A stretch of DNA of 64,000 bases from an uncultured Acidobacteriota bacterium (GCA_963770895.1 CAVYRF010000001.1:256001-320000), one strand, 5' to 3'. Positions 1 to 64,000 are shown, counted from the stretch's first letter. The notes: a model not told the origin generated them from the letters alone. Numbers and translations: made by a program.

Positions 1-1749
1 GCGCGGGCGCTCCAGGTGGGACGATCGGACGGCGAGCGGATGCAGATTGCCTTGCGGATCTGCATGGCAGAGGACTCTCGACACTGCGAGCCTGGTGACC
101 GTTGCGCTCGTTGTGCGCTTGTCGTCGTCAGTGTCTGTTGCCTGGGGCGGGCTTGCGCTGGATCGTGCATCCGAGATCGATTCGATGGAATGTGCGCTCA
201 GCGTGTCCACATCGTACGGCGGGGAGTCTGGCGCGCCCTGCGGAGTTGCCGCGTCTGGGCTTTGCGGTCGTTCCCGCGAGAGCGGTGGCGGTGCGTTCGT
301 GGCGGGTGGCGGATCTGGCGTGAGGTGCGACTGTGCGGCGCGCAGCGGATCGGGCGCCTGGTGCGGGTGCGCGGTGCCGGGAGGTAGATGGGGGTTGGAT
401 GTGTTGCGTGGGGCCAGCGGGTTCAAGGGCGCGAGCGGCGGGCGCAAGGGCAGGTGCCTTGTGGGTATGTGGCGCGGGTCAGGATGGTCTGGCGGGTCGG
501 CGGGATCGAGGATGTCGGCGCGGTACCAGCCGAGGGGACGGGCGTGCGCGGTGCATTCGAATCCCCACATCAGGGCGCGCAAGGCATCGCGCGGGATGTC
601 CAGGACCAGTGGCAGGTAACGGAGCTCGCCCGTGCGGCGCGCTTCCAGGTCGTGCATCAGGGTGAGGCGGCGCTCCATGATCGGAAAGGCGCCGCGAAAG
701 GCCGTACACGACGGGCATTCCGCGGCCCAATAGGCATGGCCCGCCGTCTTGCTGTGGCGCCAGCGAATCGGCGTCAGGGCGCTGGTGGATAGGGCGTCGT
801 CGTCGCCATCTTGACCGATTGGAAGGTCATCGTCCGGCAGCAGGTCCAGGGCCGATGACACACCGTCGTCGTCGCTGGCGTGGCGACCGATGGCGGCCAA
901 GGAGCCGTCGGGGGACAGGCCGGCGAGCGAAGTGCCGGCGGACGGGCCGCTGGGAGACAGGTCGGCCAAGGCGCCGTTGGTGACCAGGTTGGCGTTGGGG
1001 CCGGTGGCGGCCAGGTTGGCGAGGGAACTGTTGGTAGGTGGGGTGGACTGGGAGCCGATGGCTGGCTGGGCGCGCCAGGTTTCGATGGCGGCGGCCAGGT
1101 GGGGGATGAGGATGTCGGGGATGGCGGCAAGCTCCAGGATCTGGCGAAAGTAGGTCCAGTGGGGCGAGGTCCAGTCGTCGATCTGGCGGTCGGGGAAGAC
1201 GATGCCGGTCACGGTGTCGATGTCGGCGTGACAACGCCAGCAGGTGTCCTGGAGGATTTCTACCCCGACGGTTTGCGGGCCGTCGGTGGGACCGCGATAG
1301 AAGAGCTCCCCCGACCAGAGGTCGCGGATGGTGTCGGCCAGCGGTTCGTTGCCGGCGTGGGTCGGTTCGGTGGTGCAGGCGTCGCCCAGGCCGTGGGTGC
1401 AGGCGAGGCAGAGGAAGCGCGGATGGGGACAGCTGATGCCGTTGCGCAGCCACGAATCGGGATCGTCTTGCGCGTCGTAGAGCAGCAGCAGGCTGGCGCC
1501 GCGCGACAGCACATGATCGATGAGCGCTTCGAGGTCGCTGCGCACGGAGGGGGCGGAGCGGCTGATGAATGGCGGCGCCACGGCGATCACCAGATAGGCG
1601 GCGGGTCCGGTGTGGTCCTGCAGGCGGAAGGCGTGCCGGGCTCTTTGGCTGCCGTGTGCCGGCAGCTTTTCGGCGCGCACGCGCGGCCACCCTTCGGGCA
1701 AGGCTTGTTCGACGGCCGCGTCCACGGCGGCGAGAAATTCGCGTGTCAT
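1..1749 (-). CDS. Hypothetical protein (>583 aa, runs off the window edge) with Cys pairs resembling a split zinc ribbon; not in ORF track
   Basis: GGAGG RBS then ATG at 1749 (MTREFLAAVDAAVEQALPEGW...), frame open to base 1; motifs CLAC, TCWRCH, IRWRHSKTAGHAYWAAECPSC; Pro-rich distal part. Confidence 0.7.
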   Translation of the reverse strand, partial: MTREFLAAVDAAVEQALPEGWPRVRAEKLPAHGSQRARHAFRLQDHTGPAAYLVIAVAPPFISRSAPSVRSDLEALIDHVLSRGASLLLLYDAQDDPDSWLRNGISCPHPRFLCLACTHGLGDACTTEPTHAGNEPLADTIRDLWSGELFYRGPTDGPQTVGVEILQDTCWRCHADIDTVTGIVFPDRQIDDWTSPHWTYFRQILELAAIPDILIPHLAAAIETWRAQPAIGSQSTPPTNSSLANLAATGPNANLVTNGALADLSPSGPSAGTSLAGLSPDGSLAAIGRHASDDDGVSSALDLLPDDDLPIGQDGDDDALSTSALTPIRWRHSKTAGHAYWAAECPSCTAFRGAFPIMERRLTLMHDLEARRTGELRYLPLVLDIPRDALRALMWGFECTAHARPLGWYRADILDPADPPDHPDPRHIPTRHLPLRPPLAPLNPLAPRNTSNPHLPPGTAHPHQAPDPLRAAQSHLTPDPPPATNAPPPLSRERPQSPDAATPQGAPDSPPYDVDTLSAHSIESISDARSSASPPQATDTDDDKRTTSATVTRLAVSRVLCHADPQGNLHPLAVRSSHLERPR

Positions 1750-1798
1750 GAGAACCTCCGTCCTGGCGTGAGCGGCCCGATCTCGGGCAGCCCCTCCA

Positions 1799-2065
1799 AT
1801 GGAGGTAGACGCAAAGACGGGCGCCGGTTGCGCAAGTTTCGAAGCGCATGCCCGCCGTCTTCGCCTCGCAAGGGAGACTTTGAGAAGCCTCAGCTTGCCG
1901 CGACTTCATGAACTGGCGGGAGGCGCGGCAACCGCGACCTGCGCCCCTCACGTGAGCTGCCCGCCTACCTGCCAGACCAGCTGCCAGCAGACCTGTCCGC
2001 AGGCCTGCGGCACTTCGGTTTGCGGTGGCATCTATACCTGCCCGTACTGCGATACTTTCCCGTAG
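1799..2065 (+). CDS. Putative RiPP (lanthipeptide-like) precursor, Cys/Thr/Ser-rich core
   Basis: Leader RRLRLARETLRSL...LHELAGG, then core AATATCAPHVSCPPTCQTSCQQTCPQACGTSVCGGIYTCPYCDTFP (9 Cys); start codon uncertain. Confidence 0.75.
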   Translation: MEVDAKTGAGCASFEAHARRLRLARETLRSLSLPRLHELAGGAATATCAPHVSCPPTCQTSCQQTCPQACGTSVCGGIYTCPYCDTFP

Positions 2066-2202
2066 TCGTCGGAGGTGAGGCAGTGACGGCACGCCCGGTG
2101 TAGCATCTCCCTGTGCGCGTCGTGGGCACTCCGCGGCCCAGGTAGGGCGGTGGGCAGACGGCCGAGAGCCGTGGCCGCTTCACGCGGCTGTGGGACATCG
2201 CC

Positions 2203-4053
2203 ATGGAGATCGCCATGAGAAACGCTGGGAAGGGGTCGCACCTGGGCGTGGGCTTGGTGCTGGCATGGGTGCTGATGGGGGTGCTCGCGGGACCGGCAGT
2301 CGGGGTGCGGGCCGAGACGCCGCCGCCGATGGCGCCGGCGATCGTCGAGGGCGCCGCGCCGGCGCCGGCGGTCGACCTGACGTGGGGTTTCAAGATCCCG
2401 TTGCGCGACGGGGTGCGGCTCAACGGGACGGTGTACAGGCCGGCGGGGCAGCACCAGCCGCTGCCGGTGATTTTCACCTTGACGCCGTATGTCTCGGATT
2501 CCTATCACGATCGCGCGATGTACCTGGCGGCGCACGGTTATGTGTTCGTGCTGGTGGACGTGCGCGGGCGCGGCAATTCGGGGGGCAGCTTCGAGCCGTT
2601 CGCCAACGAGGGGCGCGACGGACACGACGTGGTGGAGTACCTGGCGCGGCAGCCCTGGTCGGATGGCAAGGTGGCGATGTGGGGCGGCTCCTATGCCGGA
2701 TTCGATCAATGGGCGACGCTCAAGGAGGCGCCGCCGCACCTGGCGACCATCGTGCCGGCCGCGGCTGCCCATCCTGGCGTCGACTTCCCTTTCTACCGCA
2801 ATATCTTCAGCTCCTACGTGATGCAATGGATCACCTACACCAGCGGCGTGGCCTCCAACGGCAAGCTATTTAACGACAACGGTTTTTGGAACCAGAAGTT
2901 TGCGCAGCTGTACCGCAGCGGATCACCGTACGCCACCCTGGACCAGGTCGTGGGCAATCCCAGCCCGGTGTTCCAGGCCTGGCTGGCGCATCCGGCCGCC
3001 GGTCCCTATTGGGACGCGATGGCGCCGACGCCCGAACAGTTCCAGCGGATGACCGTGCCCATCCTGACGATCACCGGCCACTACGACGGCGACCAGCCCG
3101 GAGCGCTCACGTTCTATCGCGACTTCATGAAGTACGCCCCCGCCGCCAGCCGCGAGCGGCACTACCTGATCATCGGTCCCTGGGATCACGCCGGCACGCG
3201 CACTCCGGCCAGGCAGGTGGGGGGCCTGGAGTTTGGCGAGGCCAGCATGGTCGACCTCAACAAGCTGCACAAGGATTGGTACGACTGGACGCTCAAGGGG
3301 GCCGGCCGCCGGCCGGAGTTCCTCCAGCGGCGCGTGGCCTACTACGTGGTCGGCCCCGGCGCGGAAAAGTGGAAGTACGCCGACGACCTGGATTCTGTCG
3401 CCTCGGAGCGGCGCAAGCTCTATCTGACATCCAGCCAGGGCCAGGCGACCAGCGTGTTCCGGTCCGGCGAGCTTGCCGCGGCGCCGGCTGGATCGGCGCC
3501 CGATCACTACGTCTACGACCCGCGCGACCTGCGCCCCGCCGCCCTGGACGAGCACGCCAGCGACAGCTACATCACCGATCAGACGCCGGCGCTCAACCTG
3601 AGCAGCGGCGTCATCTATCACAGCGCGCCGTTTGCCGAATCGACCGAGATCTCGGGCGAGATCAAGCTGTCGGCGTGGTTGTCGCTCGACGTGCCCGACA
3701 CCGACTTGTTTGCCGCCCTGTACGAGATCCTCCCCGACGGTTCCAGCGTCCTGCTGACCTCCGATATGTTGCGCGCCCGGTACCGCCATTCGGCGTCGCA
3801 CGAAGAGCCGGTGCCGCCCGGTGTCGTCGAGCGCTACGACTTCGATCACTTCACCTGGTTTTCGCGCCAGGTCTCGGCGGGCAGCCGCCTGCGCCTGCTG
3901 ATCGCGTCACCCAACACCATCCAGCTGGAAAAGAACTACAACAGCGGCAAAACGGTGGCCACCGAATCGATCGCCGACGCCCGCGTCGCCCACGTCACCC
4001 TGTATCACGACGCCGACCATCCCAGCGTCCTCGAGCTCCCGATCGTGCACTGA
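2203..4053 (+). CDS. Secreted CocE/NonD family hydrolase (peptidase S15-like)
   Basis: Signal peptide; IPLRDGVRL, DVRGRGNSGG, nucleophile motif GGSYAG, GPWDH; PepX_C-like C-terminus. Confidence 0.9.
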   Translation: MEIAMRNAGKGSHLGVGLVLAWVLMGVLAGPAVGVRAETPPPMAPAIVEGAAPAPAVDLTWGFKIPLRDGVRLNGTVYRPAGQHQPLPVIFTLTPYVSDSYHDRAMYLAAHGYVFVLVDVRGRGNSGGSFEPFANEGRDGHDVVEYLARQPWSDGKVAMWGGSYAGFDQWATLKEAPPHLATIVPAAAAHPGVDFPFYRNIFSSYVMQWITYTSGVASNGKLFNDNGFWNQKFAQLYRSGSPYATLDQVVGNPSPVFQAWLAHPAAGPYWDAMAPTPEQFQRMTVPILTITGHYDGDQPGALTFYRDFMKYAPAASRERHYLIIGPWDHAGTRTPARQVGGLEFGEASMVDLNKLHKDWYDWTLKGAGRRPEFLQRRVAYYVVGPGAEKWKYADDLDSVASERRKLYLTSSQGQATSVFRSGELAAAPAGSAPDHYVYDPRDLRPAALDEHASDSYITDQTPALNLSSGVIYHSAPFAESTEISGEIKLSAWLSLDVPDTDLFAALYEILPDGSSVLLTSDMLRARYRHSASHEEPVPPGVVERYDFDHFTWFSRQVSAGSRLRLLIASPNTIQLEKNYNSGKTVATESIADARVAHVTLYHDADHPSVLELPIVH

Positions 4054-4063
4054 CCTGGCCTGG

Positions 4064-4261
4064 CGGCCCGTACCGGCTGAATTCAACCAGGATGGCGCCG
4101 CGGTCGGCGGGGCGGGCCAGGCGTGCCGACGCAGGCATAGTCGGAACTATGTCGAGGAGGCGGCCAGGGCTGCCGCCTGTCCGGGCACTCCCGGCAGGTC
4201 GCAACGCAGCCCCCGCCGTCGAGGGCAAGCCACGCACTAGCGATTCCTCTGATACAGGCCA
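4064..4261 (-). mobile_element. Degenerate copy of the MITE/REP-like element at 54391-54550, opposite orientation, with a ~40-bp internal insertion
   Basis: Reverse complement shares TGGCCTGTATC, GGCTTGCCCTCGACGGCGGGGGCTGCGTTGCG, CCTCCTCGACATAG and ACTATGCCTGCGTCGGC with the 54.4-kb copy. Confidence 0.8.
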
Positions 4262-4369
4262 ATAGCTCGCCGGCCGGGGCTGTCGCCCGGCCCGGCGCTC
4301 GCGGCAGCGAGTGAGCCGCGCCCTCGTCTCCGAGGGCAAGCCCTGTGGCATTGATGGATCAGGGTCGGA

Positions 4370-5365
4370 TTACGGGATGCGCAGGACGATCGAGCCGCGG
4401 ACGTCGCCGGTGCGCAGATCGGCGTGCGCGCGGTTCGCTTCGGCAAGGGGCAGCACGCGGCCGACAACCGGCCGCAGCTTGCCGGTTTCGACCAGCTGCG
4501 CCAGGGCCTCCAGGTCGTCGCCGTCGGCGCGGGCCGCGGCGAGCGCGACGCGCGGCGCGGCGTGCCGGTCGATCAGGCCGGCCAGACCGGCGCGCAGGCG
4601 GGCGACCAGGGTTGCCGGCCCGCGCCGGACGGTGACAAAGATGCCACCGGGGAGCAGCGCCGGCTCGCAGTCGGCAAAGCGTAGGTCCCCCGATGCGTCG
4701 AAGATCGCGTCGTAGGTGCCGTCGCCATCGCCCGCCTCCTGGGCGAGCGGCCCGAGGGTGGTGAAGTCCTCGCGGGTATCGTCGACCACCCGCTCGGCGC
4801 CCAGCTGGCGCAGGAACGTCTGCTGATCGGGACCCGCGGCGGCGGTGACCTGCGCGCCGATCGCCGCCGCGATCTGCACGGCGAAGCAGCCGGCGCCGCC
4901 GGCGGCGCCGTGCACCGCGACGTGCTGTCCGGCGTGCAGGCGCGCCAGGTCCCGCAGCGCTTGGAGCGCTGTGACGCCGTCCGCCGCCAGGGCCGCGGCC
5001 TCTTCGTATGCGAGCGGATCGGGCTTCTGTGCCGTGACCGCGTGGCGGACCACCGCATACTGGGCGTAGCCGCCGCCCTGGCGGCGGTCGAGCAGCGCAA
5101 ACACCGCGTCGCCGGGCTCGAAATCCGCGATTTCCGGTCCCACCGCCGCCACCTCGCCGGCGATGCCGCGTCCGGGCACCCACGGCGCGGCGTCCGGCCG
5201 CAGCAGTGACCGCGCCGCCCTCGCCAAGGGTGGACCTGGGGCCGCTTCCACCGCCGCTGCCCGCACCGCGACGAGCAGCTCGCCAGCCCCCGGCTGCGGG
5301 CGCTTCACCTCCCGTACGACCAGACGCTCGCCCCTTCGATGACCCTGCCATGAGGCCGCTTGCAC
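4370..5365 (-). CDS. MDR-family NAD(P)-dependent oxidoreductase (zinc-independent quinone reductase-like)
   Basis: GGYAQY, ALQAL, HGAAGGAG Rossmann motif, YDAIFD, GKLRPVVGRVLPL, RGSIVL. Confidence 0.85.
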   Translation of the reverse strand: MQAASWQGHRRGERLVVREVKRPQPGAGELLVAVRAAAVEAAPGPPLARAARSLLRPDAAPWVPGRGIAGEVAAVGPEIADFEPGDAVFALLDRRQGGGYAQYAVVRHAVTAQKPDPLAYEEAAALAADGVTALQALRDLARLHAGQHVAVHGAAGGAGCFAVQIAAAIGAQVTAAAGPDQQTFLRQLGAERVVDDTREDFTTLGPLAQEAGDGDGTYDAIFDASGDLRFADCEPALLPGGIFVTVRRGPATLVARLRAGLAGLIDRHAAPRVALAAARADGDDLEALAQLVETGKLRPVVGRVLPLAEANRAHADLRTGDVRGSIVLRIP

Positions 5366-5603
5366 CGCCCCATCAGATCACGATCCCTCCGCCAGGGCGG
5401 GACACGGCCAGCGTCCCCCTGCGCCGCCACGCCGCTCCCCTCCTCCCACGCGACCGCTGCCCCGGTAACCCCGGTCACGACGGGCTCGCGGGTGGGGGAG
5501 CGGCCAGCATGTGCCCCTCCCTTATGACGGCCCTCTCCGCTGGTCGCCAGGCCGGGCGCGAGACGGAGGCCGGATAGAATGGGGGCCTAATGGGAGGTTC
5601 GTC

Positions 5604-6359
5604 ATGGCGAAAGAGCGGGCGTCGGCGATCACGTTCTGCCTCGATATCGGGGGGACCGGGATCAAGGGAATGACGGTGGACGAAGGCGGACAGCCGACGG
5701 CGGAGCGGGTGCGGGTGGCGACGCCGCAGCCGGCGACGCCCCAGGCGGTGCTGGGGACCGTGCGCGAGATTGCCGGCAAGATGCCGCATTTTGACCGGGT
5801 GGCGGCGGGGTTTCCTGGCGTGGTGGTGGATGGGGTGGTGCACACGGCTCCCAACCTGGATGCGTCGTGGGCGGGGTGCAACCTGGCGGAGGCGCTGGAG
5901 CAGGCGACCGGACATCCGGCGCGGGTTGCCAACGACGCGGGGGTGCAGGGGTTGGCGGTGATCGAGGGCAAGGGCACCGAGCTGGTGATCACGCTGGGCA
6001 CCGGCATGGGATTCGCCCTCTATATCGACGGCCGCTACGTGCCCAATATCGAGATGGCGCACCATGTCTGTCACAAGGACAAGACCTACGAGGAACGGGT
6101 GGGGGAGCGCGCATTGAAGAAGGCGGGGCGGCGGCGCTGGAACAAGCGCGTGCTGTCCGCGATCACCCACCTGGCGCCGGTGTTCAACTACCGCGTGCTG
6201 TATCTGGGCGGTGGCAACTCGAGGCTGATCGACTTCCCGCTGCCGCCCAACGTGCGGATCATCGAAAACATCTCGGGCCTTCTCGGCGGCCTCCGCCTGT
6301 GGCAGCCCCATTCGTCCTCCGATCCCACCCCGAAAGGCCAGCGCGCCGCCAAGGCCTGA
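5604..6359 (+). CDS. ppgK: ROK family sugar kinase, polyphosphate glucokinase-like
   Basis: GGAGG RBS; [39 protein letters not shown]. Confidence 0.75.
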
Positions 6360-6465
6360 GCCCTGACGTCGCGCCGGCGCCTCCCTCCGCGGGGGCGCCC
6401 CGGCCCGCGCCCTCTCTCGCCGTTCTCCAGGCGCTAAGCCGCTTGCGGCGGGGGCGCTCCGAGCG

Positions 6466-6925
6466 CGGCAGCAGGGGAGCTGGATCGAGCAACGGCGCTC
6501 CGCTCGCCGCCTGCGGCGCGGGTGCTCTGCCACGGCAGCAGGGAAGCTGGATCGAGCAACGGCGCTCCGCTCGCCGCCTGCGGCGCGGGTGCTCTGCCAC
6601 GGCAGCAGGGGAGCTGGATCGAGCAACGGCGCTCCGCTCGCCGCCTGCGGCGCGGGTGCTCTGCCACGGCAGCAGGGAAGCTGGATCGAGCAACGGCGCT
6701 CCGCTCGCCGCCTGCGGCGCGGGTGCTCTGCCACGGCAGCAGGGAAGCTGGATCGAGCAACGGCGCTCCGCTCGCCGCCTGCGGCGCGGGTGCTCTGCCA
6801 CGGCAGCAGGGAGCCTGGATCGAGCAACGGCGCTCCGCTCGCCGCCTGCGGTGCGGGTGCCCCTGCCACGACAGCAGGGAGGCTGGATCGAGCGCAGGCG
6901 CTCCGCTCGCCAGCCGCGGCGCGGC
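6466..6925. repeat. Tandem array of a 67-bp unit (6 full copies plus 1 degenerate partial)
   Basis: Units start at 6466, 6533, 6600, 6667, 6734, 6801 and 6869; unit CGGCAGCAGGG(G/A)AGCTGGATCGAGCAACGGCGCTCCGCTCGCCGCCTGCGGCGCGGGTGCTCTGCCA; no unique spacers. Confidence 0.97.
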
Positions 6926-6926
6926 C

Positions 6927-6960
6927 TTGACCGACGTGCATGTTTATGCAAGACTATGCG
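6927..6960 (+). promoter_or_regulatory. Sigma70-like promoter overlapped by ARG box(es)
   Basis: TTGACC(6927-32)-N17-AAGACT(6950-55); palindrome TGCAT-GTTT-ATGCA at 6937-6950 matches the ArgR operator consensus, with an overlapping degenerate TGCAAGACTATGCG; directly upstream of argR. Confidence 0.8.
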
Positions 6961-6983
6961 CATGATGAGCGAGGCCATGCCGG

Positions 6984-10141
<3,158 letters not shown>

Positions 10142-10145
<4 letters not shown>

Positions 10146-11599
10146 GTGTGACAGGCACCACCTCGCTCCCCCGGCCGGCGGCGCAGGCGGCTGCTGCACG
10201 CGCCGCCGCCGGCGACGTGGACAGCCAGGCGCGCGCAGGTGCGGCACCGCCGCCCGCGACGGTGCCGGTGATGGTGCTGGGCGGCAGCGGCTACGTGGCG
10301 GGAGAGGCGCTGCGGCTGCTCGCGGGGCATCCGCGCTTGACGGTTGCCGGCGTGCTTTCCGAAAGCCAGGGGGGCCAGCCGGTGGGTGAGGCCTTTCCAC
10401 ACCTGGCGGCTTGCTATCCCGACGTGCGTTTCACCGCCGCCGGCGACCTGGCGCGGCTGCTCGACGCTGCCGCGGCGCAGGCGGCGGCCGCGGATGCCTA
10501 TCAGTCCGCTCTCGCCGCCGGCTGCCGCTCCGCGGGCGCGCCGGCCCGGGCCGCAAAGCCGGTCGTGAGTGCCATCTGCGCGGCGCCGCACGGTGCCGCC
10601 GCGGCGCTGGTCGATCGGCTGTTGGAGGCAGCCGAACGGGCAGGCGTGTGCGTGCGGGTGGTGGACCTGTCGGCGGACTTCCGCTTCGCCACGGCCGGCG
10701 AATACGAACAGGTCTACGGCCACCCGCACGGTGCGCCGGGGCGGCTGGCGGAGTTCGGCTGCGCCCTGCCGGAGCACGCCGGCCTGGCGTTCGGCGGCGC
10801 CACCCGCTCAGTCTTTGGCAGCGCCGCGACGGGTCCGGCGTTTGACGGCACGGTTGCAGGTGCGGCGGCTGGCGGCGCGGCGGGTCTGGCATCCGGCGAT
10901 CTCGCGGTGGGTCCAGCGGTGGGCGCCCCAGCCGCGGGTCCCGTCCTGCCGGCCCATATCGGCCATCCCGGATGCTTTCCGACGTCGGTGCTGCTGGCGA
11001 CGGTGCCGCTGGTGCGCCTGGGGTGGATCGAACCCACGGTGCACGTGGTGGCGGTGACCGGCAGCACGGGCGCCGGGCGCACGCCGACGGCGACGACGCA
11101 CCACCCGGCGCGGCGCAGCAACCTGTTCGCGTACAGCCCGCTGACGCACCGCCACGAACCCGAGATGCGGGCCCTGGCCGCCGCGGCGTGCGGCCAGCCG
11201 GTGGCAATCCATTTTGTGCCGCAGGCGGGGCCGTTTGCGCGCGGCATCTATGCGACGCTGCAGGCGCGCCTGCAGCGGCCCGCGGCGGATTCTGCCGGCG
11301 GCGGGTCGCCGGCGGCGGCGGCGCGCGCCACAGCGGCCGAGATCACGGCCGCCCTGGCGGAGTTTTACGCCGGCTCGCCGTTTGTCGACGTGTTGAACGA
11401 CCCGCCGCGGCTGCAGGACGTGGTCGGCACCAACCGCTGCCGCATCGCCGTCGCCGTGGCGGGCGACCGCCTGGTGGCGTTCTCGGCGATCGATAATCTG
11501 ACCAAGGGGGCCGCGGGCGGCGGCATCCAATGGCTCAACCGGCTGCTCGGCTTCCCGGAAGCGACGGGTCTCCACCAGCCTGGGATCGGCTGGTTGTAA
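10142..11599 (+). CDS. argC: N-acyl-gamma-glutamyl-phosphate reductase with Ala/Gly-rich insertions
   Basis: LGGSGYVAGE, DLSADFR, PGCFPT catalytic Cys, TGSTGAG, IDNLTKGAAG. Confidence 0.93.
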
Positions 11600-11830
11600 G
11601 CAGATGCTCTCGCTGCCGTCGATCCCCGCCGCCTCGGCCGGCTTCGCCGCCTCGGCCGGTGCCGTCGATCCTGTCGATCCTGTCGATCCATGGCGCGCCG
11701 GCGCCGCTGCGCCCGCAGAGAACCCGGCGCCCGCCGGGACCCCGAAGACCCCGGCAATCGGCACCATGCATATAACCAGACCGCGGTCCTGGCCCCAGCC
11801 GGCGCCGCGCGCGAGAGGAGCGCAGGTTTC

Positions 11831-13111
11831 ATGATCGATACCGCCGCCGGCACGCCCGCCGCCACGCCGACCGCCGCACCCGCGGCCGGCACCACGCCCG
11901 CCGCCAGCGCCACGACCGCCGGCAGCGGTGCCAGCGCCGGCGGCGCTTCGGCCGCCGCCGCCGAGGCGCGCCACCTGCTGCACGTGTACGCGCAGATGCC
12001 GATCGAGCCGGTGTCGGGGCGCGGCGCCATGCTGCACACCCGCGACGGCAGGGAGCTGCTGGATTTCTACGGCGGCCACGCCGTGGCGCTGCTCGGCTAT
12101 GCCCACCCGCGGCTGGTGGCGGTGCTGGCTCGCCAGGCCGAAGAGCTGTTCTTTCAGAGCAACATCGTGCCCCTGGAGCTGCGCGCCCGTGCCGCCGACC
12201 GGCTGGTCGCCTTCGGCCCGCCCGGCCTCTCCAGCGTGTTCTTTGTCAACAGCGGCGCCGAGGCCAACGAGAACGCCCTGAAGCTCGCCATCCGCCATAC
12301 CGGCCGCGCCCACGTCATCGCGCTGCACGGCTCGTTCCACGGCCGCACCGCCGCCGCCGCCGCGGTGTCGCACGGCAGCGGCGACAGCGCCGTGTCGTGG
12401 TACGGCTTTCCGCGCGCGCCGTTCGACGTGACCTTCGTGCCGCGCGGCGACCTGGACGCGCTGGCCGCGGCGCTCGCCGCCGCACCCACCGCGGCGCTGA
12501 TCCTGGAACCGGTGCAGGGGCTGGGCGGCGCGGTGGCGCTGGGCGGCGACTACCTGGCGGCGGCGCGCCACCTGACGCGCGACGCCGGCGCGGCGCTGAT
12601 CTTCGACGAGGTGCAGTGCGGCATGGGGCGCACCGGCCAGCCCTTCGCGGCGCAGACCTGGGGCGTGACGCCCGACCTGCTGACCACCGCCAAGGGCATC
12701 GCCGGCGGCTTCCCGGCCGGCGCGGTGCTGGTGTCGCCCGAGATCGCCGCGCGCGTCCACCGCGGCGATCACGGCACCACCTTCGGCGGCGGGCCGATGG
12801 CCTGCGCGCTGATCGAGGCGGTGATCGCGACGATCGAAGAAGAAGGGCTGCTGGCGCGGGTGCGCACCCTGTCGCAGCGCATCCGCGAGACCTGCCAGGT
12901 CGGCCCGGTCGAAAGCATCCAGGGCGAGGGTTACCTGCTGGGCCTGCGCACCCGCACGCCGGCCAAGGACGTGGTGGCGGCGCTTCTGGCGCGCGGCATT
13001 CTCACCGGCACCTGCAACGATCCGGCGGTGGTGCGGCTGCTGCCGCCGCTGGTGCTGGCCCAGGAGCACGTCGACCGGCTGGCCGCGGCGCTCGCGGAGA
13101 TCCCCTCTTGA
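11831..13111 (+). CDS. argD: (N-acyl)ornithine aminotransferase, class III PLP
   Basis: GAGGAG RBS; NSGAEANE, SFHGRT, EPVQG, FDEVQCGMGRTG, TAKGIAGG, HGTTFGG. Confidence 0.92.
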   Translation: MIDTAAGTPAATPTAAPAAGTTPAASATTAGSGASAGGASAAAAEARHLLHVYAQMPIEPVSGRGAMLHTRDGRELLDFYGGHAVALLGYAHPRLVAVLARQAEELFFQSNIVPLELRARAADRLVAFGPPGLSSVFFVNSGAEANENALKLAIRHTGRAHVIALHGSFHGRTAAAAAVSHGSGDSAVSWYGFPRAPFDVTFVPRGDLDALAAALAAAPTAALILEPVQGLGGAVALGGDYLAAARHLTRDAGAALIFDEVQCGMGRTGQPFAAQTWGVTPDLLTTAKGIAGGFPAGAVLVSPEIAARVHRGDHGTTFGGGPMACALIEAVIATIEEEGLLARVRTLSQRIRETCQVGPVESIQGEGYLLGLRTRTPAKDVVAALLARGILTGTCNDPAVVRLLPPLVLAQEHVDRLAAALAEIPS

Positions 13112-14187
13112 ACCAGCTGCTGTCGCTCGCCGACCTGACCGCCGCCCAGGTGCGCGAGCTGGTCGAGCTGGCCGGCCGCCTGGAGCGGCGGCCGCAGCCG
13201 CAGGCGCTGGCGGGCAAGGTGCTGGGCCTGCTGTTTTTCAACCCGTCGCTGCGCACCCTGGCGTCGTTTCAGGCCGGCATGTCGCGCCTGGGCGGCAGCA
13301 GCTTCGTCATCTCGCCCGGCCAGGGCAGCTGGCAGCTCGAAACGCGCACCGGGGTGGTGATGGACGGCGCCGCCGCCGAGCACGTGCGCGAGGCGATCCC
13401 GGTGTTGGCCGGCTACGCCGACGCGTTGGGCATCCGCGCCTTTGCCGGCGGCGAGGACCTGGCGGCGGACCTGGCCGACCAGCAGTTCAGCGCCATGGCC
13501 GCCCTCTGCCCGGTGCCGCTGATCAACCTGGAATCGGCCATCGACCATCCCTGCCAGGCGCTCGGCGATTGGAAGACCCTCGACGAGCTGGGGGTGCCGG
13601 CGGCCCCCGCCGGGCGCGGCCGGCTGGTGCTCAGCTGGGCCTGGCATCCGAAGCCGCTGCCGCTCGCCGTGCCCGCCGCCGTGGTCCACATGGCGGCGCA
13701 TCGCGGCATGGACGTGACGGTGCTGCGGCCGGCCGGCTTCGAGCTGCCCGAGCCGGTCATGGCGCGCGCGCACGCCGCCGCCGCGGCGTCCGGCGGCAGC
13801 GTGCGGCAGACCGCCGACCGCCAGGAAGCGATGGCCGGGGCGCACGTGATCTACGCCAAGTCGTGGGGGTCGCCGCGGCATTACGGCGCCGCGGCGGCCG
13901 CGGCCGAGGCCGAGCTGCGCGCCGGTCTGCGCGACTGGTGCGTCGACGAAAGCTGGTTCGCCGGCGCCGATCCCGGCTGCCGGTTCATGCACTGCCTGCC
14001 GGTGCGGCGCGGTGCGGTGGTGGCCGACCAGGTACTGGACGGCCCGCGCAGCGTCGTCGTCCGCCAGGCCCACAACCGCATGTGGGCGCAGATGGCGGTG
14101 CTGCACCGCCTGCTGCGCGCGGTGGGCGGCGACCGCCGGGCGGTCGGTTTTGGCGCCGCCGTCGCGGCCGCGGAGGAGGGGCGATGA
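13108..14187 (+). CDS. argF: N-acylornithine carbamoyltransferase (ArgF', AOTCase/SOTCase type)
   Basis: TTG start overlapping argD stop; FFNPSLRT (not STRT), GVVMDG..EH insert, HPCQAL, WAWHPKPLP, HCLPVRR. Confidence 0.92.
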   Translation: MNQLLSLADLTAAQVRELVELAGRLERRPQPQALAGKVLGLLFFNPSLRTLASFQAGMSRLGGSSFVISPGQGSWQLETRTGVVMDGAAAEHVREAIPVLAGYADALGIRAFAGGEDLAADLADQQFSAMAALCPVPLINLESAIDHPCQALGDWKTLDELGVPAAPAGRGRLVLSWAWHPKPLPLAVPAAVVHMAAHRGMDVTVLRPAGFELPEPVMARAHAAAAASGGSVRQTADRQEAMAGAHVIYAKSWGSPRHYGAAAAAAEAELRAGLRDWCVDESWFAGADPGCRFMHCLPVRRGAVVADQVLDGPRSVVVRQAHNRMWAQMAVLHRLLRAVGGDRRAVGFGAAVAAAEEGR

Positions 14188-15176
14188 AGGACGTCGGGCA
14201 GCAGAGCGCGACCGTCGCGGCGTTGCGGCAGGCGATGCCGTACATCCGCATGTTCAAGGGCAAGACCTTCGTGCTCAAGATCGGCGGCACCGCCTTGGGC
14301 GACGCCGCCGCGGCGCTGGCGGTGATCGAGCAGGTCCAGGTGCTCCATCACGTCGGCATCCGCGTCGCCGTGGTGCACGGCGGCGGCCCGCAGTCGACCT
14401 CGCTGTCGCGCGCCCTGGGGGCCGAGCCGGTGTTCGTCGCCGGCCGCCGGGTCACCGACGACGGCGCGCTGGAGGTGGCGATCCTGACCCTCAACGGCGC
14501 GGTGAACACGCGCCTGCTGGCTGCCTGCCGCGCCGTGGCGCTGCCGGCGGTGGGCATCTCGGGCGTCGCGGCCGGTCTCATCCAGGCGCGCCGGCGGCCG
14601 CCGGCGGCGGCTCCGGGCGACGCCGCGGGCGGCGCCGCGGTCGATTGGGGTCACGTCGGCGACATCGTGAAGGTCGATCCGACGGTCGTCCAGACGCTGT
14701 TTGCCGCCGGCCTGGTGCCGGTGATCAGCCCGCTTGCCGCCGACGACAGCGGCGCCCTGCTCAACGTCAACGCCGACACCGCGGCCGCCGCCCTGGCGGT
14801 GGCGCTGGGGGCGGAAAAGCTGCTGCTGCTGACCGGCGCTCCGGGCATCCTGGAGCGTCAGGGCGATCCCGGATCGCTGGTGTCGCTGACCGACCTGGCC
14901 GGGCTTGCCGATCTGCGCCGGCGGGGGTGCCTGTCCGACGGCATGCTGCCCAAGGCGAGCAGCATCGAAGCGGCGCTGCGCGGCGGCGTCGGCCGCGTCC
15001 AGATCTTGGGCGCCGACCTGGCCGACGGGCTGCTGGCCGAGGTCTTCACCAACGAAGGGGTGGGGACCATGGTGGTCGCGGACGCCAGGGCGTCGGCGTT
15101 GCCCGGCGCCGCGCTTGCCGGGGCCGGCGCGCTCGCCGCTCCAGCCGCGCCGCCGCCGCAGGGAGCCGGGTCATGA
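14184..15176 (+). CDS. argB: N-acylglutamate kinase (kinase domain only, no fused GNAT)
   Basis: VLKIGG, VHGGGPQ, GRRVTD, LNVNAD, GMLPK, EVFTNEGVGT. Confidence 0.93.
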   Translation: MKDVGQQSATVAALRQAMPYIRMFKGKTFVLKIGGTALGDAAAALAVIEQVQVLHHVGIRVAVVHGGGPQSTSLSRALGAEPVFVAGRRVTDDGALEVAILTLNGAVNTRLLAACRAVALPAVGISGVAAGLIQARRRPPAAAPGDAAGGAAVDWGHVGDIVKVDPTVVQTLFAAGLVPVISPLAADDSGALLNVNADTAAAALAVALGAEKLLLLTGAPGILERQGDPGSLVSLTDLAGLADLRRRGCLSDGMLPKASSIEAALRGGVGRVQILGADLADGLLAEVFTNEGVGTMVVADARASALPGAALAGAGALAAPAAPPPQGAGS

Positions 15177-16417
15177 TGCTGTCCGAGCGCGAGCTGCTGG
15201 CGCTGCACCGGGCGATCACCACGATCCGCTCGGTGTCGGGAGAAGAGGCCGAGCTGGCCGACTTCCTGGCCGCCTGGTGGCAGCGCCGCGGCATCGCCGC
15301 GCAGCGCCTGGGCAACAGCCTGCTGCTGATCGCACCGCCCGCCCCGGCGGCGGCGCCGGCAGGGGCCGCCGCCGGCACTGCCGCCGGCGGCGCGCCCAAG
15401 CCCCTGCTGCTGCTCGACAGCCACTTGGACACCGTGCCGCCGGGAGCGGGATGGACGCGCGATCCCTGGGACACCAGCCCGTCCGGCGGCGGTCTGCTCC
15501 ACGGCCTGGGAGCGAACGACGCCAAGGGGGCGGTGGTGGGGATGATCGCGGCGTTTGCGGCCTTCGCCCAGGTGGATCTGCCCTTCACCCTGGCGCTGGC
15601 CCTGGTGGAGGGGGAGGAGACGCGCGGCACCGGCACCCAGGAGGTGCTCGCCGAGCTGGCGCGCCAGGGGCGGACGCCGGCGGCGGCGGTGGTCGGCGAG
15701 CCCACCGGCCTGGACCTGGCGATCGCCCAGAAAGGCCTGCTGGTCCTGGAGCTGGCGGCGGCGGGCACGGCCTGCCACGCGGCGCACGCGCACGCCCTGG
15801 GCGCCGCCAACGCGGCGCGGCGGCTGGCGCACGACCTGGTGGCGCTCGAAGCGGTGGACCTGGGGCCGGCCCATCCGCACCTGGGCATGACGACGCTGGA
15901 ACCCACGGTGGTGCGCGCCGGCTCGGCCCGCAACGCCGTGCCCGGCGAGGCGACGGCCATCCTGGACGTGCGCACCACCCCCGCGCTGCCGCCGGCGGCG
16001 GTGGTCGAGCGCATCCGCGCCGCCGTCGCGGGTCAGGTGCGGGTGCTGTCGGAACGCCTGGTGCCGTGCGAGACGCCGGCGACGGCGGCGATCGTCGAAG
16101 CGGCGCGGCGAGTGCGCCCGGCGGCGCGCCTCTACGGTTCGGCAACCCTTTCGGACATGGTGTTCATGCAGGGCATACCGGCCATCAAGTGTGGACCCGG
16201 CGCCAGCGAGCGCTCGCACACCGCCGACGAATTCATCACCGAAGCCGAGGTGGTGGCGGGAGCGCGCTTCTACACGCGGCTGGTAGGCAGCTTCGCCGAA
16301 GTCCTCACCGGCCCCCAGGCCGCCGCCCTGACCGCGATCGCCGGCGGCGGGGTCGCCGCGCTGCACACCGCGGCGGCCCAGGGCGCGGCGGGCGTCCCCG
16401 GCGGCGGCGCGCGGTAG
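15173..16417 (+). CDS. argE: M20 family deacylase (acetylornithine/acylcitrulline deacylase)
   Basis: DSHLDTV, GLGANDAKG, GEE, VGEPT, SHTADE. Confidence 0.88.
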   Translation: MMLSERELLALHRAITTIRSVSGEEAELADFLAAWWQRRGIAAQRLGNSLLLIAPPAPAAAPAGAAAGTAAGGAPKPLLLLDSHLDTVPPGAGWTRDPWDTSPSGGGLLHGLGANDAKGAVVGMIAAFAAFAQVDLPFTLALALVEGEETRGTGTQEVLAELARQGRTPAAAVVGEPTGLDLAIAQKGLLVLELAAAGTACHAAHAHALGAANAARRLAHDLVALEAVDLGPAHPHLGMTTLEPTVVRAGSARNAVPGEATAILDVRTTPALPPAAVVERIRAAVAGQVRVLSERLVPCETPATAAIVEAARRVRPAARLYGSATLSDMVFMQGIPAIKCGPGASERSHTADEFITEAEVVAGARFYTRLVGSFAEVLTGPQAAALTAIAGGGVAALHTAAAQGAAGVPGGGAR

Positions 16418-16421
16418 CGTC

Positions 16422-17642
16422 ATGGCGCGGCTGTGGGAGCGTCAGGGTGCGGCGCCGCTCGACCAGCGGGTGCTGCGCTTCACCGCCGGCGAGGACCATC
16501 GCCTGGACGCCAGGCTGGTGCCGTACGACGTGCGCGCCTCGATCGCGCATGCCGAAATGTTGGGCGACGGCGGCCTGCTGCCGCCCGCCGACGTCGCCGC
16601 CATCCGCGACGGCCTGACCGCGCTCGCCGCCGCCCACGCCGCCGGCGAGTGGCAGATCGACCTGGCCGACGAGGACGTGCACACCGCGCTGGAAAGCCGC
16701 CTGACCGCGCGCATCGGCGCCGCTGGCGGCCGCCTGCACCTGGGCCGCTCGCGCAACGACCAAGTGCTGGCGGCACTACGCCTGTACCTGAAAGACGAGG
16801 TGGCGGCGCTCGCCGCCGGCGCGCAGGCGGTCGCCGCCGCGCTCGACCTCCTGGCGGCCCGCGAGGCGGCCACGGCGTTGCCCGGTTACACCCACATGCA
16901 GCCCGCCATGCCGAGCTCGGCGGCGCTCTGGGCGCAGGGCTTCGCCGCCGAGCTGCGCGACGACGCCCTGGGGCTCGGCGGCTGCCTGCGCCGCATCGAC
17001 AAGAACCCGTTGGGCTCCGCCGCCGGCTACGGCGTGCCGCTGCTGCCGATCGATCGCGAAGCGACGCGCCGCCGCCTGGGCTTTGCCGCCGTGCACGAGC
17101 CGGTCACCGCGGTGCAGCTGTCGCGCGGCAAGGCGGAGGCGCAGGTGCTCTTCGAGGCCGCCCTGACGGTGCAGGACCTGGGCCGCCTGGCCGCCGACCT
17201 GGTGCTGTGGAACAGCCGCGAGTTTGGCTTTGTCAGCCTGCCCGAGGCGATGACCACCGGCTCCTCGATCATGCCGCAGAAGCGCAACCCCGACGTCTTC
17301 GAGCTGGTGCGCGGCGCCGCCGCCACGGCGCAAGCCTGCCTGCTGGAAGCCCTGGCGGTGACCGCCAAGCTCCCCTCGGGCTACCACCGCGACCTGCAGC
17401 TGCTCAAGGCGCCGCTCTTCCGCGGCATCGACCTGGCCCGCGCCACCCTGGACATCATGGCCGCCGCCCTGGAAGGCGTCCGCTTCCACCCCGAGCACAT
17501 CCACCTGCCGCAGGAAATCTACGCCGCCGAATCCGCCTATCGCCTGGTCCTGGACCAGGGCCTGCCCTTCCGCGAAGCCTACCGCCGGGTGGCCGAGCAG
17601 CTGAAGGCCGGCGCCGCCCCGGACGGGCCGCCCAAAAGCTGA
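16422..17642 (+). CDS. argH: Argininosuccinate lyase (short form)
   Basis: EDVH, GRSRNDQV, PGYTHMQ, TGSSIMPQKRNPDVFE, GYHRDLQ. Confidence 0.95.
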   Translation: MARLWERQGAAPLDQRVLRFTAGEDHRLDARLVPYDVRASIAHAEMLGDGGLLPPADVAAIRDGLTALAAAHAAGEWQIDLADEDVHTALESRLTARIGAAGGRLHLGRSRNDQVLAALRLYLKDEVAALAAGAQAVAAALDLLAAREAATALPGYTHMQPAMPSSAALWAQGFAAELRDDALGLGGCLRRIDKNPLGSAAGYGVPLLPIDREATRRRLGFAAVHEPVTAVQLSRGKAEAQVLFEAALTVQDLGRLAADLVLWNSREFGFVSLPEAMTTGSSIMPQKRNPDVFELVRGAAATAQACLLEALAVTAKLPSGYHRDLQLLKAPLFRGIDLARATLDIMAAALEGVRFHPEHIHLPQEIYAAESAYRLVLDQGLPFREAYRRVAEQLKAGAAPDGPPKS

Positions 17643-17667
17643 CCGGAAGGTGCCGAGGGGTGCCTCC

Positions 17668-18177
17668 CTATGGCGCGTTGTCTCCGTCGTCGGTCACCGC
17701 TCCGACGGCCGGGATTATCGAAGGGGGCGAAGGGGGCGAAGGGGGCGCCGCCTGCATCGCGGGCCGCCTGGCGTCGTAGGCGGCGCGCGCCGTGCTGACC
17801 GCCAGCCGGTTTTCGCGCGCCCAGCGCTCCAGGGCCTGGATGGGGTCGAGCAGGGTCGCGCCCATCGGGGTCAGCGCGTACTCCACCCGCGGCGGGATGG
17901 TCGAGAACTGGGTGCGGCTGACCAGCCCGTCGCGCTCCAGGCCGCGCAGGGTGGCGGTCAGCATGCGGTGGCTGATGCGGTCGATGCGCCGGCGCAGCTC
18001 GCTGAAGCGCAGCGTCCCCTGCTGGCTGAGGTGGAAGACCACCTGCACCGACCACTTGTCGCCGATGCGGTCCAGCACCTCCCGCACCGGGCAGACTTCT
18101 TTCAGCGCCGCTTTCAAGTTTGCGTCAATGGTTACCTGCGGTTTCCCGAGGCGCTCCAGAGTGCCTTGATTCCCCAT
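17668..18177 (-). CDS. HxlR-family transcriptional regulator
   Basis: CPVREVLDRIGDKW, RFSELRR, MLTATLRGLERDGLVSR, PPRVEYALT. Confidence 0.92.
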   Translation of the reverse strand: MGNQGTLERLGKPQVTIDANLKAALKEVCPVREVLDRIGDKWSVQVVFHLSQQGTLRFSELRRRIDRISHRMLTATLRGLERDGLVSRTQFSTIPPRVEYALTPMGATLLDPIQALERWARENRLAVSTARAAYDARRPAMQAAPPSPPSPPSIIPAVGAVTDDGDNAP

Positions 18178-18341
18178 GGGCCTACAGTAGCAGAGATCGC
18201 GCCTTGGGAACCGTCAGGTAACCACCGCCGCCGCCTTGGGCTCCAGCGGCGGCAATGCGGATAGACTCCGCTGCTGGCGCGCTGGCGGTCGTCGGCGGCG
18301 GAATGCGGCGGGGGCGCGGGCTCCTGCCAGGGGGGTGGTGT

Positions 18342-19292
18342 TTGCGGATCGTGGTGGCCTTGGGCGGCAATGCGCTGTTGCGCCGCGGCCAGGAGCTGAC
18401 GGCGGACAACCAGCGGCGCAACGTGCGGCTGGCGGCGGAGGCGCTGGCGCCGCTGGCGCGGGAGCACCAGCTGGTGATCTCGCACGGCAACGGGCCGCAG
18501 GTGGGCCTGCTGGCTTTGCAAAGCGCGTCGTATACGCCGGTGCAGTCGTATCCGCTGGACGTGCTGGGCGCCCAGACCGAGGGCATGATCGGCTACATGA
18601 TCGAGCAGGAGCTGGGCAACATCCTGCCGTTCGAGCAGCCCTTTGCCACCATCCTGTCGATGGTCGAAGTGGACCCGGCGGACCCGGCGTTCGCCAATCC
18701 CACCAAGCCGATCGGTCCGTTCTACGACGAGGCGGAGGCGCGCCGCCTGGCGGCCGAAAAGGGCTGGACGATGGCGGCCGACGGCGACCGCTTGCGGCGG
18801 GTGGTGGCGTCGCCGCTGCCGCTGCGCATCTTCCAGATCCGCCCGGTGCGCTGGCTGCTGGAGCGGGGTTGTATCGTCATCTGCGCCGGCGGCGGCGGCA
18901 TCCCGACGATGTACGGCGCGGACGGCAAGCTCCATGGGGTGGAAGCGGTGGTGGACAAGGACCGGGCGGGGGCGCTGCTGGCGCGCGAGCTGGAGGCCGA
19001 CCTGTTCGTCATGGCGACCGACGCTCCGGCGGTGTTCCTGGATTGGGGCGCTCCCGGCCAGCGCGCCATCCGCCGGGCGCGGCCGGCCGACCTGGCGCGG
19101 CACTCGTTTGCCGTCGGCTCGATGGGTCCCAAGGTCGAGGCGGCGGTCGACTTTGCCACCCGCACCGGTCGCCGCGCCGCGATCGGCACCCTGACCGCCC
19201 TGGTGGAGATCGTGGCCGGCACCGCCGGCACCCAGATCTCGACCGCCATGGACGGGATCGAAACCGATCCCGGCGAGCCTCTCGGCCGCTGA
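18342..19292 (+). CDS. arcC: Carbamate kinase
   Basis: TTG start; [52 protein letters not shown]. Confidence 0.95.
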
Positions 19293-20227
19293 TGCGCGCG
19301 AGCGGCAAGGTGCAGGTCGGCGACGACCGGTTGGAGCTCGACTGGATCGGCCCCGCGCCGGGGGCGGCGCCGACCCTGGTGTTTCTGCACGACGGCCTGG
19401 GGAGCGCCGGCACCTGGCGCGACGTGCCGGCGGCGCTCGCCGCGGCGACCGGCTGCGGCGCCCTGGTGTACAGCCGCGCCGGCTACGGCGGCTCGACGCC
19501 GCGGCCCGCGCCGTGGCCGGTGCGCTTCATGCACGACGAGGCGACCGTGACGCTGCCGCGCCTGCTGGCGGCCCTGGACGTGCGCGACGGCTTCCTGGTC
19601 GGCCACAGCGACGGCGCCTCGATCGCGCTGATCTACGCCGCGGACCGCGGCACCCGCGCCGCCGCCGCCGGCCCCGGACCTGGCCCCGGCCCCAACTCCG
19701 GCCCCGCCGGCGGGGGAGGCCGGGCCGGCGCCGCCGCCCAACCCTGGGAGTGGCGCCTGCGCGGCGTGATCCTGGAGGCGCCGCATGTGTTTGTCGAACC
19801 GGTCTGTGTGGATAGCATTGCCGCCATGGCCCACGGCTACCGGCGCGGCGACCTGGCCCAGCGCATGGCGCGCCGTCACGGCGCCAACGCCGACGCCTGC
19901 TTTGCCGCCTGGGTGGAGGTCTGGCTGCGGCCGGAGTTCCGTGCCTGGACGATCGAGGCGCTGCTGCCTTGGGTGAGCTGTCCGGTGCTGGCGATGCAGG
20001 GGGAGCAGGACGAATACGGCACCCTGGCGCAGCTGGCCGCCGTCGCCGCGCGCTGCGGCATCGTCGCGGTCGGGGCGGCCGGCGGCGCCGGCGCCAGCAG
20101 CGGCGCCGCTCCTGCCGCGGTGGCCCCCGAAACGCTGGTGCTGCCCGGCTGCGGCCACACGCCGCACCACCAGCAGCGGGATGCGGCGCTCGCCGCGATG
20201 GTCCGCTTCGTGGAGCGCTGGCTGTGA
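19292..20227 (+). CDS. Alpha/beta hydrolase
   Basis: FLHDGLG, GHSDG nucleophile, QGEQDEYG, GHTPH; GP-rich insertion. Confidence 0.9.
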   Translation: MRASGKVQVGDDRLELDWIGPAPGAAPTLVFLHDGLGSAGTWRDVPAALAAATGCGALVYSRAGYGGSTPRPAPWPVRFMHDEATVTLPRLLAALDVRDGFLVGHSDGASIALIYAADRGTRAAAAGPGPGPGPNSGPAGGGGRAGAAAQPWEWRLRGVILEAPHVFVEPVCVDSIAAMAHGYRRGDLAQRMARRHGANADACFAAWVEVWLRPEFRAWTIEALLPWVSCPVLAMQGEQDEYGTLAQLAAVAARCGIVAVGAAGGAGASSGAAPAAVAPETLVLPGCGHTPHHQQRDAALAAMVRFVERWL

Positions 20228-21168
20228 GCCCCCGCTACGAGACGGCGGTGGTGGGCGGCGGGCCGGCCGGCCTGACCGCGGGGCTGCACCTGGCCTGGCA
20301 CGGCCGCAAGGTGGTGGTGATCGACCGCACCACCGGGCCGCTCTATTTCACCCTGGAGCTGCTGCACAACGTGCCGGGGCTGCCGGCGATGAGCGGCGCC
20401 GAGATCCAGAAGCGCCTGCGCGCCCAGGCGAGCGCCATGGGGGCGGAGCTGGTGCGCGGCAACGTCGAGCGGATCGAGGGCGCCCAGGGCGACTTTCGCC
20501 TGCACGGCGCCGCCGGCGAGCTGTGGGAAGCGCAGACGCTGCTGCTCGCCACCGGAGTGGCGCGCCACCACCCGACGGTGGACGGCGATTTCACCCCCTG
20601 CCTGGCCTACGCCGGCAAGGGGACGTTGTTTTATTGCGCCGACTGCGAGGCTCCCGAGGTGCGCGGCAAGGACACCGTGGTGATCGGCACCGCGTCGGCG
20701 GCCGGCGCGGCCAGGCTGGCGCTCACCCTCACCCGCTACACCCCGCGCCTGCGGGTGCTGCTGACCGGCGACCCCGCGATGCCCGCGGAGAGCGCGCGCC
20801 AGCTGGCTGCCGCCGGCATCCCGGTGCTGACCGGCGCCATCCACCGGCTGATCGGCGAAAAGCGCGACCTGCGCGGGCTCGAGCTCATCGATGGTACGAT
20901 CCTGTCCGCCGAGGCGTTTTTCGTCTCCGCCCCCGCGCGGGGACGCACCGATCTCGCCCGCCAGCTGGGTGTATCGCTCAGCGAGGATGGCGAGCACCCC
21001 ATGCCCCGCTCGCAGCGCGGCGACACCAACGTGCCCGGCGTGTGGATCGCGGGCGACCTGCGTCCGCAGACGCAGCAGGTGGCCATCGCCATGGGCAGCG
21101 GCAGCATCGCGGCAGTGATGATCGATCAGCAGTTGCGGCGTGCCGGATCCGCGGCCGCCGCCCATTGA
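20224..21168 (+). CDS. Thioredoxin reductase-like FAD oxidoreductase
   Basis: VGGGPAG, LLATG, FYCADCE (CxxC), TNVPGVWIAGD. Confidence 0.88.
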   Translation: MSPRYETAVVGGGPAGLTAGLHLAWHGRKVVVIDRTTGPLYFTLELLHNVPGLPAMSGAEIQKRLRAQASAMGAELVRGNVERIEGAQGDFRLHGAAGELWEAQTLLLATGVARHHPTVDGDFTPCLAYAGKGTLFYCADCEAPEVRGKDTVVIGTASAAGAARLALTLTRYTPRLRVLLTGDPAMPAESARQLAAAGIPVLTGAIHRLIGEKRDLRGLELIDGTILSAEAFFVSAPARGRTDLARQLGVSLSEDGEHPMPRSQRGDTNVPGVWIAGDLRPQTQQVAIAMGSGSIAAVMIDQQLRRAGSAAAAH

Positions 21169-21175
21169 AACCAGG

Positions 21176-21203
21176 TGTAACCGGCTTGTCGCGGGCAGCG
21201 TCT
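21176..21203 (+). promoter_or_regulatory. Possible ECF-type promoter
   Basis: TGTAAC-N17-CGTC upstream of the lipoprotein gene. Confidence 0.35.
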
Positions 21204-21256
21204 AGTCGTAAAGTAAAAGCATAGGGTTCGCGCGCGCAACAGCCGAGGGGGATTGC

Positions 21257-21706
21257 ATGAAGCTCAAGTCGATGCTCAAGCAGGTGCCACTGGCGATAGC
21301 GCTGGCCGCGCTCGCCCTGACCATGGGCTGCCACGGCAGCAGCACACCGACGGCCGAGACGGAGTTTCAGATCCAGGTCACCGGCTCGATCGCCAACACC
21401 GCGCTGCAGGCCACGATCAATGAGGCGGAGCTGATCTTCGACGGCAGCGTCGCGATCGACCAGCCGTACGTCCCGGCGGTCGCGATCTCGACGCTGAGCG
21501 CCGCGGGGACGGCGTCCAACGGCTCCCACACGGTCACCTGGCAGCTCGTCAGCCAGACGACGACGACGCCCAACAAGTACACGGTTCCTGCGGCGACCAT
21601 CGTGATCTTCGACCTGGCGGGCACGCAGCTCAAGATCATTCAGATACCCAGCATGACCGCCTCGCTGGCGGCCGGCCAGGGCATCTCCTTCTCCTTCTCG
21701 CTGTAG
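21257..21706 (+). CDS. Hypothetical lipoprotein (beta-rich)
   Basis: GAGGGGG RBS; hydrophobic signal ending LTMGC, then SSTPT linker. Confidence 0.8.
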   Translation: MKLKSMLKQVPLAIALAALALTMGCHGSSTPTAETEFQIQVTGSIANTALQATINEAELIFDGSVAIDQPYVPAVAISTLSAAGTASNGSHTVTWQLVSQTTTTPNKYTVPAATIVIFDLAGTQLKIIQIPSMTASLAAGQGISFSFSL

Positions 21707-21745
21707 GGGAAGGGGAAGCCGCGCCCGCCGGCTCGCGCTCGATTC

Positions 21746-23563
21746 CTATGGGTGCGCCGGCGCCTGCTGCTCCAGCAGCAGCTCGCGGTAGTGGGCGACC
21801 GGCACCGGTCCCTGGCTCATCATGCCGTCCACGAAGCGGCGCACCGAAAACGCCGCGCCGCGCGCCCGCCGCACGTCGTCGTAGAGCGCCTGCACCTGGC
21901 TGTCGCCCAGGTAGTAGGTGGTCAGCTGCGGCGCGCTGGTGATGGCGCGCGTCCATAGATTGCCGGCAAACTGTTCGTCCTGCAGCGCCTGGTCGCGCGC
22001 GAACGCCAGCACCTGGTCGCGCGTCATGCCCTGGGTGTGGACGCGAATGTCGACGATCGTGCGCGCCACGTTTTCGATCTGCTTCTTGAGATGGGCCAGC
22101 CGGTCGAGCGGCCCGCCCCAGCCCTGGTCGAGCGCCAGCCGCTCGCAGAACGTCCCCCAACCCTCGACGTAGGTGTCGTCGGCAAACAGCGCCCGCAGCT
22201 TGTGCGGCTGGTGGGCGGCGATCTTCAGCTGCAGATAGTGGCCGGGCATGATCTCGTGCGCCGTGATCATGACGTTGAAGTGGTGGTTGAAGTCGCGGAA
22301 GAACGCTTCGCGCTGCGCGGCCGGCGCCGCGTCCGCCGGCGTCGGCAGCAGCCACAGCGTCCTGGCGTCCGGCTCGTAGGGGCCCGCCGCGTAGACGCCG
22401 CCGACGCTCTGGCCGAGCAGGTAGGCGGGCGACGGCCCGACTTCCAGGGTCAGGGGGTCGGGCAGCGTCGCCAGGCCGCGGCCGCGCACGAACGCCTCCA
22501 GGTCCCCGACCTGCCGGCGGTAGTCGGCCACCAGCTCGGCGGTGCTGGCGGCGTGATCGGCGGCGACGCGGGCAAACAGCCGCCGCAGCAGCTCCCGGTC
22601 GTCGGCGGGCGGCGCTTCGCCGGGCAGCACGTCCTGCCACACGCGGCGCCCGTAGCGGGCGGCGGCGCCGCGCACGGCGGCGAAATCCGTCAGCGCGCGG
22701 GACAGGACGGCGCCGACCGGCTCCTCGACGCCGGTGCCCAGGCGGAACGTCTCGGGGTACAGCTCGCCCAGGCGCGGCGAGCCGCCGGCGCGCGCCGCGA
22801 GCTGGTCGAGAAACGCGGCCAGGTCGTCCAGCGCCGCCGCCGCCGGCCCCGCGGCGGCGCGGGCCGCCTGCGCCGCGGGCGCCTCGCCGGCCGCCCAGGC
22901 GACAAAGCCGGCGCGGTAGGAGGCGGCGGTGGCGCGCGCCTGCTCGGCGGCGAGCCGCGCCAGCTCGGGCGACACCTCCTGCGGCGCGGTGGCGGCCAGG
23001 GCCTGGCGCGCCTGGGCGGCGAGGCGCGGCAGCTGGCTCACCCGCGCGGCGGCGGCGACCCACCGCTCGGGCAGCGGGCGCTCCTGGCGCAGCATGAGGA
23101 ACAGCACGGCGTTGCCCAGCCGGTCGGTCCAGAACAGCGGGTCGCGCTCGGCGCGGCGGCGCACCGCCAGGTCGTGGATCTCGCGGCGGGCGCGGCGCTG
23201 CAGCAGCTCCAGGTCCAGCCGCTCGTCGCGCCTGCCGGCGCGGTCGGCCGGCTCGCTGGCCAGCTCGGCGGCGCGGCGCGCGACCTGGCGGTTGTAGGCG
23301 ATCCAGGCGGCGCGGCGGCCGGCGGACAGATCCTCCAGCTCGGCGTCCAGGTCGTGGCGCCCGGCGGCGGTCGCCTCGCTCGGGTAGATCGCCAGATAGC
23401 GGTCCAGGTATTGCTGCACCAGGGCCGCGGCATCGCCGGCGGCCGGTGGCGATGCCGGTGCCGGTGCTGGCGCCGGCGGCGGAGCCGGGGGCGCGGCGGG
23501 GAGGACCGTCAAGGCGCCGCCCAGCGCCGCCACAAGGGAGAGCGCGACCACGATTCGAGTCAT
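21746..23563 (-). CDS. DUF885 family secreted protein
   Basis: Signal peptide MTRIVVALSLV; AHEIMPGHYLQ, YVEGWG, QLTTYYLG. Confidence 0.88.
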   Translation of the reverse strand: MTRIVVALSLVAALGGALTVLPAAPPAPPPAPAPAPASPPAAGDAAALVQQYLDRYLAIYPSEATAAGRHDLDAELEDLSAGRRAAWIAYNRQVARRAAELASEPADRAGRRDERLDLELLQRRARREIHDLAVRRRAERDPLFWTDRLGNAVLFLMLRQERPLPERWVAAAARVSQLPRLAAQARQALAATAPQEVSPELARLAAEQARATAASYRAGFVAWAAGEAPAAQAARAAAGPAAAALDDLAAFLDQLAARAGGSPRLGELYPETFRLGTGVEEPVGAVLSRALTDFAAVRGAAARYGRRVWQDVLPGEAPPADDRELLRRLFARVAADHAASTAELVADYRRQVGDLEAFVRGRGLATLPDPLTLEVGPSPAYLLGQSVGGVYAAGPYEPDARTLWLLPTPADAAPAAQREAFFRDFNHHFNVMITAHEIMPGHYLQLKIAAHQPHKLRALFADDTYVEGWGTFCERLALDQGWGGPLDRLAHLKKQIENVARTIVDIRVHTQGMTRDQVLAFARDQALQDEQFAGNLWTRAITSAPQLTTYYLGDSQVQALYDDVRRARGAAFSVRRFVDGMMSQGPVPVAHYRELLLEQQAPAHP

Positions 23564-23755
23564 AGGTGGATCGCGATTATGCCTCATCTTGCCTAATTCG
23601 CGGCCGCATTTCCGGCCGCCCTGGGCGGCGCCGCCGGCCCGCTGCCGGCGGCCGGCCGGTGTGTCCCCAAGCCGCGGCGGCGCGGCACTATAGGGGTGTG
23701 TATGGCGTCCAGGATCGAGGTGTGTCCGTGTCGAGCGTAGCGCTGCTGGAGCCCT

Positions 23756-25054
23756 ATGGAAGCGAGTGACGTCCAGCCCCTTGCCGCCGTCGAGAGCCCG
23801 CCCGCCGCCGCCCCGACCCGGCTGTTCAATCGCAATTTCGTGCTGCTGTGGCAGGGCCAGATGGTCAGCCAGCTGGGCAACCAGGCTTTTGCCATCGCCA
23901 TGGCGTACTGGACCCTGGAGGCGACGGGCTCGGCGAGCCTGATGGGGTTGCTGCTGGCGACCATGAACCTGCCGACCTTCCTGCTGGCGCCCTTGGGCGG
24001 CGCCTTCGCGGACCGCTACTCGCGCATCCGCGTGCTGATCGTCTGCGACCTGGTGGCCGGCGGCGCCATGGCACTGCAGGCGCTGGCCATGATGTCCGGC
24101 CGCTTTTCGCAGCATTTCGTGATCGGGCTGCTGTTCGCGGTGGCGCTGGCGCTCGGCTCGGTCAGCGGCTTTTTCCTGCCCACCTTGTCGTCCACCATCC
24201 CCGACCTGGTGCCGAGCGACAACCTGACCTCGGCCAATTCGCTCAACCAGTTCAGCATCCAGGTGTCCTCCCTGATCGGCCAGGGGATCGGCGGCAACCT
24301 GTTTCAGCTGATGGGGGCGCCGCGGCTGTTCCTGTTCGACGCCCTGTCGTTCCTGTACGCCTCGGGCAGCGAAGCGCTGGTGCGGGTGCCGCCCAAGCCG
24401 CCGCACGAGCGGCTGGGCTTCGCCGCCAGCGTGCGCCAGTTCGCGGGCAACATCCGCGAGGGCATGGCCTACGTGTGGCGCACCCCGGGCCTGCCCGCCT
24501 ACATCGGCGCGCCGTCGTCGTACAACTTCTTTTCGATGGCGATCTTCGTGCTGCTGCCGTTTTTCGTGCGCCAGAACCTGCACGGCGGCGCCGCCTGGTA
24601 CGGCTACCTGCTTGCCACCATCAGCATCGGCATGATCCTGGGCTTCCTGCTGGCCAGCCTGGTGCGCCTCAAGGGCGAAGCGCGCATGCGCTTCATGGTG
24701 GTGATGATCATCATCGCGCCGGTGCCGATGCTGCTGGTCGGCTTCCTGCACAACCGCGGCCTGGCGCTGGCCATCGCCCTCGGCCTGGGCATCTGCCTGG
24801 GGCTGATCAACGTCAACCTGATCACCCTGGTGCAGCATTCGACGCCGCCCGAGCTGCGCGGCCGCGTGATGGGGCTGTGGTCGGCCCTGGCCGGCGGCCT
24901 GGCGCCGCTCGGCGTCGTGCTGGGGGGCATCGCCGGCGACCTGACCCACAAGAACATCCCGCTGGTCTACGGCACCTGCGGCGTGCTGGCGTTTTCGATC
25001 AGCGCCTTCTGCGTCGGCCTGCCCTCCACCCGGCGCTTCCTGGCGCGCGCCTGA
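23756..25054 (+). CDS. MFS transporter (macrolide-efflux/MFS_3-like)
   Basis: NRNFVLLWQGQMVS, GAFADRYSR, PELRGRV; about 12 hydrophobic segments. Confidence 0.9.
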   Translation: MEASDVQPLAAVESPPAAAPTRLFNRNFVLLWQGQMVSQLGNQAFAIAMAYWTLEATGSASLMGLLLATMNLPTFLLAPLGGAFADRYSRIRVLIVCDLVAGGAMALQALAMMSGRFSQHFVIGLLFAVALALGSVSGFFLPTLSSTIPDLVPSDNLTSANSLNQFSIQVSSLIGQGIGGNLFQLMGAPRLFLFDALSFLYASGSEALVRVPPKPPHERLGFAASVRQFAGNIREGMAYVWRTPGLPAYIGAPSSYNFFSMAIFVLLPFFVRQNLHGGAAWYGYLLATISIGMILGFLLASLVRLKGEARMRFMVVMIIIAPVPMLLVGFLHNRGLALAIALGLGICLGLINVNLITLVQHSTPPELRGRVMGLWSALAGGLAPLGVVLGGIAGDLTHKNIPLVYGTCGVLAFSISAFCVGLPSTRRFLARA

Positions 25055-25089
25055 GCCCGCCGCCGGCCGCGGCGCGATAGACTGCCGCG

Positions 25090-25602
25090 ATGACCTGGCA
25101 CCACCTTGCCCGCTGGCATCGCGCTCCAGCTGCGGCGCCGCCCGCCGCCTTGCCGCCGATTGGCCGGCTGGGCTTGCCGGCTTTGATCGCCGCCGCACTG
25201 GCTTTGGCGCTGGCGACCGCCGGCTGCGGCAGCAGTCACTCTTCGCCTGTGGAACCGGTGGGCCAGGACTCCATCCAGATCGCGTCGCTGTCGCCGGCGG
25301 CCGGCACCACCCTCACCGCGGGTACGACCGTCACCTTCAAGGCGGTGCTCAACTTCGGCCTGGCCAGCTCGCCGGGGGGCCTGATCCTGGTCTCGGTCGA
25401 GGATCAGAACGGCCGCGTCCTCAACGCCGGCAACCAGCCGCTCGTCGTCCTGGCCGGGGGCGCCGGCACGGTGACGCTGTCCTTCCAGGGCGCCGTCCCG
25501 GCGACCGGCGTCAGCGTGCTGCAGCTGTCCTTCGCGCTGATGCCGTCCGTACCGCTCCCCACGCCGCCGACCGCCACGGCGGCCTACCCGGTCGTCTCCT
25601 GA
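25090..25602 (+). CDS. Hypothetical lipoprotein (Ig-like)
   Basis: Lipobox TAGC followed by GSSHSSPVEP; beta-rich body; start uncertain. Confidence 0.7.
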   Translation: MTWHHLARWHRAPAAAPPAALPPIGRLGLPALIAAALALALATAGCGSSHSSPVEPVGQDSIQIASLSPAAGTTLTAGTTVTFKAVLNFGLASSPGGLILVSVEDQNGRVLNAGNQPLVVLAGGAGTVTLSFQGAVPATGVSVLQLSFALMPSVPLPTPPTATAAYPVVS

Positions 25603-25633
25603 CCGGTCCGCGGCCGCCGGTCGCGCCGGCCGT

Positions 25634-27307
25634 TCAGCTTTCGCGGTAGTTGAGCAGGACGACGCCGACCAGGATCAGGCAGATCGGCCACACCCACGAC
25701 ATGGCGCGGCGCGGGCCGCTGTCCAGGCGCAGCTCCAGCCAGCGCGACCAGCCGGCGGCGACGCCCAGGATGGCGATCGCGACGTGGCTCAGCTCGGCCA
25801 GCAGCTCTTCCTTGGGATTGTTGAGCGAATGGCTGTGGGTCAAAAGCAGCGCGCCGCCCAGGAAGCAGACGAAGGGGAAGACCAGCGCCGTCGCCGGCCG
25901 GGTGGCGCGCCCCATCTGAACCTGGCGCTCGAAGACCGCGAACGCGACGATGAGCAGCACCGCCAGGCGGTGCTGCAACGCCTCCGACACCAGGAAGCCG
26001 CGCCAGAAGGGGATCGGCCCGATCGGCCAGTACTCGGTGTCGGCCAGCAGGAACAGGAAGACGGCGAGCAGCAGGAAGGCGAACGGCCAGTTGCGCGCCC
26101 ACGACCAGCCGGCGCGGGCGGCCACGGCCAGCAGGCCGGCGAGCAGCACCGCCAATCCCGACATGTTGTGGTTGAACTCGGATACCGCGATGTCCGCCGG
26201 CGTGCTGGGCGTCGGCACCTGGCCGGGCACGAACGTGGTGTAAGAGTCGGGTAGCCGCCCGGCATTGGCCGCGGCGGCGGCACGCACCTGGGAGGGCAGC
26301 AGGTCCGTCGCCGCCGGCGGCATCAGGTGCGGCGCGCGCGGCGTAAAGCGCTGGACGATCTGGTGCGGCGTCACCAGCAGGTCGTGCGGCAGGTCGGCGG
26401 CCGGCGGCTGCGAGGTGAGGGACGCGGCGGCCAGGACCACCGTGAAGCCGATCCCCACCTCCGCCTCGGCGAAGCGGCGCAGGCGCAGCAGCAGCGACCG
26501 GTCCTCTCGCTCGACGCCGTGGACGATCGAGTAGTTGAGCGCCCCCAGGCCCAGCAGCAGTCCGAGCAGCGCGATCTTGGCGCCGACCATGGCGCCGTAG
26601 GCGGTGCCCACCGCGGCGTCGGGCCGCGCGACGTAGATCAGCGTCAAGCCGATGCCGGCGCCCACCAGCGCTGCGACGCTCGCCTGGGCCAGGCGCGAAA
26701 AGCGGTGGCCGATCGCCTTGGCGGCGTCGCCGGGAGAGCGGGGCAGGGCGAGCAGCAGGTAGGGCAGGCCGCCGATCCAGCAGGCGGTGGCGGCCTGGTG
26801 CAGGGCGGTCAGCGCGATGGGCAGGATGCGGTCGTCCAGCCGCGCTGCCGCGTGGCTGGTGGCGACCGAGGCGGCCAGGATGCCGAGCCCGAGAGGCACC
26901 GTCGCCAGGAGCGCCGGCGCCGGCCGCCACCGCCCGCCCGCTTCCCCGGACTCCGCCCGCGCCCCCACCGGCGAGGCCGCGGCAAGGACGGCGATGGCCA
27001 GCGCCAGGCCGCAGGCCACGGCGCCGGCGACGAAGAAGTTGGCGCCCGCCACCTCGCCCAGGCGCAGGTTGGCGGTGCCCATCAGCAGCGCCGAGTCCGC
27101 CGCCACGTAGCAGGCCTCGATCAGCGCCAGGGCGGCGGCGGCGCCGACCAGCAGCCGGCGGCAGGCGCGGGCGGCCGCGGCGCTGCCGGCGCCGCGATCC
27201 ACCAGCAGCGCAAAGACGATGCCGCCGCCGACCATCGACTGGAGCGCGAGCGTCAGGCCGCGCAGCACGACCGAAAGGAAACCGAAGATGTCGAGCAGTT
27301 GGGTCAT
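25634..27307 (-). CDS. copD: CopD family copper-uptake membrane protein with extended His-containing C-terminal TM domain
   Basis: TSHAAAR, LHQAATACWIGGL, TAYG..KIAL, SEFNH, QHR, THSH; adjacent copC. Confidence 0.85.
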   Translation of the reverse strand: MTQLLDIFGFLSVVLRGLTLALQSMVGGGIVFALLVDRGAGSAAAARACRRLLVGAAAALALIEACYVAADSALLMGTANLRLGEVAGANFFVAGAVACGLALAIAVLAAASPVGARAESGEAGGRWRPAPALLATVPLGLGILAASVATSHAAARLDDRILPIALTALHQAATACWIGGLPYLLLALPRSPGDAAKAIGHRFSRLAQASVAALVGAGIGLTLIYVARPDAAVGTAYGAMVGAKIALLGLLLGLGALNYSIVHGVEREDRSLLLRLRRFAEAEVGIGFTVVLAAASLTSQPPAADLPHDLLVTPHQIVQRFTPRAPHLMPPAATDLLPSQVRAAAAANAGRLPDSYTTFVPGQVPTPSTPADIAVSEFNHNMSGLAVLLAGLLAVAARAGWSWARNWPFAFLLLAVFLFLLADTEYWPIGPIPFWRGFLVSEALQHRLAVLLIVAFAVFERQVQMGRATRPATALVFPFVCFLGGALLLTHSHSLNNPKEELLAELSHVAIAILGVAAGWSRWLELRLDSGPRRAMSWVWPICLILVGVVLLNYRES

Positions 27308-27398
27308 GGGAAGGCGGGGCGTGGGGGGGCCGACGGACCCCCCGTTCGCGCCGGCGGCGCGGCCTGGTCAGACCGGGGCCGCGCACCGCGGCGTGCGG

Positions 27399-27779
27399 CT
27401 ATTTGACGGTGAAGGGCACCTCGCCGTTGGTGATGTGGCCGTCGGCGGCGAGCACCTGCCAGCGCAGGCGCCAGGCGCCGGGAGCCAGGCCGGCCGCCTT
27501 GGCGGTCAGCACGCTGGGCTCCTTCTGGGCATCCAGGGCGACGGCGCTCTCCTTGCCGTTCGGCGCCACCAGCGACAGGTGGGAGCGGGCGCCGTCGATG
27601 CGCGAGTTGAAGTGCAGCACGACAGGGACGTCCGGGCCGGCGACCGTGGACTTGGCGGCAGGGCTGGCCTTGACCAGGATGGCGTGGGCCAGCGCCGCGG
27701 AGGCGCCGGCCAGCAGCAGGGCGATTCCCAGGGCGGCCGCGATTCCCCGGCGGCGAACTGGAACTGGACGGGATCTCAT
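27399..27779 (-). CDS. copC: Periplasmic copper chaperone CopC
   Basis: Signal peptide ending ALA, mature N-terminal HAILVKASP, WQVLAADGH. Confidence 0.92.
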   Translation of the reverse strand: MRSRPVPVRRRGIAAALGIALLLAGASAALAHAILVKASPAAKSTVAGPDVPVVLHFNSRIDGARSHLSLVAPNGKESAVALDAQKEPSVLTAKAAGLAPGAWRLRWQVLAADGHITNGEVPFTVK

Positions 27780-27917
27780 CGAAAAATCTCCTCCTTGCCT
27801 CATCGCGGCGAGGGTAGCACAGCCGCGCCCGCAGGCGCGCCGGGCGGCGCACGCCGGCTCGCGGCGAGCGTCGCCGGTCGCTGCCGGCGGCAGCGGAGGC
27901 GGACGCGGACAGGGATG

Positions 27918-27933
27918 CGGAATGGAATTTGCA
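27918..27933 (+). promoter_or_regulatory. Possible sigma54 promoter
   Basis: CGGAATGGAATTTGCA, GG-N10-GC spacing. Confidence 0.4.
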
Positions 27934-28014
27934 GGGTCATCCGGACGTGGTGGAGGGGCGCGCCACAAGGGCTCGCCGCCGCCGCTCAAAACCGAGATCA
28001 AGGAGGACGTTACG

Positions 28015-28458
28015 ATGAATGTTCGACGCCTGGCTGTGCAACTCACCATGGCTTTTGTGCTGGTCGCCGTCGCGGCGCCGGCGAGCGCTCTGACCAAGTG
28101 CACGATGCGCTTCGACCTCAAGGAGTGGTCGGCGTTTTACAAGAAGGCCGACGGCCGCGGCACCATCGCCTGCGACAACGGTCAGACCGCCAAGGTCATC
28201 CTCGACGCCCGCGGCGGCGGCCTGAGCGCCGGCAAGGGTGAGATCCGCGACGGCAAGGGCACCTTCTCCGACGTGGCCGACATCCACGAGCTGTTCGGCG
28301 CCTATGCCGCCGCCGACGCCACCGCCGGCGCGGTCAAGAGCGCCGGAGCCAGCGGCCTCACCAAGGGTCCGGTTTCCCTGGGCCTGGACGGCAAGGGCAC
28401 CGGCTGGGAGATCGGCATCTCCTTCGGCAAGTTCACCATCACGCCCGTCGCCCCGTAA
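28015..28458 (+). CDS. Secreted hypothetical protein (DUF992/EipA-like beta protein)
   Basis: AAGGAGG RBS, signal peptide, C..F.LK.WS.FYK...G.GTI.CDNGQ. Confidence 0.75.
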   Translation: MNVRRLAVQLTMAFVLVAVAAPASALTKCTMRFDLKEWSAFYKKADGRGTIACDNGQTAKVILDARGGGLSAGKGEIRDGKGTFSDVADIHELFGAYAAADATAGAVKSAGASGLTKGPVSLGLDGKGTGWEIGISFGKFTITPVAP

Positions 28459-28538
28459 CGGCTTCCGTCCCGTCGGATAAGCCCGCCGCCGGCTTGCCAG
28501 GCGCGGCGGCGGGCGCCGGGCACCCGCGCCCCACCCTC

Positions 28539-29099
28539 CTACACCGGCAGGTGAAAGAAGGCCCTCAGCAGCGCCAGGATCTCGTCGAGGTTTTGGCGCC
28601 GGAACTCCCGCCGATACCCTTCCTGCAGCAGCTCGCTGCCGTGGCGCTTCTCCGCATCGGACAGCGCGGCAAAGGAACGGCCGTCCAGAAACTGAGTGAG
28701 CGTCCGCTCGGCGGCCTGACCGCGACCGGACCACCACACCTGCAGGTGATCGCCCAGGTAGAAGGCGTAGACCGGGATGCGCCGCCGGTCGCCCATCCAC
28801 AGGAAGCTGTCCATCAGCTCGGGAACCGTGTCGCGGGCGAAGATCCCCAGCTCCCAGCCCGGCAGCTGCTCGACGATGCGCGCCCAGGTGGGCAGGGTGT
28901 GGAACACGTCCGGGCACCAGTCTTCGGCGATCGCCACCAGCCGCAGCGGCGGCAGCTGGCGCAGCGCTTCCAGGTCCGCGGGCCCGTGGCTGGGGGCGGC
29001 GTAGACCTCGGCGAACATTTCGCGGTTCTGGCTCACCGTCTGCAGATAGGCGGCGTAGGAAAGGCGGCGCCGCCACAGGTCTCTGGGCAGGGGGTTCAT
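28539..29099 (-). CDS. Thioredoxin-fold protein (Thioredoxin_9-like, monothiol WCPDV)
   Basis: AIAEDWCPDV, RRIPVY cis-Pro motif. Confidence 0.8.
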   Translation of the reverse strand: MNPLPRDLWRRRLSYAAYLQTVSQNREMFAEVYAAPSHGPADLEALRQLPPLRLVAIAEDWCPDVFHTLPTWARIVEQLPGWELGIFARDTVPELMDSFLWMGDRRRIPVYAFYLGDHLQVWWSGRGQAAERTLTQFLDGRSFAALSDAEKRHGSELLQEGYRREFRRQNLDEILALLRAFFHLPV

Positions 29100-29272
29100 G
29101 GGCGAAACATAGCGCGATTCGCGGCCCCCGCGCCGCGCTGCCGCTTCCGTCCTTGCCGCCGCGCGCCGCGCGGCGGCCGGCGACCCGCCCGCGGCGAGGG
29201 CGGGCCGCCAGAACCCCAGCTTGATACCTAGCACGTCTATTCATACGGAAGGCACGCCCGCAACGTCCAAGC

Positions 29273-29953
29273 TCACTGCTCGCGAGCGAACGCCGCCACC
29301 TTGGCCAGGCGGTCTTCGGCGGCCGTCAGGTTGTGGCCCGCCAGGCCGCGCACCACTCGCCGCAGGCGCGGCGAGCGCTCAAAGAGAGGCGCCAGGCGGC
29401 GGCAGAGCGCGACCACCGCGACGCCCAGGGCCATCGTGCCCAGGAGCGTCACCAGCAGGTCGCTGCCGCTCATGTGCGCGTACAGATCGACGCCGAACCA
29501 CGCCCGCAGGGCGACGATGCCGAACGGCACGCACCAGACCGGCACGCCGAACAGGAACAGCAGCTGCAGCGACCGCTCCGCCAGGGCGCGCAGGGCGGCC
29601 AGCCGGCGCTGGATCTCGACGACCGGCGCGTCCAGCTCGATCGCCGCCGCCTGGACCAGCTGCGCGACCTCGGACGCCAGGGCGCCGATCAGCCACAGGT
29701 GGAGCGCCAGCGCCGGCGCCAGGAAGCGCGGCTGGGACAGGTGGGAGTGGATGAACGTCCCCGTCCCCAGCAGGCAGAGCGCGGCCAGCAGCAGGTTGAA
29801 CCAGGCGCCGGCGCGCAGCCAGCGCAGCGACGAGCGCGGCGCCGCCATCGCGGCGTGCTGCCAGATCTGCCGGTTGAGGCGCAGCACTTCGTCGATGCGC
29901 CGGTCCGCGGCCAGCCAGCGTTGCTGCAGATCGTCCAGGTCGTCGACAGTCAT
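29273..29953 (-). CDS. Multi-TM membrane protein, probable anti-sigma factor
   Basis: DDLQQRW N-terminus, 4 hydrophobic segments, directly downstream of the ECF sigma. Confidence 0.75.
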   Translation of the reverse strand: MTVDDLDDLQQRWLAADRRIDEVLRLNRQIWQHAAMAAPRSSLRWLRAGAWFNLLLAALCLLGTGTFIHSHLSQPRFLAPALALHLWLIGALASEVAQLVQAAAIELDAPVVEIQRRLAALRALAERSLQLLFLFGVPVWCVPFGIVALRAWFGVDLYAHMSGSDLLVTLLGTMALGVAVVALCRRLAPLFERSPRLRRVVRGLAGHNLTAAEDRLAKVAAFAREQ

Positions 29954-29965
29954 CTCCGGGTCTCC

Positions 29966-30523
29966 TTATCCGATGCGCCCGGCGGTGCGGAAGCACTCGC
30001 GCAGGCGGATCTTCAGGCGGCCGAGCTTGGTCGCCGCGTTGGTGGTGGTGATGCCGAGCACGCCGCCGATCTCCTGGTGGCTCTGGCCGTCCAGGTACAG
30101 CATCAGCAGCGCCCGGTCGAGCTCGTCGAAATGCGCGATGCAGCGGTAGAGCAGCGCGACGTCCGGGTCCTCGCCGTCCGCCGCCGCCAGGCCGCCGGCG
30201 ACCTGCAGGATCTCGTCGCCGGCCGCGACCAGGTGGCGCGTCTGGGTGCGCTCGCGGCGCTGCCACGAGATCGCCACGTTGAGCGCGATGCGGTACATCC
30301 AGGTGGACGCCTTGTGGCGATCGTCGAAGCGCGGAAAGGCCCGCCACAGCTGCACCACGATCTCCTGCACCAGGTCCTCGCGGTCGGCGCCCGAGCGCCC
30401 GTACAGGCGCGCCACCTTGTAGAGCAGCCGGCGGTGGGCCTGCAGCAGGTCCAGGAACCTGGTTTGCGCCGGGGAGGTCGCGGTGTCTGCGGCTGCGGCA
30501 GCGGGGGAGGGAGGAGCGTTCAC
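29966..30523 (-). CDS. ECF-family RNA polymerase sigma factor
   Basis: EDLVQEI, STWMYRIALNVA, YLDGQSHQEIGGVLGI. Confidence 0.93.
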   Translation of the reverse strand: MNAPPSPAAAAADTATSPAQTRFLDLLQAHRRLLYKVARLYGRSGADREDLVQEIVVQLWRAFPRFDDRHKASTWMYRIALNVAISWQRRERTQTRHLVAAGDEILQVAGGLAAADGEDPDVALLYRCIAHFDELDRALLMLYLDGQSHQEIGGVLGITTTNAATKLGRLKIRLRECFRTAGRIG

Positions 30524-30530
30524 ACCCTGA

Positions 30531-30559
30531 TTATTCGCGCCAGGGGCGAAAACATCACA
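30531..30559 (-). promoter_or_regulatory. Probable autoregulatory ECF promoter giving a near-leaderless transcript
   Basis: TGTGAT-N16-CGAATA, ending 8 nt before the GTG start; no RBS. Confidence 0.5.
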
Positions 30560-30632
30560 CTGGATGGCGCGGTGCCGGCGGGACGGTGCGGCGCGCGGCG
30601 GCCGACGCGCCGCGCGCCGGGGAGGGCCGGGT

Positions 30633-31526
30633 TCAGAGGGCGCGCAGCTTCTCCATGTTCTTCCAGCCGCTGTCGCCCGAGATGGCGACGATCGTGCCGT
30701 CGATGCCCAGCTGCTGCGCCGTGCACACGGCCGCCTGCACCACGCCGCCGGTCTGGATGCCGACGAAGAGGCCGCGGTCGCGCAGCGCCAGGGTGCGTGC
30801 GGCCGCCTGCGCGAATTCGATGCGCGCCACGTGGTCGAAATAGCGGTCGTAGCCCAACTGGATGAACGGGGTGATGTAGTCGCCTTCGTCGAACGAACCG
30901 GTGCCGGGCAGGCGGGTGCCCACCGCGGACTGCACGGCCACCACGACCACGCCGGGCCGCTTCTCCTTGAGAAACTGCGCCGTTCCCAAAAGCGTGCCGC
31001 CGGTGCCGAGCGAGCCCACCACCATCGCCACGTCGGGGAAGTCGCTCAGGATCTCGGGGCCCGTCGTCTCGTAGTGGGCGCGCGGATTGGCCCACGAATG
31101 CAGCTGGTCCAGGAAGCAGTAGCGGTCGGGGGCGGCGGCGGCGATGTCGCGGCAGGCGCGGCTGCCCTCGATGGTGAACTCGCCCATGGTGTCCAACTGA
31201 GCGCCGTAGTAGCACATGAAACCGCGCTTGTCGTCGGTGAGCTTCGAGCTGGAGATGATCTTCACCGGATGGCCCAACAGCCGGCCGAAGTAGGCGATGG
31301 CGCAGCCCATGTTGCCGCTCGACGCGTCGATCAGCGTGCGTCCGGGCGACAGCGATCCCGCTTGCAGGTTCTCCTGCAGCAGCTTGACGCAGGCTCGGTC
31401 TTTGACGCTGCCGGTCGGGTTGGTCCCCTCCATCTTGACGAACAGATCGCCAACGGCCAGGTCGGGACAGGGCATTCTGAGGTGAGGCGTCTTGCCGACC
31501 ATCGCCCAAACGTCTTCGCAGCGCAT
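30633..31526 (-). CDS. PLP-dependent cysteine synthase family enzyme (divergent)
   Basis: VGKTP, KMEGTNPTGSVKDR, ASSGNMG, HYETTGPEI, GTGGT, DSGWK. Confidence 0.88.
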   Translation of the reverse strand: MRCEDVWAMVGKTPHLRMPCPDLAVGDLFVKMEGTNPTGSVKDRACVKLLQENLQAGSLSPGRTLIDASSGNMGCAIAYFGRLLGHPVKIISSSKLTDDKRGFMCYYGAQLDTMGEFTIEGSRACRDIAAAAPDRYCFLDQLHSWANPRAHYETTGPEILSDFPDVAMVVGSLGTGGTLLGTAQFLKEKRPGVVVVAVQSAVGTRLPGTGSFDEGDYITPFIQLGYDRYFDHVARIEFAQAAARTLALRDRGLFVGIQTGGVVQAAVCTAQQLGIDGTIVAISGDSGWKNMEKLRAL

Positions 31527-31564
31527 GCAAAGCCCCCTTTCAGCTGTGGAAGTGCGCGCCGGTC

Positions 31565-31595
31565 TTGCAACCGGGCTGGAACCGCCCGGTTGCAA
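31565..31595. promoter_or_regulatory. Perfect 12-bp inverted repeat between divergent genes
   Basis: TTGCAACCGGGC-TGGAACC-GCCCGGTTGCAA. Confidence 0.6.
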
Positions 31596-31704
31596 TCCAA
31601 ACAATAGATGTGCCGTGCCGGACCGATCCGGGTCTATGCTCGGCTCGGCATCGCGCTGCAGAGCCGCGACTGCCGGTCCTGCAGGGACAGGGGGTATCGC
31701 TCCA

Positions 31705-34491
31705 ATGGAACCGTCGTATCACCGCCGGCGCCGGGATCCAGGCGGCGGCGGAGCAGCCGTGCCGGGAGCCGCGGCCGCCAGAGACCGCGCCGTGCGGCGT
31801 GGGCTGGCGGGTGCGGTGGTGGCGTTGGCGATGGCGGCGGCGGTTGCGGCGATGGCGGTCGCGGGGGCGGGAGCGGCCGGCCCGCTGTGGGGGCTGGTGC
31901 CGGCCGCCGCGGCGGGAACGGCGGACGCGGCGGGTGCGGTGGGTGCGGCGGGCGCCAACCTGGACCCGGTGTATGCGGCGCTGCGCGGGGCGCGGCTGGA
32001 CGGACGGGTGGCGGTCGTGCACGGGTTGCGGCTGGAGCGCGATGCGTTCCAGCTGGAGCTGGCGTCCGGGGCGCTCTACCTGGTGGCGCCGGTGGGCGGC
32101 CGCACCGTGGGGGCGGTCTTTGTCGGCCAGGGCACACTGCGGTTGCGGCCGGACACGGCGGTCGAGCGGCGGCAGCTGGGGCTCTACCTTGGCGAGGGCA
32201 AGGACTTTGACGCGCTCGCCGATTCCTTCGACGAGATGCTGCTGCTGTTCACCGACGGCACCGCGGCGCAGATCGGCCAGGCGGCTGCGATCGAGCAGCG
32301 CGCGGTCGAGCCGCGCGTCCAGCAGGTCTACGAACGGTGGCTGGCGCGCCAGCGCCAGGATTTCCATCTGAATCTCCAGCTGCGCCTGGCGCGCGACCTG
32401 CTCAACCACCCCGGCCAGGACGGCGGCGCGTTCCTGGCGCTGCTTGCCGGCAGGCGGCTGCCGCCGGCGCTGCTGGCCGCCGATCGCGACGGCGTCGGGT
32501 CGCTGGTGACCGGCTTCCGCCTCGGCCGGGCGCCGGCCATGCTCTATGTGCCCGATCCACGGCGCGGTGGCTTCTGGTACCTGAGCGACCGGCCCGGTGG
32601 CGGTGACCAGGCTTCAGGCCCGGCGGTGCCGCTGGCGGAGGCTCTGGGCTATCGCGTCGACACGACGGTGCGTCGCGATACGGACCTGGCCGGCGTCACC
32701 ACCATCCGGCTGCGCGTGGCGGCGCCCGGCCTGCGCCTGCTGCCGATCCACCTGGCGCCGCGGCTGCGGCTGGCTGAAGTGTCGTATCGGGAGCTGGCCC
32801 CTGGCGCGGCAAATGGTGCCGGCCCGGCGGCTGCCGCCGGCGCACAGGACGGCACCGGCCCGGCGGCCGACCCCGGCGCGCCGGACGGCGGCGACGCGGC
32901 GGCGGTGGTCCAGGCTCCCGCTGCCGCCAGCCGGGCGGCCGGTTGGGTACAGGAAGACGCCGCCCTGGACGGCGGCGACGCGGCGATTGTCTTCCCCGAC
33001 CGGCTGGAGGCGGGAACGACGCTGGCGTTGCGTCTGGCCTATCAAGGCGACGCCGTGCTGCGCGACGCCGGCGACAAGAACTATTACGTGGATGCACGCG
33101 CCAGCTGGTATCCCAACCTGGGGACCTTCGCGCAGCCGGCGCCTTTCCAGCTGAGCTACCGGGTGCCGGCCGGCAACCAGGTGATTTCGGTCGGCCGCCT
33201 GCTCAGCGCCGGCGACCAGGGCGGCCAGGCGGTTTCGCAGTGGCAGACCGACGGCGGCATCCGCGTCGCCGGCTTCAACTACGGTCGCTTCAAGAAACTG
33301 GAACAGAGCGATGAGGCAAGCGGCGTGCAGCTGCAGGTCTTCACCAATCCCGGCACGCCGGACGCCGTGCGCACCATCAACTCCGCCATGCGGGGCGAGC
33401 CGCGTGCCATCGGCCTGCTGCCCCCCGGAACGCTCTACAACACCGCGCCGCAGGCCAGCCTGGGCGTCGTCAACACCGCGCGCCTGGCGGAGCAGGCGAT
33501 GGCCGACGGCATCAACGCCGCCCGCATCTTCACCACCTACTTCGGGCCGCTGGCCGCGCCGCACGTCGCGATCACCCAGCAGTCGCAATTCACCTTCGGC
33601 CAATCCTGGCCGTCGCTGATCTTCATGCCCTATCTCGCCTTCCTGGACGGCACGCAGCGCCAGCGGCTGGGCCTGGCCGGCGCCAACGACTTTGTGGAGC
33701 AGGTCGGTTTTCACGAGCTGGCACACCAGTGGTGGGGCCACCTGGTGGGCGCCAGCACCTACCGCGACGTCTGGTTGGAAGAGGGCTTCGCCGAGTTTTC
33801 CGCCGCGCTCGCCGTGCAGCACACCCTGGGCTGGAACGCCTACGTCCGCTTCTGGAGCGAAGCGCGCCAGCGCCTGTTCACCCTGCCGCGCCACGGTGCC
33901 CTCGCCGGCGCCGACGCCGGCCCCATCCGCCAGGGCTTCCGCCTGGCCACCGAGCGCAGCCCCGGCGCCTACCAGGCCGTCGTCTACGGCAAGGGCGGCT
34001 ACGTCCTGCACATGCTGCGCATGCTCCTGTGGGACAGCGCCGCCAAGGAGCCCGACCACCGCTTTGTCGACCTGATGCACGACTACACCGCCACCTTCGC
34101 CGGCAAACAGGCCACGACCGCCGACTTCCAGCACGTCGTCGAGCGCCACATGACGCCGGCGATGGACGCCGCCGGCGACGGCACCATGACCTGGTTCTTC
34201 CGCCAATGGGTCGAAGGCACCGAAACTCCGCGCTACGTCGCCGACCTGCGCCTGCAACCGGCCGGCGACCAGCTCCGCATCGCCGGCACCATCGCCCAAC
34301 AGGGCGTCGGCGCCGACTTTCACGCCACCCTGCCCATCTACCTGGAATTCCCCAACCGCCAATACGTGCGCGTCGGCACCGTGCCCGTCACCGGCAGCGC
34401 CGTCGTCCCCGTCGACCTGCAGCTGAAAGTCCCCAAGCGTCCGCTCGCCGCCGCCATCAACGCGCGCGGCGAAGTCCTGGCGCGCGACTGA
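31705..34491 (+). CDS. Secreted M1-family zinc aminopeptidase-like protein
   Basis: HELAHQWWG...WLEEGFAEF (HExxH-x18-E), YGKGGYVLHMLR, FFRQWV; GQSWP replaces GAMEN; start uncertain. Confidence 0.88.
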   Translation: MEPSYHRRRRDPGGGGAAVPGAAAARDRAVRRGLAGAVVALAMAAAVAAMAVAGAGAAGPLWGLVPAAAAGTADAAGAVGAAGANLDPVYAALRGARLDGRVAVVHGLRLERDAFQLELASGALYLVAPVGGRTVGAVFVGQGTLRLRPDTAVERRQLGLYLGEGKDFDALADSFDEMLLLFTDGTAAQIGQAAAIEQRAVEPRVQQVYERWLARQRQDFHLNLQLRLARDLLNHPGQDGGAFLALLAGRRLPPALLAADRDGVGSLVTGFRLGRAPAMLYVPDPRRGGFWYLSDRPGGGDQASGPAVPLAEALGYRVDTTVRRDTDLAGVTTIRLRVAAPGLRLLPIHLAPRLRLAEVSYRELAPGAANGAGPAAAAGAQDGTGPAADPGAPDGGDAAAVVQAPAAASRAAGWVQEDAALDGGDAAIVFPDRLEAGTTLALRLAYQGDAVLRDAGDKNYYVDARASWYPNLGTFAQPAPFQLSYRVPAGNQVISVGRLLSAGDQGGQAVSQWQTDGGIRVAGFNYGRFKKLEQSDEASGVQLQVFTNPGTPDAVRTINSAMRGEPRAIGLLPPGTLYNTAPQASLGVVNTARLAEQAMADGINAARIFTTYFGPLAAPHVAITQQSQFTFGQSWPSLIFMPYLAFLDGTQRQRLGLAGANDFVEQVGFHELAHQWWGHLVGASTYRDVWLEEGFAEFSAALAVQHTLGWNAYVRFWSEARQRLFTLPRHGALAGADAGPIRQGFRLATERSPGAYQAVVYGKGGYVLHMLRMLLWDSAAKEPDHRFVDLMHDYTATFAGKQATTADFQHVVERHMTPAMDAAGDGTMTWFFRQWVEGTETPRYVADLRLQPAGDQLRIAGTIAQQGVGADFHATLPIYLEFPNRQYVRVGTVPVTGSAVVPVDLQLKVPKRPLAAAINARGEVLARD

Positions 34492-34521
34492 GCGGCCCCC
34501 AGGCCCACACGCACGTCGGCG

Positions 34522-34537
34522 CGGCACGCATTTTGCG
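34522..34537 (+). promoter_or_regulatory. Sigma54 (-24/-12) promoter upstream of ku
   Basis: CGGCACGCATTTTGCG versus consensus TGGCACGnnnnTTGCw. Confidence 0.6.
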
Positions 34538-34569
34538 ATTGGCCAACCCAGTGCGATTGACCAACCCAG
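34534..34569. repeat. 18-bp tandem direct repeat (1 mismatch) in the ku leader
   Basis: TGCGATTGGCCAACCCAG / TGCGATTGACCAACCCAG. Confidence 0.85.
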
Positions 34570-34582
34570 AAGGAGGCGCGTC

Positions 34583-35596
34583 ATGGCCCATGCGATCTGG
34601 AAAGGCAACCTCAGCTTCGGCCTGGTCAACATCCCGGTGAGCCTGGTCGCGGCGGAAAAGACCGACGAGCTGCACTTTCATCTGCTCGACCGGCGCGACA
34701 AGTCCGCCATCAAATACCAGAGGGTCAACGCCCAGACCGGACGCGAGGTCCCCTGGGACGACATCGTGCGCGGCTATGAATTCGAGCCCGATCGCTACGT
34801 GATCTTTTCCGACGACGATTTCAAGCGCGCCAATCCCGTCAGCACCCAGACCGTCGAGATCCTGGAGTTTGTCGACCTGTCCCAGATCTCCACCCTCTAC
34901 TTCGACAAACCTTACTATCTTGCTCCCGACGGCAAGGCCACCAAGTCCTACGCCCTGCTGCGCGAAACCCTCTCCCGCAGCGGCAAGGCCGGCATCGCCA
35001 AGGTCGTCATCCACACCCGCCAGCACCTGGCCGCCGTCATCGCCACCGAAAACCTCATCGTCCTCAACCTGATGCGCTTCGCCGACGAGCTCCGCGACCC
35101 CGCCGACCTGGACCTGCCCGCCGCCGCCGCGCGCCTCACCGACAAGGAGCTCAAAATGGCCCGGCAGCTGGTCGACTCCATGATCGAAACCTGGGACCCC
35201 AGCCGCTACCGCGACGACTACCGCACCGACGTCAAAGCCCTCATCGACCGCCGCGTCGCCGCCGGAGACCTGGAAGCCGGCAAGAAGCTCCCCGCCCCCC
35301 GCCGCCCCGCCGCCGGCAAGGTCGTCGACCTCATGGCCCTGCTGCAAAAGAGCCTGCAGGAAGGCGGCAAACGCCGCTCCGCCACCACCCGCTCCAGCAG
35401 CGCCCATGCCGCCGCCAACCGCTCCAACCGCCCCGCCGCCAGCCGCGCCGCCGGCGCCAAAGCTCCTGCCAAGTCCGCCGCTGCCGCCGCCAAACCCGCC
35501 GCCGGCAAGGCCGCTGCCACCGGCGCCAAAGCTGCCGCCCGCCGCCGCCCCGCGGCGTCCCACGCCGCCACCCGCTCCCGCCGCCGCACCGCCTGA
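34583..35596 (+). CDS. ku: NHEJ protein Ku with basic Ala/Lys/Arg tail
   Basis: AIWKGNLSFGLVNIPV, DIVRGYE, YFDKPYYL, YALLRETL, VVDLMALLQKSL. Confidence 0.96.
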   Translation: MAHAIWKGNLSFGLVNIPVSLVAAEKTDELHFHLLDRRDKSAIKYQRVNAQTGREVPWDDIVRGYEFEPDRYVIFSDDDFKRANPVSTQTVEILEFVDLSQISTLYFDKPYYLAPDGKATKSYALLRETLSRSGKAGIAKVVIHTRQHLAAVIATENLIVLNLMRFADELRDPADLDLPAAAARLTDKELKMARQLVDSMIETWDPSRYRDDYRTDVKALIDRRVAAGDLEAGKKLPAPRRPAAGKVVDLMALLQKSLQEGGKRRSATTRSSSAHAAANRSNRPAASRAAGAKAPAKSAAAAAKPAAGKAAATGAKAAARRRPAASHAATRSRRRTA

Positions 35597-35810
35597 GCCC
35601 GGTCGCCGCACCGCCGAGCCCGGTAGCCGCACTGCCTTCGCCCGGTCGCCGCACCGCCTCAGCCCCTCGTCGCGGGGCGACGCCGGTCGTGACGCGACAA
35701 GTGCGCGCTGGAGTATGCTGCGCTCATACCGCCCCGCCGTACCCCCCACGCGCCTAGCCCTCCCGAGCAGGGCGGCGCGGAGGCGGGCCAACCCGTCCAA
35801 GGAGGACTCG

Positions 35811-36386
35811 ATGAGATCGAAGTCGCTGCTGCTCCTGGTCCTGACAGGCTGCGTCCTGACGCTGGTGCTGAGCGATCATTCGCTCGCCCAGCAGTCCAAG
35901 GAAACCGCCGCCGACGATGAAGCCGCCCGCATCCACATCGGCCTGACCATCGCCCCGGTGCCGCTCGCCTTGCGCCACAAAGACCCCAACCTGGTCGGCC
36001 TGGGCAGCTATCTGGTCAACACCCAAGCCGGCTGCAACGACTGCCACACCAACCCCTCCTACCTGCCGTCCGGAAATCCCTTCATGGGCGAGCCCGCCAA
36101 GATCAATGTCGCCGGCTACCTGGCGGGAGGCCAGGTCTTCGGCCCCTTCACCTCCCGCAACATCACCCCCGACGCCTCGGGCAATCCCGCCGGTCTGACC
36201 TTCGCCGGCTTCACCGCCGTCATGCGCACCGGCGTCGACCCCGACCACCTCCACCCCGCCCTGGGCCCGCTCCTCCAGGTCATGCCCTGGCCCACCTACT
36301 CCCGCATGACCGACCACGACCTGGCCGCCATCTACGAATATCTGCGCGCCATCCCCTCGCTCCCCGACGCCCCCGGCGCCAGCTAA
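35811..36386 (+). CDS. Periplasmic monoheme cytochrome c
   Basis: AAGGAGG RBS, signal peptide, GSYLV...CNDCHT, SRNITPD, VMPW, AIYEYL. Confidence 0.9.
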   Translation: MRSKSLLLLVLTGCVLTLVLSDHSLAQQSKETAADDEAARIHIGLTIAPVPLALRHKDPNLVGLGSYLVNTQAGCNDCHTNPSYLPSGNPFMGEPAKINVAGYLAGGQVFGPFTSRNITPDASGNPAGLTFAGFTAVMRTGVDPDHLHPALGPLLQVMPWPTYSRMTDHDLAAIYEYLRAIPSLPDAPGAS

Positions 36387-36620
36387 CCCGCGGAGCGCGC
36401 ACCCCGCCGGCGGTCCGGAGCCACCGCGCCCCGGCCGCCGGCCCGCAGGTCAGGACCGATCAACAGAGGCAATTCCCATCGATAATTTTGAAGTACTGCG
36501 GATTCGTGCCCCAGCACGTCAGCTCGCCATTCGCCATTCCCGATCCGTCCGGTCGCTCCACAGCCCGGCTGCAGCCATCCTGTGTGCCTGATATCCAGAC
36601 GGATCGCCCGCGGCCGGCTG

Positions 36621-36944
36621 CTACTCCTTGGCGTGATCCAGTTCGTGGAACTGGGTAATCTCGATGGTCCCGTCGGGAAAACGCGCGATGATTTCGAGTT
36701 CGCCGCCCATGGCTTCGACAAAGCGGCGCAATGTGCTGACGTACATATCGGTGCGATGTTCGATTTTCGAGATCTCCGGCTGGGTGGCGCCGAGCTCCCG
36801 GGCAAGCTGCTCTTGCGAGAGCTGGCGCGCGCGGCGCAGTTCTTGAAGCGGCATGGCGGCAAGAAGCTCCTGCTTTCGCTGCTCCACCGCGGCGCGCCAA
36901 GTGGCCGGCTTGTGGGTTATCAGATCGCGAAACTTCTTGTGACG
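36621..36944 (-). pseudogene. XRE/HTH antitoxin-like gene, apparently 5'-truncated; no cognate toxin
   Basis: KKFRDL...LQELRRARQLSQEQLA..TQPEISKIEHRTDMYVSTLRRFVEAMGGELEIIARFP; no start codon between the upstream in-frame TAG and KKFRDL (a GTG at 36887 would give an 88-aa product). Confidence 0.65.
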
Positions 36945-37112
36945 AAGGGCTGAGGGGGCGGGGGCACGGCTCTATGGATCTGGCCGGCATGCGGTGCCGG
37001 CGGCGCCGTCCGATGGAAGCGGGACGCGCTGCGAGCCCTCGGTAGAGCGCTCCTCCGAATCCGACGATCTCGTTGCCGTCCCCGATGCTAGGATCTAACT
37101 GGAGGCCGAAAA

Positions 37113-37337
37113 ATGTCCGCAAGAACCTACACCGCCATCCTGGAGAGAGAAGGCGATCTCTATGTTGCCCTCTGTCCTGAGCTGGACGTGGCGAGTCAGG
37201 GACCCTCTGTCGAAGAGGCCACCGCGAACCTCAAGGAAGCTGTCGAGCTATTCCTGGAGTGCGCCGACCCCCGCGAGATCGCCGAGCGCGAGCACGGCAC
37301 CGTTTTCGTGACCCACTTCGAAGCCGTGCATGGGTAG
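37113..37337 (+). CDS. hicB: HicB-family antitoxin (short, no DNA-binding domain)
   Basis: YTAILEREGDLYVALCPELDVASQG.SVEEA..NLKEAVELFLE. Confidence 0.9.
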   Translation: MSARTYTAILEREGDLYVALCPELDVASQGPSVEEATANLKEAVELFLECADPREIAEREHGTVFVTHFEAVHG

Positions 37338-37551
37338 ACTCCGAGTTCTGTCTGGCCGCCAGATCTGCCAGATCCTCGCAAAAAAAGGCTTCGCAGAGGT
37401 CCGCCGGCGCGGCAGCCACATCGTCATGCAGCTCCGCACGGCGGAAACGACGGTCACTGTTCCGGTGCCCGATCATCATCAGGTGGCGATCGGAACGCTT
37501 CTGGCGATCATCCGCCAGAGCGGCATCGCACGCTCGGCATTCGAAACCTGA
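37330..37551 (+). CDS. hicA: HicA-family mRNA interferase toxin
   Basis: GF..VRRRGSHIVM, VPVPDH, GTLLAIIRQSG. Confidence 0.92.
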   Translation: MGRLRVLSGRQICQILAKKGFAEVRRRGSHIVMQLRTAETTVTVPVPDHHQVAIGTLLAIIRQSGIARSAFET

Positions 37552-37657
37552 CCGAGAGGAGGCGCCGGCGCGGCAGGCTTTAGGCGCACGAACTCTGTTG
37601 TGCGTGCCGCAGCAAGGGTGCCGCCGCCGACCCCGCGGCGGCCGCTGCGTACACCGC

Positions 37658-38722
37658 TCAGCCGGTGATCTGCGGGTGGCGGGGGGAGAGGCGCTGGGGG
37701 TCGCCGCCGGCGAGCTGGCGCAGGGCGGCTTCGGTGTAGCGGGCGGCCATGACGCCTCGCCATTGGGCTTGGTAGTCGGTGTTGTCCATGGGGGTGACGG
37801 TCTTGCGCACCAGGCGGCCGGCGGCGGCGAGCAGGTCCGCGTCGCCGGCGACGGCGGTGAGGGGCTGGCCGACCAGCAGGGCGGCGGCGGCGTCGGCGGC
37901 GGTGGGGGCGCTGGCGACGGCGCCCAGGTAGATTTTGGCGCGGGTGACGGTGCCGGCGGTGTCGGTCCAGACGGCGGCGGCCACGGAGAGGACGGCGAAG
38001 TCGATCGAGCCGCGGCGGCGTAGCTTCCAGAAGGCGGAACGGCACTCCTGGTTGCCGGCGGCGGCGGGCAGGGCGATCTGGGTCAGGATCTCGCCGGGCT
38101 GCTTCGCCAGGTATTGAATCCCGTCGTCGCGGTAGAGGTCGGCGATGGGCAGCTCGCGCTCTCCGACCTGGGAAGTCAGGCGGACGGTGGCGCCCAGGGC
38201 GCAGAGCATGGGGGCGGAGTCGGAGGCGGTGTGGGCCCAGCAGCGCGGCGAGCTGGTGGCGACCCAGCAGATGTGCCCGTCTTCTTTCATGCAGTAGTCG
38301 ATCGAACGGCGCCACTCTTCGGTCTGGTTGTAGTAGGTGCAGCGGGTGTCGACGCAGACGTTGCCGCCCAGGGTGCCCATGTTGCGCAGCGGCGGCGAGG
38401 AGATCGAGGCGACCGCGGTGGCGAGCGCCGGGTAGCGGGCGACGATGTGCGGGTGGCGGGCGACGTCGTCCAGGAGGGTGGTGGCGCCGATGCGCAGGCC
38501 GTCGCCGTCGCCGTTGTGGACGCCGGCCAGGCCGGGGATGCCCATCAGGGTGATGACCTTGGCGGCCTTCTGGTGGCGGCGCTTCATGTTCGGCCACAGG
38601 TCGGTGCCGCCGGCCACGACGCGCACCGGCGCGCCCTCGGCGGCGCCCTCTTCGACCAGCAGGCGCGCCGCGTCCTCAAGGGTTGTGGGACGCAGCAGCT
38701 GAAACGGCGGCAGGCGCAGCAT
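37658..38722 (-). CDS. hcrB: 4-hydroxybenzoyl-CoA reductase beta-like FAD subunit with [4Fe-4S] insert
   Basis: AGGTDL, RNMGTLGGN, DTRC..YNQ.EEWR....YCMK.DGHIC......RC, KLRRRGSIDF. Confidence 0.82.
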   Translation of the reverse strand: MLRLPPFQLLRPTTLEDAARLLVEEGAAEGAPVRVVAGGTDLWPNMKRRHQKAAKVITLMGIPGLAGVHNGDGDGLRIGATTLLDDVARHPHIVARYPALATAVASISSPPLRNMGTLGGNVCVDTRCTYYNQTEEWRRSIDYCMKEDGHICWVATSSPRCWAHTASDSAPMLCALGATVRLTSQVGERELPIADLYRDDGIQYLAKQPGEILTQIALPAAAGNQECRSAFWKLRRRGSIDFAVLSVAAAVWTDTAGTVTRAKIYLGAVASAPTAADAAAALLVGQPLTAVAGDADLLAAAGRLVRKTVTPMDNTDYQAQWRGVMAARYTEAALRQLAGGDPQRLSPRHPQITG

Positions 38723-38723
38723 G

Positions 38724-41408
38724 TCAGTCTTGGCGATCCCGCGGGCCGCCGCCGGTGCCCGGATCGCGCGGGCCGCCACCAGTGCCGGCCGCCCGCGGGC
38801 CGCCGGCCTTGGGGCCGCCGCCAGCGCTGGCTCCGCCGCGGGTGCCCTTGCGGATGTCGGTGGTCATGGCGGCCAGGCGCTTTTGCCGCAGCATCTCTTC
38901 GCGCGTCGACATGGTGCCGCTGGCGCCGCGCATGCCGGAGCGCGGGCGGTCGGCGAACTCGTTGATGGCGGTGCCGTCGCCTCCCTGCTCGGGGGTGGGG
39001 ACGATGAGGCGCTCGCCGTAGTCGATCGCCGGGAAGGTGGCCGGGCCGAAGCGAGCTTCCTTGCCCTTGGCCTGGTTGTCCAGCGCCTTGAGGACCATGT
39101 AGGGCTGGATGGGCACCTGGTCGATGCGCACGCCCAGGGCGTCGTACAGGGCGTTGGCGACCGCCGGCATGATCGGCAGCAGCGGCCCCTGGCCGACTTC
39201 CTTGGCGCCGAAGGGGCCGCGCGGCTCGGGGTCTTCGATCAGGTAGGTGGTGACCGGCGGCATGTCGGGCAGGGTGAGGCTCTTGTACTCCAAAAGCGAC
39301 GGGTGGCGGTGCACCAGGGCGGACGACAGGTGGCGCGGCAGGCGGCGGAAGACCTGCTCTTCCATCATCACTTCGCCCAGGCCCATGTAGACGCTGCCTT
39401 CGACCTGGCCCATGACCAGCGCCGGGTTGAGGGCGCGGCCGATGTCGTGGGCGATCCAGACGTGGACGGGCCGCCAGATGCCGGTTTGTTCGTCGGCTTC
39501 GACTTCGACCACCGCGGCGCTGTAGGAGTAGGCGGGGGAGGGGCCGACGCCGGCGCCGCGGTAGCGGCCGGGCGAGCGCGGCGGCGTGTAGCTGCCGACG
39601 GTGCCCAGGGCGCCGTGGCGCGCTTCGGCGCAGATGACCGCTTCGGCGAAGGAGAGGCCGGTCGCGGGGTTGGCGGCGTCGAAGACGCGGCCGCCGGCGA
39701 AGACCAGCTGGTCGCCCGGCACCTCGAGCTGCGCCGCGACCGCCGACGCGATCAGGTCGCGGGCGCGTTCCGCCGCTTGCAGCGCGGCGTTGCCGACCAT
39801 GAGGGTGACGCGCGAGGAGTAGCTGCCCAGGTCGACCGGCGTCAGGTCGGTGTCGGCGACGCACAGCCGGATGTCGGCCAGGGCGATGCCCAGCACTTCG
39901 GCGACCACGGCGGCGAGCACCGAGTCGGACCCCTGGCCGATTTCGGTTTCGCCGCAGAAGACGGCGACGCAGCCGGAGCGGTCGAGCTTGAGCTGCACCG
40001 CCGATTGCGGCATGTGGTTCCAGTAGATGGGCAGCCCGGCGCCGCACAGGTAGGAGCCGCAGGCCAGGCCCAGGCCGCGCCCGCGCGGCAGCCGCCCGCG
40101 GCGCTCGCGGAAGCCGCTGCCGGCGACCACGGCTTCGATGCAGCTCTTGAGGCCGATGGTGCCGATGCGCAGCCAGTTGGCGGTGATCGAGTCGGGCGGC
40201 GCCAGCATGCGCAGGCGCAGGTCGGCGGGGTCGATGCCTAGACTCACCGCGATCTTGTCGAGCTGGACTTCGAAGCCGAAGCGCGGCTGCGGCGTGCCGT
40301 GGCCGCGCTTGGGGCCGCACGGCGGCTTGTTGGTGAACATGCGCGCGCCTTCGAAGCGGTAGGCGGGCAGCTTGTAGGTCACCGTCTGCAGGGCGCCGGT
40401 GTAGTACGTCGAGGCGACGCCGTAGCTGCCGTAGGCGCCGCCGTCGAGCGCCGTCTGCAGGTGTTGCGCGGTGATGGTGCCGTCGCTGCGCACGCCGGTG
40501 CGCAGGCGCATCAGCACCGGGTGGCGGCCGCGATGGCAGTAGAAGACCTCTTCGCGGGTGAGCGACACCTTGACCGGGCGGCCCAGCTTGAGCGCCATCT
40601 TGGCGGCGACGATCTCATGGTTGAACGGGTCGCTCTTGCCGCCGAAGCCGCCGCCGTTCGAGCAGGCGATGACCCGGATGCGCGCCGGCGGCAGCTCCAG
40701 GACGCGCGCCAGGGCGCGGTGGGCGTAGTGCGGCGTCTGCGTCGAGGAGTAGACGGTGACCCGCTCGTCGTCTTCGGGGACCGCGACGGTGGCGTGCTGC
40801 TCCATGGCCAGGTGGGTGTTGCCTTCGTAGAAGAAGACGTCTTCGAACACCTGGTCGGCCGCCGCGAACCCCTGGTCGACGGCGCCGAACTCCATCGCCA
40901 CCCGCTTGTGCACGTTGCCGACGTCGCCGTAGTCGTGCAGCCTGGGTTCAGGGGTGGCGAGCGCCTCTTCGATGCCGGAGATGGTCGCCAGCTGCTCGTA
41001 GTGGACGCGCACCCGGTAGGCGGCTTCGTAGGCGGCGTCTTCGGTGACCGCCGCCACCGCCGCCACCGGGTCGCCGACGAAGCGCACGCGGTCGGGGCAC
41101 AGCGCATGCTCGTCCTGCGAGACGGGCAGGATGCCGAACGGGATCGGCATGTCCTGCCCGGTCAGGAAGCCGAGCACGCCGTCGACCTTGGCGGCTTCGG
41201 TCAGATCGATGCTGACGATGCGGGCGTGCGGCACCGTCGAGCGCACCAGCCGCAGGTAGACCATGCGCGGAAAGCTGAGGTCGTCGGCGAAGCGGGTGCT
41301 GCCGGTCACCTTGGCGCGGCCGTCGACGCGGCGGAAGGGCTTGCCGATGATGTTCGGTTCGCGCTCGCGGACCGGCTCGGGCGCCGGCTTGGGGATGGGT
41401 TCGGCCAT
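38724..41408 (-). CDS. hcrA: Xanthine oxidase family molybdopterin subunit, 4-HBCR alpha-like
   Basis: DGRAKVTG, GGGFGGK, HRGRHP, KRGHG, EIGQG, DLGSYSSR, GQVEG, GPFGAKEVGQG. Confidence 0.8.
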   Translation of the reverse strand: MAEPIPKPAPEPVREREPNIIGKPFRRVDGRAKVTGSTRFADDLSFPRMVYLRLVRSTVPHARIVSIDLTEAAKVDGVLGFLTGQDMPIPFGILPVSQDEHALCPDRVRFVGDPVAAVAAVTEDAAYEAAYRVRVHYEQLATISGIEEALATPEPRLHDYGDVGNVHKRVAMEFGAVDQGFAAADQVFEDVFFYEGNTHLAMEQHATVAVPEDDERVTVYSSTQTPHYAHRALARVLELPPARIRVIACSNGGGFGGKSDPFNHEIVAAKMALKLGRPVKVSLTREEVFYCHRGRHPVLMRLRTGVRSDGTITAQHLQTALDGGAYGSYGVASTYYTGALQTVTYKLPAYRFEGARMFTNKPPCGPKRGHGTPQPRFGFEVQLDKIAVSLGIDPADLRLRMLAPPDSITANWLRIGTIGLKSCIEAVVAGSGFRERRGRLPRGRGLGLACGSYLCGAGLPIYWNHMPQSAVQLKLDRSGCVAVFCGETEIGQGSDSVLAAVVAEVLGIALADIRLCVADTDLTPVDLGSYSSRVTLMVGNAALQAAERARDLIASAVAAQLEVPGDQLVFAGGRVFDAANPATGLSFAEAVICAEARHGALGTVGSYTPPRSPGRYRGAGVGPSPAYSYSAAVVEVEADEQTGIWRPVHVWIAHDIGRALNPALVMGQVEGSVYMGLGEVMMEEQVFRRLPRHLSSALVHRHPSLLEYKSLTLPDMPPVTTYLIEDPEPRGPFGAKEVGQGPLLPIMPAVANALYDALGVRIDQVPIQPYMVLKALDNQAKGKEARFGPATFPAIDYGERLIVPTPEQGGDGTAINEFADRPRSGMRGASGTMSTREEMLRQKRLAAMTTDIRKGTRGGASAGGGPKAGGPRAAGTGGGPRDPGTGGGPRDRQD

Positions 41409-41410
41409 GG

Positions 41411-42007
41411 CTAGTCCTCGCCCCGCGCGCCGGGGGCCAGGTGCAGCGTCCCCTGCGCCTGCGGCATCGACGCCGGCGCCGGCAGGGGTGCGCCGTAGAG
41501 AATCTGGGCGGCGGGGGTCCAGCTTTCGCCGCGCAGCAGCGCGGCGGCGCCTTCCACCGCTTCCAGGATCTTTTGGTAGCCGGTGCAGCGGCACAGGTTG
41601 CCGGCCAGCGCTTCCTCGATCTGGCCGCGCGTCGGCCGCGGGTTGGCGGCCAGCAGGGCGTGCGCCACCAGCAGGATGCCCGGCGTGCAGTAGCCGCATT
41701 GCGCGGCGCCCAGGTCGGCGAACGTCGCCTGCAGCGGGTGGAGGCTGTTGCCCTGCTGCAGACCCTCGACGGTGAGCACGTCGCGGCCCACGGCGTCGGA
41801 CGCCAGCGCCAGGCAGGACAGCACCGGCCGGCCCTCCAGCAGCACCGTGCAGGTGCCGCATTCGCCCAGCTCGCAGCCGTGCTTGGTGCCGGTCAGGCCG
41901 CACTCTTCGCGCAGCACTTCGAGCAGGGTGTGATGGCCCGGCGCCACGACGACGCGATCGCCGCCGTTGATCTTGAGGCGCAGCACAATGTTGTCGTCGA
42001 GGGCCAT
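41411..42007 (-). CDS. hcrC: 2[2Fe-2S] subunit, 4-HBCR gamma-like
   Basis: [31 protein letters not shown]; C-A-B gene order. Confidence 0.82.
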
Positions 42008-42129
42008 CGTCGTTTCCTTGCCCGCCATAGTACCGCTTGGCCGCGCGGCCAGGCGAGCCCACCGCCGCACCGGCGGCGCGCGCGGCGCACCGGTCGCTCG
42101 CCGGGAGGGCGGCCGGCACGGCACCGAGG

Positions 42130-43524
42130 CTATTTCAGGGGTTGCAGCTCTCCCAGCACCGTCGGGATCAGCTCGGCGACGGTCGGGTGGATGTGGACGG
42201 CGCGCTGGATCACGGTGTAGGGCGCCCGCGCGTACATCACGTCGAGCACGCAGTGGACCGCTTCGTCGCCGCCGACGCCGAGCACGGCGGCGCCCAGGAT
42301 CTGGTGGGTTTCGGCGTCGACCAGCACCTTCATGAAGCCGCGGGTGTCGCCCTTTTCGATCGCCCGGCTGACCCGCGTCATCGGGCGCTTGCCGACCAGC
42401 GCCGGGCGGCCGGAGCTGCGCACCTGCGCCTCGGTCTGGCCGGCGCGCCCCAGGGGCGGATCGATGAACAGCCCGTAGGTCTGGATGCGGTCGCTGACGC
42501 GGCGGGAGTCGCCGTCCAGCAGGTTGGCGGCGACGATCTCGAAATCGTTGTAGGAGGTGTGGGTGAAGGCGCCCTTGCCGTTGCAATCTCCCAGCGCCCA
42601 GATGCCGGGGACGTTGGTGCGCAGCTGGTCGTCGACCACGACGTAGCCGCGCTGGTCGACCGCCACTCCGGCGGCGTCGAGCCCCAGGTCGCCGGTGTTG
42701 GGCCGCCGGCCGACCGCCAGCAGCAGGTGCGAGCCGACGCATTCGGGCGGGCCGTCGGTGCAGTCCACCCCCACGGCGATGCCGTCGGCGTGCGGCGCGA
42801 CCTTGATGCAGCGGGCGTTCAGGCGGATGTTCACCCCCTCGCCCTCGACGATGTCGCGGATGGCGTCCGACACGTCCTGATCTTCGCGGCCGAGCAGGCG
42901 CGGCCCCATCTCGACGATCGTCACCTGGCTGCCGAAGCGGCGGTACATCTGGGCGAATTCGAGCCCGATGTAGCTGCCGCCGACGACCACCAGGTGGCGC
43001 GGCAGGGTGTCCAGGTCCAGGATCGTCGTATTGGTCAGATACGCCACCTGGTCCAGGCCGGGCAGGTCCGGCACCGTCGCCCGCCCGCCGACGTTGAGAA
43101 AGATCCGCTCCGCCGCCAGCCGCTGGTCGCCGACGCTCACTTCCTGCGGCCCGGTCAGCCGCGCGTGCCCCTGGATCACGGTGCAGCCGGCGAGCTGACG
43201 CAGACCGCGCTCCACCCCTTCCGCCGCGCTGCCGGCGATCCTGTCCTTGCGCGCCTTGACCTGCCGCAGGTCGACGCGGACCGCGTCCGCGCCGCCATCG
43301 CCGCCGATCGCAACGCCGTAGTCGGCGCCGGTGCGGGCCAGGTGCGCCGCGTAGGCGCTGGCCACCAGCGCCTTGGTCGGCGTGCACCCGGTGTTGACAC
43401 ACGTGCCGCCAAAGAGCTTGCGCTCGACGACCGCCACGGTCATCCCGGCCTTGCTCAGCCGGGCGGCCAGCGCCGGCCCTGCCTGGCCGGTACCGATGAT
43501 GATGGCGTCGTAGCGATGGGTCAT
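42130..43524 (-). CDS. Class I pyridine nucleotide-disulfide oxidoreductase (mercuric reductase-like, not MerA)
   Basis: IGTGQAG, GGTCVNTGCTPTK, GGSYIGLE, HIHPTVAE; no C-terminal Cys-Cys. Confidence 0.9.
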   Translation of the reverse strand: MTHRYDAIIIGTGQAGPALAARLSKAGMTVAVVERKLFGGTCVNTGCTPTKALVASAYAAHLARTGADYGVAIGGDGGADAVRVDLRQVKARKDRIAGSAAEGVERGLRQLAGCTVIQGHARLTGPQEVSVGDQRLAAERIFLNVGGRATVPDLPGLDQVAYLTNTTILDLDTLPRHLVVVGGSYIGLEFAQMYRRFGSQVTIVEMGPRLLGREDQDVSDAIRDIVEGEGVNIRLNARCIKVAPHADGIAVGVDCTDGPPECVGSHLLLAVGRRPNTGDLGLDAAGVAVDQRGYVVVDDQLRTNVPGIWALGDCNGKGAFTHTSYNDFEIVAANLLDGDSRRVSDRIQTYGLFIDPPLGRAGQTEAQVRSSGRPALVGKRPMTRVSRAIEKGDTRGFMKVLVDAETHQILGAAVLGVGGDEAVHCVLDVMYARAPYTVIQRAVHIHPTVAELIPTVLGELQPLK

Positions 43525-43695
43525 GGGGGTTCCTCCGAGCCTGGCCGGCCGGGGGAGTCTATCCCGGCTCGCCCCGCGGCGCGGAACCCGGTGGGGAGAG
43601 AGGGGCGAGCGTGGTGCTCCAGTCCAGGCGCCGGCCCGCGGCCGTGGGGGCGCGAGCCGGTGGCGGTGGCTGCCGCGTGCGGATGGACTGAAGGG

Positions 43696-43968
43696 CTAGC
43701 GATAGAAGTACGGATCGAGCACGCTCACCTGGGTGACGCGATCGATCGGCAGCTGATTCTTGCCCGCCACGCGGCGGATCGCCTCCGGATCGGGGCCGTC
43801 ATAGATGCAGAACGTCTTGTTCTTGTCGTCGCTGACGTAGGAGTGGATCCAGGTCACCCCGTCCTCGGCGTTGGTCGCCACGACGGTGCGGCAGGTTGCG
43901 GCGCCGTCGGCGGTAAGGGGGATCTCCAGACCGTTCGGAAACGTCCTTTCGACCATGTATCGCGGCAT
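43696..43968 (-). CDS. DUF4242 / SCO4226-like small protein
   Basis: GAGGAG RBS; MPRYMVER, GVTWIHSYVS, KTFCIYDGPDPEAIR, LPIDRVTQV. Confidence 0.85.
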   Translation of the reverse strand: MPRYMVERTFPNGLEIPLTADGAATCRTVVATNAEDGVTWIHSYVSDDKNKTFCIYDGPDPEAIRRVAGKNQLPIDRVTQVSVLDPYFYR

Positions 43969-44186
43969 CGGTGTCTCCTCTCGGGGCCTGGGATGTCGCC
44001 CCGCCAGCTCAGTGTACCCGACGTGGCACGGCCGAAGATGCTCCCCGAAGTTATTGCAATCAATGAGATATCTTGACATATGGCGGCTGGCCGGCAGAAC
44101 GGGGGTGCAGGCCGGGCCCGGCGAGACGGATTAAGATAGCGGCCTTCCGCAGCGCGCGCCCCGTGTGCGCCGTTGCGGCACCAAAC

Positions 44187-45578
44187 GTGCCGAAGCGCCG
44201 CCGCCACCACCGCACGCCAGCTCCTGCCGCCGCTGCGCTCGTCCTGCTGCTCGCCGCCGGCGCGGTGGCCTGTGGCGCGGGGCGTGGCGGGGCCGTGGCA
44301 GGGGGCGGGGCCGGCCAGACGGTGCCATCGGCCGTGGCCGACCCGCCGATCGTCGAGTGGCAGCGGGTGCTGTCGTCGTCCTGCCAGGACTGCGGCGACG
44401 GGCGGCAACCCAGCCCTGCCGTCGACACTACCCCAGCGCCGCCCCCGGGCAGCCCCAGCTCCCAGCCCGCCGCAGGCGCGTCGCGTTCGGCAGGGGCGGG
44501 GCAGCAGCAGGGTGAAGGGAACCCTCCGGCAAGAGGGGAGCGGCAGCAGTCAGGTGGCGGCGACCAGCCGGCAAGCGGCGAACGGCCAGCGGCGGCCGGG
44601 CCGCGGGAGGTAGGCGGCAGTGAGGCGCCGGCAGCAGCCGGCCGGGGGTCGGCGCCGGCCGCGGTGCCGGCGGCCGGGGCGGTGACGGAGCGGGTGGCGA
44701 TCGGTTTGGGCGGGCTGTGGCTGGGGCCGGTGGATGGCCCGCGCACGCACTACCTGTTCGTGCGCCGGCGGCGCACCGAAGAGCTGGCGCAGTTCGTCCA
44801 TGCTTACGCGCCGTTCCGCGTCGCCACCGGCGGTGGCGCGGGGGGCGGCGAGCTTGCCTTCCATGGCCGCGGCACGTCGGTCGCCGGCGCCGCCGAGCGA
44901 CGGATGATCACCGAGTGGACGCGCGCGGTGGTGGTCGAGCTGGGCGCCGGGTCGGGCGCCTCGCCGTTCGGTCTGGTCCTGGCGTGGCATCGCGTGGCTT
45001 CCACCGGCGCCCGCTGCGACGACCTGGCCGTCTACTTGAGCGGCGACGTGCGGGCCGGTACCTGCGGCGGCGGCGCCGAGATGCACGGTCGCCTTGGCGG
45101 CGAGCGCCTGGGCCGGTTCTATGCCTGGGTCGACGGCCTGCAACCCTTTCAGGACAGCGGCGAGCAGGAGGTGAGCGCCGACGCGCTCCTGGCCCGGTTG
45201 GTGTTTGCCGGCCGCGGCCCCCGGCCGGCCACCAGGACCGACATCGACGCCCTCGCCTCGTTTGCGGAAACCCTCCACCGCGAGCTGGCGACCCCCGCCT
45301 CGGCGGTCGGCGGGGGCGCCGGGAGCGCCGGTCCCGGCGGGGCCGGCGCCGGCGGCTCGGCGGCCCCTGCGGGCAGCGGCGGGGCGGCGATCGCCGGCGC
45401 CCCGACCTTGCCACCGCTCGCCGGAGACGCGGCCGAGCCGTCCCTTGCCGCCAGGGCGCCAGCGGTGCCGCCGCCGGCACCGCCGCCAGCCGCGGCGCCG
45501 GCAGAACCCGCCGCCGCCGCCGACTCGGAGGCCGCGGGTGAGCCCTCGCCGCCGCCCCCTCCCGCCGCCCGCTGGTAG
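44187..45578 (+). CDS. Hypothetical lipoprotein with low-complexity termini
   Basis: Basic N-terminus, hydrophobic stretch, lipobox AVAC; folded core LAWHR...CDDLAVYLSG...TC. Confidence 0.65.
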   Translation: MPKRRRHHRTPAPAAAALVLLLAAGAVACGAGRGGAVAGGGAGQTVPSAVADPPIVEWQRVLSSSCQDCGDGRQPSPAVDTTPAPPPGSPSSQPAAGASRSAGAGQQQGEGNPPARGERQQSGGGDQPASGERPAAAGPREVGGSEAPAAAGRGSAPAAVPAAGAVTERVAIGLGGLWLGPVDGPRTHYLFVRRRRTEELAQFVHAYAPFRVATGGGAGGGELAFHGRGTSVAGAAERRMITEWTRAVVVELGAGSGASPFGLVLAWHRVASTGARCDDLAVYLSGDVRAGTCGGGAEMHGRLGGERLGRFYAWVDGLQPFQDSGEQEVSADALLARLVFAGRGPRPATRTDIDALASFAETLHRELATPASAVGGGAGSAGPGGAGAGGSAAPAGSGGAAIAGAPTLPPLAGDAAEPSLAARAPAVPPPAPPPAAAPAEPAAAADSEAAGEPSPPPPPAARW

Positions 45579-45699
45579 CTGCCGGCTCCGGCCATGCGTT
45601 CTGGGTGCGTCAATGCGCGGCTCACCAGGAAGTCGGACCGGGGGGCCAACCCAGCAGGAGCTCGTCCTTTCCCGGCCGGGCGGGTGGGCGCCCGGCGGG

Positions 45700-48360
45700 T
45701 TACTTGGCGATGACGCCGCGGAAGCCGTGCGAGATGAGGGCGGCGACGTCGGCCAGGACGCGGGGGAGGGCCAGGCCGCCGGGGCAGGCCAGGTAGCGGG
45801 GCTCCCAGGTGGGCTCGAACTTTTCCTTGTACTGGCGCAGGCCCTGGAAGTTGTAGAAGTGCTCGCCGTGGCGGTAGACCAGGGTGCCCAGGCGGCTCCA
45901 CAGGGGGGCGATGGCGCGCCCTTCCAGGCCGGACAGCGGGGCCATGCCCAAGTTGAACCAGCGGTAGCCGTTGGCGCGTCCCCAGAGCATGAGCTGGACG
46001 AAGAGGTAGTCCATGATGACGGCGGGGGCGCCGGCGGCGTGGCGCATCAGGTCGATCGACATCTCTTCGCGGTCGCTGCCCAGCCAGAGGTTGGCAAAGG
46101 CGATCAGGCCGCCCGGGCCGCGGACCAGGGCCAGCGGCAGGCGTTGCAGGTAGGCGTCGTCGAAATAGCCCAGGGAGAAGCCCTTTTCGCGGGTGTTCTT
46201 CTCCTTGAGCCAGGCGGCCGACATGGCTTGCAGGTGGGGCATCAGGGGTGCCACCTGGGTGGCGGAGATGACCTCGAAGCGCGCCCCCAGCTCTTCGGCC
46301 TTGCGCGCCGCCCAACGGAGCTTTTTGCGCCCCGGTCCGGCGAGCGAGAAGTCGGCCAGGGGGACGCGCGCTTCTTCTCCCAGCTTGATCAGGGAGAGGC
46401 CGAGGTCGACGTAGAGGTGCAGGCGCTTTTCGTTGACCTGGTAGAAGGAGCACCAGCCGCGGTGCTGGTCGCAGAGCTCGCGGAAGCGCCAGGCGAGCTC
46501 GGCGCGCTCGGCTTCGGGTCCCACCGGATCGCCCATCGAGACCCAGCTGCGGCCTTCGACGCCGTACATCAGCATCGCGCTACGGCTGGCGTTCCACAGC
46601 AGCTGCTTGTCGCCGAGCAGCGCCAGGTAGGCGTAGGTGCGCGGCGAGGAGGCGGCGACGGCGGCGGCGCGGTCCAGGTCGGTCGCGTCAGGCCATTCGG
46701 GGCGGTGCAGGGCGGGCCGCAGCAGGCGCCAGAGCGCCACGCCGAGCGCCACCGAAACCACTCCCACCGAGGCGCGCAGGAAGCGCGGCGCGTTGCCCAG
46801 CAGGGTGAAGCGCCACATCGGGTCCTGCCAGTACTGCGGGTTCTGGTAGGAGAAGATCCCCAGCCACAGCGAGCCGCCGACGACGATGGTGGTGGCGGCG
46901 ATCCAGGCGGGGGTGAAGGGTTCGTTGATCAGCGCCGACTTGCGGTAGAAGTGGCGGCGGCAGAGCAGCAGCGCCGCCAGCATCAGCGACAGCGCGATGG
47001 CCTCTTCGTAGTCGAAGCCCTTGAGCAGCGACACCACGGCGCCGGTCGCCAGCAGGCCGGCGGTGAGCTGGAAGGCGGAGTCCAGCCGCCGCTGCAGGCC
47101 CAGCGCCAGCAGCAGCAGGCCGACGCCGACCAGGCTGCCGACGAAGTGCGAGGCTTCGATGACCGGCAGCGGCAGCAGCGCGCTGACCCAGTCGAGCCGC
47201 GTGCGCATCTCCGGGGTGGCGCCCGAAACCAGCAGGATGGCGCCGCCCAGGAATGTGGTCAGCGACAGCACCTGCGGCACGACTCCCGAAACCCGCGAGC
47301 CGATGCCGCGCGCCACCCGCAGCACCTGGCGGTGGCGCAGCCGGGTCTCGTAGGTGCCGAGCATGAGGCTGGCGACGATGAGCGGCGCGAAGTAGTAGAT
47401 GCCGCGGAAGGCGAGCAGCGCGCCGACGATGCGGGGCACCGGCAGGCCGGGCGCCAGGTGCACCAGCAGGTAGAGGATGCTGGCTTCGAGCACCCCCAGG
47501 CCGCCCGGCACCTGGCTGGCGACGCCGGCCAGCTGCGCCAGCAGGAAGACCGCCAGCAGCTGCGGGAAGTCCAGGCCGTGATGGCCGGGTCCGGGCAGCA
47601 GGGCGTAGAGGGTCGCCGCCGCCAGCCCCCAATCCAGGCAGGAGGTCACCAGCTGGCTGATCGCCAGCCGCGGCCCCGGCAGCGGGATCTCCAGGCCGCC
47701 GATCGACAGCGGCGCGCGGCGGCGGGTGGCGACCGTCAGGTAGGCGACGCTCAGGGCCAGGAAGAGGACGCCGATCGGGCGGGCGCTCGCCAGGTGGAAA
47801 TAGAAACCCTGCGGCAGCGGCAGCGGCTCGATCAGGAAGGCGATGCCGCCCAGGGTGATGAAGCCCAGCCAGAAGGTGAGAAAGCAGAACAGCACCACGC
47901 GCGTCACCTGGAGCGCCGTCAGCCCCCATCCCGAGTAGAGGCGGGCGCGCACCGGCGTGCCGGTGAGCAGGGCGAAGCCCAGGCTGTTGCTGAACGCGTA
48001 GCCGGCGAAGGAGGCCAGGGCGATCTTGCGGTAGGGCAGCGGATTGCGCAGGTAGCGGAAGGCCAGCGTGTCGTAGCCGGTCATCGCCAGGTAGCCCAGG
48101 GTGGTGGTGAGCACGGCGAGCAGCAGGCGGTGGGCCGGCAGCGCGCGCAGCACTTCCATGACGTCGTGATAGCGGAAGCCGGCCAGCTGCTGGCGCAGCA
48201 GCAGCAGCGCGCCGGCGAAGAGCAGCACGGTGACGAACGGCGCCGCCTTGCGCACCAGGTCCCACGACAGAACCGACCGGCGCTCCCGCGGCAGCGGCAG
48301 CTCGGGCAGCTCCGCCGGGTCCGGCACCGGCGGCGGCGAGTCGGAATTATCGGCCGTCAC
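45700..48360 (-). CDS. mprF: Bifunctional aminoacyl-phosphatidylglycerol flippase/synthase
   Basis: VPGGLGVLE, EASHFVGS, KGFDYEEA, MGDPVG, KLGEEA, EKGFSLG, DLMRH, FNLGMAPLSG, YNFQGLRQYKEKF. Confidence 0.96.
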   Translation of the reverse strand: MTADNSDSPPPVPDPAELPELPLPRERRSVLSWDLVRKAAPFVTVLLFAGALLLLRQQLAGFRYHDVMEVLRALPAHRLLLAVLTTTLGYLAMTGYDTLAFRYLRNPLPYRKIALASFAGYAFSNSLGFALLTGTPVRARLYSGWGLTALQVTRVVLFCFLTFWLGFITLGGIAFLIEPLPLPQGFYFHLASARPIGVLFLALSVAYLTVATRRRAPLSIGGLEIPLPGPRLAISQLVTSCLDWGLAAATLYALLPGPGHHGLDFPQLLAVFLLAQLAGVASQVPGGLGVLEASILYLLVHLAPGLPVPRIVGALLAFRGIYYFAPLIVASLMLGTYETRLRHRQVLRVARGIGSRVSGVVPQVLSLTTFLGGAILLVSGATPEMRTRLDWVSALLPLPVIEASHFVGSLVGVGLLLLALGLQRRLDSAFQLTAGLLATGAVVSLLKGFDYEEAIALSLMLAALLLCRRHFYRKSALINEPFTPAWIAATTIVVGGSLWLGIFSYQNPQYWQDPMWRFTLLGNAPRFLRASVGVVSVALGVALWRLLRPALHRPEWPDATDLDRAAAVAASSPRTYAYLALLGDKQLLWNASRSAMLMYGVEGRSWVSMGDPVGPEAERAELAWRFRELCDQHRGWCSFYQVNEKRLHLYVDLGLSLIKLGEEARVPLADFSLAGPGRKKLRWAARKAEELGARFEVISATQVAPLMPHLQAMSAAWLKEKNTREKGFSLGYFDDAYLQRLPLALVRGPGGLIAFANLWLGSDREEMSIDLMRHAAGAPAVIMDYLFVQLMLWGRANGYRWFNLGMAPLSGLEGRAIAPLWSRLGTLVYRHGEHFYNFQGLRQYKEKFEPTWEPRYLACPGGLALPRVLADVAALISHGFRGVIAK

Positions 48361-48560
48361 TTCGATCCTGTTCCGTACCTTTCTGGGGGAAGGCGGACCG
48401 CAATATCGTTAGCGGCCGCCCGTCGGGGCGCGGCGCCTTCATCGGGTAGGGGGTGAAGTATATCGCCAGCCGGTTCGCGCAGGACGTCCGAGCCCGCACC
48501 GGCGCGCTCTGCCAGTGCAGGATCGAGGCCAACCTGAATGCGGCGTGGCGCGGGGGCCGG

Positions 48561-48968
48561 CTACTCGCCAAGGTGCACGAGCAGGCGGCGCTGGCTGGAA
48601 AACCGCCGGTGCTCCCACAGGTAGAGGCCCTGCCAGCGGCCCAGGCCCAGGGCGCCGTCCTGGATCGGGATGGCGAGGGACGTGGCGGTGAGCGCCGCCT
48701 TGATGTGCGACGGCATGTCGTCCGGCCCCTCGGCGGTGTGGGTGTACAGGGCGTCGCCTTCCGGCACCAGCCGGTTGAGCCATCGCTCCAGGTCGCGCCG
48801 CGCCGACGGGTCGGCGTTTTCCTGGATCACCAGGCTGGCCGAGGTGTGCTGCAGAAAGACGGTACAGAGCCCTTCGCGCAGCTGGCTGTCGGCGACGACG
48901 GCGTTGACCTTGCCGGTGATGTCGTGCAGTCCCTTGCCGGGGCTGGCGATGGCCAGGGCGCGGATCAT
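48561..48968 (-). CDS. yjbQ: YjbQ/UPF0047 family protein
   Basis: HTSASLVIQENADP, HTAEGPDDMPSHIK, LGRWQGLYLWEHR. Confidence 0.93.
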   Translation of the reverse strand: MIRALAIASPGKGLHDITGKVNAVVADSQLREGLCTVFLQHTSASLVIQENADPSARRDLERWLNRLVPEGDALYTHTAEGPDDMPSHIKAALTATSLAIPIQDGALGLGRWQGLYLWEHRRFSSQRRLLVHLGE

Positions 48969-51310
48969 TCGTGGGCCTTGACGGCTTCGCCCACGATCCA
49001 GGCGGCCAGCTGCTCGCGTTCCTCGTCCGAGAGCGGCATGCCGGCGCTTTCGCACAGACCTACCACGTTCTTGAGGAAGGCGTCGGCCAGCTCGCCGGGG
49101 TCGTTGCCCTTGGCGGGATCGAACTGGTGGCCGGCCGAGGTGATGCCGCGCAGGATGAAGTTGACGCTGGTGCGCGCGATCGGCGTGCCCTCTTCGATGC
49201 AGCGGTCGCGCACCGCCTTGGAGGTGCGGGTCAGAAAGTACCCTTCCGCCTTGACCTCTTCGGCGATCTCGCGGAAGACCAGGGCATATTCGGCCGGCGT
49301 CAGGTACGGGGTGTCGGTGATGCGATGGATGCGGTGCGCCAGCGAGGTCATCTCCGGGTCGCCGCTTTCGGGGTCTTCCGCCTGGCCGAGCGGGGTCTGG
49401 TGCAGGTCGGGATCGTAGAGGTAGCCGGGGCGGGTGGCCGATACGGCGAAGCCGACGTCGCCGGCGCTTGCCAGCAGGTCGCGGAAGCTGCCGGTGCCGT
49501 ACCAGCGCGACGCGAGCACGCTGTCGCCGAAACGGCCGATCACCGCCTGGGCCGCCCGCGCCGTGGGGATCGGCGAATCCGAGCCGGAGACCAGCGTGCG
49601 CACGAAGTCGATCGCGGCGTCGATCTGCCGCAGGCGTTCGTCCTCTTCGGCGGCCGGTGGCGGCGCCGCGGAGGCTGGCGACGGCGGGGATGCGAGTGAC
49701 GCCGACGTCGCGCCCTCCGCCGCGCCGCCCCAGGCGCCTTCGTCGTCGGCGCCTTCGCCGGCCCCGGCCGCGGGCAGCGCCGCCGCCCAGCGTGCCGCCG
49801 CCGCCGCGAGGCCCGTGCCCGAGGCGCCATAGGTGCCGGTCGAGCGTCGCGATGCAGCGGCTCGCAGGCCGCCGCCCGGCGCGGGCGGGTCGCCGCTTTC
49901 GGCGCGGGGAGCCCGCAGGCGGACCCGCCAGGGGTCGCCGTCGACCATCTGCAGGTCGCCGCGGGCACGGATCACGGCGTCGGACAGGCCGCGCAAACTA
50001 TAAAAGCCCAGCCAGTTGCTGGTGGGGGTGAACTGCGGGAACTCGCGATAGACCGCGGGCAGGTCGGTTGCCAGCAGCTCGCCCGCGGCGCTGGTGCGCG
50101 CATGGACCTTGTCGGCGATGGCCCGCAGCAGCTGCAGCGGCGCGGCGGTGCCGACGTTGCCGATGCCGGCTTCGGCGGTGCCGGCGCTGGCGGCAAGACC
50201 GGCCGCCCCGATGCCGCCGCCTGCCGCTCTGCCGCCCCCGGCGGCGCCGCCGTTGGACGCGCCGCTGGCCGCTGCGTCGTCGCCGCGCCCGCCGCCCGCC
50301 GCTCCCACGGCCGCAGCTTGGCTGCCGTCCGCCTCGTCGTCGCCGGTCGCGGCGCCCCCCCGTGTCGCCAAGGCTTCCAGGCCCGGCGCGCCTTGGCCGT
50401 CCGCGGTCCAGGCCGCGTTGTCGCCGGCACTGCCGGCGCCCCCGGCGGTGCCGCCGTTGTCGCCGGAGCCGTCGTCGGGGCCGGCGATGCCGCGGTCGGG
50501 ATCGTCCGGCGCATCGGTGCGGATGCGCACCCGCCAGGGATCGCCCTCGATCATTTCAAGGTCCACCCGCGCCTGCACAACGGCGTTGGTCATGCCCCGC
50601 AGGCTGTAGAAGCCCAGCCAGTTGCTGTCGGGGGTGAACTCCGGGAACTCGCGGAAGATGCTGGGCAGATCGGTCGCCACCAGGTCGCCGTTGCCGAGCG
50701 AGCGCTCGTGGACCCGCGCCGCGATGCGCTGCAGCAACTCGCTGTCCGTACCCGGCCGCACCGGGCTGCCTTCGCTGATGCCGATCGCCTCTTCGAGGAA
50801 GGTGTCCTGGTCGATCAGCAGGTCGCACGCCGCCTTGTACGCGGCGGAAGCCGGCCCGGCGGCCAGCACGACGCTGCGGCGGTCGTGGCGCGACAGGCGC
50901 AGCAGCACCGGCGTGAAGTCTGCGTCGCCCGAAAGGATGATGAATTCTTCGAAGCGCGTCACGTGGCCGAGCGCATCCATGATGTCCATGACCATCTGGA
51001 TGTCGGCGCTGGTCTTGCCGCCGCGCGTCAGCGGCGGGCAGTCCACCACTTCAAAGGCCGAGCGGATGAAATAGGGCCGGAAACGGCTGAACTGCGAAGG
51101 GTTGAGATAGCAGCGCCGCGACAGGATCTTGCGCGGCTGGTGCGAGTCGGTCGGCAGCCCCTCCTGCAACCACCGCAGCCAGCGCCCGGGATGGGTGGCA
51201 AACAGCTCGGCGGCGCGCGGGTCCTCGTTTTGCAACCCCAGGTAGATATTGTCGAAGTCCACAAATAGCGCAGCGCGCACATGCGCCGGGTTCGAGGCTG
51301 CGTCCGTCAT
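48965..51310 (-). CDS. NYN-domain ribonuclease with repeated LOTUS/OST-HTH-like domains
   Basis: FVDFDNI, GKTSADI..VMD, LSGDADFTP; two near-identical ~75-aa modules with NWLGFYSLRG; third WYGTGSFRDLL. Confidence 0.88.
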   Translation of the reverse strand: MTDAASNPAHVRAALFVDFDNIYLGLQNEDPRAAELFATHPGRWLRWLQEGLPTDSHQPRKILSRRCYLNPSQFSRFRPYFIRSAFEVVDCPPLTRGGKTSADIQMVMDIMDALGHVTRFEEFIILSGDADFTPVLLRLSRHDRRSVVLAAGPASAAYKAACDLLIDQDTFLEEAIGISEGSPVRPGTDSELLQRIAARVHERSLGNGDLVATDLPSIFREFPEFTPDSNWLGFYSLRGMTNAVVQARVDLEMIEGDPWRVRIRTDAPDDPDRGIAGPDDGSGDNGGTAGGAGSAGDNAAWTADGQGAPGLEALATRGGAATGDDEADGSQAAAVGAAGGGRGDDAAASGASNGGAAGGGRAAGGGIGAAGLAASAGTAEAGIGNVGTAAPLQLLRAIADKVHARTSAAGELLATDLPAVYREFPQFTPTSNWLGFYSLRGLSDAVIRARGDLQMVDGDPWRVRLRAPRAESGDPPAPGGGLRAAASRRSTGTYGASGTGLAAAAARWAAALPAAGAGEGADDEGAWGGAAEGATSASLASPPSPASAAPPPAAEEDERLRQIDAAIDFVRTLVSGSDSPIPTARAAQAVIGRFGDSVLASRWYGTGSFRDLLASAGDVGFAVSATRPGYLYDPDLHQTPLGQAEDPESGDPEMTSLAHRIHRITDTPYLTPAEYALVFREIAEEVKAEGYFLTRTSKAVRDRCIEEGTPIARTSVNFILRGITSAGHQFDPAKGNDPGELADAFLKNVVGLCESAGMPLSDEEREQLAAWIVGEAVKAHE

Positions 51311-51511
51311 CAAAACCTCCGTCCTGAAGCCAACAATCGCAAGCCGACAATCCTGCAAGACGGCTCAATCCCCCGCCGGGTGGCGATCTTACCTCATTGT
51401 CACACCGTCCCCTTGCCGGTTTGCCCGCGGGGGAAACGACGCAATTTCGGTGTGCTATAAAATTTGAACGGGGCGGATGGACCGCGGCGGGCAAGGCAAA
51501 GGAGAGATCGA

Positions 51512-52210
51512 ATGTCAGCGCAGGCTCCGCACCACAAGCACCGGCTGCGCCAGTGGCTCTTCGAGTACTTTACCTTGCCCCTGATCAGCATGGGCCTGCC
51601 CTTCGCCGGGGGAGGCCAGCTGCCGGCGCCGCCGCCGACGACTTCGACGGTGCAGCTCACCACGACAGGGGCGCAGAAGGCGGCGGACGTGCAGCTGCAA
51701 AGCCACCTGGTCGCCGCGCGGCAGGCGGGCGACGCGGACCCCGGCGCGGGCGCACGGCTCGGCCTGGCGATCGGGCCGGCGGCCGGGGAGGCGGCCGACG
51801 GCAAGCTCGCCGACAGCTCCGTCTTCCAGGGCCGCAGCTTCACCTGGGCAAAGCCGCTGTCGACGCCGGATGCGACGGCACCCGGGGCGCCTGCCCCGAA
51901 CTTGCCGGCGAGCTTTTTGGCGGATCTCCAGGTGACCTTCAAGTTGCCGGCGGTGCCGCCGCAGCACCTGGCGTTGGTGCAGCAGGAGCACGCGGCGGCC
52001 AGCGCCGATCCGGCCAGCGCGGAGCGGCGGGAGCACCTGGTGCAGGCGATCGAGAAGGTGTCCGACATGCACGAAAAGGTGCTCGACCACGAGGAGGCGG
52101 CGCGCGCCGTCGTCGACCTGTGGGCGCAGCTGCGCCGCGAGCGCGGCGCGACCGACGAAGAGGTCGGCGAGCACCTGCGCAAGATCCGCGAGTGGACGGA
52201 CCTCAAGTAG
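51512..52210 (+). CDS. Hypothetical protein (N-terminal hydrophobic patch, helical C-terminus)
   Basis: AAAGGAG RBS; TGCTATAAAAT extended -10-like element upstream; GC3-biased codons. Confidence 0.7.
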   Translation: MSAQAPHHKHRLRQWLFEYFTLPLISMGLPFAGGGQLPAPPPTTSTVQLTTTGAQKAADVQLQSHLVAARQAGDADPGAGARLGLAIGPAAGEAADGKLADSSVFQGRSFTWAKPLSTPDATAPGAPAPNLPASFLADLQVTFKLPAVPPQHLALVQQEHAAASADPASAERREHLVQAIEKVSDMHEKVLDHEEAARAVVDLWAQLRRERGATDEEVGEHLRKIREWTDLK

Positions 52211-53705
52211 CGGGATTCGCCGGCGGCGGCTGGCGCGGCAGGCCGGCCGGGAACAGCAGCGCCACGCCCAGCGCCGCGGCGGCGGCGAGCGCCATCGCCA
52301 CGAAGACCGCCTGCAGCCCCGACGCCATGGCCGCCAGCAGCGGCGCCAGTTCGCGCGCCGGAATGTGGGCGCGCAAGCTCGGGTCGAGCGCCGCGTTGGG
52401 ATCGACGGTGTGGCCGGCGGCGCCGCCCAGCAGCAGGCGCAGGCGGGCGTTGAACAGCGCCCCCAGGGCGGCCACGGCGATGGTGCCGCCGATGGTGCGG
52501 AAGAACTGCACGATCGACGTGGCGACGCCGCGGCGCTGCCAGGGGACGGCGCTCTGCACCGCCACCAGGCTGGGCGTCGCGAAGCACCCGACGCCGATGC
52601 CGATGACGAAGGTGGCGACCAGCACCTCGAAGCGCGACCGGGCATGACCGGCGTGGACCAGCATCAGGCTGCCGGCAAAGCCGATGATGCCGCCGGCGAT
52701 GGCCAGGCGCCGGTAGCCGGTGCGCAGCAGCATGCGGCCGGACACCACCGAGGCGAGCGGCCAACCCAGCAGCATCGGCGTCAACACCGCGCCGGCGACC
52801 ACCGCCGGACCGCCGATCACTCCCTGGCTGAACATCGGCACGAAGGCGGTGATGGCGTAGAGCAGCGCGCCGACCACCAGGTTGCCGGTCGCGGTCACCG
52901 CGATGATGCGATCGCGGAACAGGTCGAGCGGCAGCATCGGGTCGGGGGCACGGCGCTCCTGCCAGAGGAAAAGGGCGAAGCCGAGGACCGAGGCGGCGAC
53001 CAGGATGAGCGTGGTGGCGCCGCTTCCCGCGTCGTGGATGCCGGTGCCGCCGAGCAGGGCGAACAGCAGCGCGCTGACCGCGGCGGTGAGCAGCACCGTG
53101 CCGGCGACGTCGAGCGGCGGCCTGGCGCCGCCCTTGCCGGGCGCCTGGTCCTCGCGCAGGTAGCGCTGCAGGATGAGCGACGCGGCCAGGCCGAGCGGCA
53201 CGTTGAGGTAGAAGATCCAGCGCCACGACATGGCGTCGGCGATCAGGCCGCCGAGCGGCGGTCCCAGCAGGCTCGCCGCGCCCCACACCCCCGAGAACAG
53301 CCCCTGCACCCGGCCGCGCTCTTCCAGGCTGAAGATGTCGCCGATGAGGGTCAGCGCGATGGGCTGCACGCCGCCCGCTCCCAGCCCCTGCAGGGCGCGA
53401 TACAGGATCAGCTGGTTGAGCGAATGCGCGGCGCCGGACAGCGCCGACCCCAGCAGGAACAGCGCCACCGACACGTGGAACAGCCGCCGGCGGCCGAACA
53501 GGTCGGATAGCTTGCCGTACAGCGGCACCGTCGTCGTCGACGCCAGCAGGTAGGCGGAAAAGACCCAGCTGTAGTGCGACATGCCGCCCAGCTCGCCCAC
53601 CGCCGTCGGCACCGCCGCCGCCACCGCCGTCGCCTCCAGCGCCGCCAGCGCGTTGCCCAGCATCAGCGCGGCGGTGACCAGGTTGCGTTGGCGGCCGGGT
53701 AGCAC
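52203..53705 (-). CDS. MFS drug efflux transporter (DHA2/EmrB-like)
   Basis: WVFSAYLL, YGKLSDLFGRR, RALQGLGAGG, SWRWIFYLNVP, FFRTIGG. Confidence 0.92.
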   Translation of the reverse strand: MLPGRQRNLVTAALMLGNALAALEATAVAAAVPTAVGELGGMSHYSWVFSAYLLASTTTVPLYGKLSDLFGRRRLFHVSVALFLLGSALSGAAHSLNQLILYRALQGLGAGGVQPIALTLIGDIFSLEERGRVQGLFSGVWGAASLLGPPLGGLIADAMSWRWIFYLNVPLGLAASLILQRYLREDQAPGKGGARPPLDVAGTVLLTAAVSALLFALLGGTGIHDAGSGATTLILVAASVLGFALFLWQERRAPDPMLPLDLFRDRIIAVTATGNLVVGALLYAITAFVPMFSQGVIGGPAVVAGAVLTPMLLGWPLASVVSGRMLLRTGYRRLAIAGGIIGFAGSLMLVHAGHARSRFEVLVATFVIGIGVGCFATPSLVAVQSAVPWQRRGVATSIVQFFRTIGGTIAVAALGALFNARLRLLLGGAAGHTVDPNAALDPSLRAHIPARELAPLLAAMASGLQAVFVAMALAAAAALGVALLFPAGLPRQPPPANPAT

Positions 53706-53913
53706 GATCGGGAAGGGAGAGGAGGCGCGTCCGCCAGGGTGGGCGGCGCGCGCAGGACACTACCATGGCGCTGAAACCAGGCCCCGCAAACGGGCGTACT
53801 CCATGCAATGCGCCGGTGCCGCTGGGCCGGCGGCGGGCGCCGATGCTAGTATCGTGCGCCGTCATGGGGCTCGCGGCGCGGGCCCCGCTCCTACCGCGAC
53901 CGGAGGTTCCTGC

Positions 53914-54390
53914 TTGCACCCGAACGAAGAGCTGATCCGCCGTTTCTACGACTGCTTCCAGGCCCGCGACGGCGCCGGGATGGGGGCGTGCTATGGGCCG
54001 TCGCTGCGGTTCTCGGACCCGGTGTTTCCGGATCTGGACGCGGCGGGGGCGCGCGCGATGTGGAAGATGCTATGCGAGCGCGGCAAGGATCTGCAGGTGG
54101 AGCTGGGCACGGTGGCGGCCAACGACCGCGCCGGCCACGCGCGGTGGGAAGCCTGGTACACGTTCAGCAATACCGGGCGGGCGGTGCACAACCGCATCGA
54201 AGCGCGGTTCCTGTTCGGCGGCGGCGCGATCGTCGAGCATCACGATTCGTTTCCGCTATGGAAGTGGGCGGGCCAGGCGCTGGGCCTCAAGGGCCAGCTG
54301 CTGGGTTGGGCGCCCATGGTGCAGAACGCCATCCGCCGCCAGGCCGCCGGGGGGCTGGCAGCCTACCGGACCAAGCATCCCGGCGACTAA
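53914..54390 (+). CDS. SnoaL/NTF2-like protein
   Basis: GGAGG RBS, TTG start; IRRFY..F, FSDPVF, AMWKML, YTFS.TGR.VHN, HHDSF. Confidence 0.88.
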   Translation: MHPNEELIRRFYDCFQARDGAGMGACYGPSLRFSDPVFPDLDAAGARAMWKMLCERGKDLQVELGTVAANDRAGHARWEAWYTFSNTGRAVHNRIEARFLFGGGAIVEHHDSFPLWKWAGQALGLKGQLLGWAPMVQNAIRRQAAGGLAAYRTKHPGD

Positions 54391-54550
54391 TGGCCTGTAT
54401 CGGTGAAATCGGCAGCGCCTGGCTTGCCCTCGACGGCGGGGGCTGCGTTGCGCCTCCTCGACATAGGCTCAACTATGCCTGCGTCGGCGCGCCTGGCCCG
54501 CGCCGCCGAATGGCGGCGCCATCCGCTTCCAATTTCACCGATACAGGCCA
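54391..54550 (+). mobile_element. 160-bp MITE-like element with 22-bp terminal inverted repeats
   Basis: TGGCCTGTATCGGTGAAATCGG ... CCAATTTCACCGATACAGGCCA (1 mismatch); flanks CTAA / CTAG; second copy at 4064-4261. Confidence 0.85.
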
Positions 54551-54786
54551 CTAGCCCCGGTCCTCCGGGCGCGCGGAGGCGGCGTCGCCGGCTCGGCTGG
54601 TGCTCCGTTTGCATTGGTCCTGGGTGGGCTCATAGACGCCGCTTCTCCGGCGTCCGTACTACATCCCCTGGAGCCGCCCGCGCGGGACGGCCGGCGCGAC
54701 GTGCCCGGCTGGCCCACTTGCGACGTGCCCGAACCGAGATGATGGGGCGGCGGGCGGACCATAACCACGATACGGATGCGACACCG

Positions 54787-56295
54787 ATGACCGAACAGCT
54801 GCGAGACCCCGAGCTCGACCGCCTGATCCAACAATTGAACAGCACGTCGGGCGGGCGCGCCGCGACCGCCGAAGCCGACGATGCGTTCGACCATCAGGAG
54901 CGCTTCGAACGCGTCGAGCGCGCCGGCGATGCCGGCGACGTCGGCGACACCGGCGGCGAGGACGACGATCACGATCGCTTCGGCGGCGGCGCCTCAGGTC
55001 CGCTGGCCGCGTCGCTGCCGGTCGCCGGCGGCCCCCAGGTCGGTGCTCCCCCGGCGCTCCTGACCATGCCGCGCCGCACGCCGGCGGCGAAAGCCGTCAG
55101 CGCTGGCGCCGCCGGCGCCGGCGAGCCCCTGGACGAGCCGCTGGGACGCGGCGGCGCCGCGGCCAATGCGGCGGGGGAGGCGCTGGGGCGGCTGCTCGGC
55201 GAATCGGCGCGGCGCGGGGCGAGCGACGTCCTGCTGATGCCCGGCCTGCCGGCGGTATTCCGCATCGACGGCCGGCTGAAGCGCGCCGACGGCGACCCGC
55301 TGTCCGGCGACGACATCGCGCGCCTGTTCCGGCCGCAGCTGGGCGGGCGGGTGCGGCGCGAGATCGAGGAGCGCGGCTACTCCGACTTCTCGCTCCACCT
55401 GCCGGGCGCGGCGCCGGCAGGCGGCGGCGCGGCGGCGGAGTTTGCGGGCGAGGCGGCGCGCACCGCCGGCGCCTGGCGCTTCCGGGTGAACCTGCACAGC
55501 CAGCGCGGCGAGCTGGCGGCGGCGCTGCGCGCCCTGCCGCACGAGATCCCGACGCTCGCCGGCCTCAACCTGCCGGCTTCCTTTGCCGAGCTGGTCAAGC
55601 AGAGCCGCGGCCTGGTCCTGGTGTGCGGCCCGACCGGTTCGGGCAAGTCGTCCACCTTGGCGGCGCTGATCGGCGAGATCAACCGCACCCGCACCGTCCA
55701 CGTCATCACCATCGAAGACCCGGTCGAATACGAGCACCGCTCCAACAAGTCGATCATCGAGCACGTCGAAGTGGGGCGCGACGCGCGCACCTTCAGCGAG
55801 GCGCTGCGCGCCGCGGTGCGCCAGGACCCCGACGTCATCCTGGTCGGCGAGATGCGCGACCTGGAAACCATGGCGACGGCGGTGACCGCCGCCGAAACCG
55901 GCCACCTGGTCCTGGCCACCCTGCACTCCAACGACGCGGTGCAGGCCGTCCACCGCATCGTCGACGTGTTCCCGCCGGTGCAGCAGGCGCAGATCCGCCA
56001 GCAGCTGGCGCTGTCGCTGACCGCGGTCGTCGCGCAGCAGCTGGTGCCGCGCGCCGACGGCCGCGGCCGCATCCCGGCGGTGGAGCTGATGCTGGCGACC
56101 TTCCCCATCCGCCACCACATCCGCAGCGACAAGCTGGAAAAGCTCTACAACGAGATCACCCTGGGCAAGCGCCAAGGCATGACGTCCTTCGAGGAATCGC
56201 TGGCCCAGCTGGTGCGCGCCGGCAAGATCGATCTAGAAGAAGCCCGCGTCCGCGCGAGCCATCCCGAAGAGCTGGACACCCGCCTGCGCGGCTGA
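54787..56295 (+). CDS. pilT: PilT/PilU family type IV pilus ATPase with long acidic/low-complexity N-terminus
   Basis: CGPTGSGKSSTL, TIEDPVEY, RQDPDVILVGEMRD, AAETGHLVLATLH. Confidence 0.9.
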   Translation: MTEQLRDPELDRLIQQLNSTSGGRAATAEADDAFDHQERFERVERAGDAGDVGDTGGEDDDHDRFGGGASGPLAASLPVAGGPQVGAPPALLTMPRRTPAAKAVSAGAAGAGEPLDEPLGRGGAAANAAGEALGRLLGESARRGASDVLLMPGLPAVFRIDGRLKRADGDPLSGDDIARLFRPQLGGRVRREIEERGYSDFSLHLPGAAPAGGGAAAEFAGEAARTAGAWRFRVNLHSQRGELAAALRALPHEIPTLAGLNLPASFAELVKQSRGLVLVCGPTGSGKSSTLAALIGEINRTRTVHVITIEDPVEYEHRSNKSIIEHVEVGRDARTFSEALRAAVRQDPDVILVGEMRDLETMATAVTAAETGHLVLATLHSNDAVQAVHRIVDVFPPVQQAQIRQQLALSLTAVVAQQLVPRADGRGRIPAVELMLATFPIRHHIRSDKLEKLYNEITLGKRQGMTSFEESLAQLVRAGKIDLEEARVRASHPEELDTRLRG

Positions 56296-56411
56296 CGCGG
56301 GTCGGCGTGGCCTGCCACCGCCGACCGGTACACCCGCGCCCCGGCGCGTCCAGCCCCTGGTGCGTCCAGACGCCGACGCGCCGAGGCCCCGGCCACCGCC
56401 GGCTCGGGCCG

Positions 56412-56591
56412 CTATTGGTCGCAGACCGACTTCAACGAACACCGCGGATATTCGGTGATGGTGCAGGCGCAGACGGTGACGCAGGTGTTGGCGGTGGCCA
56501 CGTCCCCGGCGGCTTGCCGCAGGCCGTCACGCGAAGCGGCCAGGCTGTGCAGCGTTTCGCGGGTCAGGTGCAGCTTCTTGCTCTTGCGCAT
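56412..56591 (-). CDS. Putative RiPP precursor (59 aa; not in ORF track)
   Basis: AAGGAGG RBS; MRKSKKLHLTRETLHSLAASRDGLRQAAGD-VATANTCVTVCACTITEYPRCSLKSVCDQ. Confidence 0.85.
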   Translation of the reverse strand: MRKSKKLHLTRETLHSLAASRDGLRQAAGDVATANTCVTVCACTITEYPRCSLKSVCDQ

Positions 56592-56621
56592 GACGGCCTC
56601 CTTGGTAGCTGAGTTTGGCGT

Positions 56622-56810
56622 TCAACAGTTGTCGCGGCCCGAGCAGTTTTGCGGGTCGGTGGGGTTGCAGGCGACGCAGTTGGTGACGCAGGCGCTGAAA
56701 CAGCTGATGACCAGGGTGGCGCCGGCCGCCGCCTGGCGCAGGTCGACACGGGGAGCGGCGAGGTTGCGCAGGGTCTCGCGGCTGAGGGCTAGTTTCTTGC
56801 TCTTGTGCAT
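56622..56810 (-). CDS. Putative RiPP precursor (62 aa)
   Basis: AAGGAG RBS; MHKSKKLALSRETLRNLAAPRVDLRQAAAG-ATLVISCFSACVTNCVACNPTDPQNCSGRDNC. Confidence 0.85.
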   Translation of the reverse strand: MHKSKKLALSRETLRNLAAPRVDLRQAAAGATLVISCFSACVTNCVACNPTDPQNCSGRDNC

Positions 56811-56832
56811 GTTGCGGTCTCCTTCGGTTCGC

Positions 56833-56862
56833 ATCGTAGGAGCCGCGTGAATGGCGTGTCAA
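56833..56862 (-). promoter_or_regulatory. Sigma70 promoter for the precursor pair
   Basis: TTGACA-N18-TACGAT, ending 22 nt upstream of the ATG at 56810. Confidence 0.7.
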
Positions 56863-56917
56863 TGCGGCCCGGACCTATCGGCCCGCGCTCGCCTTGCACG
56901 CTGTACAACGGGAAAGT

Positions 56918-58654
56918 CTAGGTTTCCAGGCGGAAGCGGGTTTCGGCCAGGCGGTAGAGGCGGCGCCAGACCAGGCGGTTGGTGACGACCACGATGGCGG
57001 CCAGGACGACGGTCGCGGTCAGCAGCTGATCGAAGTTGCCGGAGGCGGCGGCGGCGCTGATCAGCGAGCCCAGGCCGGTCGCCTGCAGGGTGCGGCCCTG
57101 GAAGTGGGTGTATTCCGCCAGGATGCTGGCGTTCCAGGCGCCGCCGGCGGCGGTGACCATGCCGGTGACCAGGAAGGGGAAGATGCCGGGCAGGATGAGC
57201 AGCCGCCAGCGCTCGCCGCGGGTGAAGCGGAAGACGCTCGCGGCCTCCTTGAGGTCGCTGGGGATGCCCATGGCGCCGGCGATGACATTGAACAGGATGT
57301 ACCACTGGGTGCCCAGCAGGATGAGGATGATCGGCGCCACGCCAAGCCCGCCGTCCTTGGTGATGAAGAACAGCAGCACCACCGGGAAGAGCGCCGTGGC
57401 GGGCACCGAGGCGGCGATCTGCACGATCGGCTGGACGACGCGCGCGATGCGCGGGTTGGAGCCGATGGCGACGCCGGCGGGGATCGCCCAGGCGGCGCCG
57501 ATGGCCAGGGCGCACAGGACGCGCAGGAAGGTGGCGCCGGCGCCGCGCAGGATGTCGCCCAGCTCGCCGCGGGTGAGCGATGCGAGCTGCATGCCGACGT
57601 GCACCAGCGCGTAAGCGGCGGCTGCCAGCACCGCCGCCGCCAAAAGCCAGCCGATCCAGCCGGCGAAGCGGGCGCGGCGCACCGGCGGCGGCTGATCGGC
57701 GCGGCGCACGAAGGCGGCGTTCAGGCGCTCGGCCAGCGGCGCCATCGCCTTCTGCCGCAGGTAGGCCAGGAAGGGAGAGCGCTGCACCAGGTTGAACACC
57801 CCCGAGTGCGGCACGGCGTCGCCCTCCACCTGCTCGAACTTGAACTTGTCGGCCCAGCAGATGATCGGCCGCCAGACCAGCTGGTCGAGCAGCACGATGA
57901 CGCTGATCATCGCCAGGAGGCCCCACAGGATCGCGGTGTTGTCGCCGGCGCTGGCCGCGGTCTGCAGGTAGGAGCCCAACCCCGGCAGGCGGAAGTCCCA
58001 CTTGCCCAGGATGAACATCTCGCAGGTCATGAGGTAGAACCAGCCGGCCGCCACCGACACCATCGAGTTCCACACCAGGCCGAGCGCCGAATAGGGCAGC
58101 TCCAGGCGCACCAGCCGCTGCCAGGCGTTGAAGCGATAGATGCGCGCCGCCTCGCGCAGCTCGGTGGGGATCGCCTTGAGCGACGAGTAGAAGCTGAACG
58201 CAATGTTCCACACCTGGCCGGTGAAGATCAGCAGGATGGTGCCCAGCTCCACCCCCACCTGCGAGTGCGGGAAGATGGCGATCATGGCGAGCATCAAGGG
58301 GGGCAGGAAGCTGACCACCGGGATCGACTGCATGATGTCGAGCAGCGGGATCATCAGCCGCTCGGCGGTGCGGTGGTACGCCGCCACGTACCCATAGACC
58401 AGCGCGAAGGCCATCGACAGCACGTAGGCGATCGTCATGCGCAGCAGCGAATAGGCGGTGTAGAGCGGCAGCGCCGATGGGCGTTGCGAGATGGCGGTGG
58501 ACTGGGCGAAGGGCCCCAGCCAGGTGCGGGCCAGCGCCAGCACGCCCCAGAAGAGAGCCAGGCCCAGGCCGATGATCAGCAGGTCCGCCCACGAGCCGCC
58601 GGGGCGCTCGTCCAGCACGGACGTCGCGACGGGGCCGGGGGTCGGTTTGAGCAT
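56918..58654 (-). CDS. NitT/TauT-type ABC permease (two fused membrane domains)
   Basis: LDIMQSIPV, GQVWNIAFSFYSSL, WNSMVSVAAGWF, ASVPATALFP, GTQWYILFN, GGAWNASI. Confidence 0.9.
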   Translation of the reverse strand: MLKPTPGPVATSVLDERPGGSWADLLIIGLGLALFWGVLALARTWLGPFAQSTAISQRPSALPLYTAYSLLRMTIAYVLSMAFALVYGYVAAYHRTAERLMIPLLDIMQSIPVVSFLPPLMLAMIAIFPHSQVGVELGTILLIFTGQVWNIAFSFYSSLKAIPTELREAARIYRFNAWQRLVRLELPYSALGLVWNSMVSVAAGWFYLMTCEMFILGKWDFRLPGLGSYLQTAASAGDNTAILWGLLAMISVIVLLDQLVWRPIICWADKFKFEQVEGDAVPHSGVFNLVQRSPFLAYLRQKAMAPLAERLNAAFVRRADQPPPVRRARFAGWIGWLLAAAVLAAAAYALVHVGMQLASLTRGELGDILRGAGATFLRVLCALAIGAAWAIPAGVAIGSNPRIARVVQPIVQIAASVPATALFPVVLLFFITKDGGLGVAPIILILLGTQWYILFNVIAGAMGIPSDLKEAASVFRFTRGERWRLLILPGIFPFLVTGMVTAAGGAWNASILAEYTHFQGRTLQATGLGSLISAAAASGNFDQLLTATVVLAAIVVVTNRLVWRRLYRLAETRFRLET

Positions 58655-58723
58655 GGCGATTCCGGCCGTGAGCGAAGCTGGGATGCGATCGAGCGCCAGG
58701 GGCGGGACAGGTGGTACTGGCGA

Positions 58724-60076
58724 TCAGTCTTCGGTCAGGTGCAGGCGCCCGGACTTGGCGTCGTAGTCGAAGATTTCCGCGTAGCGGCCCCAGTGGATGG
58801 CGGTCTGCAGCTGGCGCTCCGCTTCGTCGCTGCTGAAATGTTCGTCCAGGATGTCGGAAAAGAAATCGTCGGGCAGCGTGCGGTCGGCCTTGGTGCGCAG
58901 CGAGTTGGCGATCTGGCGCAGCAGCGTCACGTGCTGCAGCGCCGCATCCTTGAAGAGCTTTTTGCGCGTCAGGATGTCCGCTTCGGCGAAGGCCTTGCCG
59001 ATCGGGGTAATTTCCACGTCGCCCTCCTGCACGCGGATGAAATCGAGCATCGCGCAGGCTTCGATGATCGGCAGCAGGTCGCTGACTTCCATGCCCAGCT
59101 CGTCGGCCAGGCCGTACAGGTCGTCCTTGCCGCCGCGGTCGATGAGGATCTCCAGCAGGCCGGCGATGCCGCCCGGCCGCGCGTGCGGCAGCATCTGGTA
59201 GGAGACCGCGCGCTCGGCGGTGGCGGCGGACGACGTCTGACGACCGCCGGCGCCGATGGTGGTGGCGGTGGGCGGGGCGTGGTCGACGTTGGGCTGGGTG
59301 AGGACCTTGTAGATGTGGTCCACCAGCTCCAGGAAGCGGCGCGACTTGCGGTCGCGCGGCCGCGTCAGCTCGACTTCGAAGTCGGCGCGGATGCGGCCGG
59401 GATTGCGGCCCAGCACGATGACCCGGTCGGCCAGCAGCACCGCCTCTTCGATGTTGTGGGTGACCAGGAAGATGGCGCGCGTCGGCATCTTGCGGTTGGT
59501 CCACAGCTCCAGCAGCTCGCCGCGCAGGTTTTCGGCGGTCAGCACGTCGAGGGCCGAAAACGGTTCGTCCATGAACAGCACGTCCGGTTCCACGACCAGC
59601 GCCCGCGCGAAGCCGACGCGCTGCTTCATGCCGCCGGACAGCTCCTTGGGGTAGGCGGTTTCGAAGCCGTCGAGCCCCACGGTGTCCAGGATCTTGAGCG
59701 CCCGCTTGCGCCGGTCGACGACGCCGATGCCGCGCGCCGCGAGCGGCGCCTCGACGTTTTCGAGCACCGTCAGCCAGGGGAACAGGGCGAAGTTCTGGAA
59801 CACGATCGAGACGTTGGGCGCCTGGCCGGCTTCGGGCGCCTTGCGCCAGCGCACCGCGCCGGCCGACGGCGGCACCAGGCCGGTCATCATGCGCAGCAGC
59901 GTCGATTTGCCCGAGCCGGAGGGTCCCAGCAGGGCGAGGATCTTTTCGGGGTAGATCGCCAGGTTGGTGGGGGCGATGACTTCGATGCGGTTGCCCTCGG
60001 GCTGGATGTAGTACTTCTCGACGTCGCTGGTTTCGACGATCGGCAGCGGCGGAGCTGTCGTTTCCAAGGCCTGCAT
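58724..60076 (-). CDS. NitT/TauT-type ABC ATPase with C-terminal AAA-associated domain
   Basis: GPSGSGKS, LSGGMKQRVG, MDEPFSALD, HWGRYAEIF. Confidence 0.92.
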   Translation of the reverse strand: MQALETTAPPLPIVETSDVEKYYIQPEGNRIEVIAPTNLAIYPEKILALLGPSGSGKSTLLRMMTGLVPPSAGAVRWRKAPEAGQAPNVSIVFQNFALFPWLTVLENVEAPLAARGIGVVDRRKRALKILDTVGLDGFETAYPKELSGGMKQRVGFARALVVEPDVLFMDEPFSALDVLTAENLRGELLELWTNRKMPTRAIFLVTHNIEEAVLLADRVIVLGRNPGRIRADFEVELTRPRDRKSRRFLELVDHIYKVLTQPNVDHAPPTATTIGAGGRQTSSAATAERAVSYQMLPHARPGGIAGLLEILIDRGGKDDLYGLADELGMEVSDLLPIIEACAMLDFIRVQEGDVEITPIGKAFAEADILTRKKLFKDAALQHVTLLRQIANSLRTKADRTLPDDFFSDILDEHFSSDEAERQLQTAIHWGRYAEIFDYDAKSGRLHLTED

Positions 60077-60181
60077 CGGGTTCCTCGCTGCGCGCAAAAA
60101 TCCTGTGGTGCGGACGCCGGCGGAGTACGACAGGCTGGCCTACGCGCCTCCCGGGACGTGCGCGGGTGATCGGCTGAGCTT

Positions 60182-60197
60182 TGCACGCACCCTGCCA
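60182..60197 (-). promoter_or_regulatory. Possible sigma54 promoter
   Basis: TGGCAGGGTGCGTGCA, GG-N10-GC, upstream of the ABC ATPase. Confidence 0.4.
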
Positions 60198-60262
60198 TCA
60201 GTCAATGGAAACCGGCCCGTTCCGGGGTGCGCCCCGGTGACGGGCGGGTGACGGCCGTACGC

Positions 60263-61723
60263 TCAGGGAACTTTTTTTCGCAGGCTGACGGCGAGCGGGT
60301 CGAAGTCCGCCGCCGGGATCGTCTCGTAGGCGCCCAGGCGCTTGCTGAGATCGGCACCGAAGGCGGCGGCGTTGCCGACCAGCACGATCACACAGCTGTC
60401 CGGATGGATGCGCCCGCCGGCAAAGCGCTGGATCTCGGCGGCCGAAACCGCGCCGATGCGGTCGCGGTAGCCGTCCAGGAAGTCGCGGCCGCGGCCGTGC
60501 GCCAGGGCGCTGACGATCCGCCGCGTGACCCCGGGCGCGGTTTCGATCTCGAGCGGAAAGGAGCCGTTCAAGTAGGTCTTGGCTTCGTTCAGCTCCGCCG
60601 CCGGCACCGGCTCCTTGGCCATGCCGGCGATCACCTCCAGGGTGAGCTCCAGCGCGTCGACCGTGGACGCCGTCTTGGTCGAGGTGAAGGCGGTGAAGCT
60701 GCCGCTGTAGAGGTTTTCGGCGAAGCTGCTGTAGGCGCCGTAGGCCAGCCCGCGCTTGCGGCGGATCTCCTGGAAGAGGCGGAACGAGCTGCCGCCGCCC
60801 AGGACGGTGGCATAGAGGCGGCCGACGAACAGGTCCGGGTCGCCGTAGGCGTAGGCGGCCTGGCCGACGCGGATCTCCGTCTGCACCGCGTCGGGCTTGT
60901 CGACGACCACGATGCGCCGGTGGGCGTAGGCCGGCAGGTTGAGCGCCGGCGGCTGCGGCGCCGCGCCGCGCGCCCAGCCGCCCAGGGTGTGGTCGATAGC
61001 GGCCAGCGCCGCCGCCGGTTGAAAGTCGCCGGCCACCGCCAGGATGGCGCCGTTGGGCAGGTAGTGCGCGCGCTGGAACGCCACCAGGTCGTCGCGGGTC
61101 AGCGCCGCGACCGATTCCGTGGTGCCGCCGAGCGGCGCCCCGTACGGATAGGCGCCGAAGATCGCCCGCTGGAACGCGGTATCGGCGATCCAGCGGGCGC
61201 TCGACTTGCTGATCGCAAGGTTGCTGGTCGCCTGGTGGCGCCAGCGCTCCACCTCGTCGGCGGGGAAGGTCGGATGGAGCACCACGTCGGACACCAGGTC
61301 CAGCGCCAGGGGGAGCTGGTCGGAGGTGAAGGTGGCCGTCACCAGGGTGAAGTCGGCGGTCGCGGAGGCTTCCAGCTGGCCGCCCACGTCGTCGGCGGCG
61401 GCGGCGATCTGCTGCGCCGAGCGGCTGGCCGTGCCCTTGGTGAGCAGGTCGGCCGCGGCGCTGGCCAGGCCGGCCTTGGCCGCCGGCTCGAACAGCGCTC
61501 CAGCCGGCAGCAGCAGCTCGACCGTCACCGCGGGCTCGGTGTGCCGTTCCACGGTCACCACCCGCAGGCCGTTGGCCAGGGTACGTTCGGCGAAGGCGGG
61601 GAAGCGCAGCTCCTGCATCGGCTGCGGCGGCGGCGGGGTCGCCGGCACGGCCGGCGAGGGTCCGGCCGCGGCCGCCGCCAGCAGCGCCGCCAGCAGCAGC
61701 GGGCGAGTCACGGTCTGGCTCAT
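60263..61723 (-). CDS. M16B peptidase non-catalytic subunit
   Basis: TLANGLRV, LLTKGT (HxxEH absent), RLFQEIRRKRGLAYG R/Y motif; signal peptide. Confidence 0.9.
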   Translation of the reverse strand: MSQTVTRPLLLAALLAAAAAGPSPAVPATPPPPQPMQELRFPAFAERTLANGLRVVTVERHTEPAVTVELLLPAGALFEPAAKAGLASAAADLLTKGTASRSAQQIAAAADDVGGQLEASATADFTLVTATFTSDQLPLALDLVSDVVLHPTFPADEVERWRHQATSNLAISKSSARWIADTAFQRAIFGAYPYGAPLGGTTESVAALTRDDLVAFQRAHYLPNGAILAVAGDFQPAAALAAIDHTLGGWARGAAPQPPALNLPAYAHRRIVVVDKPDAVQTEIRVGQAAYAYGDPDLFVGRLYATVLGGGSSFRLFQEIRRKRGLAYGAYSSFAENLYSGSFTAFTSTKTASTVDALELTLEVIAGMAKEPVPAAELNEAKTYLNGSFPLEIETAPGVTRRIVSALAHGRGRDFLDGYRDRIGAVSAAEIQRFAGGRIHPDSCVIVLVGNAAAFGADLSKRLGAYETIPAADFDPLAVSLRKKVP

Positions 61724-63231
61724 GGGTGGGCTCCCCCATCCTTGGCGTCGCCGGCGGCGCCCGGTGGTCGCATGGCTTCGGGCAGCATCAGGACGGTGGT
61801 GCAGTTCTGCGGCATGAAATAGGTCCTGGCCACGCGCTGGACGTCGGCGGCGGTGACCTGCTCGTAGCGCTGCAGATCGTGATTGACCCGCGACAGGTCG
61901 CCCAGGATGACGCTGGCGTAGCCGATGGCGTCGGCCTTGTCCTGCGATCGTTCGCGGCCGAAGACGCGCCCCGCCACCACCTGGTTGCGCGCCGTTTCCA
62001 GCTCCGCCGCGCTGACCGGTTGGGCGACCAGGCGGTCGATCTCCTCTTGCAGCGCCCCGACGCCCGCCTCCGGCTTCTGGTTCTGCTGCAGGATGGCGTA
62101 AAAGAAGAACAGGCCGGGGTCTTCCAGGGTGACCGGCTGGCCCGCGGCGTCCACCGCGATCTGCCGCTCGTAGACCAGCTTGCGGTAGATGCGCGAGCTC
62201 TCACCCCCCGAAAGGATGTGGCTGGCGATCTCCAACGCGTAGACGTCGGCGCTGCGCGCCGCGGGTCCGTGGTATGCCAGGATCACCGCCGGCAGCGGCG
62301 CCGTGCTGTCGTAGACCACGGTGCGCCGCGGCGCGGTCTGCGCCGGTTCGGGCGGCGCCGCGCGATCGATGGGCGCTCCCTGCGGGATGGGGCCGAAGTA
62401 CGCTTCGACCTGGTGCAGGGCGCGGGCGGGGTCGAAGTCGCCGGCGATCACCAGGGTCGCGTTGTTGGGCACGTAATAGGTGCGGTAGAAGTCGCGCACG
62501 TCGCCGATGGTGGCGGCATCCAGGTCCACCATGCTGCCGATCGGCAGGCTGTGGTAGGGATGGGTCGTGTAGGCGTTGCCGAAGACGATTTCCGCCAGGT
62601 GGCCGAAGGGGCGGTTGTCGGTGTTCTGGCGGCGCTCTTCCTTGACCACCTCGCGCTCGGAGCGGAAGTTGTCTTCGGAGACGTCGAGCGTCTGCATGCG
62701 GTCGGCTTCCATCCACAGGATGCGGTCCAGGTAGTTGCTGGGGATGGTTTCGAAGTACAGCGTCCGGTCCCAGTCGGTGGTGGCGTTGTCGCGCCCGCCG
62801 ATCGATTCGATGAAGTGGCTGTGCTCTTCGGCGCCGATGTGGGCGGAGCCCTTGAACATCAGGTGCTCGAACAGGTGGGCAAAGCCGGTGCGCCCGCGGC
62901 GCTCGTTCTTGCTGCCGACGTGATACCAGACCTCGACGGTCGCCACCGGCACCGAGTGGTCTTCGAGCAGCAGCACCTGCAGGCCGTTGGGCAGCTGGTG
63001 CTGCTGTACGTCGAGCGCCGGCGGCGTCACCTGGATGGGCAGCGCCAGGGCCGGGGCCGCTGCCACCCCCGCGACGATCGCCGCCAGCGCCGCCAGCGCC
63101 GCCAGCGCGATCAGTGCGGTCAGCCTGGCCACCGTCGCCGGCCTCGCGAGGTGGGCGATTGCCGGGATTGCCGCGGCGGCCCGCGGCCGGCCCGGGGGCC
63201 GCTGGGGAGCAGGGTTTGAGGAGCTTTGCAT
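61720..63231 (-). CDS. M16B zinc peptidase catalytic subunit
   Basis: LPNGL, VGSKNE, GFAHLFEHLMFKGS, EREVVKEERR, YYVPNNA. Confidence 0.93.
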   Translation of the reverse strand: MQSSSNPAPQRPPGRPRAAAAIPAIAHLARPATVARLTALIALAALAALAAIVAGVAAAPALALPIQVTPPALDVQQHQLPNGLQVLLLEDHSVPVATVEVWYHVGSKNERRGRTGFAHLFEHLMFKGSAHIGAEEHSHFIESIGGRDNATTDWDRTLYFETIPSNYLDRILWMEADRMQTLDVSEDNFRSEREVVKEERRQNTDNRPFGHLAEIVFGNAYTTHPYHSLPIGSMVDLDAATIGDVRDFYRTYYVPNNATLVIAGDFDPARALHQVEAYFGPIPQGAPIDRAAPPEPAQTAPRRTVVYDSTAPLPAVILAYHGPAARSADVYALEIASHILSGGESSRIYRKLVYERQIAVDAAGQPVTLEDPGLFFFYAILQQNQKPEAGVGALQEEIDRLVAQPVSAAELETARNQVVAGRVFGRERSQDKADAIGYASVILGDLSRVNHDLQRYEQVTAADVQRVARTYFMPQNCTTVLMLPEAMRPPGAAGDAKDGGAHP

Positions 63232-63389
63232 CCGATCGCCTCCAGGTCGCGCCGACGGCCGCCGGCAGCCAGACAACGCCCGCGCAGGTGCTGCCGGCGG
63301 CAGCGGCGCAAGCCTACCATGCGCTACCGCGCGGCCGGGGCGCGAAGGGGGGTTGGCGCGGCCGGCGCCGGCGCGGTAGGGTACGCGCC

Positions 63390-64000
63390 ATGAAAGAGCC
63401 AATTCCCCTTCGCACCGTTGCTGCCGCCCCCTGGGTGTTCACCGTCCTCTGGTCTGCCGCCGTGTGCGGGTGTGTGCTGTTGAGCGCCGCGCCCGCTGCC
63501 GCGGCGCCGCCGGCGGCCGGCACCTCCTCCTCGGCCTCCGCGACCGGCATGGCGGCGGCTTCCTCCGGCGCCGAGCCGGCGGCGATCGCGGCGCCCGCCG
63601 ACGTCGCGGCGCCGCCGGCCGACGCCACGGTGACCGCCTCGGGTCTCGCCAGCAAGGTGCTGCAGCCCGGCACCGGCACCGTGCACCCGCTGCCCACCGA
63701 CAAGGTGAAGGTGCACTACACCGGCTGGACCACCGACGGCAAGATGTTCGACTCGTCGGTCCAGCGCGGCCGGCCGGCGGTGTTCCAGCTCGACCAGGTG
63801 ATCTCGGGTTGGACCGAGGGCGTGCAGCTGATGGTCGAGGGCGAAAAGCGGCGCCTGTGGATCCCGGCCAAGCTGGCCTACGCCGGTCGCGCCGACCGGC
63901 CGCAGGGGATGCTGGTGTTCGACGTCGAGCTGCTCGACGTCCTGCACCTGCCCGACGTGCCTGCCGACGTCGCCGCGCCGCCGGCCGACGCCCAGAAGTC
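63390..64000 (+). CDS. FKBP-type peptidyl-prolyl isomerase, probably tandem FKBP domains (partial; not in ORF track)
   Basis: PADVAAPPADA, TASGLASKVL, VKVHYTGWTTDGKMFDSS, VISGWTEGVQLM, LVFDVELL, then a second PADVAAPPADA. Confidence 0.92.
   Translation, partial: MKEPIPLRTVAAAPWVFTVLWSAAVCGCVLLSAAPAAAAPPAAGTSSSASATGMAAASSGAEPAAIAAPADVAAPPADATVTASGLASKVLQPGTGTVHPLPTDKVKVHYTGWTTDGKMFDSSVQRGRPAVFQLDQVISGWTEGVQLMVEGEKRRLWIPAKLAYAGRADRPQGMLVFDVELLDVLHLPDVPADVAAPPADAQK

Follow-up and report, generated by a model that had tools for sequence, protein, structure and literature searches.

Two short open reading frames on the minus strand of a 64,000-nucleotide stretch of DNA from an uncultured Acidobacteriota bacterium (the window in what follows) raise two questions: what kind of peptides do they encode, and which enzymes, if any, act on these peptides? 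A sequence-only reading of the window had interpreted the ORFs as tandem orphan RiPP precursors that have a promoter of their own and are modified in trans by enzymes encoded elsewhere. Our analysis supports the assignment to RiPP precursors by two lines of evidence: (i) the pair belongs to a family of 91-97 members in the same genome, and (ii) the leaders of this family are homologous to those of LanA peptides encoded next to LanB and LanC. In our estimate, the probability is about two in three that the two ORFs are class I lanthipeptide precursor genes (LanA) from a lineage-specific family of dispersed genes, the products of which would be modified in trans. The safest part of this interpretation is the membership of the window pair in a LanA family, which we consider highly probable.

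The two-gene unit on the minus strand

By translation, the ORFs encode peptides of 62 aa (P0001, 56622-56810) and 59 aa (P0002, 56412-56591), and they constitute a small two-gene unit of their own. The following features were identified in the window.

56833..56862, minus strand: match to a sigma-70-like promoter, TTGACA-N18-TACGAT (-35 at 56862-56857, -10 at 56838-56833), found by a consensus scan
56818..56824, minus strand: Shine-Dalgarno sequence AAGGAGA of ORF 1, 7 nt before the ATG at 56810
56622..56810, minus strand: lanA-like precursor gene 1, P0001, 62 aa, leader HMM E 9e-11
56721-56810, minus strand: predicted leader of P0001, 30 aa, with the end AAAG
56625-56720, minus strand: predicted core of P0001, 32 aa, with 6 Cys and 6 Ser/Thr
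56597..56603, minus strand: Shine-Dalgarno sequence AAGGAGG of ORF 2, 5 nt before the ATG at 56591
56412..56591, minus strand: lanA-like precursor gene 2, P0002, 59 aa, leader HMM E 1e-10
56505-56591, minus strand: predicted leader of P0002, 29 aa, with the end AAG
56415-56504, minus strand: predicted core of P0002, 30 aa, with 5 Cys and 7 Ser/Thr
56296..56411, minus strand: GC-rich hairpins without a U-tract downstream of ORF 2, found by folding against shuffled sequences
1799..2065 (about), plus strand: third, divergent member of the leader family, 88 aa from the only in-frame ATG, without a Shine-Dalgarno sequence, core with 14 Cys, leader HMM E 1e-06

Both the strong ribosome-binding sites and the promoter described previously for this locus are present. 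The promoter-like site agrees with the sigma-70 consensus at 10 of 12 positions and is the only such site between 56100 and 57100, compared with a mean of 0.1 sites in shuffled sequences (n=50); it is a consensus match in a lineage with uncharacterised promoters. A transcript of the unit would be predicted to begin near 56826. One of the genes was said to be invisible to the ORF track, and P0002 with its 59 aa indeed falls below the 60-aa default of the ORF list.

The start and the strand of the genes could each be read in two ways. ORF 1 may be extended to 70 aa from an ATG at 56834; since this codon lies partly within the -10 hexamer, translation more likely begins at the internal ATG, at 56810. 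A plus-strand ORF of 131 aa (56455-56850) overlaps both genes and has the same third codon positions, so the two strands are indistinguishable by GC3. The minus strand was chosen because it offers ribosome-binding sites and ATG starts and because its two genes have paralogues in a family of 97 members, and the plus-strand ORF, which has no Pfam match, was treated as an antisense shadow. At the 3' end of the unit, a terminator scan found no terminator at the locus. The RNA of the region 56290-56420 folds with a minimum free energy of -83.8 kcal/mol (z -2.45; 2 of 200 shuffles are equally stable), and the hairpins following ORF 2 possibly mark a transcript end that is common to this unit and the convergent PilT-like gene.

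Comparison of the two peptides by BLASTP (E 1e-13, 28/62 identities) confirmed that the leaders are paralogous, with 20 of the first 30 positions being identical by hand count. The cores are dissimilar and rich in Cys, Ser and Thr, as noted before; they have few positions in common, and several of these are Cys. The boundaries between leaders and cores listed above are predictions that come from aligning P0001 and P0002 with GG-ending paralogues.

Among the 44 crudely called ORFs of the window, the Pfam search detected no LanB, LanC, LanM, radical SAM, YcaO or C39 protein, in agreement with the earlier statement that the window encodes no RiPP-modifying enzyme. The nearest LanC-like gene and the nearest C39 gene are 199 kb and 220 kb away from P0001/P0002, respectively, and the LanB gene resides on a different contig. 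The description of the pair as orphan is therefore correct for the window, which has no such enzyme, and incorrect for the genome, where the pair makes up two of 91-97 family members. A third member, of uncertain start and possibly in decay, lies in the window itself.

A large family of dispersed genes with a common leader

The host genome comprises 8.16 Mb in 3 contigs and has a GC content of 70.7%. To describe the family, we used a regular-expression scan and then searched the six-frame translation of the genome with a leader HMM, which was seeded from 53 of the ORFs, so that these 53 match it by construction. This genome-wide leader search, which had been proposed as a check of the RiPP interpretation, yielded 91 leader-family ORFs at E<=1e-3 and 97 at E<=0.1, located on all 3 contigs; reversed-sequence decoys produced no leader-HMM match at E<=0.1. 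Most of the 97 members have the signals of a translated gene, namely an ATG start (91 members) and a 4-mer Shine-Dalgarno core at -16..-4 (87 members). A promoter-like match within 200 nt upstream was observed in only 6 of them.

The leader and the core could be separated by rule in 90 members, and the 7 that could not be split were left out. The cores have a median length of 26 aa and a median of 4 Cys, with at least 2 Cys in 87 of the 90, and are composed of 16.5% Cys, 15.4% Thr and 8.3% Ser. In 89 of them, P0001 and P0002 included, the number of Ser and Thr residues is equal to or greater than the number of Cys. The leaders are considerably better conserved (mean pairwise identity 0.42 vs 0.23 for the cores, n=90). 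In an alignment of 22 leaders, M1, L7 and L9 are invariant, whereas R11, E12, T13, L14, L17 and L24 are at least 90% conserved, giving the motif L-x-L-x-R-x5-L and the consensus LxLxRETLxxL...A(A/G)G. The leaders of the 90 split members end in GG (54 members), AG (26), GA (5) or AA (5); the junctions of the window pair, AAAG-A and AAG-D, are not of the GG type. A conserved leader, hypervariable cores and the dispersal of the members over the genome are together the features of a prochlorosin-type family.

The dispersed genes have little in common beyond their own sequence. All-against-all blastn comparison of 300 nt on each side of the 97 members detected shared flanks in only 7 upstream and 8 downstream pairs, most of which are overlaps between neighboring members or a few recent duplicates. 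A mobile cassette was thus rejected, as the members have no flanking DNA in common. Upstream of the 97 members, words of six and seven nucleotides containing GGCAC are enriched (for example, AGGCAC was observed 11 times vs 1.7 expected, against a background of mostly coding DNA), and the 60 GGCAC sites found there have no consistent sigma-54 spacing, so that we do not propose a shared promoter motif. Among 696 clustered ORFs within 5 kb of members, no universal neighbor was found, in tables that are incomplete because the crude GC3-based gene calling missed or mis-stranded some genes (such as the second LanC in locus L033 and the PCAT in locus L040). The commonest neighbor in these tables is a duplicated MacB/FtsX-type permease.

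A family with such leaders could also consist of secreted peptides of the double-glycine type, similar to bacteriocins or signals, that remain unmodified or only form disulfide bonds and are cut and exported by a C39 ABC transporter, with no lanthionine synthetase involved. The GG- or AG-type leader ends of 80 of the 90 split members agree with this explanation, as do the nine C39 loci of the genome and the distance of more than 5 kb that separates 91 of the 97 members, the window pair among them, from any lanthipeptide enzyme; furthermore, P0001, having an even number of Cys, could form three disulfides. However, the Cys number of P0002 is odd, and the excess of Ser and Thr over Cys in nearly all cores, together with the high Thr content, corresponds to a lanthipeptide-like bias. 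The explanation is also at odds with the linkage in relatives described below, where the same leader adjoins LanB/LanC and the copies encoded there pass the class I leader model. We consider it unlikely that the family is of this kind.

Leader homology, linkage in relatives, and candidate enzymes

P0001 and P0002 have no match in NCBIfam or Pfam even at E<=10. The NCBIfam model NF038153 (lant_leader_L1a, 'class I lanthipeptide' leader), which has a cut-off of 22 bits, matched none of the 22 members of the host genome tested at E<=1e-4, the best of them scoring 15.5 bits. In contrast, LanA peptides linked to LanB/LanC in related genomes score 40.3, 36.8 and 23.0 bits, above the cut-off of this model. 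The same linked LanAs are recognized by our leader HMM with E from 1e-12 to 1e-15, and the leader profile of the host genome, which includes the window pair, aligns with a relative's LanAs adjoining LanC/LanB with an hhalign probability of 98.1% (E 7.5e-14). Since the linked LanAs both pass NF038153 and align to the leaders of the host genome, the latter represent a divergent extension of the NF038153 family.

These results extend the lead given by the class I motif in the sequence-only reading, which in the family takes the form L7-x-L9-x-R11-x5-L17 followed by an AAG- or GG-like end. Passages of Walker et al. 2020 describe an LxLxKx5L motif in class I LanAs of Bacteroidetes, many of which have leaders with a Gly-Gly end and a C39 protease often encoded in the cluster (PMC7268733). 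The family described here has both this motif, with R instead of K, and the GG-type end. Two other models stay below their cut-offs. TIGR04149 gives 18.8-22.3 bits for the relatives' copies, with a cut-off of 25, and has no match to the window pair; on every relative tested, it is outscored by NF038153. TIGR01847 matches one relative only, with a sub-threshold score of 12 bits.

A second check proposed for the RiPP interpretation, the search for lanB/lanC loci with precursors that have the same leader, was carried out in related genomes. Leader-family ORFs lie directly beside LanC/LanB in four of the six LanB loci of relatives that were fetched, with the following numbers of ORFs per locus.

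Locus L072: 1 leader-family ORF
Locus L073: 1 leader-family ORF
Locus L074: 2 leader-family ORFs
Locus L075: 6 leader-family ORFs in tandem

No leader-family ORF was found at the remaining LanB loci, L076 and L077. Aligned over its full length, the LanB of the host genome has 47-60% identity to the LanB of each of the six loci.

The absence of a synthetase from the genome had been named as an outcome that would contradict the RiPP interpretation. The host genome does encode such enzymes: a full LanB together with LanC, a pair of LanM, and two enzymes resembling class III/IV. The only full-length LanB (C2:5180050-5183583, on contig C2) has 1177 aa and matches Lant_dehydr_N with 550 bits and Lant_dehydr_C with 236 bits. 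It is arranged tail-to-tail with a LanC gene (C2:5178405-5180015), the product of which retains the GxAHG, WCYG and CHG motifs. No leader-family ORF is present in the 20 kb around this LanB/LanC pair, and no small Cys-rich ORF in the 1.5 kb upstream of lanB. A second LanB-like ORF is a weak match and lacks the C-terminal domain. LanC-like domains were detected at 13 places, which correspond to 9 standalone genes, the 2 LanM and the 2 class III/IV-like enzymes; at 5 places, family members are located at most 320 bp from standalone LanC-like genes.

The genome has nine C39 loci. In one relative, two LanA-LanC-LanB clusters contain transporters of their own; a C39 ABC transporter of the host genome (C2:2970298-2972460), which adjoins LanC and HlyD genes, has 59-61% identity to these, and the other PCAT of the genome 39-47%. 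This other PCAT, at C1:1782771, was rejected as a dedicated exporter, its close orthologues (59-81%) being present also in the leader-free genomes G011, G021, G026, G034, G036 and G037.

From this gene content, we propose the following pathway for the products of the two ORFs: (i) the leader would be bound by the single full-length LanB, and Ser and Thr residues of the core would be dehydrated; (ii) the adjacent LanC, or another standalone LanC with the Zn motif, would add Cys thiols to form thioether rings; and (iii) the leader would be removed after the GG/AG-type site, and the product exported by the LanT-type C39 ABC transporter at C2:2970298-2972460 with HlyD partners. Dehydratases of class I employ glutamyl-tRNA (PMC9993889). 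All the proposed enzymes are encoded on a different contig from the window. Such a pathway would work as for prochlorosins, with many unlinked substrates for one set of enzymes, except that the enzymes are of class I. We lean towards the LanB/LanC pair on contig C2 as the enzyme of the window pair. The acting enzyme, the cleavage site, and modification of any kind are thus all predictions of this scheme. When the structure of LanB residues 1-800 was predicted together with the leader, the complex score was 0.57 (best of 3 controls, 0.00), which provides weak support for binding. Of 157 solved complexes, 116 reach the mark used for such scores, as do 2 of 215 mismatched pairs, and scores at the mark but not exceeding 0.60 came from only 18 of the 157 solved complexes, plus both passing mismatches. 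Between the prediction runs, at least 56% of the contacts agree, and the pLDDT of the partner is at least 49. Since a LanB-leader complex has already been solved, the pass may reflect likeness only.

Instead of LanB and LanC, the family could be modified by an enzyme of another class, that is, by LanM, a radical SAM/SPASM protein of the TIGR04149 type, an MNIO, a YcaO, or a thiazole-making GMC oxidoreductase. One family member (C2:4304002) is located 3.5 kb from a LanM. Each of the two LanM, however, adjoins a precursor of its own whose leader is of another type (...RAW(R/K)D...), which we take to be mersacidin-like; because of these precursors, and because there are leader-rich genomes without LanM (see below), LanM was rejected as the enzyme of the family. 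The sub-threshold TIGR04149 scores of the relatives' copies would fit a SPASM protein, although the class I model gives higher scores on all of these relatives. The genome has 5 SPASM loci, 1 YcaO and 2 MNIO, none of which is within 3 kb of any member. A GMC oxidoreductase is encoded 7 kb from one LanC-like gene, and thiazole chemistry by ThaO/TheO on Cys-rich cores is reported from Thermoanaerobaculia in passages of a recent paper (PMC13083261). In view of this evidence, modification by one of these other classes appears improbable, and class I enzymes remain our preferred candidates.

The distribution of the family was analyzed in 41 genomes, of which 25, including the host genome, have matches to the leader profile, roughly 690 matches in all. 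Among the genomes of the same taxonomic family other than the host, 20 of 24 have matches, with 1-53 copies each. Nine congeners have 1-53 copies, and eight of these nine have 14-53, compared with 74 for the host genome at the same settings. The co-occurrence with the enzymes is as follows.

At least 3 leader copies (22 genomes): LanB with E<1e-100 in 19, any LanM in 17
Fewer than 3 leader copies (19 genomes): LanB with E<1e-100 in 4 (G002, G017, G029, G030), any LanM in 4

As related genomes are not independent, these counts serve solely as evidence that the family can do without LanM. No LanM match was found in the leader-rich genomes G008 (26 copies), G018 (28 copies, 100% complete), G022 (34 copies), G027 and G040. 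The leader-rich genomes lacking a strong LanB match are G020, where the gene is split in two frames, G024, with five fragments, and G005, with a match of 228 bits in a genome 84% complete. LanM presence also tracks the family, with 17 of 22 leader-rich vs 4 of 19 leader-poor genomes. Four genomes (G002, G017, G029 and G030) combine a strong LanB with 0-1 leader copies, hence the presence of LanB is no predictor of family expansion.

Outside these genomes, the leader is rare: in an even sample of the phylum, consisting of other genomes at least 90% complete, 4 of 150 have matches at E<=1e-5, with 1-4 copies each. The closest relatives of the leader come from Thermoanaerobaculia or Acidobacteriota MAGs, and the same search also reached two Actinomycetota records, one of Chitinophaga pinensis and one of Kordia. 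To a large extent, copy numbers of 14-53 are restricted to a single family, probably of Thermoanaerobaculia. A profile search of a protein database yielded 620 proteins at E<=1e-3; among the 120 matches listed, nearly all of those with a name are called 'hypothetical protein', and two are called 'class I lanthipeptide'. P0001 alone retrieved only itself from a set of 5.8 billion proteins and no relative from genome contigs.

At the level of DNA, the pair has no orthologue in the nine congeners, which gave only short matches to the leader-coding part. In two of them, in which the permease and the PilT-like gene that flank the pair could both be identified, the same slot is occupied by an ORF of 212-231 aa, presumably encoding a Uma2-like protein. 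With copy numbers of 14-53 in congeners, and with no orthologue of the pair shared among them, the family appears to turn over rapidly. Other members do have orthologues elsewhere with conserved cores (53/64 and 41/71 identities), which suggests that these cores are under selection.

In a family with fast turnover, the two ORFs might be debris, i.e. decaying or silent copies without a product. The lack of DNA orthologues and the different ORF at the same slot in two congeners would be expected of such copies, and so would the atypical leader ends (AG-A and G-D) and the third window member without a Shine-Dalgarno sequence. The seven sequencing runs listed for 56250-56950, which come from 4 studies, comprise 6 recorded as DNA and 1 of unknown type, and none recorded as RNA. 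Nevertheless, both genes have intact frames, ATG starts and strong Shine-Dalgarno sites, with a promoter-like site; in both, the leader motif is complete (HMM E about 1e-10, which ranks them in the upper third of the family) and the core is rich in Cys, Ser and Thr, so that this explanation is very unlikely, the least likely of those considered here. Functional LanA genes remain our preferred interpretation of the pair.

Relation to known systems and implications

Three groups of known peptides resemble the family. The class I LanAs of Bacteroidetes (the pinensin family, NF038153) have the same L-x-L-x-R/K-x5-L spacing, the GG-type leader end and the core rich in Cys, Ser and Thr; in the relatives studied here, the family likewise occurs together with LanB, LanC and a C39 transporter. 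The family differs from them in having Arg for Lys, in the scores of the pair and of all 22 host-genome members tested below the curated cut-off, and in its occurrence in Acidobacteriota (probably Thermoanaerobaculia) as about 97 genes per genome unlinked to the enzymes.

The prochlorosins and synechococsins are similar in their organization: a few enzymes serve dozens of precursors, in which the leader is conserved and the core hypervariable, and many of which are encoded far from the synthetase. Their class II synthetases ProcM and SyncM, with 29 and 79 precursors, respectively, are given as the largest natural substrate sets in passages of a 2025 review (PMC12328550). In contrast to this system, the linked enzymes of the present family belong to class I, with separate LanB and LanC rather than LanM; the leader is not Nif11/NHLP-like and has no Pfam or NCBIfam match; several satellite LanC genes adjoin individual precursors; and the copy number of 91-97 exceeds 79. 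The hosts differ as well, being marine cyanobacteria for the prochlorosins and a probable soil bacterium for the family described here. With double-glycine peptides of C39 ABC transporters (PCAT/LanT), the family shares a short leader, its GG/AG end, and the presence of C39 and HlyD proteins, whereas the rest of the leader resembles that of lanthipeptides.

Neither the leader type nor the enzyme class is new; the new part is the organization, which we did not find in print. In full-text literature outside subscription-only papers and supplements, we found no description of about 97 unlinked class I precursors combined with one LanB and satellite LanCs in Acidobacteriota, nor a precedent for a class I enzyme pair with about 100 substrates. 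The only paper found to contain both 'Thermoanaerobaculia' and 'lanthipeptide' deals, in the passages available, with class II and III clusters and a GMC oxidoreductase (PMC13083261). As a broader hypothesis, a family of Thermoanaerobaculia, probably from soil, may process about 100 precursors per genome, unlinked and fast-evolving, with one LanB, a few satellite LanCs, and one LanT; we rate the chances of this generalization slightly short of even.

If this hypothesis is true, the natural lanthipeptide library of each such genome would be larger than any reported to date, and it would be one that remains unseen by both standard annotation and cluster-based genome mining. Should the LanB/LanC pair serve 91-97 dispersed precursors, substrate-tolerant class I enzymes would occur naturally, and a ProcM-like promiscuity of class I machinery could be tested directly with defined genes. 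Current methods have a blind spot here: NF038153 reaches none of the 22 members tested, and most database relatives, among the 120 of 620 matches listed, bear the name 'hypothetical protein'; in addition, cluster-based mining would miss precursors that are hundreds of kilobases away from the enzymes. Because of these shortcomings of models, naming and mining, the biosynthetic potential of these bacteria is probably undercounted. The rapid turnover of the family, in turn, bears on how peptide libraries evolve.

Genomic surroundings of the precursor pair

The two lanA-like precursor genes P0001 and P0002 lie next to an apparent operon, and the slot that they occupy was compared with that of congeners:

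window 56918-63402, minus strand: apparent operon, directly upstream of the precursor pair and on the same strand
L113:3290-3928 (congener G003) and L114:3289-3984 (congener G001), plus strand: ORF of 212-231 aa between the permease and a PilT-like gene

Pfam assigns to the operon two peptidases of the M16 (insulinase-like) type, an ABC ATPase that carries an AAA_assoc_C domain, and a double BPD_transp_1 permease. Five congeners conserve this permease (72-81% identity), and no precursor was found beside it in the 1.5 kb fetched per side in these genomes; therefore, the adjacency of the precursor pair to the operon is taken as coincidental. In G000, the genome containing the window, the pair lies between the permease gene and the PilT-like gene; in G003 and G001, this position is taken by the plus-strand ORF, which may encode a Uma2-family endonuclease.

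Duplicated permeases of the MacB_PCD/FtsX type, about 800-950 aa in length, were found at 53 loci of G000, for example:

C1:985613-988114, C2:76568-78991, C2:4834755-4837367 and C2:5660281-5662728: MacB_PCD/FtsX permeases

Eight of the 97 family members, three of which form one tandem group, have such a permease at a distance of at most 1 kb, whereas random placement would give 2.9 (a count of 8 is reached in 8 of 1000 simulations). At six distinct loci, the gap between permease and family member is 80-205 bp. These permeases may serve in export or in immunity; alternatively, their proximity to family members may be due to chance.

Lanthipeptide-type enzymes of the genome

Several other candidate enzymes and precursors are encoded in G000:

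C1:1579906-1581279 (L031:7906-9435): LanC-like gene lacking WCxG and CHG, GLAHGVAG kept
C2:2707932-2709301 (L032:8677-10301): LanC-like gene, likewise
C2:3859988-3863092 (L038:1988-5092): class III/IV-like synthetase with RamC_N, protein kinase and LanC-like domains
C2:4307447-4307695 (L034:11447-11695) and C2:276212-276460 (L035:11212-11460): LanM-adjacent precursors P0003 and P0004

The motifs missing from both LanC-like genes are those of the Zn ligands, and each gene has a precursor 145-147 bp away whose leader is an '...ETLLPL...' variant of the family leader and whose core contains no Cys. Two further members with this leader variant occur elsewhere (C1:652841 and C2:5020187). In the class III/IV-like synthetase, residues 29-181 of the same open frame match a signal-peptidase S26 domain at the N-terminus (E 2.4e-11); this fusion is not known to have a precedent. 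P0003 and P0004 each precede one LanM gene and combine a leader of the ...(I/A)RAW(K/R)D... type with a short core that contains Cys; G000 therefore has class II systems of its own, separate from the family. A GMC-family oxidoreductase (C1:1588473-1590446, L031:16473-18446) is located ~7 kb from a LanC-like gene. GMC oxidoreductases installing thiazoles in Cys-rich RiPP cores have been reported from Thermoanaerobaculia (PMC13083261).

Recently duplicated family members

Two family members with near-identical cores are 870 kb apart:

C2:3876774-3876929 and C2:4747628-4747783: family members

Their cores, ...AGAAT(F/S)PPVCENSGNAITHCTGCC, differ at a single residue, and their flanks are about 80% similar. 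This is a recent duplication in an otherwise highly diverged family.
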